Shown in pieces: positions 1 through 64,000 of a DNA stretch of 64,000 nucleotides. How positions within the stretch are numbered: position 1 is the first letter of the stretch; the number at the start of each line of letters is the position of its first letter. A model generated the notes under the pieces. The model was not told where the DNA came from, ran no database searches, and saw nothing but the letters and a program-made list of their open reading frames with translations. The stretch spans positions 97,588,001-97,652,000 of the forward strand of contig OZ360221.1 in assembly GCA_977017645.1 (NCBI GenBank), written 5' to 3'. Origin of the DNA: Torpedo marmorata (Eukaryota). The position numbers were made by a program, and so were the translations under genes.

Positions 1-869
1 GTCCAGATACTGTGGCTACAGCTATGCCTTTGTTTTCACTGGCTTTTGCACTCTCACCAATCTTTTTCGCGTGCTGCAGAGCTAATTCACTGGCGTGGCA
101 TGTCTTCACAGCTCCAGCTCAGGTAAGCCCTGTCTCTCGCAGCAACCTCTCTCTCACTTTCTTATCTTTAATTCCGAACACAATTTGATCACGGATCATT
201 GAATCTTGCAGCGGTCTGAAATTGCACGTTCTTGCTTTTAATTTTAAGTCTGTTAAAAAAGTATCAAAGCTCTCTCCCTGCAGCTGCGTGCGCGAGCGAA
301 ACACGTACCTCTCGAAGTTTTATTTTTCTTTGGTGAACAGTGTTCATCAAACATCTCGATAACCTTGTCGAATTTGCCCTGGTCTTCTGCCTCGGCAAAA
401 ACAAATGTATTGAAAACCTCTAGAGCTTTAGGTCCCGCCGTGGTAAGTAGCATTGCAATCTTCCTTGTTTCCGATTCGCTATTGATTCCAATGGCTTGCA
501 GGTACAGCATAAATCTTTGTTTAAACAGTCTCCACTCGTGGTCGACATTTCCAGTCCATTTTACAACGTCAGGAGCTTTGAAATTCTCCATATTTTCTCT
601 GCTGATATCGACTGTTACTCACTATGCACACTCCTGGTGTTTCTTCCACTCCTGTGCACACTACTGGTGTTTCCTCCACTCCTGGCTGTTTCTTCCACTC
701 CTGGTACCATGTGATGTTTCTTCTATTACAATAAAGAAACTTGGGTTCTTTTTAAACAACTACATTTATTAACTAAAGCAAACAGCACTAAGAACAGAAC
801 ACACACAGAAAAGACCTCATGTGGAGGCATCCATCTTGATTCTACCCAAGATGCAACAGCTGCTACACA
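1..869 (-). mobile_element. Gypsy-type LTR retrotransposon 5' end: short LTR (~710-869), PBS, frameshifted gag (591->1); continues beyond the window
   Basis: Gag-like MENFKAPDVVKWTGNVDHEWRLFKQRF...QLQGESFDTFLTDLKLKARTCNF...IRDQIVFGI. LTR ends ...CATCACA followed directly by TGGTACCAGGAGTGG. The outer LTR boundary is uncertain. Confidence 0.85.
695..709 (-). promoter_or_regulatory. Primer-binding site complementary to the 3' end of tRNA-Leu(TAA)
   Basis: Plus strand CCACTCCTGGTACCA equals the 3' end (with CCA) of vertebrate tRNA-Leu(TAA) as recalled, and abuts the LTR TG at 710. Confidence 0.8.
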
Positions 870-913
870 ACTCATCTCCTACTCCTCCTAGTGGTAGCAT
901 TCAGTTTTATGTG

Positions 914-1151
914 AAACACGATAAGCTGCAGACGCTGTGATTGTAGTAAACACACCAAAATGCTGGAGGAACTCAGCTGGTCTTTTCAGCATCTATAGGA
1001 GACAAAGATATATTGCTGATGTTTTGGGCCTGACCCCTTCTTCAAGGAAAAATCAGAAAAGGCAGAAGCAGGATATATCAGAAAGTCTCAGAATTCAAAC
1101 AATGGGGGAGGAATCCAGACCAACAAAAGGTGATAATTGGATGTGATAAGG
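914..1151 (-). mobile_element. Penelope-like terminal-repeat fragment with degenerate minimal hammerhead motif (resumes after 2679)
   Basis: Shares aaacacg..ctgcagacgctg..aatgctggaggaactcagc with the copies at 40.3, 47.1 and 56.5 kb. Minus strand CTTGAAGAAGGGGTCAGGCCCAAAACATC at ~1018-1046. Confidence 0.65.
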
Positions 1152-1167
1152 GACTAGGTAGAATTTA

Positions 1168-2663
1168 TTTTTGGAGTTTTTTTTATTTTTCAATATTTTT
1201 ATTGGTTTCATCAAGTAATGTTACATGGGTACATAATAATAAAATAAAGTATTAACAAATCACATATAATAATAAAAAGAAGTAAAGAAAAAAAAACCTA
1301 AAAAAAACCACTACTGTATACTAATTATCAACCCCCTCCCTACTGGCTAAACATAAACAGTCCACGACCTGATAATAAAAAGGAAGGTAATCAATGGGGT
1401 CAAAAACCAAAAGTTAATTAATCTTACAAATTTTTCAAGATTCCATTTATTATCATAGTAATAAGACAGTGTCATATTCCATGAAATTTCTTTTTCCCTG
1501 CTGCAAGGCAGACAGATTCGCCACCGGCAGAAATTGCCTAAGCGCCTCTAACATTCCTTACAGTCAGAGAAAGAGAAGCAAAAGAGAGTCCCCCCAGAGT
1601 CACCGAATGTCCGTAGATTCGCCTCCAGCGCTTCTGCAGCCTCCGCAGCCACACAGAGACCAGTCTAAACCATGGCAACCCGAGCTCCAGATCCGAACCT
1701 CCGACATGGTCAGGGCGCCCTCAGCATCTCCTCGCATCCCGGTTCCGATACCCAGTACTCCTCCAGCCAGTTTGAACCAGCCTCCAGCAGTCTGCAACCC
1801 GGCGTGAGTTCCCCGACAGCAGTCTCCAGCAGCCCACAGCCTCCGCGGGTTCCTTGCCTCGAGTCGCCAGCAGCCCGCCGCATGCACTGGTCCTTCAGCC
1901 TCAGAGCCCCTCACTGGTCCGCCGCTGTGGTCACCGTCCCGTGGGTCGTCTCCTCCGCTTCTCCTTCTCAGATGGGGGTGATCTTCCCGCCCTCTGGTGC
2001 CCTGCTCCAGTCCTCTGCTTCCCTGGAATCTGCAGCCCCTCGTGGCTGCTGCCGATTATTAGGTGCTACCATCTTGGGCGCAGACCCCGTGGTCATGGGA
2101 TCGTAAATAAAACCACTGACGGCTCCTTTAACTGGCCGTTCAAAGCCCGTGCGGAACCGACGACAGTCGACTAGGTGGCTGGACCCCGCGGGAGCGCTGT
2201 ATCTCCGCTCCCACGCTCCCCGCGGGTCTACAGCGGTAGCGCTGCCGTTACAGCGGCTCCGGCAGCGCCGCCATCTAAAGTTACTCAGCTCAAATTTTGA
2301 AAATAATTAAGAGAAGAACCCCAAAAAGAAACAAAGTTAAGATTCATTTCAGTAGTGATAAATCTAATTTTTTCCAAAGTCAAACATGCCATCATGTCAG
2401 ACAACCATTGAGTATGGGTGGGAGGGTCAGCATCTTTCCATCTCATTAATATGGCCCTTCTAGCGATAAGGGAAGCGAGGGCAACTACATGGGATTGTGA
2501 AGCAGTCAATATTAGACCCATTGGCCCACTTATTCCAAAAAGAGCAAGGAAAGGATTTGGAGTCAATGTAATGTTAAGAACTAAAGGCAAGGTACGAAAT
2601 ACACCATCCCAAAAGTTGGAAAGAGAAGGACATAACCAGAACATATGATACAGTGTACCTTCT
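1168..2663 (-). mobile_element. 5'-truncated L1-clade LINE 3' end, interrupted by the structured element at 1434-2276
   Basis: 16-bp TSD GACTAGGTAGAATTTA (1152-1167 / 2664-2679), T-rich tail, ORF2 C-terminal HMFWLCP...RRAILMRWK...LEKI. Confidence 0.85.
1434..2276 (-). mobile_element. Non-coding GC-rich structured retroelement with Rex/Babar-type 3' tail, copy 1
   Basis: Colinear and highly similar to 29126-29985. Begins AGATGGCGGCGCTGCC and ends ...TGATAATAAATGGAATCTTGAA. Confidence 0.85.
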
Positions 2664-2815
2664 GACTAGGTAGAATTTAAAGACACATGGCTGGGTGAGA
2701 ACATAGTCATAGAGCTTGAGAGCAGCAGGCAGTGCAGATGGGGAGCAGTGAGAGAGACTCTCACAGAACTCCCTTCGAAGAGAGGAGGAGAACTTCTTCA
2801 GGGCAGGCATCCCTT

Positions 2816-3707
2816 TTTTTTGGAATATTTTATTTGTATTTTTTAAAGCCAAACATATTATCAATAACAAAAATAATACATCATTAAATATAATATTCGC
2901 CTGTTGACTATTATATTGAAACACAACAACAAAATTATAAACAAAGAAAAACCCACCCACCCAATTCCCCCTAAAAGGAAAAAAAGAGAGGGATAGAATA
3001 AGAAAAGGTTGAAATAGAAAAGGAAAGAAGACGTTGGAGGTTCGTCGTCCACCCCGCAGGCTTAAATTACTTGGCATACTCGGATTCTTGAAGAGGAAAT
3101 GGACGTAGGTCCTGGAGGCGAGGGGGGGGGGGCCCTGGTTATAGATTTACAGCCATGTGTCGTAAATATGGAGTCCAAATCTTTAAAAATATATCATATC
3201 TATTTCTAAGATTATAGGTAATCTTCTCAAGGGGAACACAGTTGTACATTTCCTCATTCTATCTTGTCATACCTAGATGGGAATCAGACATCCATGTGAC
3301 CGCTATACATTTCCTGGCCACCGCCAATGCGATCTCCACAAATTTTATTTGAAATTTTGACAGCCTCATCTTAGGTCTTACGCCGGAGATATTGCCCAAT
3401 AGAAATAATTCTGGGCGTTGTGGGAACTGAATTTCTTTAATTTGTTCTAAGAGTTTCCCTAAGACCGTCCAGAAGGGTTTTACTTTGGGGCATGACCAGG
3501 TTAAATGTAAAAACGCTCCTAGTTCTTTGCCGCATCTAAAACATTTATCTGATATTTCTGATTTAAATTTATTCAATTTTTGCGGTGTGAGATACAACTG
3601 GTGCAAAAAAATTATATTGTACCAGTCTGTATCTCACATTTATTGTGTTTTTCATACTGTCCCGACATAAGTCGGACCAGTTTTGTTCATTAATTATTAT
3701 ATCCAAG
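2816..3707 (-). mobile_element. 5'-truncated L1-clade LINE
   Basis: 16-bp TSD AGGGCAGGCATCCCTT (2800-2815 / 3708-3723), poly-T, ORF2 C-terminal CFRC...HLTWSCP...ARKCIAVTW. Confidence 0.9.
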
Positions 3708-4009
3708 AGGGCAGGCATCCCTTGAAGAGATTTCGTTTCAGCCTCAATCTGATTGAAATCATGCACTGAAGTCTTTCCAAAATACTTTGACGGTTGAGTC
3801 GTTGCCAGATTTAAACTAAAAATCAATCATGATCCAGGTGAACGTAGGGACAGATTCGAGCACTGAATAGTCTGTTCCGGAGACAATGTCTCATTGTCCT
3901 AAATTTTATTCAGAAAATTGGACCTTATTCCATGTTTAAAGTTTAACCAACAAACATCAGTTGTGGGGAATAAACAACAGACCTGTTGATATATTGAAAG
4001 CAGATGCAG

Positions 4010-4260
4010 TTCAAGTCAAGTTTATTGTCATCTGATTGCACAAGTACAACCCGACGAAACAGTGTTTTCGGGTCCTTGGTGCAAAACACGCAGACACACA
4101 ACCAGACATAACACACATGCAGACAAACAATACGTATGCAGGACAAGTATTCATATATACAAATAAACAAATATTGTTTCATGAATATGAGAATCTAGGA
4201 TGGTTAGTGTGAGCAGTTCCTTTGGTCGTTCAGCATTCTCACTGCCCATGGGAAGAAGTT
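4010..4260 (-). mobile_element. Rex1/Babar LINE 3' fragment
   Basis: Minus-strand GATGACAATAAACTTGACTTGAAC tail and 3' ORF-end-like sequence. Confidence 0.55.
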
Positions 4261-4844
4261 CATGTTTAAGTCGCATGTAACAATCTCTTTCAGGAGACTA
4301 CTATCTGGAAGTTCAAAGACATTACAAAATCCAGCTCCCTTATGTTAGTTGCAAACACAAATAACGAAGGGTGGTGCAAGTGGAAACGTACACCCACACC
4401 CTCAATTCTTTAATGCACGTTGATGATGTGTGTATTGACGGGTATGTTCATTGAGACAAAAAATGTTAAACATATTGGTGCAATTGCTCCAAAGACTCTG
4501 TTGGGAAGGGCCACAGATTAAGGCCTAACCATCATTCCACACTAAGGGAATGGAAACTGTATAATAATCCTATGGTCTATATATATGCTAGAGGAGCATG
4601 TGTAAAGGGAAAATCATGTCTCTGTAAACGTACTGTAAAATGAAATGATATAGCATCTGCTTAAAGCATCTACATGAATATTCTGTGTTATATGCATTTG
4701 CATTTTTATCACTAATATATATTTATAGAAAATAAACCTGCACACTCCAGCTTTTAGCTGTAATTACCATTTACTATTTCCATTTATCATTAGCACAGAC
4801 AAATGCTGTCATCTATAATGAAAGATGGAACAGCAGAGCTCATA

Positions 4845-5170
4845 AAATCATAAGGAGATACAGCATGGAAACGTCCTTCTGCTCAGCGAGTTCGTATCAA
4901 CCATCAACCATATGAATTGCATTTTTATTCATATATTAATTCCCTCCAGATTGTACATCTCATCTATATACTAGGGACCATTCACAGAGGCCTGTCAATC
5001 TATCAACCAGCATGCCTTTAGAACGTGGGAGGGAACCAGAGCACCTGGAAGAATCCAGCACAATAATGGGAAAATCATGGAAATTCCATGGAGACAGCAC
5101 CCAAGGTCAGGAATGAACCTGGGTCTCTGGTGCTGTGAGGCAAGAGCTCTACTCGCTGCACCATTGTGAT
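4845..5170 (-). mobile_element. V-SINE/HE1-like SINE (degenerate)
   Basis: tRNA-like head plus V-domain-like core on the minus strand; similar to 15285-15645. Confidence 0.6.
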
Positions 5171-5756
5171 GTCTACCTGGAGTCTGTGTTTGATTTTGGT
5201 CTCTTTCCCTAAGAAAACATGTAACACCATTGAGGGACTTCAGCAAATCTTCACTGGATTGCTTCCTGGGATGACAGGTTTACCATAAGAAGGGAGATGA
5301 ATTCTCCAGCATTTGAGAACATTTCATCAAAACTTACAAAATTATTTAATGGCTTGACAAGCTGGATGCAGGGAGAGTGTTTTGGCTGAGGAGTTCAGAA
5401 CCAGGGGCACAATTTGAGAATGGGGGTGGGCAATTTAAGTTTGAGATGATGTTTACTCATTGAGTGCTGAAGCTTTGCAATTCTTTACCCCTGTGGAGGT
5501 TCAGTACTTGTTACATTCAAAATAGAAAATAATGCATTTCTGGACATTGAGAAACCAGGGATATGGGCACAGAGCTAGAAAATGTCACTGAAGTAGATCA
5601 GCCATGATCTTAATGAAGGGTCCTTTTTCTTAGATTCATATGATAGGCAAGTATGCAAGTTAATGGCCAATACATTTGTTTCTGAGGCTCTGAGACTGCA
5701 ATCCTGCAGCCCTAGGAGGAGTAGAGCATCTCCAACAGCAACACTGCCATTACCAA

Positions 5757-7350
5757 TTCAGATTTCAAATTTATTGTCAGAGTACATACATGACATCACA
5801 TACAATCCTGAGATTCTTTTTCCTGCGGGCCAGGCAGAATGATCACTTATTGGTAGTGCAAAAAAAACTGCACACAATGTACACATGGAAACAAATAAAC
5901 AAATGTAAAACTGACTGTGCAATACAGAGGAAAAAACAAACAAACAATAAAGTGCAAAAGTAAGAGTCCTTAAATGAGTCCCTGATTGAGTTTGTTGTTG
6001 AGGAGCCTGATGGTGGAGGGTTAGCAGCTATTCCTGAACCTGGTGATGCGAGTCTTGCGGCACCTATACCTCTTTCCTGATGGTAGCAGTGAGAACAGAG
6101 TGTGTGCTGGGTGGTGTGGATCCTTGATGATTGCTGCTGCTCCCCATAGATGTTCTCGATGGTGGGAAGGGGTTTGCCTGTGATGTCCTGGGCTGTGTCC
6201 ACTATCTTTTGCAGAGCTTTACGTTCGGAGGTATTGGTGTCCCCATACCAGACCGTGATGCAGCTGATTAGCACACTTTCCACCACACATCTGTAGAAAT
6301 TTGCCAAGGTTTCCGATGTCATACCAAACCTCTGCAAACTCCTGAGGAAGTAGAGGCACTGACGTGCTTTCTTCACGATGCCATTAATGTGTTGGCTCCA
6401 GGATAGATCCTCCGAGATAGTGACTCCCAAGAACTTAAATTTTCTCACCCTCTCCACCTCTGATCCCACAATGATCACTTGATTGTACACATCTAATTTC
6501 CTTCCTGAAGTCAACAATCAGCTCCTTGGTTTTGGTGACATTGAGTGCGAGGTTATTGTTGGTGCACCATTCAGCCAAGTTTTCAATCTCCCTCCTGTAT
6601 GCTGACTCATCGCCTCTTTTTATACAACCCACTACTGTGGTATCGTCGGCAAACTTGTAGATGGTGTTGTTGTCATACCGAGCCACACGGTTGTAGGTGT
6701 AAAGCAGTGGTTTTCAAACTGCCCCACTAAACTCACATTCCCTATGCCATAAGTGCTCTGTGATTGGTAAGGGATTGCTTAAGGTGGTATGTGAGTGGGA
6801 AGGGAAGTTTGAGAACCACTGCTCTAGACCCAATTGTTACTGAAATATTTTGCTTGAGAAATATTGTCATTGGCCCATTTCCTTTGGAGTTATGAAACCG
6901 TGCACATAACGAGTCAATTAGGTACGATTAAAAGTGGTTTTCAAACCTTTTTCTTTCCACTCACATACCACCTTAAGCAGTCCCTTACTAATCACAGAGC
7001 ACTTATGGCATAGGGATTGCTTAAGGTGGAATGTGAGTTTAGGGGGGCAGTTTGAAAACCACTGGTGTAAAGCAAGTAGAGAGGGGGCTGTGGTGCTCCG
7101 GTACTGATGGAGATTGAGGAGATGTTCTTACCAATCCTCACTGATTGTGAGGAAATCCATGATCCAATTACACAGTGGGGTGTTGAGTCCCAGGTCTTGG
7201 AGTTTGCTGATCAGTTTTGAGGGGATGATGGTGTTAAATGTCGAACTGTAGATAAAGAGCATCGTGATGAATGCATCTTTGCTGTTCAGGTGTTCCAGGG
7301 CTTTGTGCAGAGCCAGTGAGATGGCATCCACTGTAGATCTGTTGCTACAA
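5757..7350 (-). mobile_element. Rex1/Babar LINE fragment (RT C-terminal half and 3' UTR), interrupted by a hAT MITE
   Basis: [47 protein letters not shown]; tail TGACAATAAATTTGAAATCTGAA. Confidence 0.88.
6705..7064. mobile_element. Composite hAT (Charlie-like) MITE
   Basis: TIRs CAGTGGTTTTCAAACTGCCCC / GGGGCAGTTTGAAAACCACTG; 8-bp TSD GTGTAAAG (6697-6704 / 7065-7072); long inverted arms. Confidence 0.9.
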
Positions 7351-7759
7351 AGGGCTATATTGGGCACATCCCGATATATGCTGTCAAATTTTCTTCAGTG
7401 GCTTCATTGTTATTCTTGTGTGAAACCCTGTGCCTAACATAGAACCAAGTTTAGATATTGGAGAAACAATTTAATTAACAGGGACACAATTAGGCACTCA
7501 TTGATAATGTGATATGGGTCACTATAAATATGAAAAGAATTCCCAGATCAGGTTATAAATGATGAATGAGTTGGGACTGAAAACATAATATAAATCATTG
7601 AGATATGGTTGGAAATCTGTGACCAGTGGTGTTCTGTGCTGCGACCCCTGTTGTTTGTGAAACATATAAACAAATTGGATGATAAAATAGATGGGTGAAT
7701 TAGTATGGAGGTTAAACAATAAGTCTGCAGATGCTGGAGAATACACAAAAGTACTGATT

Positions 7760-8830
7760 CTGCCAACAACTGTGGTGTCATTGGCAAATTTGTAGATGGC
7801 ATTTGAATTGTGCCTAGCCACACAGTAATCGGTGTAGAGCGAATAGAGCAGTGGGCTAAGCACACATCCATCCTTGAGGTGTGCCTGTGTTGATTGTCAG
7901 TGACGTTGTTTCTGATTCATACTGACTGTGGTCTTCCGATGAGGAAGTCAAGGATCCAGTTGTTGAGGGGGATGCAGAGGCCCAGGATTTGAAGCTTGCT
8001 GCCCAGTACTGAAAGGACGATGGTGTTGAAAGCTGAGCTGTAATCAATGAAAAGCAGATATGGGTAAAGAAATGGCAGGGGTGAGGTGTTGCACTGTGTG
8101 GGGGGTCATATGTAAGGGGAAAGTAGATAGTAGCATTGATGTGCAGAGAGGCTGGGGTTGGGAGGGAGGGGGTAGGGGGAATCCAGGACAATAGCTCCGT
8201 GAATGTGGCTATACAAGTAGATAGGTTGATAAAGAAGGTGTATGGCATCCTTGCCTTCATTGTTAGGGGCATTGAGTATAAGAGAAAGGACAACATATGA
8301 CAGATAAATAAAACTTTGATTAGGTTGCATTTGGACTATTACGTTAAATTTTGGTCATCTCATTACAGAAAGGATGTGGAGACTTTGGAAAGGGTACAGA
8401 AGAGATTTACCAGGATGTTGGCTCGATTAGAGGGTGTGAGCTCTGGGGAGAGGTGGACAAACTTGGATCAATTTCTCTGGCACGTTGGAGGCTGAGGAGA
8501 GACCTGAAATAAATTTATAAAATTCTAACAGGCATTGAAAATTCTTTTCCCAATTTAAAAAGTCAAATACTAGAGGACATGCATTTAAGATGATGGGTGG
8601 AGTGTTGAAAGGAGATGTGTGGGGCCATGTTTTTTTAAAGAGTGTAAAAACTCCCAGTAGTAGTGGTGAAAGCAGGCACGAAAGTGGCATTTAAGAGACT
8701 TCTCAATAAACACATGAATATGCAGGGAATGGAGGTATATTGATTGCGTGCAGGCAGAAGAGATTTAATTTAACTTGGCATCATGTTCAGCACAGACAAA
8801 CTGGGCTAAGGGCCTGTTCCTGTGTTGAAC
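7760..8830. mobile_element. Degraded Rex/Babar (minus, ~7760-8060) and CR1 (plus, ~8070-8830) fragments
   Basis: [18 protein letters not shown] on the minus strand; CR1 ORF2 C-terminal-like nucleotides on the plus strand. Boundaries approximate. Confidence 0.65.
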
Positions 8831-11339
8831 TGTTCAATTTTATATACCGGTATATAGATAAATTAGAATTAAGGAAGGCTCTCTCTTTATGGAATTCTCT
8901 CTGGATTAATGTGCCAGCTCCATTCACATTTATTTACTGTATGAAAACCATACATAGTGTATGTATGTATGTAAGTCACAATGTAAGAATGCCAGCTGAC
9001 CAAAATCAGAGCACGAACATGCTTTAAAGCCTTTTTTTCTAATTTCCGACTTGTGAGTTCAATTAAATTCCCATAAAAATGTTCCCCTGCTTATGGCTGA
9101 ATAATTTGTGACTAATGCTCTTAGTGGGATCATGCTGAAAAAATGCAGGGCTTTTTGTAAAGTGAAAACTTGCCAAAATCTTCCAAAGGAGGCTGTATCA
9201 AGGAGTTAGAAAGACAAAAGCTAAGACATTATAATGCAAGAGGCAACTTTTCCAGAGAGGAAGGAGAGTGGGCAGTAATACCACTTTGTATCATACCTAA
9301 AACAGGGTATTAATAAATCAGATAATGGATCATTTACAAAAATCAATAAATTATATTTTGCCAGTTTTTGTGAGCTCCTACCATATCATTGACATAGACA
9401 AAGTAAGAAGTTCCTCTTTACATTATAACATGGACAAAAAAGTCATTCATCTTTTTTCTTTCTGATTAAACCAATACTCCTACATAGGTATATCAGTAAC
9501 TTTGAAATAATGCAAGGATTTTCATCTCTACCTCTCTACATTTCAAGTTTTGCCCACTCTCTGTGAAGAACATTTTCTCAGTTTCAGTACTCAATCAATT
9601 TTTATTTGCTTGATCCATGTTCACTTTTTAATAGCATCCCAGATTAACATCTTCCATAACATTGTTTTTGTTTTATTTGTATTAATAAGATCACTTCTTG
9701 ATCACTTCTTGAAGAGGAGAGAAAAATGGAAATCTTCTTTAGGCCACATAAGATAAAAAGATACTGATAAAGGAAATACTTTTAATAATGATTTTATAGG
9801 GTAAATTAGAATGAAACAAATGAAATAATTATTAAATGAAATAATTATTAACAAAATCAAAAGTCACAGGATGAATCTTTAACTCTGATTGCAGAAAGTT
9901 AACTTCCACTTTTTACAGCATGTATCTCTGGTATAAACATATTTAACATGGCTTCATTTAGCGGTACTTTTGCTTCTGGGTCAGAAATTGTGAGTTCAAA
10001 TACCACTCCAGAGATGTGTGGACAAAATTAAGTGCACACCTGAGGAAACAGCAGAACACCTATCGTGATGCAGCATGTAGCAATACTGCCTCACCTTCTG
10101 ATACTGTCTGTATGGATTCACATGTTCTCCCCATGACCACATGGGTTTCCCTCAAGTGTGTTTGCTTCTATTCACATAACATAGATGTGCTGGTTAGTGG
10201 GTGAACCAGCACTAACCATGTAGGAGGGGCATAGGAGAATGAGGGTGGAGTTGACGGATGCATGAGAGACAGCAGGTCAGGGGGAGATAAACTGGAGTGG
10301 GATTGATGAGATTGCTTTGAGAACTGCCATGGACTTGATGGGCTGAATTACTTCCTTCTACATCAGAAGGAAATATAAAAATATGAAATTATGGAGATGT
10401 TGACCTTTGAGACACTGACCTCTTTCAGCCAACTGATAAAGATCCTGTTCACTATTTTCAAGACAAATGGAACTCTTCCCTATGTCCTCCCCAAAAATCA
10501 CATTATCTGGTTAATCTTGCTGATGTATATAAATTTATTGTGCACTTCATATATTACTACACTAATGGCTGTGAAGTGCTCTAGTTTATCTTGAATTTAT
10601 GAAAGGCACTCCCTTTAATACATTCTTTGTATTAATATTACATGAAGTATTTTGCTTTCAAAATAATACTAAAGTATAGGAGTATAATGGCATGAGAAAT
10701 AGGAGTAATGGAGGGATGGATAGTACAAAAAGATTATCTCCAATAGGCTAAGGCCAGGGTTGCCAATGCGACAAGCTGCTACTGAAATTATTTGGTTGAT
10801 AGATTAATGAGGGTGGTTAGAGGAAAATAAAAACAGAGGAATGTAAAAACTGTGAAATGCAGGTCAGCATTGTGGAAAAATCCCAGCAGATTGGGCAGTA
10901 TCAGTGGAGAGGGAAAAGATGAGCTAATATTTTCGATGGATAACCTATAAAGCATGTATTGTACAAAAGTATAAAACATATACAAAAAAATTAACATATG
11001 CAAACTGATGTCTATTTCACAAGTAAATGCAACTAACAGCAAAATTATCAAATTGTTGTATCAGATAGTGAAACAATGGATGGATTTGGTTGAACTAAAT
11101 GAAATTCCCCACACATTAATAATTTTAAGAAGAGCAGTAAAACAAAGGAAACATTTGAAATATCAATTCCAGAGCCACCCAGTGTCCTGATATATTAGAG
11201 AATAAGTGTAATGACTGAAGTCTTATGTTAACTACCGGTACTTAAGTTTACTTATTCCTTTTGGGAATAAATGAACAATTTCATGATCAAATATAATAAT
11301 TAACACAATGTCAACTTCAATATTGAATAGTTAAAAAGC

Positions 11340-11490
11340 TTTATTTTTATTTTTAAGGTTTCAGTAAGCAGCTTGCATGCTGACTACTACATTTTTTAAA
11401 GAATACTTGGTTACTGGACAAGTTGTATGGAATATGATGTTACTTTGCCTTTGAGGTGATATTTTGTCACAGTATATTAGTATATTTATT
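11340..11490 (-). promoter_or_regulatory. Candidate STEAP1 polyadenylation signals
   Basis: AATAAA on the minus strand at 11485-11490, 11346-11351 and 11340-11345, 180-330 nt past the stop codon. Confidence 0.45.
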
Positions 11491-11668
11491 ATACTAAATA
11501 ATGTATTCGTATACTAGTATATTATTTACATATTTAAACATTTCAACAAGAAAATTTAGTAAAAGGAAAGATATCCAGACTAAAGGATGCAGCAAATGTA
11601 GTTTCCATGTACATGCATCACGATAACTTGTAATCAATTCGCAAGTTCCATTCATTTGCATGATAGGA

Positions 11669-11983
11669 TCATCGTTGATCTCCCACTGCATGCATTGATC
11701 CTTTAACTGTCAGCTCATCTTTCATGGCATCAGCAGTAAGAGAGGGATCCATTTTATATTTTGACTTCCACTCCCATCCTCTTCGAATTCTACCCAATCT
11801 TTTTGCAAGACATGGGAACAGAAATATTGTTCTGCATAGCAAAACTACAACAGGCAAAAAAACTGCAATTATAAACGTTGGCGGTGTATACCAGACGAAG
11901 TACTTGAGCTCCACCCATTTTCTCCAAGCATACACCAGCGCATGAAGGGTACATAGGAATAATGCACAATATCCCATCTTTGA
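11669..11983 (-). CDS. STEAP1: STEAP1 last coding exon (104 aa + stop; second heme-ligand His)
   Basis: gttacag|TCA AAG ATG GGA...; SKMGYCALFLCTLHALVYAW...FVWYTPPTF...IRRGWE matches the STEAP1 C-terminal exon. Confidence 0.96.
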   Translation of the reverse strand, partial: SKMGYCALFLCTLHALVYAWRKWVELKYFVWYTPPTFIIAVFLPVVVLLCRTIFLFPCLAKRLGRIRRGWEWKSKYKMDPSLTADAMKDELTVKGSMHAVGDQR

Positions 11984-12259
11984 CTGTAACACAGACATGG
12001 TTTGAAAATGTTAATGTTTTGCTTAAAAATAACACCAATGCTACAATCAAAAGTGAGTTTTATCCATATTCCACACCAAGGCACAAGTACAAGATTCTAC
12101 AAGGAGAATTATATCAGGAAAAAAATGAGCACCTTCTCCAAATATGGTCTAAATTGCTTTCTATTTATTACATTGATGTGTGTGTGTGTTTATGAAATAA
12201 ATAGAAATCAATATTGACCATATTTGGAGAAGCTTCTCATTTTTTCCTGATATTATTCT

Positions 12260-12603
12260 NNNNNNNNNNNNNNNNNNNNNNNNNNNNNNNNNNNNNNNNN
12301 NNNNNNNNNNNNNNNNNNNNNNNNNNNNNNNNNNNNNNNNNNNNNNNNNNNNNNNNNNNNNNNNNNNNNNNNNNNNNNNNNNNNNNNNNNNNNNNNNNNN
12401 NNNNNNNNNNNNNNNNNNNNNNNNNNNNNNNNNNNNNNNNNNNNNNNNNNNNNNNNNNNNNNNNNNNNNNNNNNNNNNNNNNNNNNNNNNNNNNNNNNNN
12501 NNNNNNNNNNNNNNNNNNNNNNNNNNNNNNNNNNNNNNNNNNNNNNNNNNNNNNNNNNNNNNNNNNNNNNNNNNNNNNNNNNNNNNNNNNNNNNNNNNNN
12601 NNN
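12260..12603. other. Assembly gap (N run) in the last intron of STEAP1
   Basis: Run of n. Confidence 1.
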
Positions 12604-12708
12604 NCACTACTCACATGTGAGTAGTGTGCTTTTCTGTTTACTTATTTATTTAGCTCCACATTACGTGTTGAGCACTATTTTATAGTGAAGATCAACCTTA
12701 CCTAAACT

Positions 12709-12709
12709 C

Positions 12710-12741
<32 letters not shown>

Positions 12742-12793
12742 CACATATATACATATATATATATATTAAAAAAAAATAATATATATATATATA
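12709..12793. repeat. (TA)n/(CA)n microsatellite
   Basis: Seen directly. Confidence 0.9.
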
Positions 12794-13186
12794 ATTAAAC
12801 CTATAAAGTTGTCAAATAAATTTGGATCCAAAACTGTGCAGTTATTTGATCTGCTGGAAATTTATGGCCATTAGTTGATTTGATGGGTAGATAAACAAAT
12901 ACAATGATTTTGTTTGCATGTTACCAGGATAAAATCAATGATCAAACTTTGATGTTTGCCCATGGATATCATTTTATCCTGTGCATCCATAATTTTGCTC
13001 CATCAGTCACTAGAGATCTCCTTCTGATCTTCTATAGCATGCAGTGAGGAAAATTAGGTCTCCCATTTCCCCAGAACTACCTTTGTAATGAGAAATTTGG
13101 TAGGATGATATATAATCCAAAATATGGGCTCTCTGAATGACTACCGTACTTTCCAAAATTGTACAGAAGGCATTTTATATTTGTTA

Positions 13187-13360
<174 letters not shown>

Positions 13361-13753
13361 CTATTGTGCAAATAATTATAAATCACATACTGATATGCCT
13401 CATCTAGATATAATGTTAGCAGACTTTTTTTTCAACTGTAAATTCCCTGTTCTTCCAAAAACATTGCATTGAAAAACCTTACAAAAAGTACTGTTAATAA
13501 ATTCATGTTTATTTTTGAAAGACAATTCTCATCTTAAATTCTGTAACTTCTTCACCACAGAACCAGGAACTAATATTGCATGACTGGAGGCAACTAAACT
13601 TGTAAACAATCAAGGAATATAAAAGTGACAAATGCTCAAATCTGAAATGTCAGAAAAGACATTACGGTAAGTCTAGAAGGCTACAGCTGGATATTTGCAA
13701 GCTTCATCAGTCTTCTCTGGAGCACAATATATCTGAGATCTTATCCTCTAGAC

Positions 13754-14839
13754 CAGGGCTTCCCAAACTTTTTAACTCACGGAACCCTTTTGGGGAGCAC
13801 TTGGAAATCGCGGAACCCCAATCGTCATTTACAGTTTAAAAGACCTGGTATATACACAAGCATATAAATAAATAAATATAAAGCATATACAAGCATATAA
13901 AAAAGTAAATAAACTCACCAGTAGTGGATTAACTTCCACCCGGGGCCTAGGCTGAGCTTCAGTAAGGCAACCCCCTGACCTTGCCCCTCCATGGGCCCGG
14001 GCTAACCCTGCCTCCCCTCGCTTCTCGCCACAGGCCTGGCTACCTGCGTCGCCCCTCGCTGCACGCCGCGGCCCAGGTTGCCTCCACCGCACCTCGCTCC
14101 CCACTGCGCCGCTGGCCACCCGCGCCGCCGTCCCTCGCTCCCTGCTGCCGCCCTTCACTCCCCGCTGTGGCCTGGGCCGCCCTCGCTGTCCCTCGCTCCC
14201 CTCCCCTCGCTCCCTGCCGCGGCCCAGGCTGCCTTCGCCACCCTTCGCTCCCCGCCGCGGCCCAGGTCGCCTCCGCCGCCCCTCGCTCCCCGCCGTGGCC
14301 CAGGTCGCCTCCGCCACCACAGGCCTGGCTACCACCACCGTCCCTCGCTCCCCACCGCGGGCCGGGCTGCCCCTGCCGCCGCCCCGGCTCCCCGCCGCCA
14401 CCCGGGCCACCCTCACCCTCCGCCGCCACCCCTCACTCCCTGCCGTGGCCCAGGCCACCTCCGCCGCCCCTCGCTCCACGCTGCAGCCCAGGCCGCCTCC
14501 GCCACCCCGCGCTCCCCGCCGTGGCCCTGGCCTCCTCCACCGCCCCTCGCTCCCCACTTAGGGAGCGAGTGAGTGAGCGAGAAGAGGGGGAGGCAGTTTA
14601 AATTTTTTAAATGTGGCCAGCCTCGCGCCAAAAGAAATCCGAGTCTGCACTGCTGACGTCAGGCCTCAAGACGCCATTTTGTTTTGTTAGCGTCGGGGCA
14701 CAGCTTGCTGCCTTCGCAGAAATGCAGCGATTTTAACACACAGGTAAAAAGTAATTTAAATAAAAAATTTATTACGTTTTAGTTATTTCTTTCGCGGAAT
14801 CCCTGAGCCTCTCTGCAGAACCCAGTTTGGGAAACGCTG
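13754..14839. mobile_element. Non-autonomous hAT (Charlie-like) element carrying a GC-rich minisatellite
   Basis: TIRs CAGGGCTTCCCAAACT / AGTTTGGGAAACGCTG; 8-bp TSD CTCTAGAC (13746-13753 / 14840-14847), the TCTAGA target typical of Charlie elements. Confidence 0.9.
14010..14560. repeat. GC-rich minisatellite, unit about 38-39 bp (ccctcgctccccgccgYggcccaggYcgcctccgccgc)
   Basis: Recurrent CCCTCGCTCCCC and GGCCCAGG motifs. Confidence 0.85.
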
Positions 14840-15284
14840 CTCTAGACAGTTGGACGAGACTTTTCCCTACAAAGCAGTGGCACTTAGAGCCAGTTACTCA
14901 GTAGCCACAGATTCTTCCTCTAATCTACCTTCTGGTAGTTGATGTGCCTGCGTCTGACCTAGCAGCTCCTTGTGATAAGATTGGTTGATGGTGCGCATTG
15001 CCTTATTACTCAGCAACATGACAATGCAGGGATCCTGGAAAGAAGGCACAAAAGTAAGGCTGTAGTGAAGGAAGGACTCGTTGCTTGCACATTGAGCAGC
15101 TTTCAGGTCAGGGAAGATTGCACATTAAGAGAAGAGGGATTAGGGATGAAAATATTGCCATGCTCAATGGTCTCAGCTCCACCATTATTCGAGGATTCTG
15201 TGGCAGCTGCTCCAATAAAGGGCAGCAATCTGCTCTCCAGATCGGGGAGCCTTCAGGATTACATTCATTCTCCCTGATTTAGCA

Positions 15285-15645
15285 TCATGGAGCCATAGGA
15301 ATGAAGATACAGCATGGAAACAGGCCTTACAGTCACTGAGTGCAAGCCAACCATCAGCCATCTATTTGCACTAATCCTATATTAATACCATTTTTATTCT
15401 GCCCACATTCTCATCCACAGCCCCAAGAATCTATCACTCACCTTACACACTAGGGGCAATGTACAGTGGTCAATTAAGGTACTAATCTGTTTATCTTTGG
15501 GATGTGAGGAAACCAGAGCATCCAGAGGAAACCAACGTGATTACAGGGAGAATGTGCAAACTCTGTACAGATAGCGCCAGAGGTCAGGATTGAACCTGGA
15601 TGTCTAGCACTGTGAGGCAGCAGCTCTACCAGATGTGCCACTTTG
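15285..15645 (-). mobile_element. V-SINE/HE1-like SINE
   Basis: Minus-strand GGTTCAATCC B-box-like motif and V-domain GAGTTTGCACATTCTCCCTGT...TTTCCTC. Confidence 0.7.
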
Positions 15646-16059
15646 TCACTCTCTAGTGCCAGTTGTGTGTTGTTCTCTCTTGTGAGTGGGAGGGAAGGTG
15701 CTCGTGAGTGATCTAAGGTGATGTGCCTGCCCTCATTGGAAAGCTAGCAGTGTATAATCTATGAAGTGTGGGCATGAGGTGTGAATTAATGGTGATGAGG
15801 TGACCGGGGAGAGGGGAATTTGAATATATTATTGATGATTGATAAAGATTGTTGATGTTTAAAGATGGGATGAACTGCATGCCATGGGATTAAACATTGC
15901 ATGTGAAGTGGCAGTATGCCCATGTGCTGGGGCCTTGTTTCCTGGTATTCATCTTATTTGCAGCCTCCTTGCATTACACTGGACTATTGAGGACTTTATA
16001 CTCCCTTTGGAAAGAGAAGTTCTTCTCTCTGTCTCATTGACTTCAATATATTAGAGTGG

Positions 16060-16275
16060 AGACGCACAGCAGACTGCAGATGCTGGAATCTGACATAAAA
16101 TACAGTGCACAGGAGGGTCGATCAGCATCTGTGGGAGAAAAAGAATGGCCATCATTTTGGTTCAGAACCCTTCAAGTCTTGATGAAGGGTTCCTACCTGA
16201 AACTTTGACAATTCATTTTTCCCTCACTGATGTTGCTCCACTCATTGGGTTCCTCCAGCAGATGTTTTTTTTTTC
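16060..16275. mobile_element. Old Penelope-like inverted terminal-repeat remnant with degenerate hammerhead
   Basis: CTGCAGATGCTGG...AACCCTTCAAG followed by CTTGATGAAGGGTTCCTACCTGAAAC...TTCCTCCAGCA, head-to-head. Confidence 0.55.
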
Positions 16276-16404
16276 CTCTAGAATGTTAGAGTGCTCCATC
16301 TTGTCCATGATCAGTCATATTCTGTCAGAATGGTGATGTAGTGGGTGGTTATGCGGTGAAGGAAGTAGAATGGTGTTGAGAGGAAACATTACATCAGCCA
16401 TGAT

Positions 16405-16636
16405 TCTAAATTTAGAAATTTAGACATACAGCACGGTTACATGCCCTGTCGGCCCACGAGCCCATGCCGCCCAATTAACCAACAACCCCCGGTATATTCC
16501 CCGGCACGCAGGGAAACCCCACGCAGACACGGGAAGAACATACAAACTCCTTACAGACAGCGTGGGATTTAAACCCCGGTCCCGATCGCTGGTGCTGTAA
16601 CATGGTTGCACTAACCGCACGCTAACCATGCCACCC
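16405..16636 (-). mobile_element. V-SINE/HE1-like SINE
   Basis: Minus GGCATGGTTAGCG...GTAAGGAGTTTGTATGTTCTTCCCGTGTCTGCGTGGGGTTTCC...TATGTCTAAATTT. Confidence 0.8.
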
Positions 16637-17745
16637 TATTTCATATAATGGAACAGACTTGATGAGCCAAATGGCCTAATTCTGCTCCTATATCTTATAT
16701 GTCAATTTTCAAAAATGTATCAGGAATCAGTAGTTTAATGGAAAGAAATTAATAATAAATTATAAATGAGGGAAGAAAAGTATCAATGCTCATAGCTCAA
16801 TATGTGGTCCCATCCAAGTTAACACATTGGAAAACTCCTGAAAAGTAAGGTGTTTTTCAACATGTTTACTTGGATGGGATATTGGTGGAAATGCCCTCAC
16901 TTAGTAGCAGAACAGGTTCAAGAGGAAAACTCCTGTTCCTAAGGAAATGTCACTAGGTAGTAAGGGACAGATTATCACCATCCAAGAGCTAAATTTTAGT
17001 GAAAGCCAGAATTTTAATGCAATCATCTCAAACAAGAAATTAATAGCAATACCTTCTTCATATATGAATGGAATATAGTGGTGGTGACTGTTGATGCTCT
17101 GCCCAAGTGCGAGAGATTAGTCTACAGAGCCAGGTCAGAGTTTAGGAGAGACAAATCCACGACATATAGCACTGAAATAGACCCTTCAGCTCTCTTCACT
17201 ACGCACTCACTTTACACTAATCCTACACTAATTCCATTTTTATTCTCCCCACATTCCTGTTAATTCCCTTCAGATCCTACCACTCACCTACATACCAATG
17301 ATATTTTACAGTGTCCAATCAACATTACAACCTGATGTCTCAGGAACGTGGGAGGAAATCAGAGCACCCAGTGGAAACCCATGCTGACATAGTGTAAATT
17401 CCACATGGAAAATGCCAGAGGTCAGGATTGAACCCAGGTCACTGGAGCTGTGAGGCTGCACCTCTGTGTGGGCCCATGTTCTCTATTTAAACAGAGGGGA
17501 ACAGGAGATAAACTGAGGAAGTCAAACTTGAAATCCGAATGACAGTGCTGATGTGAAGTTTAGCCTGCAGCATTGATGAGTTGTTGTCCAAGATCAGAGT
17601 CATGAAAAGGCAAGCCAAAGTGACTCACTTAGCCAATATTTACCACAGTGATCCATTAACCTATCTTGCAGAAATCAATGTGCATCTCACACAACAAAAA
17701 TATTCAGTGCTTTGTTGAAATCTTGTCAGAAGGAAAAGACTAGCT

Positions 17746-20700
17746 CAGGGGTGGGCAACTTTTAAAAAAAACTCACATTCCACCTAAGTATTCCGTATGC
17801 TTTTTTGGGGGAGAAGTGACCTGTACAGTCAGGACGGGTTGCACTTGAATCCCAGGGGGACCAGAATTCTGGCAGGGGTATTTGCTAGGGCTACTCAGGA
17901 GCCTTTAAACTAGAAAGGATGGGGGGAGGGAGCAAAATAGTACAGAGCAGTCAGGAGAAGGATAGAACAGAGAAAGTTTGTAGTCAGAGTTTGAATATGG
18001 ATGGGCAGGTGATAGAGAAGGTTACTAATGATGAGGGCAAACAAATATTAAGAAGTGTTAAATCTCTGAAATTCATATATTTTAATGCCAGGAGTATTGT
18101 AAAAAAGGTGGATGAGCTGAAGGTGTGGATTGATACTTGGAAGTATGATGTGGTAGCCATTAGTGAGACATGGTTGCAGGAGGGATGTGATTGGCAGTTG
18201 AATATCCCTGGGTTTCGTTGCTTTAGGTGTGATAGAGCCGGAGGAGCAAGAGGAGGTGGTGTTGCATTGCTTGTCAGGGAGAATATTACAGCGGTGCTTA
18301 GGCAGGATAGATTAGAGGGCTTGTCCACGGAGGCTGTTTGGGTAGAACTGAGGAGTGGGAAAGGAGAAGTTACACTTGTAGGGGTGTATTATAGACCACC
18401 CGGAGGGGACCGAGACCTGGAGGAACATATCTGTAGGGAGATAGTGGATAATTGTGATTGTGGGAGATTTTAATTTTCCACATATAGATTGGGAGACCCA
18501 TTCTGTGAAAGGGCTGGATGGGTTGGAATTTGTGAAATGTGTGCAGGAGAGTTTTTTACAACAATATGTAGAGGTACCGACCAGAGAAGGAGCCGTGTTA
18601 GATCTACTGTTAGCAAATGAGATAGGTCAAGTGACGGAGGTTTGTGTTGGCTAGCACTTCGGGTCCAGTGATCATAATGCTATCAGCTTCAATGTCATTA
18701 TGGAAAGAGATAAGTCAGGGCCAAGGGTTGAGGTTTTTGATTGGGGAAAAGCTAGATTTGAGGGGATGCGAAAGGACTTAGAGGGTGTGCATTGGGACAA
18801 TTTGTTTTATGGGCAGGATGTTGTAGAGAGATGGAAGTCTTTTAAAGATCAGATTTTGAGAGTGCAAAAGATTTATGTTCCTGTTAGGTTAAAAGGAGGG
18901 GCAAAAGGTTTGAGGGAGCCGTGGTTCTCGAGGAATATTGGAAACTTGGTTCGGAAAAAAAGGGAGGCGTATATTAAGTATAAGAAGCATGGAAATAAGG
19001 AGATGTTTGTAAAATACATTGAATGTAAAAAGAATCTTAAGAGAGGAATTAGGATAGCAAAAAGAAGGTATGAAGAGACTATAGCAAGCAGGGTGAAGGT
19101 TAATCCAAAAGGTTTTTACAAATACGTTAATGGTAAGAGGAAAGCAAGGGACAAAATTGGTCCCTTAGAGAATCAGAACGGAAAACTGTGTGTGGAGCCT
19201 AGAGAAATGGGGGAGATATTGAACAGTTTTTTTTCTTCGGTATTCATCAAGGAGAAGGATATTGATATATGCCAGATAAACAAAGCTAATGGGGTAAATA
19301 TGGAGAATATAGGGATTACGAAAGATGTAGTGTTAGGGCTTTTGAGGAATATAAAGGTGGATAAGTCTCCAGGACCCGACGGGATCTTCCCCAGGACCTT
19401 GAGAGAAGTAAGAGAAGAAATAGCAGAGGCTCTGACGGCGATTTTCCAAATGTCATTAGAGACGGGGATAGTGCCGGAGGATTGGCGTATTGCGCATGTG
19501 GTTCCGTTATTTAAAAAGGGTTCAAGGAGGAAGCCTGGCAATTATCGGCCTGTAAGTTTGACGTCTGTGGTAGGTAAATTAATGGAGAAAGTTCTCAGAG
19601 ATAGGACTTATAAATATCTGGATAGGCAGGGTCTGATCGGGAACTCTCAACACGGATTTGTGAGCGGAAGGTCCTGTTTGACCAATCTGATTGAATTTTT
19701 TGAAGAGGTGACTAGGACTGTGGATGAGGGTAGTGCAGTGGATGTTGTCTATATGGACTTCAGTAAGGCCTTTGATAAGGTTCCGCATGGAAGGTTAGTG
19801 AGGAAGGTGCAGTCTTTAGGTATAGATTCTGAGATAGTCAAATGGATTGAACATTGGCTGGAGGGGAGAGGCCAGAGAGTGGTAGTGGATAATTGTTTGT
19901 CAGGTTGGAAGCCCGTGACAAGCGGTGTGCCTCAGGGATCTGTATTGGGCCCATTGTTGTTTGTTATATATCTCAATGATCTAGATGATGGGGTGGTAAA
20001 CTGGATTAGTAAATATGCAGATGATACCAAGATAGGTGGAATAGTGGATAATGAAGAAGGTTTTCAAGGATTGCAGAAGGATTTGGGCTGCTTAGAAAAG
20101 TGGGCTGAAAAATGGCAGATGGAGTTTAATGCTGATAAGTGTGAGGTGCTTCATTTTGGAAAGAAGAATCAGAACAGGACATATGTAGTAAATGGGAGAG
20201 CATTGATGAATACAGAAGAGCAGAAAGATTTAGGAATAACGGTGCATCGTTCCCTGAAGGTGGAAACTCATGTGAATAGGGTGGTGAAGAAGGCTTTTAG
20301 TATGCTGGCCTTCATCAATCAATGCATAGAATATAGGAGTTGGGAAGTGATGTTGAGATTATATAAGGCTTTGGTGCGGCCTAATTTAGAGTTCTGTGTG
20401 CAGTTCTGGTCGCCAAATTATAGGAAGGATATCAACAAATTGGAGAGAGTGCAGAGAAGGTTTACCAGAATGTTACCTGGGTTTAAGAATTTAGAGTACA
20501 AGGAGAGATTGAGCAGATTAGGTCTTTATTCTTTGGAGCGTAGAAGGTTGAGAGGGGATTTGATAGAGGTATTTAAAATTATGAAAGGGATAGACAGAGT
20601 GGATGTGGATAGACTATTTCCATTAAGAATAGGAGAGATTGAAACAAGAGGACATGAGCTAAGAGTTAAGGGGCAGAGGTTTAGAGGTAACATGAGGGGG

Positions 20701-21115
20701 AACTTCTTTACTCAGAGAGTGGTAGCTGTGTGGAATGAGCTTCCGGGAGAAGTAGTGGCAGCAGAGTCAATTTTAGTATTTAAGAAAAAGTTGGACAAGT
20801 ATATGGATGTGAGGGAAGTGGAGGGTTATGGGCAAGGTGCAGGTAGGTGGGACTAGATAGGAATGTTTTGGTTCGGTGCGGACTGGAAGGGCCTAATGGC
20901 CTGTTTCCGTGCTGTAATTGTTATATGGTTATATGGTTATAAGTGCTCTGTAATTGGTAAGGGATTGCTTAAGGTGGTATGTGAGTGGTTTTCAAACCTT
21001 TTTCTTCCCACTCACATACCACCTTAAGCAATCCCTTACTAATCACAGAGCACTTATGGCATAGGGAATACTTAAGGTGGAATGTGAGTTTTTAAATAAA
21101 GGTTGCCCACCCCTG
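17746..21115. mobile_element. hAT MITE (relative of 6705-7064) split by a CR1 insertion
   Basis: TIRs CAGGGGTGGGCAAC / GTTGCCCACCCCTG; 8-bp TSD GACTAGCT (17738-17745 / 21116-21123). Confidence 0.9.
17801..20940 (+). mobile_element. Young CR1 LINE, 5'-truncated within ORF1; ORF2 endonuclease disrupted, RT part open (18700-20856)
   Basis: YFNARSI, ISETWL, GDFN, GSSDH, DKSPGPDG, NYRPVSLTS, GVPQGSVLGP, YADD; (ATATGGTT)n tail; 16-bp deletion at ~18452 and TAG at 18652-18654. Confidence 0.97.
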
Positions 21116-23240
21116 GACTAGCTTTTTGAAAAAAGTCCTTCATAGAATTAAAAACAGTCATGTAGCATTTATACGCTTAAGCAACATTTCCTTAAATGTA
21201 ACATGTTACACACGAAAGGATGAAGAAATAAGCAAAAGGAATTTGGATGGAAGACAGGTTTAAGAGAGACAAACAGATTTTTTTGGCAGAGAGAACATAA
21301 GAGCAATGCAAAACAGTTTTGCAACAGCATTCTAGATTTTTGTGATTGAATGAGTGGCATTAACCGTAGGTCATGGGAGGAAGGAAAGAGAAAGTGGTAA
21401 TAATAAGAAAATGAATTGAATTCAGACAAGAAAGTGGTGGGGGGGGCAAGATTGTCCATCTGAGTAAATCCCATTTGCCTGTGCTTAGCCTTAGCCCATA
21501 TCTCTCTAAACCTTTCCTATCTAAGTACCTATCCAAATGTCCTTTAAATGTTAGTTGTTTTTTTTTGTTTTTTTAAAAAATATTTTATTTAAAATTTTAA
21601 ATCACAAAATACATAAGGTAAAATATGAAATTATCAAAATACTTGTGATACATTTTCACCCCGCCTCCCTCCCCTCCCTAACCCTCCCATCCCTACTAAT
21701 CTACTAAAATAAAAATAAAAAAGAAAGAAAAAAATAGAATAAGGAGAATGTCAATCTAAAAAACACATCTATAAACTGATTTTATTGTGGAGGATAGGTT
21801 CGCCAGTCAGATCCGATGTCCAGAGATCTTCAAATCCTTAAACCAACAGCCTTCATATATGGGCTCCATATTTTCAAAAAGAAATGATATTTATTACATA
21901 AATTTTAAGTAATTTTTTCAAGTGGTATACATGAACGAAGTTCTGCATGCCATCTCTCTAACCCTAAATCTCCATCAGATTTCCATGTAATAGCAATACA
22001 TTTCTTAGAAACAGCTAAAGCAATTTGCAAAAATTCTATTTGATACATATTTAATTTCATCTTAATACTAATTCTTTTAATATCTCCAAACAAAAATATC
22101 ATAGGGTCCATTGGAAGTATAATACTCAATACTTTATCTAAATTTTTTTTAACTTTCAACCAAAAATCATAAATCTTTGGACAAAACCATGTAGAATGTA
22201 CAAAAGAACCTTCCTCTTTGTTACATCTAAAACTTAAACCTGATAATGACGAATTAAATTTCTTTAATTTTTTAGGCGTTAAATATAATTGATGAAAAAA
22301 ATTATATTGAACTAATCTATATCTAACATTAATAATCTTCGTCATACTTAGTTTACATAATTCTTTCCAATGTTCTTCATCTATTGTTACATTCAAATCT
22401 GATTCCCATTTTAATCTTGATTTATGAATTCCTACTTTAGGGATTTTTCTCTGAAACAGTCTATACATTTGAGAAATAAATTTATTTACACCTCCGTTAG
22501 TAACTAATAGTTCTAGTTCACTCTGTCTTGGTAAAGTCAAACTATAGTCTAACTTCCCAACTAAAAATACTCTAATTTGATAATAAATTTGAAAAGTAAT
22601 ACATTTACCAGCTTCAAAACAATCATTTATTTTCTTAATTCCCTTTTGGAACCAAATTTTAAATAATTGATTATCAACAGTAAATGGAATAAGTTTGTTT
22701 TGATATAAAGGCATTTTTGGAGAAATCAACCCTTTCCCTCCTATCTCCCTATCCACTCTATTCCATATTTATAACAAATGTTTAAAAATAGGAGAATTCT
22801 TCCCTTTCATTAATAATAATTTAGAATTCCATTTATAAATAACTTCTTTCAAATCTTCTCCTATATTATTTAATTCTATTCTAATCCAAGCAGAAGACTT
22901 AGATAAATCAAACATTTCATTAACAAATTTTAATTGAGCTGCTTTATAATAATTTTGAAAATTAGGAAGTTGCAAACCACCCATTTCATATTTCCAAGTT
23001 AACTTCTCCATACCTACTCTAGCCAGCTTTCCTTTCCACAAAAATTTCCTAGTAATTAAATTTAAATCTTTAAAAAATTTCGAAGGGATTTCATAAGGAA
23101 TTGATTGAAAAATATATTGAATTCTTGGAAAGACATTCATTTTAATATAGCTTACCCTTCCTATTAAAGTTATAGGTAAGTCCTTCCAGCTTTCTAAATC
23201 TTTTTTAATTTTCATAAATAATGGTAAATAATTTAATTTA

Positions 23241-25026
23241 CCGTATATTTCGGCATATAAGTCGACTCGCGGATAAGTCTACCCCCCTTTTTCAGCCTAA
23301 TTTTAATGGTTTTATTGTATATCTGGCGTATAAGTCGACCCCCAAAAATCGCGATGATTGCGCTACTGGGCGTTGACCGGCGTATAGGTCGACCCACAAC
23401 GATCGCGCTGATTGAGCTGCTGGGCGTTGGCTGGAGGTGATTGTTATCATGTAGGCTCAATTGAAACGATGAAAGTATGAGGCGAGTTTTAAATTACAAG
23501 TGATAGAAATGGCCAAGAAAACCAACAACTGTGCTGCTGCAAGAAAATTTGATATATTGAAGTTGGTAAGAGACTGGAGGAAGAAAGAAGAGACTTTAAG
23601 AAAAATACCAAAAAGGCAATGTTCGATGAGAAGAGTTGGAAAATCATGTTGCAGCATGGGTACGTGAACAGAGGCAAGATTGCTACATTGTCACCCGAAA
23701 TAAAATAAGAACATTTGAACTGAAGTGGGCAAAGTCGCACCCAGAACTCAGTAATGATTTTGAAGCTACAGTAGGCTGGTGCAACCGTTTCATGAACAGG
23801 AAAAATCTGGTAGTACGACAAAAAACAATAATTGCTCAGAAACTACCAAAAGATCTTGATCATAAAGTTGTAAGTTTTCACCAGTTTATTTTACGTAACC
23901 GGCAGAAACACAAGTTTGCATTGGCAAATATTGGAAACATGGACGAAACCCCCATGAATTTTGACATGATAGGCAATAGAACAGTGGAATGGAAAGGTGT
24001 GAAAACTGTGCAAACCAGTACAGGCCATGAAAGGACCAGGTTTACTGTGGTGTTATCGTGCATGGCCGACGGGACAAAGTTAAGACCCATGGTAATCTTC
24101 AAACGTAAATTTAAACCTAAAATAAAATTCCCTGTGGGTATTTTTGTACATTTTCATGAAAAAGGATGGATGGATGAAAATGGTGTAAGACTATGGATAG
24201 ACAATGTGTGGAACAGGCGGCCAGGCGGTTTACGCAAGGAAGGGAGTTTTCTGGTCTGGGATATGTTTCGTAGCCACTTAACTGAGAAGACTAAAAGATG
24301 ATTAGCACAACATAATACTTACATGGCGGTTATCCCGGGTAGTTTGACGTCTATATTGCAACCTCTCGATGTCTGCTTGAACAAGCCATTCAAAGACCAT
24401 GTGCGTGAAGAGTGGAATACATGGATGTCGAGTGCAGAAAAATCATTTACAAAAGGCGGGGCAATGCGTGCTGCATCGCTTGATGTGCTGTGTAACTTCG
24501 TGCTCAAGGCATGGGACAAAGTGAAAGTAGACTATAATAAAATCATTTAAAAAGTGCGGTATCTCTTGTGCAATTGATGGTACGGAAGATGATTTATTGT
24601 GGGACACTGACGACGAAGGTGAAGCCGCCTCATCAGATACAGACTGGGACTCGTACGATGACTGTTTAAACAGTGAGACCCCAGATGTGCTTACTGAGAT
24701 ATTTGCCTCAGACGATGATAGCAAAAGTAATTTTGAAGGGTTCTAAATGTCTTGTTGTTTTCAATAAAAATGTCAATGAAAATTTGTTGCAGTCGGGTTT
24801 TTTTTTTGTTTTTCAAGGGTCGACTTATACGGCGAATCGTGTTTTCAAGGGTCGACTTATACGCCGAATCGTGTTTTCAAGGGTCGACTTATATGCCGAA
24901 TTGGTGTGGAGTGGTTTTTGAGCTGATTTTAAGGTCTCAAAAGTATATCCGGCGTATAAGTCGACCCCCGTTTTTTGAGAGATTTTTCAGAGTTTCAAGT
25001 CTCGACTTATATGCCGAAATATATGG
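23241..25026 (+). mobile_element. Full-length pogo-superfamily DNA transposon (POGK-like)
   Basis: TIRs CCGTATATTTCGGCATATAAGTCGA / TCGACTTATATGCCGAAATATATGG, TA TSD, sub-terminal GTCGAC-containing repeats. Confidence 0.95.
23449..24746 (+). pseudogene. Disrupted pogo transposase (BrkDBD-like N-terminus, CENP-B-type HTH, DDE_1)
   Basis: KYEASFKLQVIE..AAARKF; GWCNRFM; NMDETP, WDMF, LQPLDV; acidic tail ending FEGF*; several stops and frameshifts. Confidence 0.9.
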
Positions 25027-28000
25027 TATATAAATTAGTTAATTTTTTATCAATCTTTATTCCCAAATATTTAATTCCTTCCTTTGACCATTTAAATTGT
25101 GTAATTTCTTTACATTTACTATAATCCCCTTGTGTCAATGCCATAATTTCACTTTTATCAGAATTAATCTTATAACCAGATATTTCCCCATATTCTCTCA
25201 ATAAAACAGTCAATTGTATTAAAGAAGTAATAGGTTTTGTCATATAAATCAATACATCATCTGCAAATAAACTAATTTTATGCTCTTCTCTTCCAACTTT
25301 AATACCTGCAATCTTAATATCTTATCTAATTAATTCTGCCAAAGGTTCTATTGCTGAAATAAACAATGCTGGCGACAAAGGACATCCTTGTCTAGTTGAC
25401 CTAGTCAAAGAAAATTTTGAAGAAATTTGTCCATTTGTCACCACTTTAGCAGATGGTTCTTTATATATAGTTTTAATCCAATTAATAAATGTAGTAAATG
25501 TTACAGTTGTATCTGCCTCTACAACTATCTATTGGACCTCACTCCATTTATCCACCACCCTCTGTATGAAAAACCTACACCTTACATCCCTTTACAATCT
25601 TTCCCCTCTCACTTCAAACCTACCCCCTCTAGTTTTATGCTCCCCTACCTTGGGAAAGAGACTATGACCACTCACCTGATCTATGCTCCTCAAGATTGTA
25701 TATGCAGTACCTCTAGAAAGTCATCCTCCAGTCTCCTATGTTCCAGGGGAAAAATCCCAGCCTATTCAGCCTCTCTTTGTAACTCAAGTCCTCCAATCTC
25801 AGTAACAGCCTTGTGAATCTTTTCTACATTCTTGCCGACTTCATGACATCCTTACTTTGTTGGGTGACCAGAACTGCACACAATACACAATATTCCAAAT
25901 GTGTCCTCATCAATGTCTTGTGCAGTAGAAACACGACATCCAAACTCCTGTACTCAATGACTTGACCAATCAATGCAAGCCTGTCAAACACCTTCTTCAC
26001 CACCCAGTCTATTTGTGTCACCACTTTCAGGTAACTATGCACCTATATCCGAGGTCTCTCTGTTCACAACACTCTCCAGGGCCCTGTCATTTACAGTGTA
26101 AGTCCTGCCTTCGTTTGACTGACCAATAGAAAACACCTCACACTTGTCCGAGTTAAACTCCATCTGTAGTTCTTGGCCCACTTCCCCGGTAATCCTTCAT
26201 AACTTTCCTCACACTCTAATCTGCCACCATTTATGGTGTTATAAACAAACATATTAGCCATATTAACTACATTGTTAACTATGTTAACGACTTGGATGAC
26301 AAACTACGAGAGACCTAACACCGATCCCAGCAGCACATCACTGGTCACAACCTTTAATCTGAAAAACAACCCTCCATTTCTAAGCTCTGTCTCCTTCCAC
26401 CAAGCAAATTGTAAATCCAAATGGCTAGCTCGCCCTGGATCACGTGATCTAACCTTCCAAACTAGGTATCTTGTCAAAGGCCTTGCCTAAATCCATGTAA
26501 ACTTCTTTCATTGCCCCACCCTGTTCAATCCTCTTTATCACCTCTTCAAAAGACATGCTCAAACCTTGGGTTATTATCCCCAATCAGTCCTTGCCTATCC
26601 AATTCATGTTGTGAGGCTATGGCAGAGCATTTTGGTTCACATAATGATGGTTCACAAAAGTCAGTAAGATTGCCTAGGCAATACAGTACTTATAAAATCA
26701 ACCCTTAGGTTGATGAATACATTCAGCATTTAGTCATGCAAACAGAAGAATATTATAGCAGTGCAAGTCAGAGATGGTTTTGGCAGTAAATCAGATATGT
26801 AAGGAACAACAATGAAAGCTGCTGCAGACAGTCTGAAAAAATGTATATTTATTGTATGTGTTTGAGGGCTTCAGTTTGTCAATGTGAAGTTGCAGAAGAT
26901 TCCAGAAATTAGCCAGGCACACAGTTTAATTATACAATAGCACTACTGGATTAATGGTAGTAATAACATTCTATGGTTTGCCATGCATTGCGGGCACTGT
27001 GAAATAACACACCACACCCCGTCAGGCCTCTCCTGGCCTATCTATGGAAGAATCTGCGATTCCTACACCGGCCTCATCAATCACCCCAGACCTAGAAAGC
27101 TGGAGTTGAAGCCTGAAAAGACAGTTTGCTGTCATTAATCTTCATAGGAGCAGACCCTATGATTTTGTTAATGTAATCAGGGAAAGTATGTTGGTGAAAA
27201 AAAGCAAACAAAGAATAAAAAATAAAAAATCTCTATCAATTCAAATAAAATATCTGAGGGAATTTTAAAAAAAATCAAAAAAACAAACAAATTGAAAATA
27301 TGTATTTGGTTAACTGATGTTCATAACCACATTATTCTTGAAGTATATCCACTCACAACCAGTTCATATGATTGTGTGTAGGAAACATGATTAAGCTTTT
27401 TTGTGACCATATGGTTAATATTAATGTTACATGATTTTGAAGTGGAAACCAACAAGTCAATGGAATAAGATGATTATGGTAAAAACCATAATCATGTTAT
27501 TGTAAAAGCTTGTGGAAACACATGAAGGATGATTACTGGGCTGGAAATTGTAACACACCTATAAAAATACTTTAGCTGGCAGGAAGTGGAGACACTGTAA
27601 ATTATGTCCAAAGTTTCCTTCTGCAAGAGATTTTATGGCACATGAGTCCCAAGGCATTGTGTACAATAGTACATGTCATACATATTCAAACTTGCACAAA
27701 GGGCCTTTTATCTGCAGCTCCTGCATTGTGGGGATTATGGAGGAAATCAGCTGGTCAGCAAAATGAAGATGTAGGGAAGGAGGTGTAGTGAAAAGAATTG
27801 GGGCAGAGAGTGGATCATGGAGAATGGGAGAAAGGAGTTCAGGAGTGGGGAGATGATCAGGGAGAGAGTGGGTTGGTTAGTGAGATATTGGATGATGGGC
27901 GGGATTTGAGAGCATTAGGAAGCGATACATTTGACACCATGGGTGCTGAGAAAGACAACAGGACGGGAGAGAGTTAGGATGATTGAGAAGACACTCAATA

Positions 28001-28945
28001 GTCTTTGGTCTTCAGAGCGCAAAGTGGAGATTGGGGAGGGGGGTGGAAGCAGGTGGTTGATATTAATCACCAAGAAAAATATTCCACAAGACCGCAAGAA
28101 ACAACAGAGGATTGTGAATGAGGCTCAAACCATCACACATCCATCACACATATCCCCTCCCCTCCACCGACTGCATCTATAACTCCTGCTGCCTTGGAAA
28201 AGCAGCCAATGTGCTAAAATACTCCTCCCATCCCAACCACACTCTCTTCACTGCCCTCCTGTCAGGAAGATTCACGAGTGTGATGTCATTGGGGGCTGAA
28301 CGTCCAAGGATACACCGTGTTTCGGAAGGATAGGGACAGGTAGGCAGAGGGGGGGGCGTGGCTCTGCTGGTAAACAACAATATTAAATCATTGGGAAAAA
28401 GGGACAACGGGTCAAGAGGAAGAATCTCTATGGGTTGAGTTAAGGAATGGTAAAGTTAAAAGGATACTAATGGCAATTATATATCGGCTTCCAAACAGCA
28501 GCCAGGATGTGGACTACAAAATATAACTGGAAATAGATAAGGCATGTCAGAAGCACAGCGTTACGATAATCATGGGGGATTTTAACATGAAAGTAGATTG
28601 GGAAAGTTAGGTCGGTTTGGGTTCTCAGGAGAGAGAGTTTGTGGAATGCCTATAGGATCGCTTTTTGGAGCATCTTATTGATGAGCCCACCAGGGGATCG
28701 GCTGTTCTGGATTGTGTGCTGTGTAATGAATCAGCGATGATTAGAGAGCTTAAGGTAAAGGAACCCTTAGGAGGCAGTGATCACAATATGACTGAATTCA
28801 CTTTGAAATTTGAAAAGGAGAGGCTAAAGTCCGATGTGTTGCTTTTTAAGTGGAGTAAAGGAAATTACAGTCGCATGAGAGGAACTGGCCAAAGTCAATT
28901 GGAAAAGTACACTAATGGGGAAGACAGCAGATCAACAATGGCTGG

Positions 28946-30643
28946 ACATTGGAAAGAAATATGTAAACAATGTATAACGAAGATTATTAATGTTAGATAT
29001 AGGTTAGTGCAATATAATTTTTTGCATCAGTTATATTTAACTCCAAAGAAACTAAAAAAATTTAATCCGACATTATCAGGTTTATGTTTTAGATGTAATA
29101 AAGAGGAAGGTTCTTTTGTACATTCAAGATTCAAGATTCAATTTATTGTCATAGCAATAAGACAGTGTCATATACCACAAAATTTCTATTTGTCTGCTGC
29201 AAGGCAGACAGATTCGCTACCGGCAGAAATTGCCTAAGCACCTCTAACATTCCTTACAGTCAGAGAAAGAGAAGCAAAAGAGAGTCCCCCAGAGTCACCG
29301 AGTGTCCATAGATTTGCCTCCAGCGCTTCCGCAGCCACACAGAGTCCAGTCCAAACGATCGGCATCCCGAGCTCCCGATCCGAACCTCCAACATGGTCAG
29401 GTCGCCCTCGGCACCCCCTCGCATCCCGGTTCCGATACCTAGTATTCCTCCAGCCAGTTCGAGCCTATCTCCAGCAGTCCGCAGCCCGTCGTGAGTCCCC
29501 CGACAGCAGTCTCCAGCAGCCCACAGCCTCCGCGGGTTCCTCGCCTCGAGTCGCCAGCAGCCCGCCGCATGCACTGGTCCTTCAGCCTCAGAGCCCCTCA
29601 CTGGTCCGCCGCTGTGCTCACCGTCCTGTGGGTCGTCTCCTCCGCTTCTCCTTCTCAGACGGGGTGATCTTCCCGTCCACTGGTGCCCTGCTCCAGTCCC
29701 CCGCTTCCCCGGAGTCTGCAGCCCCTCATAGCTGCTGCCGACTAATAGGCGCTGCCATCTTGGGCGCAGACCCCACGGTCGCGGGATCTCAATATAAAAC
29801 CACCGTCGGCTCCTTTAACGGGCCGTTCAAAGCCCGTGCGGAACCGACGGCAGTCGACTGTGCGGCTGGACCCCGCGGGAGCGCTCTATCTCCGCTCCCA
29901 CGCTCCTCGCGGGTCCGCACCAGCGGCAGCGCTGCCGTTACAGCGGCTCCGGCAGCGCCGCCATCTTCAACACCCTCTCCCATGGACATTCTACTTGGCT
30001 TTGTCCAAATATATATGATTTTTGGTTGAAAGTTAAAAAGTTTTTAGACAAAGTATTGAGAATTACACTCCCAATGGATCTTAGGATATTTTTGTTTGGA
30101 GATATTAAAAGAATTAGTAGTAAAATGAGATTAAATATGTACCAAATAGAATTTTTGCGAATTGCTTTAGGCATTTCAAAAAAATGCATTGCTATTACAT
30201 GGAAATCTGATGTAAATTTAGGGTTAGAAAGATGGCATGCAGAACTTCATTCAGCTATACCCCTTGAAAAAATTACCTATAATTTACGTAATAAATATCA
30301 TTTCTTTATGAAGGTATGGAGCCCATATATAAAAACTGTGGGTTTAAGGATTTGAAGATCTCTGGATATCAGATCTGACTGGCGAACCTATCTTCCACAA
30401 TAAAATTAGTTTATAGTTGTTCTTTTTTTATGACATTCTCCTTACTCTATCTTTTTCTTTTTTTTTTATTTTTATTTTTATTTTAGTAGATTAATAGGGG
30501 TGGGAGGGTTAGGGAGGGGAGGGAGGGAGGGGGGGTGAAAATGTCTCACATGTATTTTGATAATTTTGTATTTTATTTTATGTATTTTGTTATTTAAAAA
30601 TTTTAAATAAAATATTTAAAAAAAATTATAAAAAATTTAAAAA
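28946..30643 (+). mobile_element. L1-clade 3' end (same family as 21559-25494) containing structured element copy 2
   Basis: HWKEICK...VRYRLVQYNF...CFRC...FVHS|TWLCP...IPLEKITYNLRNK; A-rich tail. Confidence 0.88.
29126..29985 (-). mobile_element. Non-coding GC-rich structured retroelement with Rex/Babar-type tail, copy 2
   Basis: Interrupts the L1 frame at FVHS|TW; candidate TSD ACATTC (29120-29125 / 29986-29991); tail TGACAATAAATTGAATCTTGAATCTT. Confidence 0.88.
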
Positions 30644-32893
30644 ATGAGATTCCACCACCATACATGTCCTCCCCTACACAGTACTATCAAAGATGATACT
30701 AAAAGCTTTTTTAAATATATAAAGAGTAAAAGAGTGACCAAAGTAGACATAGGACCAAGAGAAAACAATGCTGGAGAAATTGTAATGGCAAGGAGATGGC
30801 AGAGGAACAATGAATATTTTGGATCAGTCTTCACAGTGGAAGACATTAGTAGCATACTAATGGGTCTCTGGGAAGAGAAGTGAATGCAGTCAAGATCACG
30901 AGAGAGAAGGTACTTAGGAAGCTAAATGGTCTAAGGGTGGATAAGTCTCCTGGACCAGATGGAATACACCCTCAGGTTCTGAAGGAGGTAGCTGTAGAGT
31001 TTGTGGAGGCATTGGTAATGATCTTCCAGGAATCAATGGATTCTGGCATGGTTCCGGTGCACATGAGGATCGTGAATGTCACTCCGCTGTTTGAGAAGGG
31101 AGCGAGGCAGCAGAAAGGAAATTATAGACCTGTTAGCCTGACGTAAGTGGTTGGGAAGCTGCTGGAGTCAATTGTCAATGATGACGTTACGGAATACCTG
31201 GAGGTGCTTGAAAAAATAGGCCAAAGTCAGCATGGTTTCTCAAAGGAATATCATGCCTGACAAACTTATTGCAATTTTTTGAAGAGATCACAAGTGGGAT
31301 AGACAGGGGAGATGCAGTGGACATTGTGTATTTGAACTTTCAAAACGCCTTCGACAATGTGCCACACATAAGGCTGCTAAACAAGATGAGAGCCCATGGA
31401 ATTACAGGAAGGATACTAGCATGGGTAGAGCATTGGCTGATCGGCAGGAAAGAGAGAGTAGGAATAAAGGGATCCTATTCTGGTTGGCTACCGGTTACCA
31501 ATAGTGTTCTGCAGGGGTCAGTGTTTGGGCCGCTTCTTTTTAGGTTGTATATAAATGATTTGGATTGTGGAATAGATGGTTTTTAGGTTAAATTTGCCGA
31601 TAGTACCAAAATAGGTGATAGGGCGGGTGGTTCTGAGGATACCAAAAGGCTGCAGAGGGACTTGGATAGATTAGGGGAATGGTCAAAGAGGTGGGAGATG
31701 AAATACAATGTTGGAAAGTGTACGGTCATGCACTTTGGTAGAAGAAATAGACAGGCAGACTATTATTTATAAGGGGAGAAAATTCAAAATTCCAAGGTGC
31801 AAAGGGACTTAGGAGTCCTCGTGCAGGATGCCCTTAAGTTTAACCTCCAGGTTGAGCTGGCGCTGAAGAAGGCGAATGCAATGTTGGTATTCATTTCTAG
31901 AGAAATAGCATACAAAAACAGGGATGTAATGTTGAGACTATAAACCACTGGTGAGACCTCACTTGGAGTACTGTGTACAGTTTTGGGCACCTTATTTGAG
32001 AAAAGACATGCTGGCGTTCGAGAGGGTTCAGAGAAGACTTACGAGAATGATACCAGGAATGAAAGGGTTAGCACATGAGGAACGATTGTCAGCTCTTGGA
32101 CTGCACTCGTTGGTGTACAGAAGGATGTGCGGGGACCTCATAGAGGCATTTCAAATGTTGAAAGGCCTGGACAAAGTAGATGTGGCAAGGATGTTTCCCA
32201 TGGTAGGGGAGTCTAGGACAAGAGGGTACAACTTCAGGATAAAATGGCGTCAATTTAAAACAGAGATGCGGAAAAATTTCTTTAATCAGAAGGTCGTGAG
32301 TCTGTGGAACTTGTTGCCATGGGCGGCTGTGGAAGCGAGGTCGTTGGGTGCATTTAAGGCAGAGATTGACAGGTATTTGATTAGTCAGGGCATCAAGGGT
32401 TATGGGGAGAAAGCCAGGGAGTGGGGGTGAGTGGGAGGATGGATCAGCTCGATTAGAATGGTAGAGCAGACTCGATAGGCTAATGGGCCTACTTCTGTTC
32501 ATATATAGTGTGATCATGTACCACTAGATTCAAGGACAGTTTTTTTCCCACCTGAATAAACATCAAAATAGTAAAATGATATTGCCTTTGCTCTGTACCA
32601 TTTGATCTCTGTGTAACTCGGTACTTTTGTATTGTTTCTTACTACCGTATATGAGATGTCGAGCTGGACTGCTTACAAAACAAACTCTATCATTGCATCT
32701 GGGTACATGTCATAATAAACATGAACTTGACTATTTAGTAAACACTCAGCAGGACATGCCAGAAGCAGATCAGATCAGGATATATCCTCTTAAAATAATG
32801 CTGAAAGACCTCAACTCTCCATGTAAGGCCTGCTTCCATGTGTGAAGCCAGTCTTTTTTTTGAGACTCAGATCACAGAATTATTTTGCATGAA

Positions 32894-33499
32894 TGTTGTG
32901 TGTGGAGGAAACGTGGCCTCCCTGCTTGTCTGGAATGTGTATTGCGGGTGGTCACTTGTCCTCCCTGTCTGAAACTTATTCAGAAGTCACATCACCTGTC
33001 AATTAAGGTTGGACTCTGGCCACCCATAAGTGCACGCCTTGCCGTTAGCTAATTTAAATCACCTAGGGTCATTATTGGCTAGAAGCACAGATTAGCACTG
33101 TATATAACACCAATGCATAGCATATTCTTTCCCTCTGCCTCGTGGTCCAAGCCCCGGATCGCTGTATGCCAGGTCACTACTGTGGACATCGCTGGAAATG
33201 TCGCAGGTAAGGTGTGCACTACACTGAAGCTGAGCCGTAGTATTGCGATAGATCAATACTTGCAGAGAGCCGCACCCCCGTTGGTAAGGGAACTGGGTGT
33301 GTGTAAGAGTCGAGTATAGGTTTACCATTGTCTGAGTCCAACTGAAGTCCGAGGTGAATGTCTATATCATCGCTTAAGTGAAATAGTGATCGAGTACCGT
33401 TTAACGTTCTCCCGTTTGTTTCCCATGTGATTGTAACACTTGTGTCCAGACTCGTCTCTCTGTGAACCCACCGAACCTGATACTCTTCCCAACACGACA
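32894..33499 (+). mobile_element. Solo LTR (606 bp) in STEAP1 intron, antisense to the gene
   Basis: TGTTGTG...CACGACA termini, 5-bp TSD ATGAA (32889-32893 / 33500-33504), ATTGG ~33074, TATATAA ~33102, GCAG|GTAAG ~33206. Confidence 0.88.
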
Positions 33500-33933
33500 A
33501 TGAATTACTTCAAAACAGGCATTGGTCACTATTCTATGTCATCTTGCACTTGGAGGATTGGCAAAAAAAAAATCTAGAAACACACTATTGATGCATCACA
33601 TAGTCCAGACCCACTTAGCAATCGAGTTTTTAGTAAAATCCATTGCATAGCACACAAAAAAATGAAGTGCTGTACAATAGAATTTCTAGGTCAAAGTTCT
33701 TTTATGTAAGAAATCTGGGCTGAGATCAGAATAAACTACATTAGGATTAGTGTTGCAGCATGAAATAACTGAATAGTCATGCTCCTTTGTGGATGAAACT
33801 TTATAATGTCCATAATAGGCATAAACAGGCAACTACATTCCTATAACCATGTAAATCCATATGTTATTGCAGTATTTGGTTGCTTTCTGTGAGTGGCCTG
33901 GCACTATATCCATATTAGATGTTAAACTGTCTA

Positions 33934-34554
<621 letters not shown>

Positions 34555-34919
34555 TTAGTTAGTCAACAAAACAAGCAGAAGAATATAGTTTGCATACAGG
34601 TATTGTAACAGTTAAAATACTCCATTCACTTTCTCCAAATTTAAGGTGTACCATGCCTGTCTTTATGTATCTTTGTTTCAGTTTTACTGCAGCCCATTCC
34701 CCCAATATCTTTTTCTAATACGATGAAGATTGGTTCTGCACCTTCATTTGAACCATACTCAAAAAGTCATCACTTGCTGCCAATTTCTACATTGCACCTC
34801 TGACTCTTCTCCTTCCTATCAGGATATCTCCATTTCTGGATATAGACTAGCCACCAACATCTACCACAAGCCCACAGACTCCTTACAAAGTAAATGTTAA
34901 CTTGTTCATTGTTTAGAAA

Positions 34920-37150
34920 TGATTTACCAGGATGTCGCCTGGATTGGAATGTGTTAGCTGTAAGGAGAGGTTGGATAGACTGATTATTTTCTCTGGAGAG
35001 TCAGAGGCTGAGGGTTGACTTGATAGAAGGATATATAAAATTATGAATGGCATGGATAGGGTAGATAGAGTCTTTTTCTGAGGGGATAGGTTTCAGATGA
35101 GAGAGGGAAAGTTTAAAGGGGATGTGCGAGGCAATTTTCTTTTGCATAGAGATCTCCCCTGGAATAGGCTGTCAGGGGAGGTGGTATAACCAGATATAAT
35201 AACATTTAAGAGCCATTTAGACAGACATATTCTCAGGCAGGAGAGTGATGCAAACCATGATTACTTTAGATAAGCATCATGGTTGAAGCAGATATTGTGG
35301 GCCGAAGTGCCTGTTCCGATGCTGTACTTTTGCACATTCTACGTCCCATGTAAATAAAAATAACTTGTAATGGATTATGTTAAATACCATTTTAAAAAGA
35401 TGGATTACTTTAATTATGAAAAAAGGCAGAGTTCTTATCGTTGATCTAATTCGTGAGAGAATAATATGGTGAAGCATACACATAGTAAAATTAGTTCACA
35501 TCTACAATAAAGCTACAATAAAATATAACTGCCATTGTGTACAGATCAAGGATTAGATAATGGCATGTTTCTTTGGCAATTTCAAGGTTTAAAAGGAACT
35601 CATACTGAAAGCATCAGGGAAGACTTGTTTTGAGCTCATTTATTGAAGTAAAACAAATTCAAATTGAAAGAAATAATGAATTCAGGATTTTTCCTTTCAT
35701 CTAAATCCAAATGTTGATCATTCTTGATTTTTTTTTCAAAAATCTGCTCAAAACTGCTTATCAACAGTTTTAGGTTTGGAACTTGTACTACAGGTTTGGG
35801 ATTAGTCATAAATTGTGGCATGTTGTCTTGGATTAAATTTAAACCATAAATGTACTGAATTTGAGAACATTGAGGCAGCAACCATTGACTATATGCCCTC
35901 ATGAGATCTCATAGTTCTATTGTCTTACTGACAAGTCATTCATTTCCAGCATTGTCCAAGAATAACAATGGAAATTTAATTCCTGCTGGTATATTAGGCA
36001 ACAAACAGGAAAACAAAACCAATTTCATTACTGGCTCATCTCATCATGCAGCTGTTTTCTCCTCAGTGTACATTACATTTCCCTTCTCTAAAATTAATAG
36101 ATTAAATAGTGGAAAGGCATACAGCTTCTGTTCATAAAAGCACATGTCCAGCAAAAATATTCATAGACCTAACCAGAGCTCTGTGGGGCAACTTGCTGAA
36201 TTATGCTGACCAAAGAATCCACCTTCCTTATTGCATTTAGAACTCAACTACATAGAGCTCGTCTCCTTTCCTAAGCACATCGTTGGTTTCAATGGTGAAT
36301 CCTTCCGTGGCTTGCGTCAGACTTCTGTCTCATCTCAAACTTTGGTGCTACAGCATGCAGGCACAGATCATAGGAAAGAACAGGGCCTTCAGCCCAACTT
36401 GTGCATACCAACCTATTTGGCATTCTGGGCTAGTCTCATTTCCCTGCATTTGATCCATATCCTTCCTATCTATATATCTGACCAGGTGTCTTCTGAATGT
36501 CAAAATTTGTCCTGCTTCTATAGCTTCCCCTGGTAGCTTGTTCCAGATATGGATCATCCTATGAGTGAAAAAGATTCTGTTCAGGTCCCTCTTAAATCTC
36601 TCCCCTCTCGCCTAAACCCATGCCCTATAAATCTAGAATCATCTATCCTGGGCAAAGACTGAGCATTGATATTATCCATGCCCCTCATGATTTTATAAAC
36701 CTCTATAAGGTCATCCCTCAACCTCCTACTATGCAGGGAATGAAGACCCAGCCTCTCCAAACACTCCCTATAATTCAAGCCAACTTGGTGATTCTCTTCT
36801 TCAGAACTTTCAACTTATTGATGTCCTTTCTTTAAATTTAAAATTTAGACATACAGCACAGTAACAGGCCCTTTTGGCCCACAAGCCCCTGCTGCCTAAT
36901 TACACCCAATTGACCTACACCCCTGGTACATTTTGAACAGTGGGAGGAAATCAGAGCACCCAGAGGAAACCCAAGCAGACATGGGGTTTAACTGGATGAC
37001 TGGACTCCAAGTGTGATCTCCAAAGCCTTGTGCAGCTGAATAATGAGGTCCCAACTTTGGTACTCAATACACCCACCCAATGAAGGCAAGTGTGCCAAAG
37101 GTCTTCTTCACTACCTTGTCCACCTGAGTTGCCACTATTATGAAACTAGC
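34920..37150. mobile_element. Degraded CR1 3' fragments (plus ~34920-35340; minus ~36350-37150, with a partial V-SINE at ~36830-36985); unique DNA between
   Basis: RLRDDLIEVYKIM, WNKLPGE; boundaries approximate. Confidence 0.65.
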
Positions 37151-37284
37151 TCAGGCAGGCAACTTGGTCAGCATGGACAAGTTGGGCCAAAGGATCTGTC
37201 ACCATGTCCCATAACGTCATGACTCTGGAACTGTCTCCCATGAAGGATTGTGGAGCCTAAGTCCTGAGAGTAATTAAAAAGGTA

Positions 37285-38994
37285 CCGTATATGCCATTGT
37301 ATAGGATGACTTGTGTATAGGACGACCCGGAATTTACACCTAAAATGTTGGTTTTGAGCAATACCCTTTGAATAAGACGACCCCCCCCAAAAATCTGGCA
37401 CATACCGCTGACCAGTGGATGCTGTTAAAAGCAAATCACAATATTTTAATAACAAATGATCATTTAAAGGTTTTAATTTTATCAGAATCAGAATCAGAAT
37501 TTATTGTCATGAACAAGTCATGAAATTCGGTGTTTTGCGGCAGCATCATAGTGCAATTAACATTCATATTAACCATCTAACGACATTACTATACAAAATT
37601 ATAAACAATAGTGCACAAAAAGTAAGGTAGTGTCTTTGGTTCATTGATTATTCAGGAATCTGATGGCAGCGGGGAAGAAGCTGTCCTTGTGCCGTTGAGT
37701 GCTCGTCTTTAGGCTCCTGTACCTTTTCCCCGATGGAAGCAGAGTGAAGAGGGCATTGCCTGGGTGGTGGGGGTCCTTGAGGATAGAGGCTGCTTTTTAA
37801 GACACCGCCTCATGTAGATGTCCTCGATGGAGTGAAGTTTGGTGCCTGTGATGTCACAGGCCGAGTTAACAACCTTCTGGAGTTTACTCTTGTCCTGGGA
37901 GTTGGCGCCGCCATACCAGACAGTGATGCAACCAGCCAGAATGCTCTCCACGGTACACCTGTAGAAGTTTACGAGAGTCTTTGGTGACATACCGAATCTC
38001 CGCAAACACCTCACAAAGTATAGCCGCTGACGAGCCTTCTTTGTGATTGCATCCACATGGATGCTCCAGGACAGATCCTCGGAGGTGTTGACACCCAGGA
38101 ATTTGAAGTTCTTGACCATCTCCACTACTGAGCCCTCGATGAGGACTGGATCGTGTTCCCCTGACTTCCTCCGGAAGTCCACAATCATCTCCTTGGTTTT
38201 GCTGACGTTGAGTTCAAGGTTGTTGTCATTACACCATTCAACGAGCTGATCTATCTCCCTCCTGTACGCTTCCTCATTGCCGTTTGTGATTCTGCCGAAA
38301 ACTGTGGTGTCATCGGCAAACTTGTATATGGCATTGGAATTGTGCCTGGCCACACAGTCATGAGTGTATAACGAGTAGAGCAGTGGACTAAGCACGCATC
38401 CTTGGGGTGCGCCTGTGTTGATAATCAGTGAGGAGGAGACGTTGTTTCCAATTCGTACTGACTGTGGTCTTCCAATGAGAAAGTCAAGGATCCAGTTGTA
38501 GAGGGGGGTACAGAGGCCTAGAGTTTGTAGTTTCTTGACCAGCACTGAGGGAATAATGGTATTGAAGGCCGAGCTGTAGTCGATGAAGAACAACCGTATG
38601 TATGAATTGCTGTTTTCGAGGTGATCCAGAGCTGAGTGGAGAGCCAGCGATATTGCATCTGCTGTGGAGCGATTGTGGCGATAGGCGAATTGCAGTGGAT
38701 TTTATTTGGATATTTTAAAATAAACCACTGTCGGCTCCTGCAACAGGCCCGTTTAAAGCCTGTATAGAGCCGACAGCAGTCGGACCGGGTGGATGGACCC
38801 CGCGGAGGAGCGCTGACACTTCGCAAATATCTCACGGGGCACGCGAAAGATTGCATCGGAGTCAGCGGGAAGATGGCGGTAGTGTTGCGACTTCATGTCA
38901 AGGTAAGAATTTTAGACTCTTTGAATAGGACGACCCTGATTTAAAGGTGAACATTTTAAGTTTCGAGGATCGTCCTATACAATGGCATATACGG
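37285..38994. mobile_element. Non-autonomous pogo-type element containing a Rex/Babar insertion
   Basis: TIRs CCGTATATGCCATTGTATAGGAYGA / TCGTCCTATACAATGGCATATACGG; TA TSD. Confidence 0.9.
37483..38698 (-). mobile_element. Young 5'-truncated Rex1/Babar LINE
   Basis: [38 protein letters not shown]; (TTCTGA)n tail; candidate TSD ATTTTAT (37476-37482 / 38699-38705). Confidence 0.92.
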
Positions 38995-39682
38995 TAGTCA
39001 ACAAATTGAAAAATCAGGGAATTAAGGACTATAAGGAACTGTCAATGAAGAGATGAGACCTGGGGCAGATCAGCCATGATCATATTGAATGGCAGTATGG
39101 TTTGAGGAGAGAGTGGCATTCTCCTGCTCCTATTTTCTTCTGGTCTTTTGAAAGATGTTAAAATTTTAAGGGAATCAGAGTTTGCAGGCTTAGTGCAGGA
39201 AAGTGGCTGAGGTAAAAACAATCAGCTGCTGCTACTGAATGACAGAACGGGCATGCCTGGCTGACGGGTCTCCTGTTTATATTCCTCCTGTTTTTATTTG
39301 CCTGCGTTGATCCCATTATCCTTGGATTCTAAAAATATCTTAAAATCTATCAACCTCTCTCTTGACTCCATTGCCCTTCCAGGCAAAGAAGTGCAGTTTC
39401 ACCGTTCCGATTTGTTGAGGGAGACTGGTTGAAAGTCAACAGTTCTCTTCAGGACAGTTAACCTCAGCCAGTGTGAATCAGCCCAGTGCTTTCAGGTTGA
39501 TCATGATCTGTACATAATTACAACTTTTTTTTTGAAAAATTAAGTTGTAGAGAATGATGACAGTCACCGAAGAAAAAATTAAATGCCCGCATTCAGTATT
39601 TTTCAAAATGACACTATTACATGGTAATATTTACCAAACTTCCAGTAAACACACTTATGAATAAAGATATATGCTATTTTAC

Positions 39683-39775
39683 CATTCTTGTGTCATCCGC
39701 TCCACTTGTAGACAACTCCATTGTATTCGTTTCATCTCCGTTATTACGATCAGGGCAAGCACTCTCAACATCCAT
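39683..39775 (-). CDS. STEAP1: STEAP1 first coding exon (exon 39683-39794 including 19 nt of 5'UTR): MDVESACPDRNNGDETNTMELSTSGADDTRM
   Basis: Minus strand reads ttttccag|GTGCTAACATTGACTTTCA ATG GAT...AGA ATG|gtaaaa. 31 codons, phase 0, compatible with the next exon. Size and position mirror the short first coding exon of mammalian STEAP1, but the N-terminal sequence itself is not conserved. Confidence 0.75.
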
Positions 39776-40001
39776 TGAAAGTCAATGTTAGCACCTGGAA
39801 AAATCAATAAAAAGTATATGTACAGCATCGCAGGTTCTAGCACAAACTCAAACCCAGAATCATCCTTTTTGATTTTGGTCAAAGAGAGGAAGACCTCGAA
39901 TAGGAGACATTTTCCAGTCAGATGAAATTGGACTGTTAATAGAACCAAATGTAACTAACACCAGCCGAACCGCTCGCGCCCAGTGTGTGGGTCAAACTCA
40001 C

Positions 40002-40260
40002 ATCCACCGCCCAGGCGCAAACCAGCGTCGCCGTGCGGCGAAAGACAGCATAATGGGACAGAGAGAGCCAATTCGAGTTACCAAAGTGCTGTCAGCTCGA
40101 TCCAGCCAGACGATTGAGACAGGGAAAGTAACCCAAGCACAAGACAAACTGTTCAGTTCCGAGTTTCCTCGTCCGGCGTGAAACAAAGCACGTGTCCCGT
40201 TCACCCAATGCCTCCGTCATTCCCTTTCTCCAAACCCCGTCCTTCTACTCCTTGATTGGC
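40002..40260 (-). promoter_or_regulatory. STEAP1: Putative STEAP1 non-coding exon 1 and promoter
   Basis: Locally CpG-rich (39960-40200). Minus-strand donor GATG|gtgagt with GT at 40001-40000, E-box CACGTG 40189-40194, CCAAT 40205-40209 and ATTGG 40255-40259. The TSS is not determinable. Confidence 0.55.
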
Positions 40261-40310
40261 TCAGACATCCTGTCAATAACCTCCACCCCAAACCACTCTA
40301 TTCAAGGTGG

Positions 40311-40492
40311 TAAAAAACACAAAAGCTGGAGAACTCAGCAGGTCAAACAGTGTCTTTTATGTAGCTTGCCCGAAACGTCGGTTATGTATTTCTACCTTTG
40401 CTACATAAAAGACACTGTTTGACCTGCTGAGTTCTCCAGCTTTTGTGTTTTTTACTACATTATTACGGTGTCTACAGATTTTCGTGTTTACT
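40311..40492 (+). mobile_element. Penelope-derived mini-element with inverted partial duplication
   Basis: TSD TCTATTCAAGG(T/C)GG (40297-40310 / 40493-40506); perfect 56-bp inverted arms; GCCCGAAACGTC hammerhead 3' half. Confidence 0.8.
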
Positions 40493-41284
40493 TCTATTCA
40501 AGGCGGGACAGGATTTTCCTGCACTGGACTCTGGTCGTCGGAGACAACAAATAACAACAAACACCTGTGAATTCCTGAGGTCTTGAAATGCAAGCCGAAA
40601 TTTCACACCTGATTTCGGAAGAAATTCCTGATTTTTTATCCTACCAGAAATTAGTGTGAATAATTACATAGCAACTTAAACACGATGTGGAGTTGAATGG
40701 CAATATCCAGGAATTGCTGACTTTTTGCTTTGTTTCAAGTTGCATCCGCATGGTCATTCGTTCAATGTGGAATTGACGATTATTTGCGGAAGATAATCTC
40801 AAAAACACACACAGTATTGATCGATTGTTAAAGTACTCGCAATTAAACTATAATAGGTGTACAATCTCATTCATTTAGATTGTGCCCCGTTTAAGAAAAC
40901 GTTAAAGATGTGCTTTTATTGTCTGATTTACAGTTTGACTTTTAAATCTTTTAATCACATCTTTCCCATGATTTAACGTTGACCTCAACGCCTTAATTTG
41001 CCCTCCTTCCGATCCTCTGGTGTTTATTTGCTGATTATTTTATCGAATTCGGCAAATAGATAAACTTCTGAATGCCTCGTTCCTTCCGATCTAAAGAGCC
41101 CCTTTTCTCTGTACCATCACCGTCTCGCAATTTCAGCTAGTTGGAGACACAAGCGACTGAAGATGCTGGAATATGGAGCAAAAAATAATAATCTGCTGGA
41201 AGAACTCAGCGGGTCCAGCATTTGCCTGTATTAAACTTGCATTGTTTTATGTCTTTCTGTGGTAAACCACTGTTTAGGTGTATT

Positions 41285-41509
41285 GTGTGCTAGGGTGTAG
41301 TATGGGCATGTCCTGCTGTCTGTCCCGGTGTCTCCTCCCCCCTCCCCTGGTTGTCCCGGTAATCCCTCCCCTTTCCTCACCTTGTGCCACCGCTCCGCCC
41401 CAGTCCGGGATCAGATCTGCAGGTCTACTGTAGCTGTGTTTATAGTTAATAAAAGCCTATGGTTCGTTTCCACTCATAGTCTCTTGAGTGATTATTGATA
41501 GGCCTATCA
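41285..41509 (+). mobile_element. Possible partial Gypsy-type LTR
   Basis: AATAAAAG then ...TTATTGATAGGCCTATCA, typical of short LTR U5 ends; no TSD found. Confidence 0.35.
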
Positions 41510-41726
41510 CTTTCTTATCCATCTACCTGTTCAAACGATGCCTCATAGGCCAAGCTGTTGTTCATTGATTTCAGCTCAACGTTCAACAGGATCATACCTC
41601 AGAGGCTGGTGGACGAACTGTCCTTGCTGGGACTCAACACCCCTCACTGCAACTGGATGCTGGACTTCTTGACTGAAAGACAACAGTCAGTCTGGGTTGG
41701 TAGCAAAATCTCAAGTACCATCACGC

Positions 41727-42067
41727 CAGGGTCGGCGCCAAGGGGGGGCATTTGCGGGCATTCCCCCCCCAAGCGAGGTGCTGTGCCCCCACCACGCGCT
41801 CGCGGCCATCGCTCGCCGTCAGACCCGCCCCCACCACTAGCGTGCGTCAATCGTCACTAGCGTCTAGCTTGACGCACTAGTGACTCTCCACGCAATAAAA
41901 GCAGCGCTTTCGTCTGCTACGTCGGAGGGACGGAGGACGTTAACGATCGTTCGTCAGGCAGGCACCCCCCCTCCCCCGCTGAGCGAGTTTACGAGTGTTG
42001 TACTGTGCCCTCCCCCCCCCGGTGACTCTAATGCCCCCCTCTAACACTCGTTCTGGCGCCGACCCTG
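41727..42067. mobile_element. CpG-rich hAT MITE
   Basis: TIRs CAGGGTCGGCGCCA / TGGCGCCGACCCTG; 8-bp TSD CATCACGC (41719-41726 / 42068-42075). Confidence 0.92.
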
Positions 42068-42194
42068 CATCACGCTAAGCACTGGCACACCTCAGGGCTG
42101 TGTGCTCAGCCTGCTACTGTTCATGCTGCTGACTCATGACTGCACTGCCAGATTCAGTTGAAACCGAATTATCAAGTTTGCAGATGAAACAATA

Positions 42195-43092
42195 CAGGTA
42201 GTCCTCAACTTACGACCGTAATTGGGACCAAAGGAGCGGTCGTAACTCGGATTGGTCATAAGTCGGATTCATCCTGCCGCACATATCTGCTACCACCCCC
42301 ACTACCACCACCATCAACATTATTTTCAGTTTAAAGCCTTGTTTCCAGCTCTAGTTGTTGTATTTACTTGGATTCTGGTCCTAGCTAATTCAAGGGAAAC
42401 CCATCCTTACGGAACAGCTCTTCCTTTCCCAATTTCAACCATCAGTGATCCATAAACGGATACCTTTCACCCCCGCCCCCTATTTTTAGCCCCAACCGCC
42501 CATCCATCCGAGCTCCCGACGCCCTGACCTCCTGCCCATCCGAGCCACCGACGCATCAGCCACTGGCTCATCGGAGCTCCAGACGCCCCGACCGCCCACA
42601 CATGCGAGCTCCCGACGCCTCGGCCACCCGCCCACCGGAGCTCCCGACTGCGGATCCTTGCCTGGGCCGCCCGTCCATTCGAGCTCCCGATGCCCCGAAC
42701 ATGCCTTCATTACCCATAATCCCCCACGCAGCTGGAACCGCTCTGCATTTCCCTGGAGCTGGCACTGGCAGAGCGGTTCCAGCTGCGTGGGGGATTATGG
42801 GTAACGAAGACGGCCATTGATCCCGCATTGAGCAGCTGCTCCTGGCGGCGAAATTGCCATTTCTGGTTTAATACAAATTAATTTGTGCTTTAATTTCAAC
42901 TGTAATAACGCTTTATTGAAACGCCGATTTAGTGCGACCCCGCTTTTTTTGCGATGCGATTTTTATGAACTTCAAGTAAATACTGTAATAAAGAATCTCA
43001 ACATATATACAGTACTATTAATACAAATTTTTTTTTCGGTCGTATGTGCGTGTGGACGTAACTCGCGTAGGTCATAAGTTGAGGACTACCTG
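42195..43092. mobile_element. Tigger-type non-autonomous element with internal minisatellite and long hairpin
   Basis: TIRs CAGGTAGTCCTCAACTTAYGACC; TA TSD; GAGCTCCCGACGCC repeats at 42500-42700. Confidence 0.92.
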
Positions 43093-43596
43093 TAGTTGGC
43101 CTCAAGGGCAACAACGATGAGTCAGCTTACAGGGAGATGATTGGGTGGCTTTTAAAATGGTGTGAGAACAACAACCTAAGTATGAACGAGGACAGGACAA
43201 ATTAGATGATTGTGGACTTAAGGAGGACGAAGATCGACCAGTCTCCATTACACATCAATGGTTCTGTTGCGGAGAGCACAAAGTTCCTTGGAGTGCAAAA
43301 AAGGACGACCTATCCTGGACCCACAATGCCTCCTCATTAGGAATGTGCAGCAGTGCCTACACTTCCTAAGGAGGTTGAGGAGGGAAAGGCTACTGGCTCC
43401 CATCTTGACAGCATTTTACATGAGCACAATTGAGAGCATCCTATCTGGCTGCATCATTGCATGGTATGGTAGTTGCAAATTGAACCAGAAATCAATACAG
43501 AGGATCATCTAAATAGCTGAGAAGATGTTGTGTTTGGAAAAGTATCAGGTTCGGTGGGATCACAGAGAGACGAGTCTGGACAGAAGTGTTACAATC

Positions 43597-43798
43597 AAAG
43601 GTAAAGGTTCCACTATTGTCATGTAATACTACGTTTAGAATGTAACATACATGAAATTCTTTAACTTTGTCTACCGTAAGGAAGACAGAGAGTCGCTACT
43701 TTGTCCAGCGCCCCTCACAGAAATGAGGCCCCAGCGAGGAATGAACTCGCAACCCCTGGTTTACAAGACCAGTGCTCTAACCACTGAGCTGTGGAGCC
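43597..43798 (-). mobile_element. SINE with a full-length tRNA-Thr head and Rex/Babar-type tail
   Basis: Absent from the paralogous LTR at 33.4 kb; tRNA then ~125 nt ending GAATTTCATG...ATGACAATAGTGGAACCTTTACCTTT. Confidence 0.8.
43726..43798 (-). tRNA. tRNA-Thr(TGT)-derived sequence, probably non-functional as a tRNA (SINE head)
   Basis: GGCTCCACAGCTCAGTGGTTAGAGCACTGGTCTTGTAAACCAGGGGTTGCGAGTTCATTCCTCGCTGGGGCCT, 73 nt, full cloverleaf, anticodon at 43765-43763; invariant U8 is C and A58 is T. Confidence 0.85.
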
Positions 43799-44372
43799 TA
43801 TTTAACACTCGGGAAACCAATAGGGGAAGACGTCAAACGATACTTAATTACTCTTGCTTACCCTACCACACTCTCCCGCACCTGTACACACTTCACAGAC
43901 AGGGACTTTCAAACACACTCCCGATTCCCTGTACCAACGGGGGTGCAGTTCTCTGCAAGCACTGATCTATTGCAGTACTATGGCTCAACTCACTTACCTG
44001 CAACTCCTCCAGTGATGTCCATGGTAGCGACCTGGCGTGGAGCGATGTCCGGGACATGGATCAAGAGGCAGAGAGAGTGAAATGTGGCATACGTTGATGT
44101 TTATACTGTTCTGAGCTGGGCGTCTGGCCAATGATGACACTGAATCATTTAAATGAGCCAACGGTAAGGTGTGCACTGATGGGTGGCCGGAGTTCAACCT
44201 TGATTGGCAGGTGATGCGACTTCCGACTAGGTTTCAGACAGGGAGGTCACATGATTCTCCGCAATCCACAGTGTTCCAGACAGGGAGGCCATGTGTTCTT
44301 CCACATCCTTCCTGTAGTGTGGTGACCAGAACCATACATAATATTCCAACTGTGATCCAACCAATGTTTGTA

Positions 44373-44600
44373 CAGCGGCACAGTTAGCGCAACTCTATTA
44401 CAGCACCATCGACCCAGGTTCAAATCCGCTGCTGTCTGTAAGGAGAATGTACGTTCTCCTTGTGTCTGCGTGGGTTTCCTCCGGGTGCTCCGGTTTCCTC
44501 CCACATTCCAAAGACATATTGGGTTTGTAGGTTAATTGGTGTATTTAGGCAGTGAGCGTTTGTGGGCTGGAAGGGCGTATTACCACCTGAAAAAAAATTA
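44373..44600 (+). mobile_element. V-SINE/HE1-like SINE
   Basis: GGTTCAAATCC, GTACGTTCTCCTTGTGTCTGCGTGGGTTTCCTCCGGGTGCTCCGGTTTCCTCCCACA (V-domain). Confidence 0.85.
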
Positions 44601-44926
44601 GAGATTAAAAACTTACTGCTATCATTTTGATTGCTATTCCTTAAGTTACATTTATTCACTTTAAGATGGACTGCATCAAACAGAAAGCAAAGATAAGCTG
44701 ACAAAATAATTCTTATCACAATACTTGTAACAGAGTTTACCAACATCAGAATGATTTGAGCTATTTCTCATCATACATTGAGGCAAGTATGTAATGTACT
44801 ACTTTGAATTTTGTAAAGAAACAAGCTTTTCATTCGATTCCATAACTTATGACAGACATGTTCATGAGAATATGTCAATTTTAATTTCACATATAGATTG
44901 TTATAATTATTTTGTACTTAATTATG

Positions 44927-45222
44927 TAACGGTATGGTTAGCCTAGTGGTTAGGATTACGCTATTACAGCGCCAGTGACGCAGGTTCGAATCCGGCGCTA
45001 TCTGTAAGGAGTTTGTACATTCTCCCCGTGACTGCATGGGTTTCTTTCAGGTGCTCTGGGTTCCTCCCACCATCCAAATGTACGGGATTGTAGGTTAATT
45101 TGAGTGGCACGGGTTTAAATGGCCGGAATCGGCTTCTTTCTACCATGCTCTAAATAAAATAAATAAATAGACAGATAAATAAACAAACAAACAAACAAAT
45201 AAATAAATAAATAGATAGATAC
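44927..45222 (+). mobile_element. V-SINE/HE1-like SINE with (AAAT/AAAC/AGAT)n tail
   Basis: GGTTCGAATCC B box, V-domain, microsatellite tail. Confidence 0.85.
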
Positions 45223-45484
45223 ACCTTAAAATAAATACATTTTCAAAGTTAGACCAATCAAAATATACACGGGAAACAATTAATGCACAAACAGGAATAA
45301 CTGCCAAAAATTAATTGTGCATCCAATGAATGTGCTATGTATTGGGTGAAATGAACCAAAGACAAAAAAGACAATTTCAGTTGTAGGGTCAAAGGGAAGT
45401 GATGGTTGCACGACAGATCAGATCAAGGTCAAGGCAGCAATCATTTTAGTGGTCATGCTGATTGTGAGTGGGGAGCTGATTTAA

Positions 45485-45772
45485 TTTAAAAAAAAATTAA
45501 ATGTAGACATACAGTATGTTAACACGCCCTTCTGGCCCAGGAGCCTGTGCCCCCCAAATATGCCAATTAACCTAAAATCCCCTTATGTTTTTGGAAGTGT
45601 GGGAGGAAACCGGAGCATCTGGAGGAAATCCATGGAGACATGGGGAGAACATACAAACTACTTACATACAGTGCCGGATTCAAACCTGGGTCGCTGGTGC
45701 TATAATAGCGTTGCACTATATTAAATGTGCTGCCCTACGCTAACCATGCTGCCCATACGCTAACTGTGCCAC
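45485..45772 (-). mobile_element. V-SINE/HE1-like SINE
   Basis: Reverse complement of the V-domain; duplicated 5' head motif. Confidence 0.8.
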
Positions 45773-47064
45773 TGATCAGGTAAGGGGCCAGAAATCAAGC
45801 AATCATAAGGGATTGGGGGGGGGGGGCGGTGGTGTACAGTGAATACAATTGTCTTGGAGATCTGATAAGGGCCTTTGGCTCATTCAGTAATCAGATAAGA
45901 TAAAAGGAGAGTGGGGATTGCTGTGGAAATCAGATACATTCTACACTCCTTTAGGAGACTGTGGATCAGCAAGCCTGTGGCCTCAGTGAATTGGATTATT
46001 GAGGAGACGATAAATCACTGGTGGGGACATTTGGGTGATCATTGTGCTGAGGGTAAAGTGATTGGTGGCAGCTGGGAGGAAGAAAAAGTTCCAATACATG
46101 AGAAATGGACTCTAGATAAATGTAAATTATGAGAATTACCTTAATTTAGTCCCAGTCTGTCACTGTTCTAAGAAGAACGAATTTTTCTGGAGGTGACCAA
46201 TGATGGCTGCTGCAAGAATAATGTACAGTACTTCTATTTTCCTTCTGCAATGTGGTAATATTAATTTGATGATGCTTGCCATGCAAATTATGCCATTTGT
46301 GTGGGTATGACTCATGCTGGGGATGTTTTGTCTGGAATGGCAAGAAAGAACCTGGAAACAAACATTTAAAAAGAAAATGCCGGAAACACTCAATAGATCA
46401 TGCAACATTTGTGGAAACAAGAATTTTGATTTCTGATGAAAGACTTTGTCAGGACTGGGAAATAGAGAAAATAAATTAATTTTAAATTGCAGAGAAAATG
46501 GGGCAGATAGATAGCGTGGGGCCAAAGTTTGCACTGTTAAACTGCTAATGAATTTCCTACTGCCCTGACAACCTTTACACGCCCCTTTATTTTCTCTCTC
46601 TCTAATTTCCCCCATAAAGAAAGAACATAGGCCCTTCAGCTCATGAAAACCTATGTAAACCTACACCACAACAACCTAATCCATTCCTATCTCACACCCA
46701 TAACCTATTTTGCTTACATCATGAGCCTATCTAAGTCTTTTAAATATCCCCATTGTACCAGCCTCCACCACCACACCCAACAATGTGTTCCAGGCACCCA
46801 CCAACTCTATGTAAAAAACTTACCTCTGAAGTTCCCCCCCTAAACTTTCTTCCACTCACCTTAAACACATGTCATCTGGAATTTGCTAATATCGCCCAGG
46901 AAAAAGGTGCTGGCTGTCCACCCTATCCACAGTATGTCCCTTATATACCTCTATTAAGTCTATATATCGACCTTTCCTTCTTTCTAAAAACTGCAAGGAG
47001 ATTTGGCACATTGTTGAATACTCCATCAAACTTTTTAAGGTGTACTGACTACAGCAAGTAAGAA

Positions 47065-47233
47065 GTAAACACGAAAATCTGTAGACACCGTAATAATGTA
47101 GTAAAAAACACAAATGCTGGAGAACTCAGCAGGTCAAACAGTGTCTTTTATGTAGCAAAGGTAGAAATACATAACTGACGTTTCAGGCTTGAGCCCTTCT
47201 TCAAAGTATGAGAAAATGCCGGCAGACGTCCGA
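47065..47233 (-). mobile_element. Penelope-derived mini-element with minimal hammerhead motif (47170-47210)
   Basis: 14-bp TSD ACAGCAAGTAAGAA (47051-47064 / 47234-47247); minus CATACT-TTGAAGA-A-GGGCTCAAGCCT-GAAAC-GTC-AGTTATG. Confidence 0.8.
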
Positions 47234-47759
47234 ACAGCAAGTAAGAATTTTCATGCATCTGAATGTTGTACTCATATACTCTATATGACAATAAACTCTC
47301 ATACTCAACCTAATGGTTTCATCAACATCATGTCACCACAACAAACCTGGCCTCACTGTATCAGAGATATTCTCTTCATCCTATCCATTTTTCCCAACCC
47401 TCTCTGCAGCTTAAAACTAACGTGTTTTCTCTTTGTCCAGTTCTAATGAAGTATCCTCAATTTGAAATATTAACTTTGTTTCTCTTTCTGCAGATGCTGC
47501 TTGGCCTGTCGTGTATTTTCTGCATTGTTATTTTTATCTTTTTTGCAATGTAAATCTAGTTTATTTTAAAGCCACTGACAGGCAATGGATTCTGAATTCT
47601 AACCAAGTATTGTCACCTCTGTTTCTTTTTCAATTAAAGTCTATGCCATTAGGGTATTCTTAAGCTTTTGGAAGCAGATTTTCCTGATTTACTCTGTTTA
47701 AATTCTCCTTTAACAACATCGGCCTCTCTAATCTACCTCTAGTCTGTTCACATGGAATC

Positions 47760-49430
47760 TAACAGAGTCCCACAGCATCGAAACATGCCCACAGGCCCAG
47801 CTTGTTCATGTTGAACAACATGCCATTTTGTTTTAGTCCCAGTTGCTTGCATTAGGTTCATATCCCTCCCAATCCCCTCCCATTCATGTAATTATCCAAG
47901 TGTTTCTTAAAGGAAGCTAACACACCTGCCTCCACCACTTTGTCTGGCAGCTCGTTCCATATGCCCACCATGAGTAAAAACTATCTCATGTCCCTTCTAA
48001 ATCTCACTTCCTTACCTTAGTTATGCCCTCTAATCTTAGATTCTCCCACTCTAGGACACAGACTGTCACTGTTCACCCTAACAATGCTCCTCGTGATTTT
48101 ATAGTCCTCAACAACATGTTCTCTCAACTTCCTACAGGCCCTGTTTCTCCAGTCTCTCACAATAACTCAAATTCCCTAATCCTGGAAACAACCTCATAAA
48201 CCTCCTCTGTACCTTTTCAACTTTATAATATCCTCATGTAGCTATACAAACAAAATGGCACACAATGTTCCAAGTGTGGCCTCACCAAAGTCATGTATAA
48301 CTTCAACATGACATCCCAACACCCTGAACGAAGAAGACAAGCATCCCAAACACTCTCTTCATTACTATGTCCACCTGTATTGCCATCTTTAAAAAGATAC
48401 GTACCTGCACCCCTCAGTCCATCTGCCCCACAACACTCTTTAGGGCCCTGCTGTTAATAGAGGAAGTCCTGCCCTGGTTCAATTTACCCAAATGCAGCAC
48501 CGCACACTTCTCCAAGATGAACTGTAACTGCCATCCTGAGCCAGTTCCCGATCTGATCTAGATCCTGTGACAAACTTAGGTAACCTTCTTCATTGTCGAC
48601 AGAAGCACATATTTCTCACCTTGTAACAAACATCCTTGTCCTAATCATTTTTGTATATTACAAAAAGCAAGGGTCTTACTACCAAACCCTGAGTCACAGT
48701 CCTGTCTGAAAAACTGCCCACTACAACCATTCTCTGGCACCTATCACTGAGCCAATTTTTTTTTATATCAAGTTGGCTAGTTAGCCTCCTATCCCATGTG
48801 CCCTAACCTTCCATTATCAACCAGCCATGTGGCACTTTATCAAACATGGGATTATTTGAGTACAGCGGTAGACATTTGATCCACGGAGGTCATGCTGGCT
48901 TTCTGCAAGAGTGATCCAGTCAGTCCTATTAACAGGCCTTTACCTCTGGCCCTGCATATTTCTTTTTACTCTCTCAACTATCTTTTTAAAACAATTATTA
49001 AATTTGGGGCTGTGAATTCCAGATTATAACTACCCACTGAATGAAAATATATTTTCCCAATCTCACCTCTAGTTTATAAGCAAATCAATTTAACTTTGTT
49101 TCCTCTGATTCTTGAGCCTTCCGTCAATAGAAACAATTTCATTTTACTTATTTTCTGTTCAGTTCTCATGATTTTGAACATCTATCAAATCACCTGACCA
49201 CCTGTTCTCTTCAAAGAAAAATCTTAAGCTTCTCCAATTTAAACATATAACTCTTTTCTTCATCTCTGGAGACCATTCTGCTCAATCTTTTCTTTACCCT
49301 TTTGAGGGCCTTGACATTCTTCCTGTAGTAAGATCATCTTCAACCTTGAAACCAGTCTAGTAAATATCTACTGCACCCTTTTATGTCAAAGTGTGATGCT
49401 CAGAATTAGACAGTGTTGCAGCTGGCTAAT
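47760..49430 (-). mobile_element. Old CR1 remnants
   Basis: Degenerate reverse-strand CR1 ORF2 3' nucleotides; boundaries approximate. Confidence 0.55.
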
Positions 49431-50879
49431 GAATTGATGGCGGCTTATTATTTCTCAATTAATATTACAAATCTCACTTTGGCTCAGTGCCCCAGTCTAT
49501 GGCTTTTAAGACATGGTACATATTTTAACATACATATAATGCTCCAAAGAAGTTATCTTAATTCCAAAAGGTGACAAACAGGTTGAGAAATCTCTCAACC
49601 TACATTAATAATAATTAAGTTCAAAGAGAAAAATACACCCTGAAAATATAGAAATTTGAGAGAAGGATTAAGAATTAGATGTATTGGGAATAGAATTGTG
49701 TATGAATGTGGATAATGCATAATGTATAATGACAATGACAAAATGATATGGATGAGAATTAAACATAGTCCTATAATTGCCTGAGGCTTTCAATTCTCAG
49801 TCATGTCATGCATAAAGCTGCAAATTTAAATTTATAGGAGTTGCGGGTCTGCTTTTTGTTGTGAAATTGAAAACTACTGAGAAATGTCTGAATTACACTT
49901 AAATGTTGTATGAACAATTCTGTTTCTCATCCTTTATCAAGTTCATCAGAATTCATCAATGTGCCTTTAAGCTATTTAAGGGCAATAAGTTAACTAGATT
50001 TTGAAATGGTTTAGCCATGTATCTGTGGAAGGACCAAAATACTAATCAACATATGGTGTACACACTATACAAAGAAACAAGGATTCAATGATACTGTTGT
50101 CATTTATGCCAGGTTTTAAATAAATGTTGAAAATGACTGAACTTTGGCTTTTGAGTGATGCCATTGTTTTGATTTTGTTCAGCTATTATTAATCCCATAC
50201 TCTGCCCTGATCAGATCCTCCCAACAAATATATAACTTTTGACGCAGAAATGTATTTCCATTGAATTCAGAATCATGATGTTGTTGATGAGATGATCATG
50301 ATCATGTACTACCACAATAAAATAAAGTGCAAGGTCTTGTGAAAAGGTTCATTTTACCAGCATATTATTAAAATATTACCAATTTAATCTGGTGCCAACT
50401 TAATTTAGATTTTTACCATAAATGTTTATGCTGAGATTAATATCACCATAATAAATTACTTGGGCATTTTCATACTGATAATGTGGTTCATTGCTATATA
50501 CAAATTTGCTGTTGTGTTTGTCAGTGGTTATCGTTAAAAAATGTCTTCATTGACTGCAAAACAAAAGGTGCAAATTGGAGTCATAAGAGTTTTACAGCAT
50601 GGAAATGGGCCCTTCAGCATTTTTCCACACTGACCAAGTAATCCACTTATACTAGTCCTATTTGCCTGTGTTTGGCCTGTATACCTCTGTATCTTTCCAA
50701 TCTATGTACTTATCCAAATGTCTTTTGAATGTTGCAATTATACCCACCTCTCCACTTCTGGCAGCATGTTCCTCATACCAACTACCCTCTGAATGAAAAA
50801 AAAGATGCCTTTCAGATCCCTTTTAAACCTTTCCCCTCTCACTTTAACTCTTTTCCCTCTAGTTTTAGACTCCTCTTCC

Positions 50880-52134
50880 CAGTGGCGTAACTAGGGTTGG
50901 TGTCACCCAGTGCGGTAACTCATGGTGTCACCCCCCACCCCCCCACCCCCCCACCCCCCGTGGACCTCCTCCCGTACCAGACCATACAGAATCCTTAATA
51001 ATGTTTTTTGTACTAATGTTACTCATAAATCGTAATTCCCGTATGTCACTGAATGTAATGGCAATAGTAGTGAGATAAACAATTAGCAAAATTAAAATTA
51101 CACCTTTAAATTACAATATCATATGCACAGCATAAATGTATTTACATTTACATAGTTTCATGTGGTTAAAGTGAAAATTCGGTAAGAAAACAATAGAATT
51201 TGAAATAAACACGTTTAAGAACTACATCAAAATTATGTTGATTTTAACGTTAAACTTTATTGTTACATAAGATACATTAATGGATTAGGTTTGCATAATC
51301 AATAATGGCCAAAATAATGTAGAACTTGTAGACAAATGCATATGGAAATATACTCATAAATGAAATAATACCCTAAAATAAACAGGAACAAATACACAAG
51401 CATTTCAGCGCTTAGTGAACATTTAGACTAATTCAGAACTTTCCTTTCCTCGTCTTCAAAGCTGCGAACTTGTGAATCACTTCATCGAAATCAATGCCTT
51501 TCGCCAATTCACTTTCAATTGATAATATTGCAAGATCGGAAAGCCTTGACTGTCCCATGGTAGATCGCAAATAGTTCTTTATAAGTTTCAGCTTTGAATT
51601 ACAACATTATTAGTTACAACATTATTACTAACTGAGCGGAAGCCTTTTTTTGATTTTTCTCCTTCCTTTCCTTTAATTACTACTTCATTCTCAAAGAAGT
51701 TACTGATATAGGTTCACAAATACAAATTACCACAATATTGTAGCTAAAACACCAGAAAATTTGACAAAAGCAGCGACTATAAAAACACCAGCAGCAACGA
51801 AAACAACAGCGCGTGCTTGTAGTGCGTGCAGACGAAACCACGTGATTCGAAGCGACATTGTAATTGGGTAATAATGACAGCTCTGACCAAAACACATTAG
51901 AAGGTTCAAAAAGTAAATTAGCATAGAGTTTTAGCCTTGTACGTATATTGATACATGTAAGCTGGGCTTACGAAAAATGTTTTTGTTGTTATAACTAACT
52001 ACAGGGATATTTTTATAAAAAATAATAAATTTTTGCTGAAACAATGCACAAAAATTTTATAGACAGTCATTTTGGTGTCACCCCCTCTGATGGTGTCACC
52101 CGGTGCGGTCCGCACCCCCTTAGTGATGCCAGTG
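50880..52134 (-). mobile_element. Internally deleted hAT (Tip100-like) element inside a CR1 remnant
   Basis: TIRs CAGTGGCGTAACTAGG / CTTAGTGATGCCAGTG; TSD CCTCT(T/A)CC (50872-50879 / 52135-52142); sub-terminal TGGTGTCACCC repeats. Confidence 0.88.
51433..51597 (-). pseudogene. hAT transposase C-terminal dimerisation-domain remnant
   Basis: Manual translation SKLKLIKNYLRSTMGQSRLSDLAILSIESELAKGIDFDEVIHKFAALKTRKGKF*. Confidence 0.88.
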
Positions 52135-53360
52135 CCTCTACCATGGGAAAAAAACTATGATTATTTACCTTATTTATGCCTCTCATTATTTTGTGTACTA
52201 ATAAATTAAGCACATTTTTTCTTTGAAAGTCTTTGCTTGCAGGCCAAAATTATTCTCTCTCTACTGGAAATTGTATCTTAACAAATGATATAAGATAAAA
52301 ATATCAGTAGGCAGTCCAACCCTAACCCTAACCCTCAACTGTGCCCGGCTAATCAATAAGATCATTGCTAATCTTTTACCTCCAGCCCACTTTTTACCCT
52401 AAATTCATATTCCTTGAATCTCATGGTGTTCAAAAAACTGTTGATATGTCTTGACATCCAGCACTCTAGTAAAGAGAATTAGAACATTTATTAACAACTG
52501 AGTAAATATATCTTCCTTAACTTGATTCCAAATGTGATGTCATGCTCTCCAATACTTGGCTCTCCAGCCTTTCACTACCTACCTGTCAATCCTTGCCAAC
52601 ATTTTCAGCGCGTTGATGAGTCTCAGAGTTAGAATAATTATAGTGAGAATAGGACTTAAAAAGCACAGTGCATATGAGAGAGATAATGAATGACAGCCAT
52701 CTATTTTTAATGGAGCGTTAATTCTCGTTTTTGCCTACAGCACCACCTCGTGGTCGTAAACCAAAGTGATTGAATTCAAATGATACTGTCATAGATACAA
52801 TTTCACATTCTGGAAACAAAAAGTCTGCAGATGCTGGATGCTGACTGTCTATTGCTTTCTATGGATGCTGCCTGACCAGCTGAATTCCTCCAGCACTTTC
52901 TTTGTGTGTAATTTCATGTGCTCATCAGTTTCTCAATAACTCAAAATATAGATTTCAGCCCTAAGTCCAAATAAACATAAACTTTCTGTTTACAAAAGTG
53001 AAAAAAACATTTAACTACAAGATGTACCAGAAATAACAGTGATAAATGCATGTTCTTATTATGCAGTATTTTAAATTCAGGAAAATGTGAGAACTCTACA
53101 ATATTTGCTTTTGGGTTGGACGTCTTATTCTACTATAATCTTTCTTAGGGTAAAAGTAAATGTTTATTTTATTTGCAGCAAATACATATAGGATATGGTA
53201 AATTCATTTGGGCTGCTGCACTGTATACCTTAAGAACTTTATGGTTATTTTGAACATTTAATGTTTTAGTAACACTGTAAATAAGTTAATTTTAGTTCTT
53301 TGAGCTTATTTCCCCATTCCCATTTTACAGTATCCAAGCACAACACAATCATTCAATACA

Positions 53361-53434
53361 TTACATTGGTCCATCTTCCAGGTTTTTCTGGGGCAAGGTT
53401 TCAGATAAGATCTTCCCTAATACTTGTGCAATTT
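53361..53434 (-). CDS. Candidate terminal coding exon of an unidentified upstream gene (xIAQVLGKILSETLPQKNLEDGPM*)
   Basis: Strong acceptor cttaac-tctctgtatttttctgcag|, open phase-1 frame to TAA, AATAAA about 190 nt downstream (~53163-53173), in non-repetitive DNA. Protein not recognised. Confidence 0.4.
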
Positions 53435-54886
53435 CTGCAGAAAAATACAGAGAGTTAAGAATGTTAAATAATATGAATTTTGCAAGAAAAATCAATTACA
53501 ACGATTACATAGGTACATGTTTAATCGGATACTATCCAGGCATTACTGTTCTCTCCATAAATAGAGGTGTCATTATATGCAATAAAAAATATCTAAATTT
53601 GTTCAAATCAGTTGTCAAATCAGAAAAGTATGAATTACTGTTCCTTAGGATTGTGTTTGGCTTCATGGTGATGGTGAAGAAAGCAGAGTTGGAAATTTAG
53701 CAGGATGACTAATTCTGGTACCAAATGTCCAGAAAATCAGATACAATTTTATCTTAGGTCTGCCAAAGGATCGGTCCCTTATAAGATAGAATGGACTTTT
53801 GCAATAATTTAATTTTGTTAATCACTTTTATCAATATTGGTTTTTAAGAAGTGAATTCAAATTCTACAACTGATATACTGGCTTTAATTCAGCAAGTCTA
53901 CAACTTTGAGCACTTTCAAAATATGTAACATTTTGTTCTTAAGACAACAAAGAAATACATGGCCATGTTGTGATGAATGCAATTTGGGTAGTGTTGTGTG
54001 CTATATTTCACTCCAAGATCTTGGTGGTGTTAAAGTTGATGTAGTGTATTACTCTGATGTCATGTCAATGACAGGTGGCTGATTGTTCCAACAATTTGGA
54101 TATAGAAAAATAAAGGTAACAACAAGGTAAATAAGGAATAGTAGATAACATAAGAACTTCTTCAACGCAAAGTGGAAAGTAGGAGAAATTTGCAAGAGAT
54201 ATCTTGAGCTGTAAGGTTGTGGTGCTAGATATGAAGGCGTAAAATCTTAGCTCATTTTCTGCTCTCTCTCCCTTTCTCTCTCTGGTTTAAGATCAGTTAA
54301 ATGTTGTACATGTCTTTAAATATAGCAAGGGCACAACGTGGAATTTATTTTGGGCAAGGTCCAGTTGGCAAGGAGCCAAGAGGCGGGAAGGAGCTGAACC
54401 GACGTGAGTGAGTAGAGTGGTCCGAATTTATTTATTTATTTATTTAAAAGTCAGGTGTGTATTTATTTATTTATTTAAATTGTAAGGGGCAGTGTTTGTG
54501 TAAATCTAAAGTAGTTAATTTAATTTAATCTTAAAGTGGGGAGGGGGCTAGTGTGCAGGCGTGTGGTGACGTAGGCAGGGAGCGAGATTTAAAAACAGTA
54601 AGGAAGCCTTACCACAGTCGAGGTCCAGTTGGCAAGGAGCCAAGAGGCGGGAAGGCGCTGAACCGACGTGAGTGAGTAGAGTGGTCATTTTAGTAGTTAA
54701 TTAAGAGTTAACGATTTAAGTGGGGATTGCTGTTCAGTGCAGAGACAGTAATTGAATAGGGAGTGCAGGTGGGAGTAATAAAGGAAACTGGTTAGGATTA
54801 GACAGTGGTAGTGGTCACAGTAAGTAGTGTAAGACCATTAAAGTAAAGGTGAGGTTTGGGAGTGGCAGCGAATGAGTGGGACAGCG

Positions 54887-55103
54887 AAGGAGTGGAACAC
54901 ACTTCAGGCTTTGACTCGACAGGAAGGAGTGGAACACTAGTGGAACACACTTCAGGCTTTGACTCGACAGGAAGGAGTGGAACACACTTCAGGCTTTGAC
55001 TCGACAGGAAGGAGTGGAACACTAGTGGAACACACTTCAGGCTTTGACTTGACAGGAAGGAGTGGAACACTAGTGGAACACACTTCAGGCTTTGACTCGA
55101 CAG
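54887..55103 (+). repeat. Tandem 37/48-bp repeats (5 units) in the CR1 5' UTR
   Basis: GAAGGAGTGGAACAC[TAGTGGAACAC]ACTTCAGGCTTTGACTCGACAG repeated. Confidence 0.92.
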
Positions 55104-56499
55104 GCTTCGACGAGCACAGGCTGAGGACGCGTCACTGCACACTAAGGTAAGAGTCTTAAAGTCTCTCATATTACGATTTCATTGGGGTAAAGGATGAGTG
55201 TTAGGGCTGTGTGTTGTTGGGAGTGCCAGATGTGGGAGGTCCTGGAGTCTTCCAGACTCCCTGATGTCCATATCTGCACGAGGTGTGTAGAGCTGCAGAT
55301 TTTAGGGACCGTGTTGGGGAACTGGAGCTGCAGCTCGATGACCTCAGACTGGTTAGGGAAACTGAGGAAGTCATAGATAGGAGTAACAGCCAGGTGGTCA
55401 CGCCAGGGCCACGGGAGGAGGAAAGGTGGGTAACAGTTAGAAGAGGGACAGTAAAACGTAAGGTGCCAGAGAGGAGCCCTATGACTGTAACCCTCAACAA
55501 TAAGTACGCCTCTTTGGGTACTGTTGAGGAGAACAGCATAGTTGGGGGGAGCAGCAGTGGCTGTGCCTCTGGCACGGGGTCAGCCCCTGTGGCTCAGAAG
55601 GGTAGGCAAAGGAAGAGGAGGGCAATAGTCGTAGGGGACTCCATAGTTAAGAGGACAGATAGGGGATTCTGTGGACGCAGCAAGGAGAACCGGATGGTGG
55701 TTTGCCTCCCTGGTGCCAGGGTCCGGGATGTTGCTGCTCGTATCCCGGATATCCTAAAGGGGGAGGGACAGGAGCCAGAGGTCGTGGTACATGTAGGTAC
55801 CAATAACATAGGGAGGAATAGAGAAGAGGTCCTAAAAAGTGAGTACAGGCAGTTAGGTAGGGAGTTAAAAAGAAGGACCGCAAAGGGGGTAATCTCCGGA
55901 TTACTCCCTGTGACAGTGAGAGTAGGAATAGAATGAGGTGGAGGATTAACACGTGGCTGAAGGAATGGAGTAAGGGACAGGGTTTCAAGTTTCTGGATCA
56001 CTGGGACCTTTTTTGGGGGAGATGTGACCTGTACAGTAAGGACGGGTTACACTTGAATCCCAGGGGGACCAGAATCCTGGCAGGGGTATTTGCTAGGGCT
56101 ACTCAGGAGCCTTTAAACTAGAAAGGTTGGGGGGAGGGAGCAAAATAGTACAGAGCAGTAAGGAGAAGGTTAGAACAGAGAAAGTTTGTAGTCAGTGTTT
56201 GAATATGGATGGGCAGGTGATAGAGAAGGTTACTAAAGATGAGGGCAAACAGAGATTAAGAAGTGGGAAATTTCTGAAATTCATATATTTTAATGCCAGG
56301 AGTATTGTAAAAAAGGTGGATGAGCTGAAGGTGTGGATTGATACTTGGAAGTATGATGTGGTAGCCATTAGTGAGACATGGTTGCAGGAGGGATGTGATT
56401 GGCAGCTGAATATCCCTGGGTTTCGTTGCTTTAGGTGTGATAGAGTCGGAGGAGCAAGAGGAGGTGGTGTTGCATTGCTTGTCAGGGAGAATATTACAG

Positions 56500-56602
56500 T
56501 GAAATACACAAATGCTGGAGAACTCAGCAGGTCAAACAGTGTCCTTTATGTAGCAAAGGTAGAAATACATAACCGACGTTTCGGGCTTAAGCCATTCATC
56601 AA
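56500..56602 (-). mobile_element. Penelope-derived mini-element inserted into CR1 ORF2
   Basis: 12-bp TSD AGAATATTACAG (56488-56499 / 56603-56614); empty site at 18280-18291; minus TTGATGA-A-TGGCTTAAGCCC-GAAAC-GTC. Confidence 0.9.
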
Positions 56603-59259
56603 AGAATATTACAGCGGTGCTTAGGCAGGATAGATTAGAGGGCTCGTCCACAGAGGCTATTTGGGTAGAACTGAGAAGTGGGAAAGGAGAAGTTACACTT
56701 GTAGGGGTGTATTATAGACCACCTGGAGGGGACCGAGACCTAGAGGAGCAAATCTGTAGGGAGATAGTGGATATTTGTGATAAGCACAGGGTTGTGATTA
56801 TGGGAGATTTTAATTTTCCACATATAGATTGGGAAACACATTCTGTGAAAGGGCTGGATGGGTTGGAGTTTGTGAAATGTGTGCAGGATAGTTTTTTACA
56901 ACAATATGTAGAGGTACCGACCAGAGAAGGAGCAGTGTTAGATCTACTGTTAGCAAATGAGATAGGTCAAGTGACGGAGGTTTGTGTTGGCGAGCACTTT
57001 GGGTCCAGTGATCATAATGCCATTATGGAAAGAGATAAGTCAGGGCCAAGGGTTGAGGTTTTTGATTGGGGGGAAAAACTAGATTTGAGGAGATGCGAAA
57101 GGACTTACAGGGTGTGCATTGGGACAATTTGTTTTATGGGCAGGATGTAGTAGAGAGATGGAAGTCTTTTAAAGATCAGATTTTGAGAGTGCAAAAGCTT
57201 TATGTTCCTGTTAGGTTAAAAGGAGGGGCAAAAGGTTTGAGAGAGCCGTGGTTTTCGAGGAATATTGGAAACTTGTTTCGAAAAAAAAAAAGGGAGGCGT
57301 ACATTAAGTATAAGAAGCATGGAAATAAGGAGATGTTTGAAAAATACATTGAATGTAAAAAGAATCTTAAGAGAGGAATTAGGAAAGCTAAAAGAAGGTA
57401 TGATGAGACTATAGCAAGCAGGGTGAAAATTAATCCAAAAGGTTTTTACAAATACGTTAATGGTAAAAGGAAAGCGAGGGACAAAATTGGTCCCTTAGAG
57501 AATCAGAGCGGAAAACTGTGTGTGGAGCCTAGAGAAATGGGGGAGATATTGAACAGTTTCTTTTCGGTATTCACCAAGGAGAAGGATATTGAGATATGCG
57601 AGATAAAAAAAGCAAATTGGGTAAATATGGAGAATATAGGGATTACGAAAGATGTAGTGTTAGGGCTTTTGAGGCATATAAAGGTGGATAAGTCTCCGGG
57701 ACCCGACGGGATCTTCCCCAGGACCTTGAGAGAAGTAAGTGAAGAAATAGCAGAGGCTCTGACGGTGATTTTCCAAATGTCATTAGAGATGGGGATAGTG
57801 CCGGAGGATTGGCGTATTGCGCATGTGGTTCCGTTATTTAAAAAGGGTTCAAGGAGGAAGCCTGGCAATTATCGGCCTGTAAGTTTGACGTCTGTGGTAG
57901 GTAAATTAATGGAGAAAGTTCTCAGAGATAGTACTTATAAATATCTGGATAGACAGGGTCTGATCAGGAACTCTCAACACGGATTTGTGAGCGGAAGGTC
58001 CTGTTTGACCAATCTGATTGAATTTTTTGAAGAGGTGACTAGGAACGTGAATGAGGGTAGCACAGTGGATGTTGTCTATATGGACTTCAGTAAGGCCTTC
58101 GATAAGGTTCCGCATGGAAGGTTAGTTAGGAAGGTGCAGTCTTTAGGTATAAATTCTGAGATAGTCAAATGGATTGAACATTGGCTGGAAGGGAGAGGCC
58201 AGAGAGTGGTAGTGGATAATTGTCTGTCAGGTTGGAGGCCGGTGACCAGCGGTGTGCCTCAGGGATCTGTATTGGGCCCATTGTTGTTCGTTATATATAT
58301 CAATGATCTAGATGATGGGGTGGTAAACTGGATTAGTAAATATGCAGATGATACTAAGATAGGTGGAATAGTGGATAATGAAGAAGGTTTTCAAGGATTG
58401 CAGAGGGATTTGGGCTGCTTAGAAAAGTGGGCTGAAAAATGGCAGATGGAGTTTAATGCTGATAAGTGTGAGGTGCTTCATTTTGGTAAGAAGAATCAGA
58501 ACAGGACATATGTAGTAAATGGGAGAGCATTGATGAATACAGAAGAGCAGAAAGATTTAGGAATAACGGTGCATCGTTCCCTGAAGGTGGAAACTCATGT
58601 GAATAGGGTGGTGAAGAACGCTTTTGATATGCTGGCCTTTATCAATCATTGAATAGAATATAGGAGTTGGGAAGTGATGTTGAGATTATATAAGGCTTTG
58701 GTGCGGCCTAATTTAGAGTTCTGTGTGCAGTTCTGGTCGCCAAATTATAGGAAGGATATCAACAAAGTGGAGAGAGTGCAGAGAAGGTTTACCAGATTGT
58801 TACCTGGGTTTAAGAATCTAGAGTACAAGGAGAGATTGAGCATATTAGGTCTTTATTCTTTGGAGCGAAGAAGGTTGAGAGGGGATTTGATAGAGGTATT
58901 TAAAATTATGAAAGGGATAGACAGAGTGGATGTGGATAGACTATTTTCATTAAGAGTAGGAGAGATTGAAACAAGAGGACATGAGCTAAGAGTTAAGGGG
59001 CAGAGGTTTAGAGGTAACATGAGGGGGAACTTCTTTACTCAGAGAGTGGTAGCGGTGTGGAATGAGCTTCCGGGAGAAGTAGTGGCGGCAGAGTCAATTT
59101 TATTATTTAAGAAAAAGTTGGACAAGTATATGGATGAGAAGGAAGTGGAGGGTTATGGGCAGGGTGCAGGTAGGTGGGACTAGATAGGAATATTTGGTTC
59201 GGTGCGGACTGGAAGGGCCTAATGGCCTGTTTCCGTGCTGTAATTGTTATATGGTTTAT

Positions 59260-62200
59260 ATCAAGTTCAGCAATTGAAGGGTAATCGAGGTCAGGTGACC
59301 CAAACGTCACCATAAAAGTGAGGGACTGTGTAGCGGAGTGGGCTGAGTCAGAGTGGCAAGGCTTTGGCTCAAAGGGCTTTGGCGAGAAAAGGCTGAGGTG
59401 ATGGTGCAGGAGTTGAAGTAAGAAATGGCCACCCTATTCTTTTTTTTAAATATTTTATTTAAATTTTCAAATCACAAAATACATAAAATAAATTGCATAT
59501 ATTTGAAAATACATGTGATATACATTTTATCCCCCCCTTCCCACCCTCCCCTCCCTAACCCCTACATCCCCACTAGTCTTTATATATATATATATATATA
59601 AAAAAAAATAGTAAAAGAGAAAAAGAAAAAAGAAAGATAGAAAAATAGAGTGAGGAGAAAACCAGCTTCAAACTAATTCTACCATAGAGGTTATTTTCGC
59701 CAGTGGATCCGATATCCAGAGAGTTTAAATTGTTAAACCCATAATTCTCATATGGGCCCCAAATTTTCAAGAAAAAATGATATTTGTTACGCAAATTATA
59801 GGTAATTTTTTCTAATGGTATACATGAACGTAATTCTGCATGCCATCTTTCTAAATTTAAATCTACATCTGACTTCCAAGTAATAGCTATACACTTTTTC
59901 GAAACTGCTAATACTATACGTAGAAATTCTACTTGGTACATATTTAATCTATTTCTAATACTAAATTTTCTAATATCTCCAAATAAAAATAACATAGGAT
60001 CCATCGTAAACACAACATTAAAAATTCTCTCTAAAAAAACTCAACTTTCAACCAAAAGTCTTGAATTTTTGAACATAACCATGTACAGTGAACAAAAGAG
60101 CCTATTTCACTCTTACATCTAAAACACATATCGGATAATGCTGGATTAAATTTCTTCAATTTTTTAGGTGTTAAATATAACTGATGAAATAAATTATATT
60201 GTACTAGTCTATATCTAACATTAATAACTTTAGTCATACTTAATTTACATAAGTCTTTCCAATGATTTTCATCTATATTAACATTTAAGTCTAGTTCCCA
60301 TTTTAATCTAGATTTATGTAACCCTACTTTAGACATCTTTCTCTGAAATAATTTATACATTTGTGATATAAACTTATTAATATTAACTTTAGTAATTAAC
60401 AATTCCAATTCATTTTGTCTTGGTGCTACTAATTCATTCCCTAATATCTCAGTCAAAAAGGCTTTAACTTGAAAATAAACTAACATTGTATTATCTAGTA
60501 TATTAAATTTTTCTTTTAACCTTTGAAAAGTAATGAATCTACCAGCTTCAAAACAATCTTTCAAGGTCTTAATTCCCTTTTGAAACCATAATTTAAGTAA
60601 CTGATTATCAATAGAGAATGGTATAAGCAAATTTTGGTATATTGGTGTATTTAAAGAAATTGATCCTTTCCGACCTATTTCTTTATCTACCTGTGACCAA
60701 ATTTCCAACAAATGTTTAATAATTGGTGAATTTTTCTTTTTAGCTAATAATAATTTAGAGTTCCACTTATAAATAATCTCTTCTTTATGTATTTCTCCTA
60801 TATTATTCAATTCTATATTAATCCAAGCAGAAGATTTAGTTGAATCAAAAAATTCATTAATAAATTTTAGTTGAGCTGCTTTATAGTAATACTGAAAATT
60901 AGGAAGTTGCAGTCCTCCCATCTCATAATTCCATGTTAATTTATCTATACTTACTCTTGCCAACTTTCCTTTCCATAAAAATTTCCTAATAACAAATTTT
61001 AAATCCTTTAAAAATTTATTTGGGATTCCAAAAGGAATCGATTGAAAAAAGATATTGAATTCTTGGAAAAACATTCATTTTGATGCAATTTACTCTTCCC
61101 ATCAAAGTTATAGGTAAGTCTTTCCAAAGTTCTAAATCTTTTTTTATTTTCATGAATAAAGGTATATAGTTTAATTTATACAAATTTTCCAACTTTGTAT
61201 CCATTTTAACTCCCAAATATTTAATACTTTCTTTAGCCCATTTAAACTCTGTAACCTCTCTACATCTAGTATAATCACCTTGAGATAAAGCCAGAATCTC
61301 ACTTTTATCTGAATTAATTTTATATCCAGATATCTCACCATATTCTATCAATATAGTAGCCAATTGCTGAAGTGATGTAACAGATTTTGTCATATATATT
61401 AATACATCATCTGCAAACAAGCTAATCTTATGTTCTTCTCTACCAACTTTTATACCCATTATATTTATATCTTCTCTAATCAATTCAGCTAAAGGTTCTA
61501 TTGCCAAAACAAATAAAGCAGGTGACAGGGGACATCCCTGTCTTGTTGATCGTGATAATAAAAATTTTGACGATACTTGTCCATTTGTAACTACTTTAGC
61601 TGTAGGCTCTTTATATATAGTTTTAATCCAATTTATAAAAATATTTCCAAAACCAAATTTTTCTAAAACCTTAAATAAAAAGTTCCACTCTAACCTATCA
61701 AAAGCCTTCTCTGCATCCAATGTTACCACCAATGGTAAATCTTGTTTCTTCTTATGTAAATTAATCAAACTTATCAATCTAGCTATATTATCTTTCGAAT
61801 ATCTATTCTTAATAAATCCAGCTTGATCTGAATGTATCAGGTTTGGTAAATATTTAGCTAATCTATTTGCTAAAATTTTTGCCATTATTTTATAGTCTAC
61901 ATTTAACAATGAAATAGGTCTATAAGACTCAGTTTTCAACACATCTCTATCTTTCTTTGGTATAACTGTAATGATAGCGTTTAAAAATGTCTTCGGTAAT
62001 AAATGAGTTTCAGTAACTTTATTCAATACCTCCATATATAAAGGTATCAATAAGTCTTTAAATTCTTTATAAAATTCTACTGGAAACCCATCGTCACCCG
62101 GAGATTTACCACTTTTCAACGTCGATATTGCCTCAGTAACTTCTCTCATCGTAAAAGGTAAGTCCAAAGAATATTTATTCTGAACATTCAATTTAGGTAG

Positions 62201-64000
62201 AGTAATTTTAGATAAAAATCTATTAATCTTCATATCGTCATGGTCGATCTCAGATCTATATAAATTCTGATAATAATCTTTAAAAGATTCATTTATTTCT
62301 TGTGGCTTATAAGTTATTTCCCCAGTATTTTCTTTCCTTATAGCATTAATAGTTTTAGAAACTTGCTCTTTTTTTAATTGCCATGATAAAACCTTATGAG
62401 CTTTTTCCCCTAATTCATAATATCTTTGTTTAATGGCCACCCTATTCGACGAAGAAAAAGAATTCAGCAGGTAGGCACCGGTAAGGGCAGGTTTTAGATA
62501 TCATATACCTGTATTTTGTTCCTCTGGTCATAAACAGTGGGATTGGCAGCCAAGGCAGGGGAATGCTCCTCTTACGGAATGTGGGTCGTCCGGGAAACCA
62601 GCAGTATCCCTGACGACTTCATCTGAGAGAAATGCATCCAGCTACAGCTCCTGACAAACAGAGTAGGGAATTGGAGCTGAAGTTGGATGAACTCCAGATC
62701 ATTCGGGAGGCAGAGGGGATGACAGACAAGAGTTACAGGGGCACTATCACATCTAGGAGGCAGGAGGAGGGTAGATGGGTGACAGTCAGGAGAGGGAAAG
62801 GGAACAGGCAGGCAGTGCAGGGCACCCCTGTGGCCGTTCCCCTCAATAACAGTGTACCATTTTGGATACTATTGGGGGGGGTAACGACCGACCAGGGACA
62901 AGCCTCGGCGATCAGGACTCTGGCACGGAGTCTGGTCCTGTGGCTAAGAACGGAAGGAAGGAGAAGAGGTGAGCTGTAGTGATAGGGGATTCCATAGTTA
63001 GGGGGACAGATAAGAGGTTCTGTGGAAGAGATAGAGTATCCCGGATGGTATGTTGCCTCTCTGGTGCCAGGGTCCGAGATATCTGAGATCGAGTTCACAG
63101 CATTCTCAGGAGGGTGGTTGAGCAGCCAGATGTCATGGTCCATATAGGGACCAATGATGTGGGTAGGAAGGGTAAGGAGGTCCTGCAAGGAGAGTTCAGG
63201 GAGTTAGACGCTAGGTTGAAGGACAGAACCTCCAGGGTTGTGATCTCAGGGTTGCCACCCATACCACGTGCTAGTGAGGTTAGAAATAGGAGGATAATGC
63301 AGCTTAACACGTGGCTAAAGACAGTGCAGGAGGGAGGGCTTCAGGTTTCTGGATCATTGGGCTCTCTTCCAGGGAAGGTGGGAACTGTTCCGATGGGACA
63401 GTTTGCATCTGAACTGGAGGGGGAGGTTTTCCTGTGCTGCTCTGGTGGGTTTAAACTAGATTTGCAGGGGGATTGCAACCAGAGTGCCAGAGCAGATAGA
63501 GGAGTGGAGGAGGGAAAAGATGATGTGAAAATTGTATGCACCGGTAGAAGTCAACGGGTTGTACGTGGTGGAAATGTTCTCAGGTACATCTATTTCAATG
63601 CAAGGAATATTGTAGGAAAGGCAGACGAGCTTAGAGTGTCATGTGGAATTATGACATTGTGCCCTTTAGTGAAACTTGGTTGCAGGAGGGGCAGGACTGG
63701 CAGCTCAATGTTCCGGGCTTCCATTGACTTAGACGCGATAGAACGGGGGGGGGGGGGGGGGATGAAAGGGAAAATATCACAGCTGTAGGACAGACCAGAG
63801 GGCTCGTCTACTGAGGCTATATGGGTGGAGCTGAGAAATGGGAAAGGTATGACCACACTCATGGGGTTGTATTATAGACCGCTCAATAGTCAACGAGAAT
63901 TGGAGGAGCAAATCTGTAGAGAGATAGCAGACAGCTACAGAAAACATAAGGTTGTGATAGTAGGAGATTTTAATTTTCCACATATTGACTGGGACTCCCA
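59260..64000 (+). mobile_element. Second CR1 family: 5' UTR (split by L1), degenerate esterase ORF1 and start of ORF2; runs off the window
   Basis: GDSIV, HIGTNDVG, YFNARNI, GDFNFP; many stops and frameshifts. Confidence 0.9.
59440..62431 (-). mobile_element. 5'-truncated L1-clade LINE with largely intact RT (two frameshifts)
   Basis: 16-bp TSD AATGGCCACCCTATTC (59424-59439 / 62432-62447); KSPGDDG, YRPISLLN, LDAEKAFD, TRQGCPLSP, FADD; poly-T. Confidence 0.96.

Follow-up and report, generated by a model that had tools for sequence, protein, structure and literature searches.

The DNA analysed here, a stretch of 64,000 nt from Torpedo marmorata (contig OZ360221.1, positions 97,588,001–97,652,000; hereafter the window), contains members of a genuine, dispersed retroposon family of ~850 nt, which is non-coding, very abundant and long-lived. 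From its sequence features we regard this family as probably a non-autonomous retroposon transcribed by Pol II from a YY1-type promoter and moved by the reverse transcriptase (RT) of a Rex1 element. The initial annotation of the window had reported two copies; both are present on the minus strand, with 90% identity to each other (copies A and B in Table 1), but the end proposed for copy B, 29985, lies 15 nt too far, in the flank. Copy A starts with TAGATGG and its tail is decayed. The window shares sequence with a local segmental duplication: copy B is found again, together with its flanking DNA and the RexA piece, at 97–100% identity, 44–47 kb before the window copies.

Table 1. Retroposon copies, parts of copy B and related LINE pieces, in window coordinates.
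Feature	Position	Strand	Remarks
Copy B of the retroposon	29123..29970	-	full length, youngest class, 97% to class majority
Copy A of the retroposon	1434..2276	-	full length, next-older class, 94% to class majority
Third, old head fragment	38712..38815	-	84% to oldest class; abuts 5'-truncated RexB piece
Head motif (TTG)AAGATGGCG	29959..29970	-	YY1-core site; start identical to autonomous Rex LINEs
8-codon mini-ORF starting at the head ATG	29938..29964	-	retained by each of the six classes, ending in TAA or TAG
Terminal 13-bp hairpin H1	29925..29962	-	arms invariant in the six class majorities
Stems H2/H3	29868..29916	-	inner stem rebuilt on the way from old to young classes
Long stem H4, 15 + 6 bp	29799..29854	-	two master-level compensatory pairs
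Stem H5	29768..29789	-	weaker in older classes
Second YY1-core site	29752..29761	-	core invariant in all six classes
GC-rich body resembling a CpG island, with short repeats inside	29250..29745	-	unstructured, z about 0
Decayed Rex-head-like piece, opening the 3' module	29211..29245	-	clear in old classes
Rex-type tail: hairpin, A-run, terminal stem-loop, TGACAATAAA	29142..29210	-	
(TTGAATC)n terminal repeat	29123..29141	-	
5'-truncated RexB LINE	37480..38698	-	young family; putative source of the enzyme for young copies
5'-truncated RexA LINE	5760..6670	-	older family, tail homologous to that of the retroposon

Searches of the 6.2-Gb genome returned 7,332 candidates, 40 of which were scored and are all full length with 95–100% identity; the flanks of the scored copies are unrelated, with the exception of one duplicated locus. 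Among the loci sampled by their heads, 29 of 30 continue into the retroposon tail. The exact 28-nt tail has 19,635 matches in the genome (control: 0), and the first 30 of these loci all correspond to the retroposon, 20 being full length, including one with a rearrangement, and 10 carrying a 5' truncation. An evenly spaced sample of 600 kb yielded 31 matches covering 1.9% of the bases, 9 of them with a head, while 5 of the 31 show only the tail type of a 5S-headed SINE; extrapolation from 9 heads per 600 kb gives ~90,000 head-bearing copies (roughly 40,000–180,000). The 145 non-redundant heads fall into six age classes, each 2–13% from its own majority sequence, with members of ~780–870 nt. The elements are dispersed, have a fixed 3' end, a variable 5' truncation and a simple-repeat tail, and carry neither terminal inverted nor long terminal repeats. 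The head pattern was also matched by the coding region of an LTR retrotransposon (7–8 of 30 loci), which was removed as unrelated; on its antisense strand, the gag-pol region of this LTR retrotransposon repeats AAGATGGCG in tandem. Relatives were found beyond the source genome, partial in 20 sequence runs from 11 organisms and over the whole length in four runs from four organisms. In two runs, which break at window position 29252, relatives have the same body and a different sequence past the Rex-head-like piece, a pattern which suggests tail exchange.

Nothing in the family looks protein-coding or derived from a small RNA, as had been proposed at the outset. The 184-aa stop-free frame of copy B is not retained across the age classes and no long ORF is common to all six, while Rfam, ARAGORN and Pfam (the latter run on 4 frames) returned no match on the retroposon, the Rfam and ARAGORN results agreeing with the claimed lack of a tRNA, 5S or 7SL head. 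A classical SINE (SINE1/2/3/U) was rejected, as no tRNA, 5S, 7SL or snRNA head was found. No A/B box pattern was found on the RNA strand of the retroposon, where a T4 run is present. The suggestion of an IRES-like 5' domain finds no object, as there is no long frame to be translated, only the ORF of 8 codons.

The genome contains at least five Rex-type families, distinguished by their tails, which we provisionally assign to the Rex1/Babar clade from domain layout rather than from a tree. One Rex element is intact and encodes a single ORF of 1029 aa with the endonuclease, RVT_1 and ALKBH8_N domains, a layout that agrees with the portions of PMC6274825 and PMC13343379 consulted; the same portion of the latter reports the highest Rex1 load in rays. 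Of these families, RexB and RexC are young; the longest RexC copies reach only into the endonuclease, and RexE was linked to an RT in the 600-kb sample. At two loci, one of them in the window (38712–38815 + 37480–38698), an old retroposon head or 5' part lies directly before a 5'-truncated Rex RT piece of the same orientation, a junction which may be a nested insertion or a template-switch chimera.

Sequence alignment indicates that the 3' end of the retroposon is homologous to the Rex1-type LINEs of the same genome. In tests run with the shared GACAATAAA excluded, the final 75 nt scored z 6.0 against RexA, 6.4–6.9 against RexE and 7–18 against the 5S-headed SINE; the corresponding values are 1.5 for the young RexB, which shares the last motif only, and 0.6 for the young RexC. 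The tail thus fits the older RexA and RexE, and neither of the two young families compared provides a matching tail for the youngest retroposon class. The layout of two tail hairpins is the same as in Rex LINEs, and the hairpin, the A-run and the terminal stem-loop are retained in five of the six class majorities, although the tail is the most diverged part of the element (31%). The initial description of the tail as similar to the local Rex tails therefore holds for TGACAATAAA and the two hairpins but not for the TTGAATC repeat, which was found on no Rex LINE (0/30 tail loci, 0/26 Rex C-termini in 600 kb); a partner LINE with a TTGAATC tail was found neither by tail pattern, nor by domain search, nor by random sampling.

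Upstream of the tail, the Rex-head-like piece of the 3' module scores z 4.4–5.4 in the old classes and 0.3–2.9 in the young ones. The same 3' module of ~120 nt is carried by the 5S-headed SINE of this genome (~240 nt; its head was identified as Rfam RF00001 in 2 of 3 loci), for which the closest match is the oldest retroposon class (z 18). A single RexA-like copy of ~135 nt, in which a head is joined almost directly to a tail, was also observed.

At the opposite terminus, the head AARATGGCG followed by the terminal hairpin constitutes the opening of autonomous Rex LINEs. RexB starts with TAARATGGCGCC in 24 of 30 loci, with the ATG of this motif opening the RexB ORF, while RexA-like families start at AAAATGGCGCC, followed by a small hairpin. 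At least three Rex families have no 5' UTR: the ATG of the ORF is located at about nt 4 within the YY1-core motif, and the small hairpin ends with GGCGAC. The YY1 core is given as GCCAT in the consulted part of PMC11602158. The reported repetition of the YY1-like start ~210 nt downstream was reproduced, with AAGATGGCG at 29967 and another AAGATGG lying 206 nt inward, and both cores are invariant across the six class majorities. The first 52 nt are the best-conserved stretch of the retroposon lineage (4% divergence between the oldest and the youngest majority, 13–21% elsewhere; Fisher P 0.0095). As judged from these motifs, a Pol II promoter in the head is plausible. The homology to Rex heads is limited to the first 9–11 nt and to the position of the hairpin; past nt 9, 15 of the 16 comparisons of the retroposon head with Rex heads gave z values between −1.3 and 2.2, and one gave 3.7. 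The proposed identity of the 5' domain with the 5' UTR of an autonomous Rex element has to be abandoned for RexA, RexB and RexF, the three families whose 5' ends were compared, which show no match and each have an ORF from nt 4.

An element that is Rex-like at both ends could be a plain internal-deletion (bipartite) derivative of an unsampled or extinct Rex1 family, with head and body representing the first 700 nt of that LINE. Bipartite LINEs are a known class (PMC5786205, in the part consulted), the Rex 5' regions of this genome bear hairpins, and the comparison stopped short of the 5' ends of RexC, RexD and RexE. However, none of the 145 heads continues into a shared LINE ORF (28 atypical copies were inspected individually), the RexB protein has no match to the body, and a second Rex-head-like piece is found 110 nt from the 3' end, within a module common to the 5S SINE. 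As this piece and the shared module indicate modular assembly, we regard simple internal deletion as an unlikely origin. The composition of the body (GC 67%, CpG o/e 0.93) and the end of the Rex-head homology after ~10 nt would also fit the capture of a host CpG-island promoter or 5' UTR, with a YY1-type housekeeping start, by a Rex tail module; the likeness to Rex starts would then be due to YY1/Kozak convergence, and the recurrence of the head motif at an apparent host first exon at 38870 agrees with this. Such a capture nevertheless seems improbable to us, given that the motif occupies the extreme 5' terminus and is immediately followed by a hairpin, as in three Rex families, and that no single-copy source locus was found among the 40 scored matches per search. 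As to the site at 38870–38907 (plus strand), AAGATGGCGG starts a frame of 10 codons that runs up to a GTAAG donor and faces the old fragment head to head; this frame may be a host first exon, and no downstream exon was found with the search keys used.

The initial annotation had further described back-to-back stems on the minus strand, and every stem named there is present in the MFE fold. The 249-nt head folds with z −7.2 as minus-strand RNA, compared with −4.0 for the plus strand, and the 5' 200 nt of the six majorities with −5.5 to −7.3 (opposite strand: −3.4 to −4.8), and the structured parts of the retroposon are nt 1–250 and the tail only. Hairpins at the 5' end are not unique to the retroposon, since the RexB 5' region has one of equal strength (z −4 to −5). 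Comparison of the oldest with the youngest majority revealed retention of 53 of 56 pairs (null 47.0 ± 2.0, P 0.002), or of 40 of 43 pairs when H1 is left out (null 34.5 ± 1.9, P 0.0035), while in the middle classes the retention is not significant (P 0.10–0.30). H4 contains two compensatory pairs (together P 0.10), one being a transversion pair outside CpG and the other having passed via an A-C intermediate and gained a CpG. RNAalifold gave a covariation term of only −1.3 kcal/mol and did not recover H1 and H5; both this analysis and separate pair counts, each on 28 decayed copies, are confounded by CpG decay and relatedness.

Selection on RNA structure had been argued from mismatches that resolve as G-U on the minus strand only. 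With helices chosen on the young RNA strand, this is true of the young classes (G-U:A-C ratios of 5:0 and 5:1) and not of the middle ones (3:4 and 3:3), and private changes in the copies amount to 332 G-U versus 275 A-C, so the asymmetry was rejected as general evidence. Selection on RNA structure has modest support, which comes from the retention of stems between masters and not from the G-U argument. The 3' arm of H1 lies within a perfect 14-nt palindrome (29924–29937), and the 5' arm repeats this palindrome almost exactly in direct orientation. A repeated DNA palindrome of this kind yields the H1 hairpin by itself, which counts against a purely RNA reading, as do the middle-class ratios, the small covariation term and the comparable hairpin of RexB.

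A self-cleaving ribozyme in the 5' domain, releasing the element from host transcripts that read through it in the manner of RTE, R2 and Ingi elements, would account for the sharp 5' end, the high full-length fraction and the strong folding, and ribozymes are common in the clades that yield bipartite LINEs (PMC5786205, in the part consulted). Here, the stems are plain serial hairpins, and Rfam was blank at E up to 5 for copy B and up to 1 for 7 loci, which speaks against a ribozyme head. A descriptor of the HDV type, used without positive-control validation, gave 0 matches on the RNA strand of the six majorities, and no hammerhead core pair was found. With no signature from either Rfam or this unvalidated descriptor, the ribozyme that had been suggested for the 5' domain appears very improbable.

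Both window copies are inserted in L1 pieces, as first noticed, which belong to ORF2. The association does not extend to the genome: L1 is present on both flanks at 8 of 85 sites, compared with 36 of 360 control points. The location of both window copies in L1 is therefore attributed to chance. For L1 on either flank the counts were 22/85 and 57/360 (P 0.04), with flank offsets that differed and an L1 library taken from the window only. Target-site duplications showed no excess over shuffled pairs at 66 sites. None of the 17 regions upstream of L1 ORF1 matches the retroposon, and 9 of them have their own, different start, and an L1 5' UTR was rejected as the origin of the head. With neither 5' UTR homology, nor an excess of target-site duplications, nor L1 enrichment, an L1-derived or L1-targeting element was dismissed. 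The L1 elements of this genome begin with GACTTCCGG, and their 5' UTR is only ~150 nt.

The initial view that this is a non-autonomous retro-RNA, one that has a Rex-type tail but lacks a Pol III head, is in agreement with the tail loci, the Rex tail homology and the absent box patterns. For the Pol II-transcribed, Rex1-mobilized retroposon that we favor, we infer that binding of YY1 at nt 1–10 and 207–216 would set the start of transcription in the CpG-island-like body; for L1, the site where transcription starts is determined by YY1 at the 5' terminus (PMC11602158, in the part consulted). The 5' stems may have been retained for two reasons, as promoter sites in the DNA and as structure in the RNA, the latter of which would stabilize the transcript and shield it from ribosomes. 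The two tail hairpins ahead of AAUAAA would constitute the recognition signal of the RT. The 3' ~120 nt could be an old miniature Rex, its head fused to its tail, that was acquired by different heads; by analogy with the model in the consulted part of PMC5786205, a miniature bipartite Rex module would have been reused beneath several heads. Mobility is likely to proceed by ordinary TPRT in trans, with no new mechanism.

The full characterization of the family as the first described ORF-less, Pol II-headed Rex1 parasite is put forward tentatively and with reservation. It would mimic the LINE 5' terminus (a YY1 site doubling as the start codon, and a hairpin), end translation after 8 codons, possess a selected RNA fold and carry a miniature Rex module also present under 5S- and tRNA-headed SINEs. 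No description of the family was found in the literature; the Repbase and Dfam catalogues lie beyond that search and may well list it. If true, the bipartite-LINE model would extend to Rex1, with ~1.5–2% of a 6-Gb vertebrate genome involved, and Rex1 would join the short list of LINE clades with parasites that lack a small-RNA head. Six dated masters make the sequences for transcription and RT recognition stand out, and the Rex1 ORF that starts from nt 4 in a YY1 core offers a testable lead on transcription and translation in a clade that is horizontally mobile and has received little study. Host gene regulation could also be affected by the presence of CpG-island-like copies with YY1 sites in the tens of thousands.

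Among known systems, mouse L1 monomers have a spacing of ~200 nt, similar to that of the second YY1 site of the retroposon. The mammalian L1 promoter, as presented in the consulted part of PMC11602158, also has a YY1 core at its 5' end. In contrast to mammalian L1, the retroposon is not L1-derived, the L1 5' ends of its own genome are unrelated to it, and its YY1 site is a predicted one. The bipartite ORF-less LINEs derived from RTE, Ingi, Vingi and R2, as described in the part of PMC5786205 consulted, share with it the lack of an ORF and of a small-RNA head, the LINE-like 5' terminus, the LINE-derived 3' end, the proposed transcription by Pol II and the reuse of the head-plus-tail module under other heads. 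The sources named there are these four only, whereas that of the retroposon would be Rex1; its 5' LINE homology comprises only ~10 nt and the hairpin position, with 600 nt of no traced origin. The 5S-headed SINE of the same genome has the 3' ~120-nt module in common with the retroposon and differs from it by its 5S rRNA head and its length of ~240 nt. RSg-1 belongs to the Rex1 clade. The SINEs paired with Rex1 or RSg-1 in the consulted part of PMC3747384 (SINE2-5_NV with Rex1-24_NV, HpaI, SlmI and OS-SINE1) likewise have a tail borrowed from a Rex-type LINE, but they possess tRNA or 5S heads (Pol III), which the longer retroposon lacks. As far as that part of PMC3747384 goes, SINEs that combine a Rex tail with a tRNA or 5S head are thus known, and what is unusual here is the LINE-style head.
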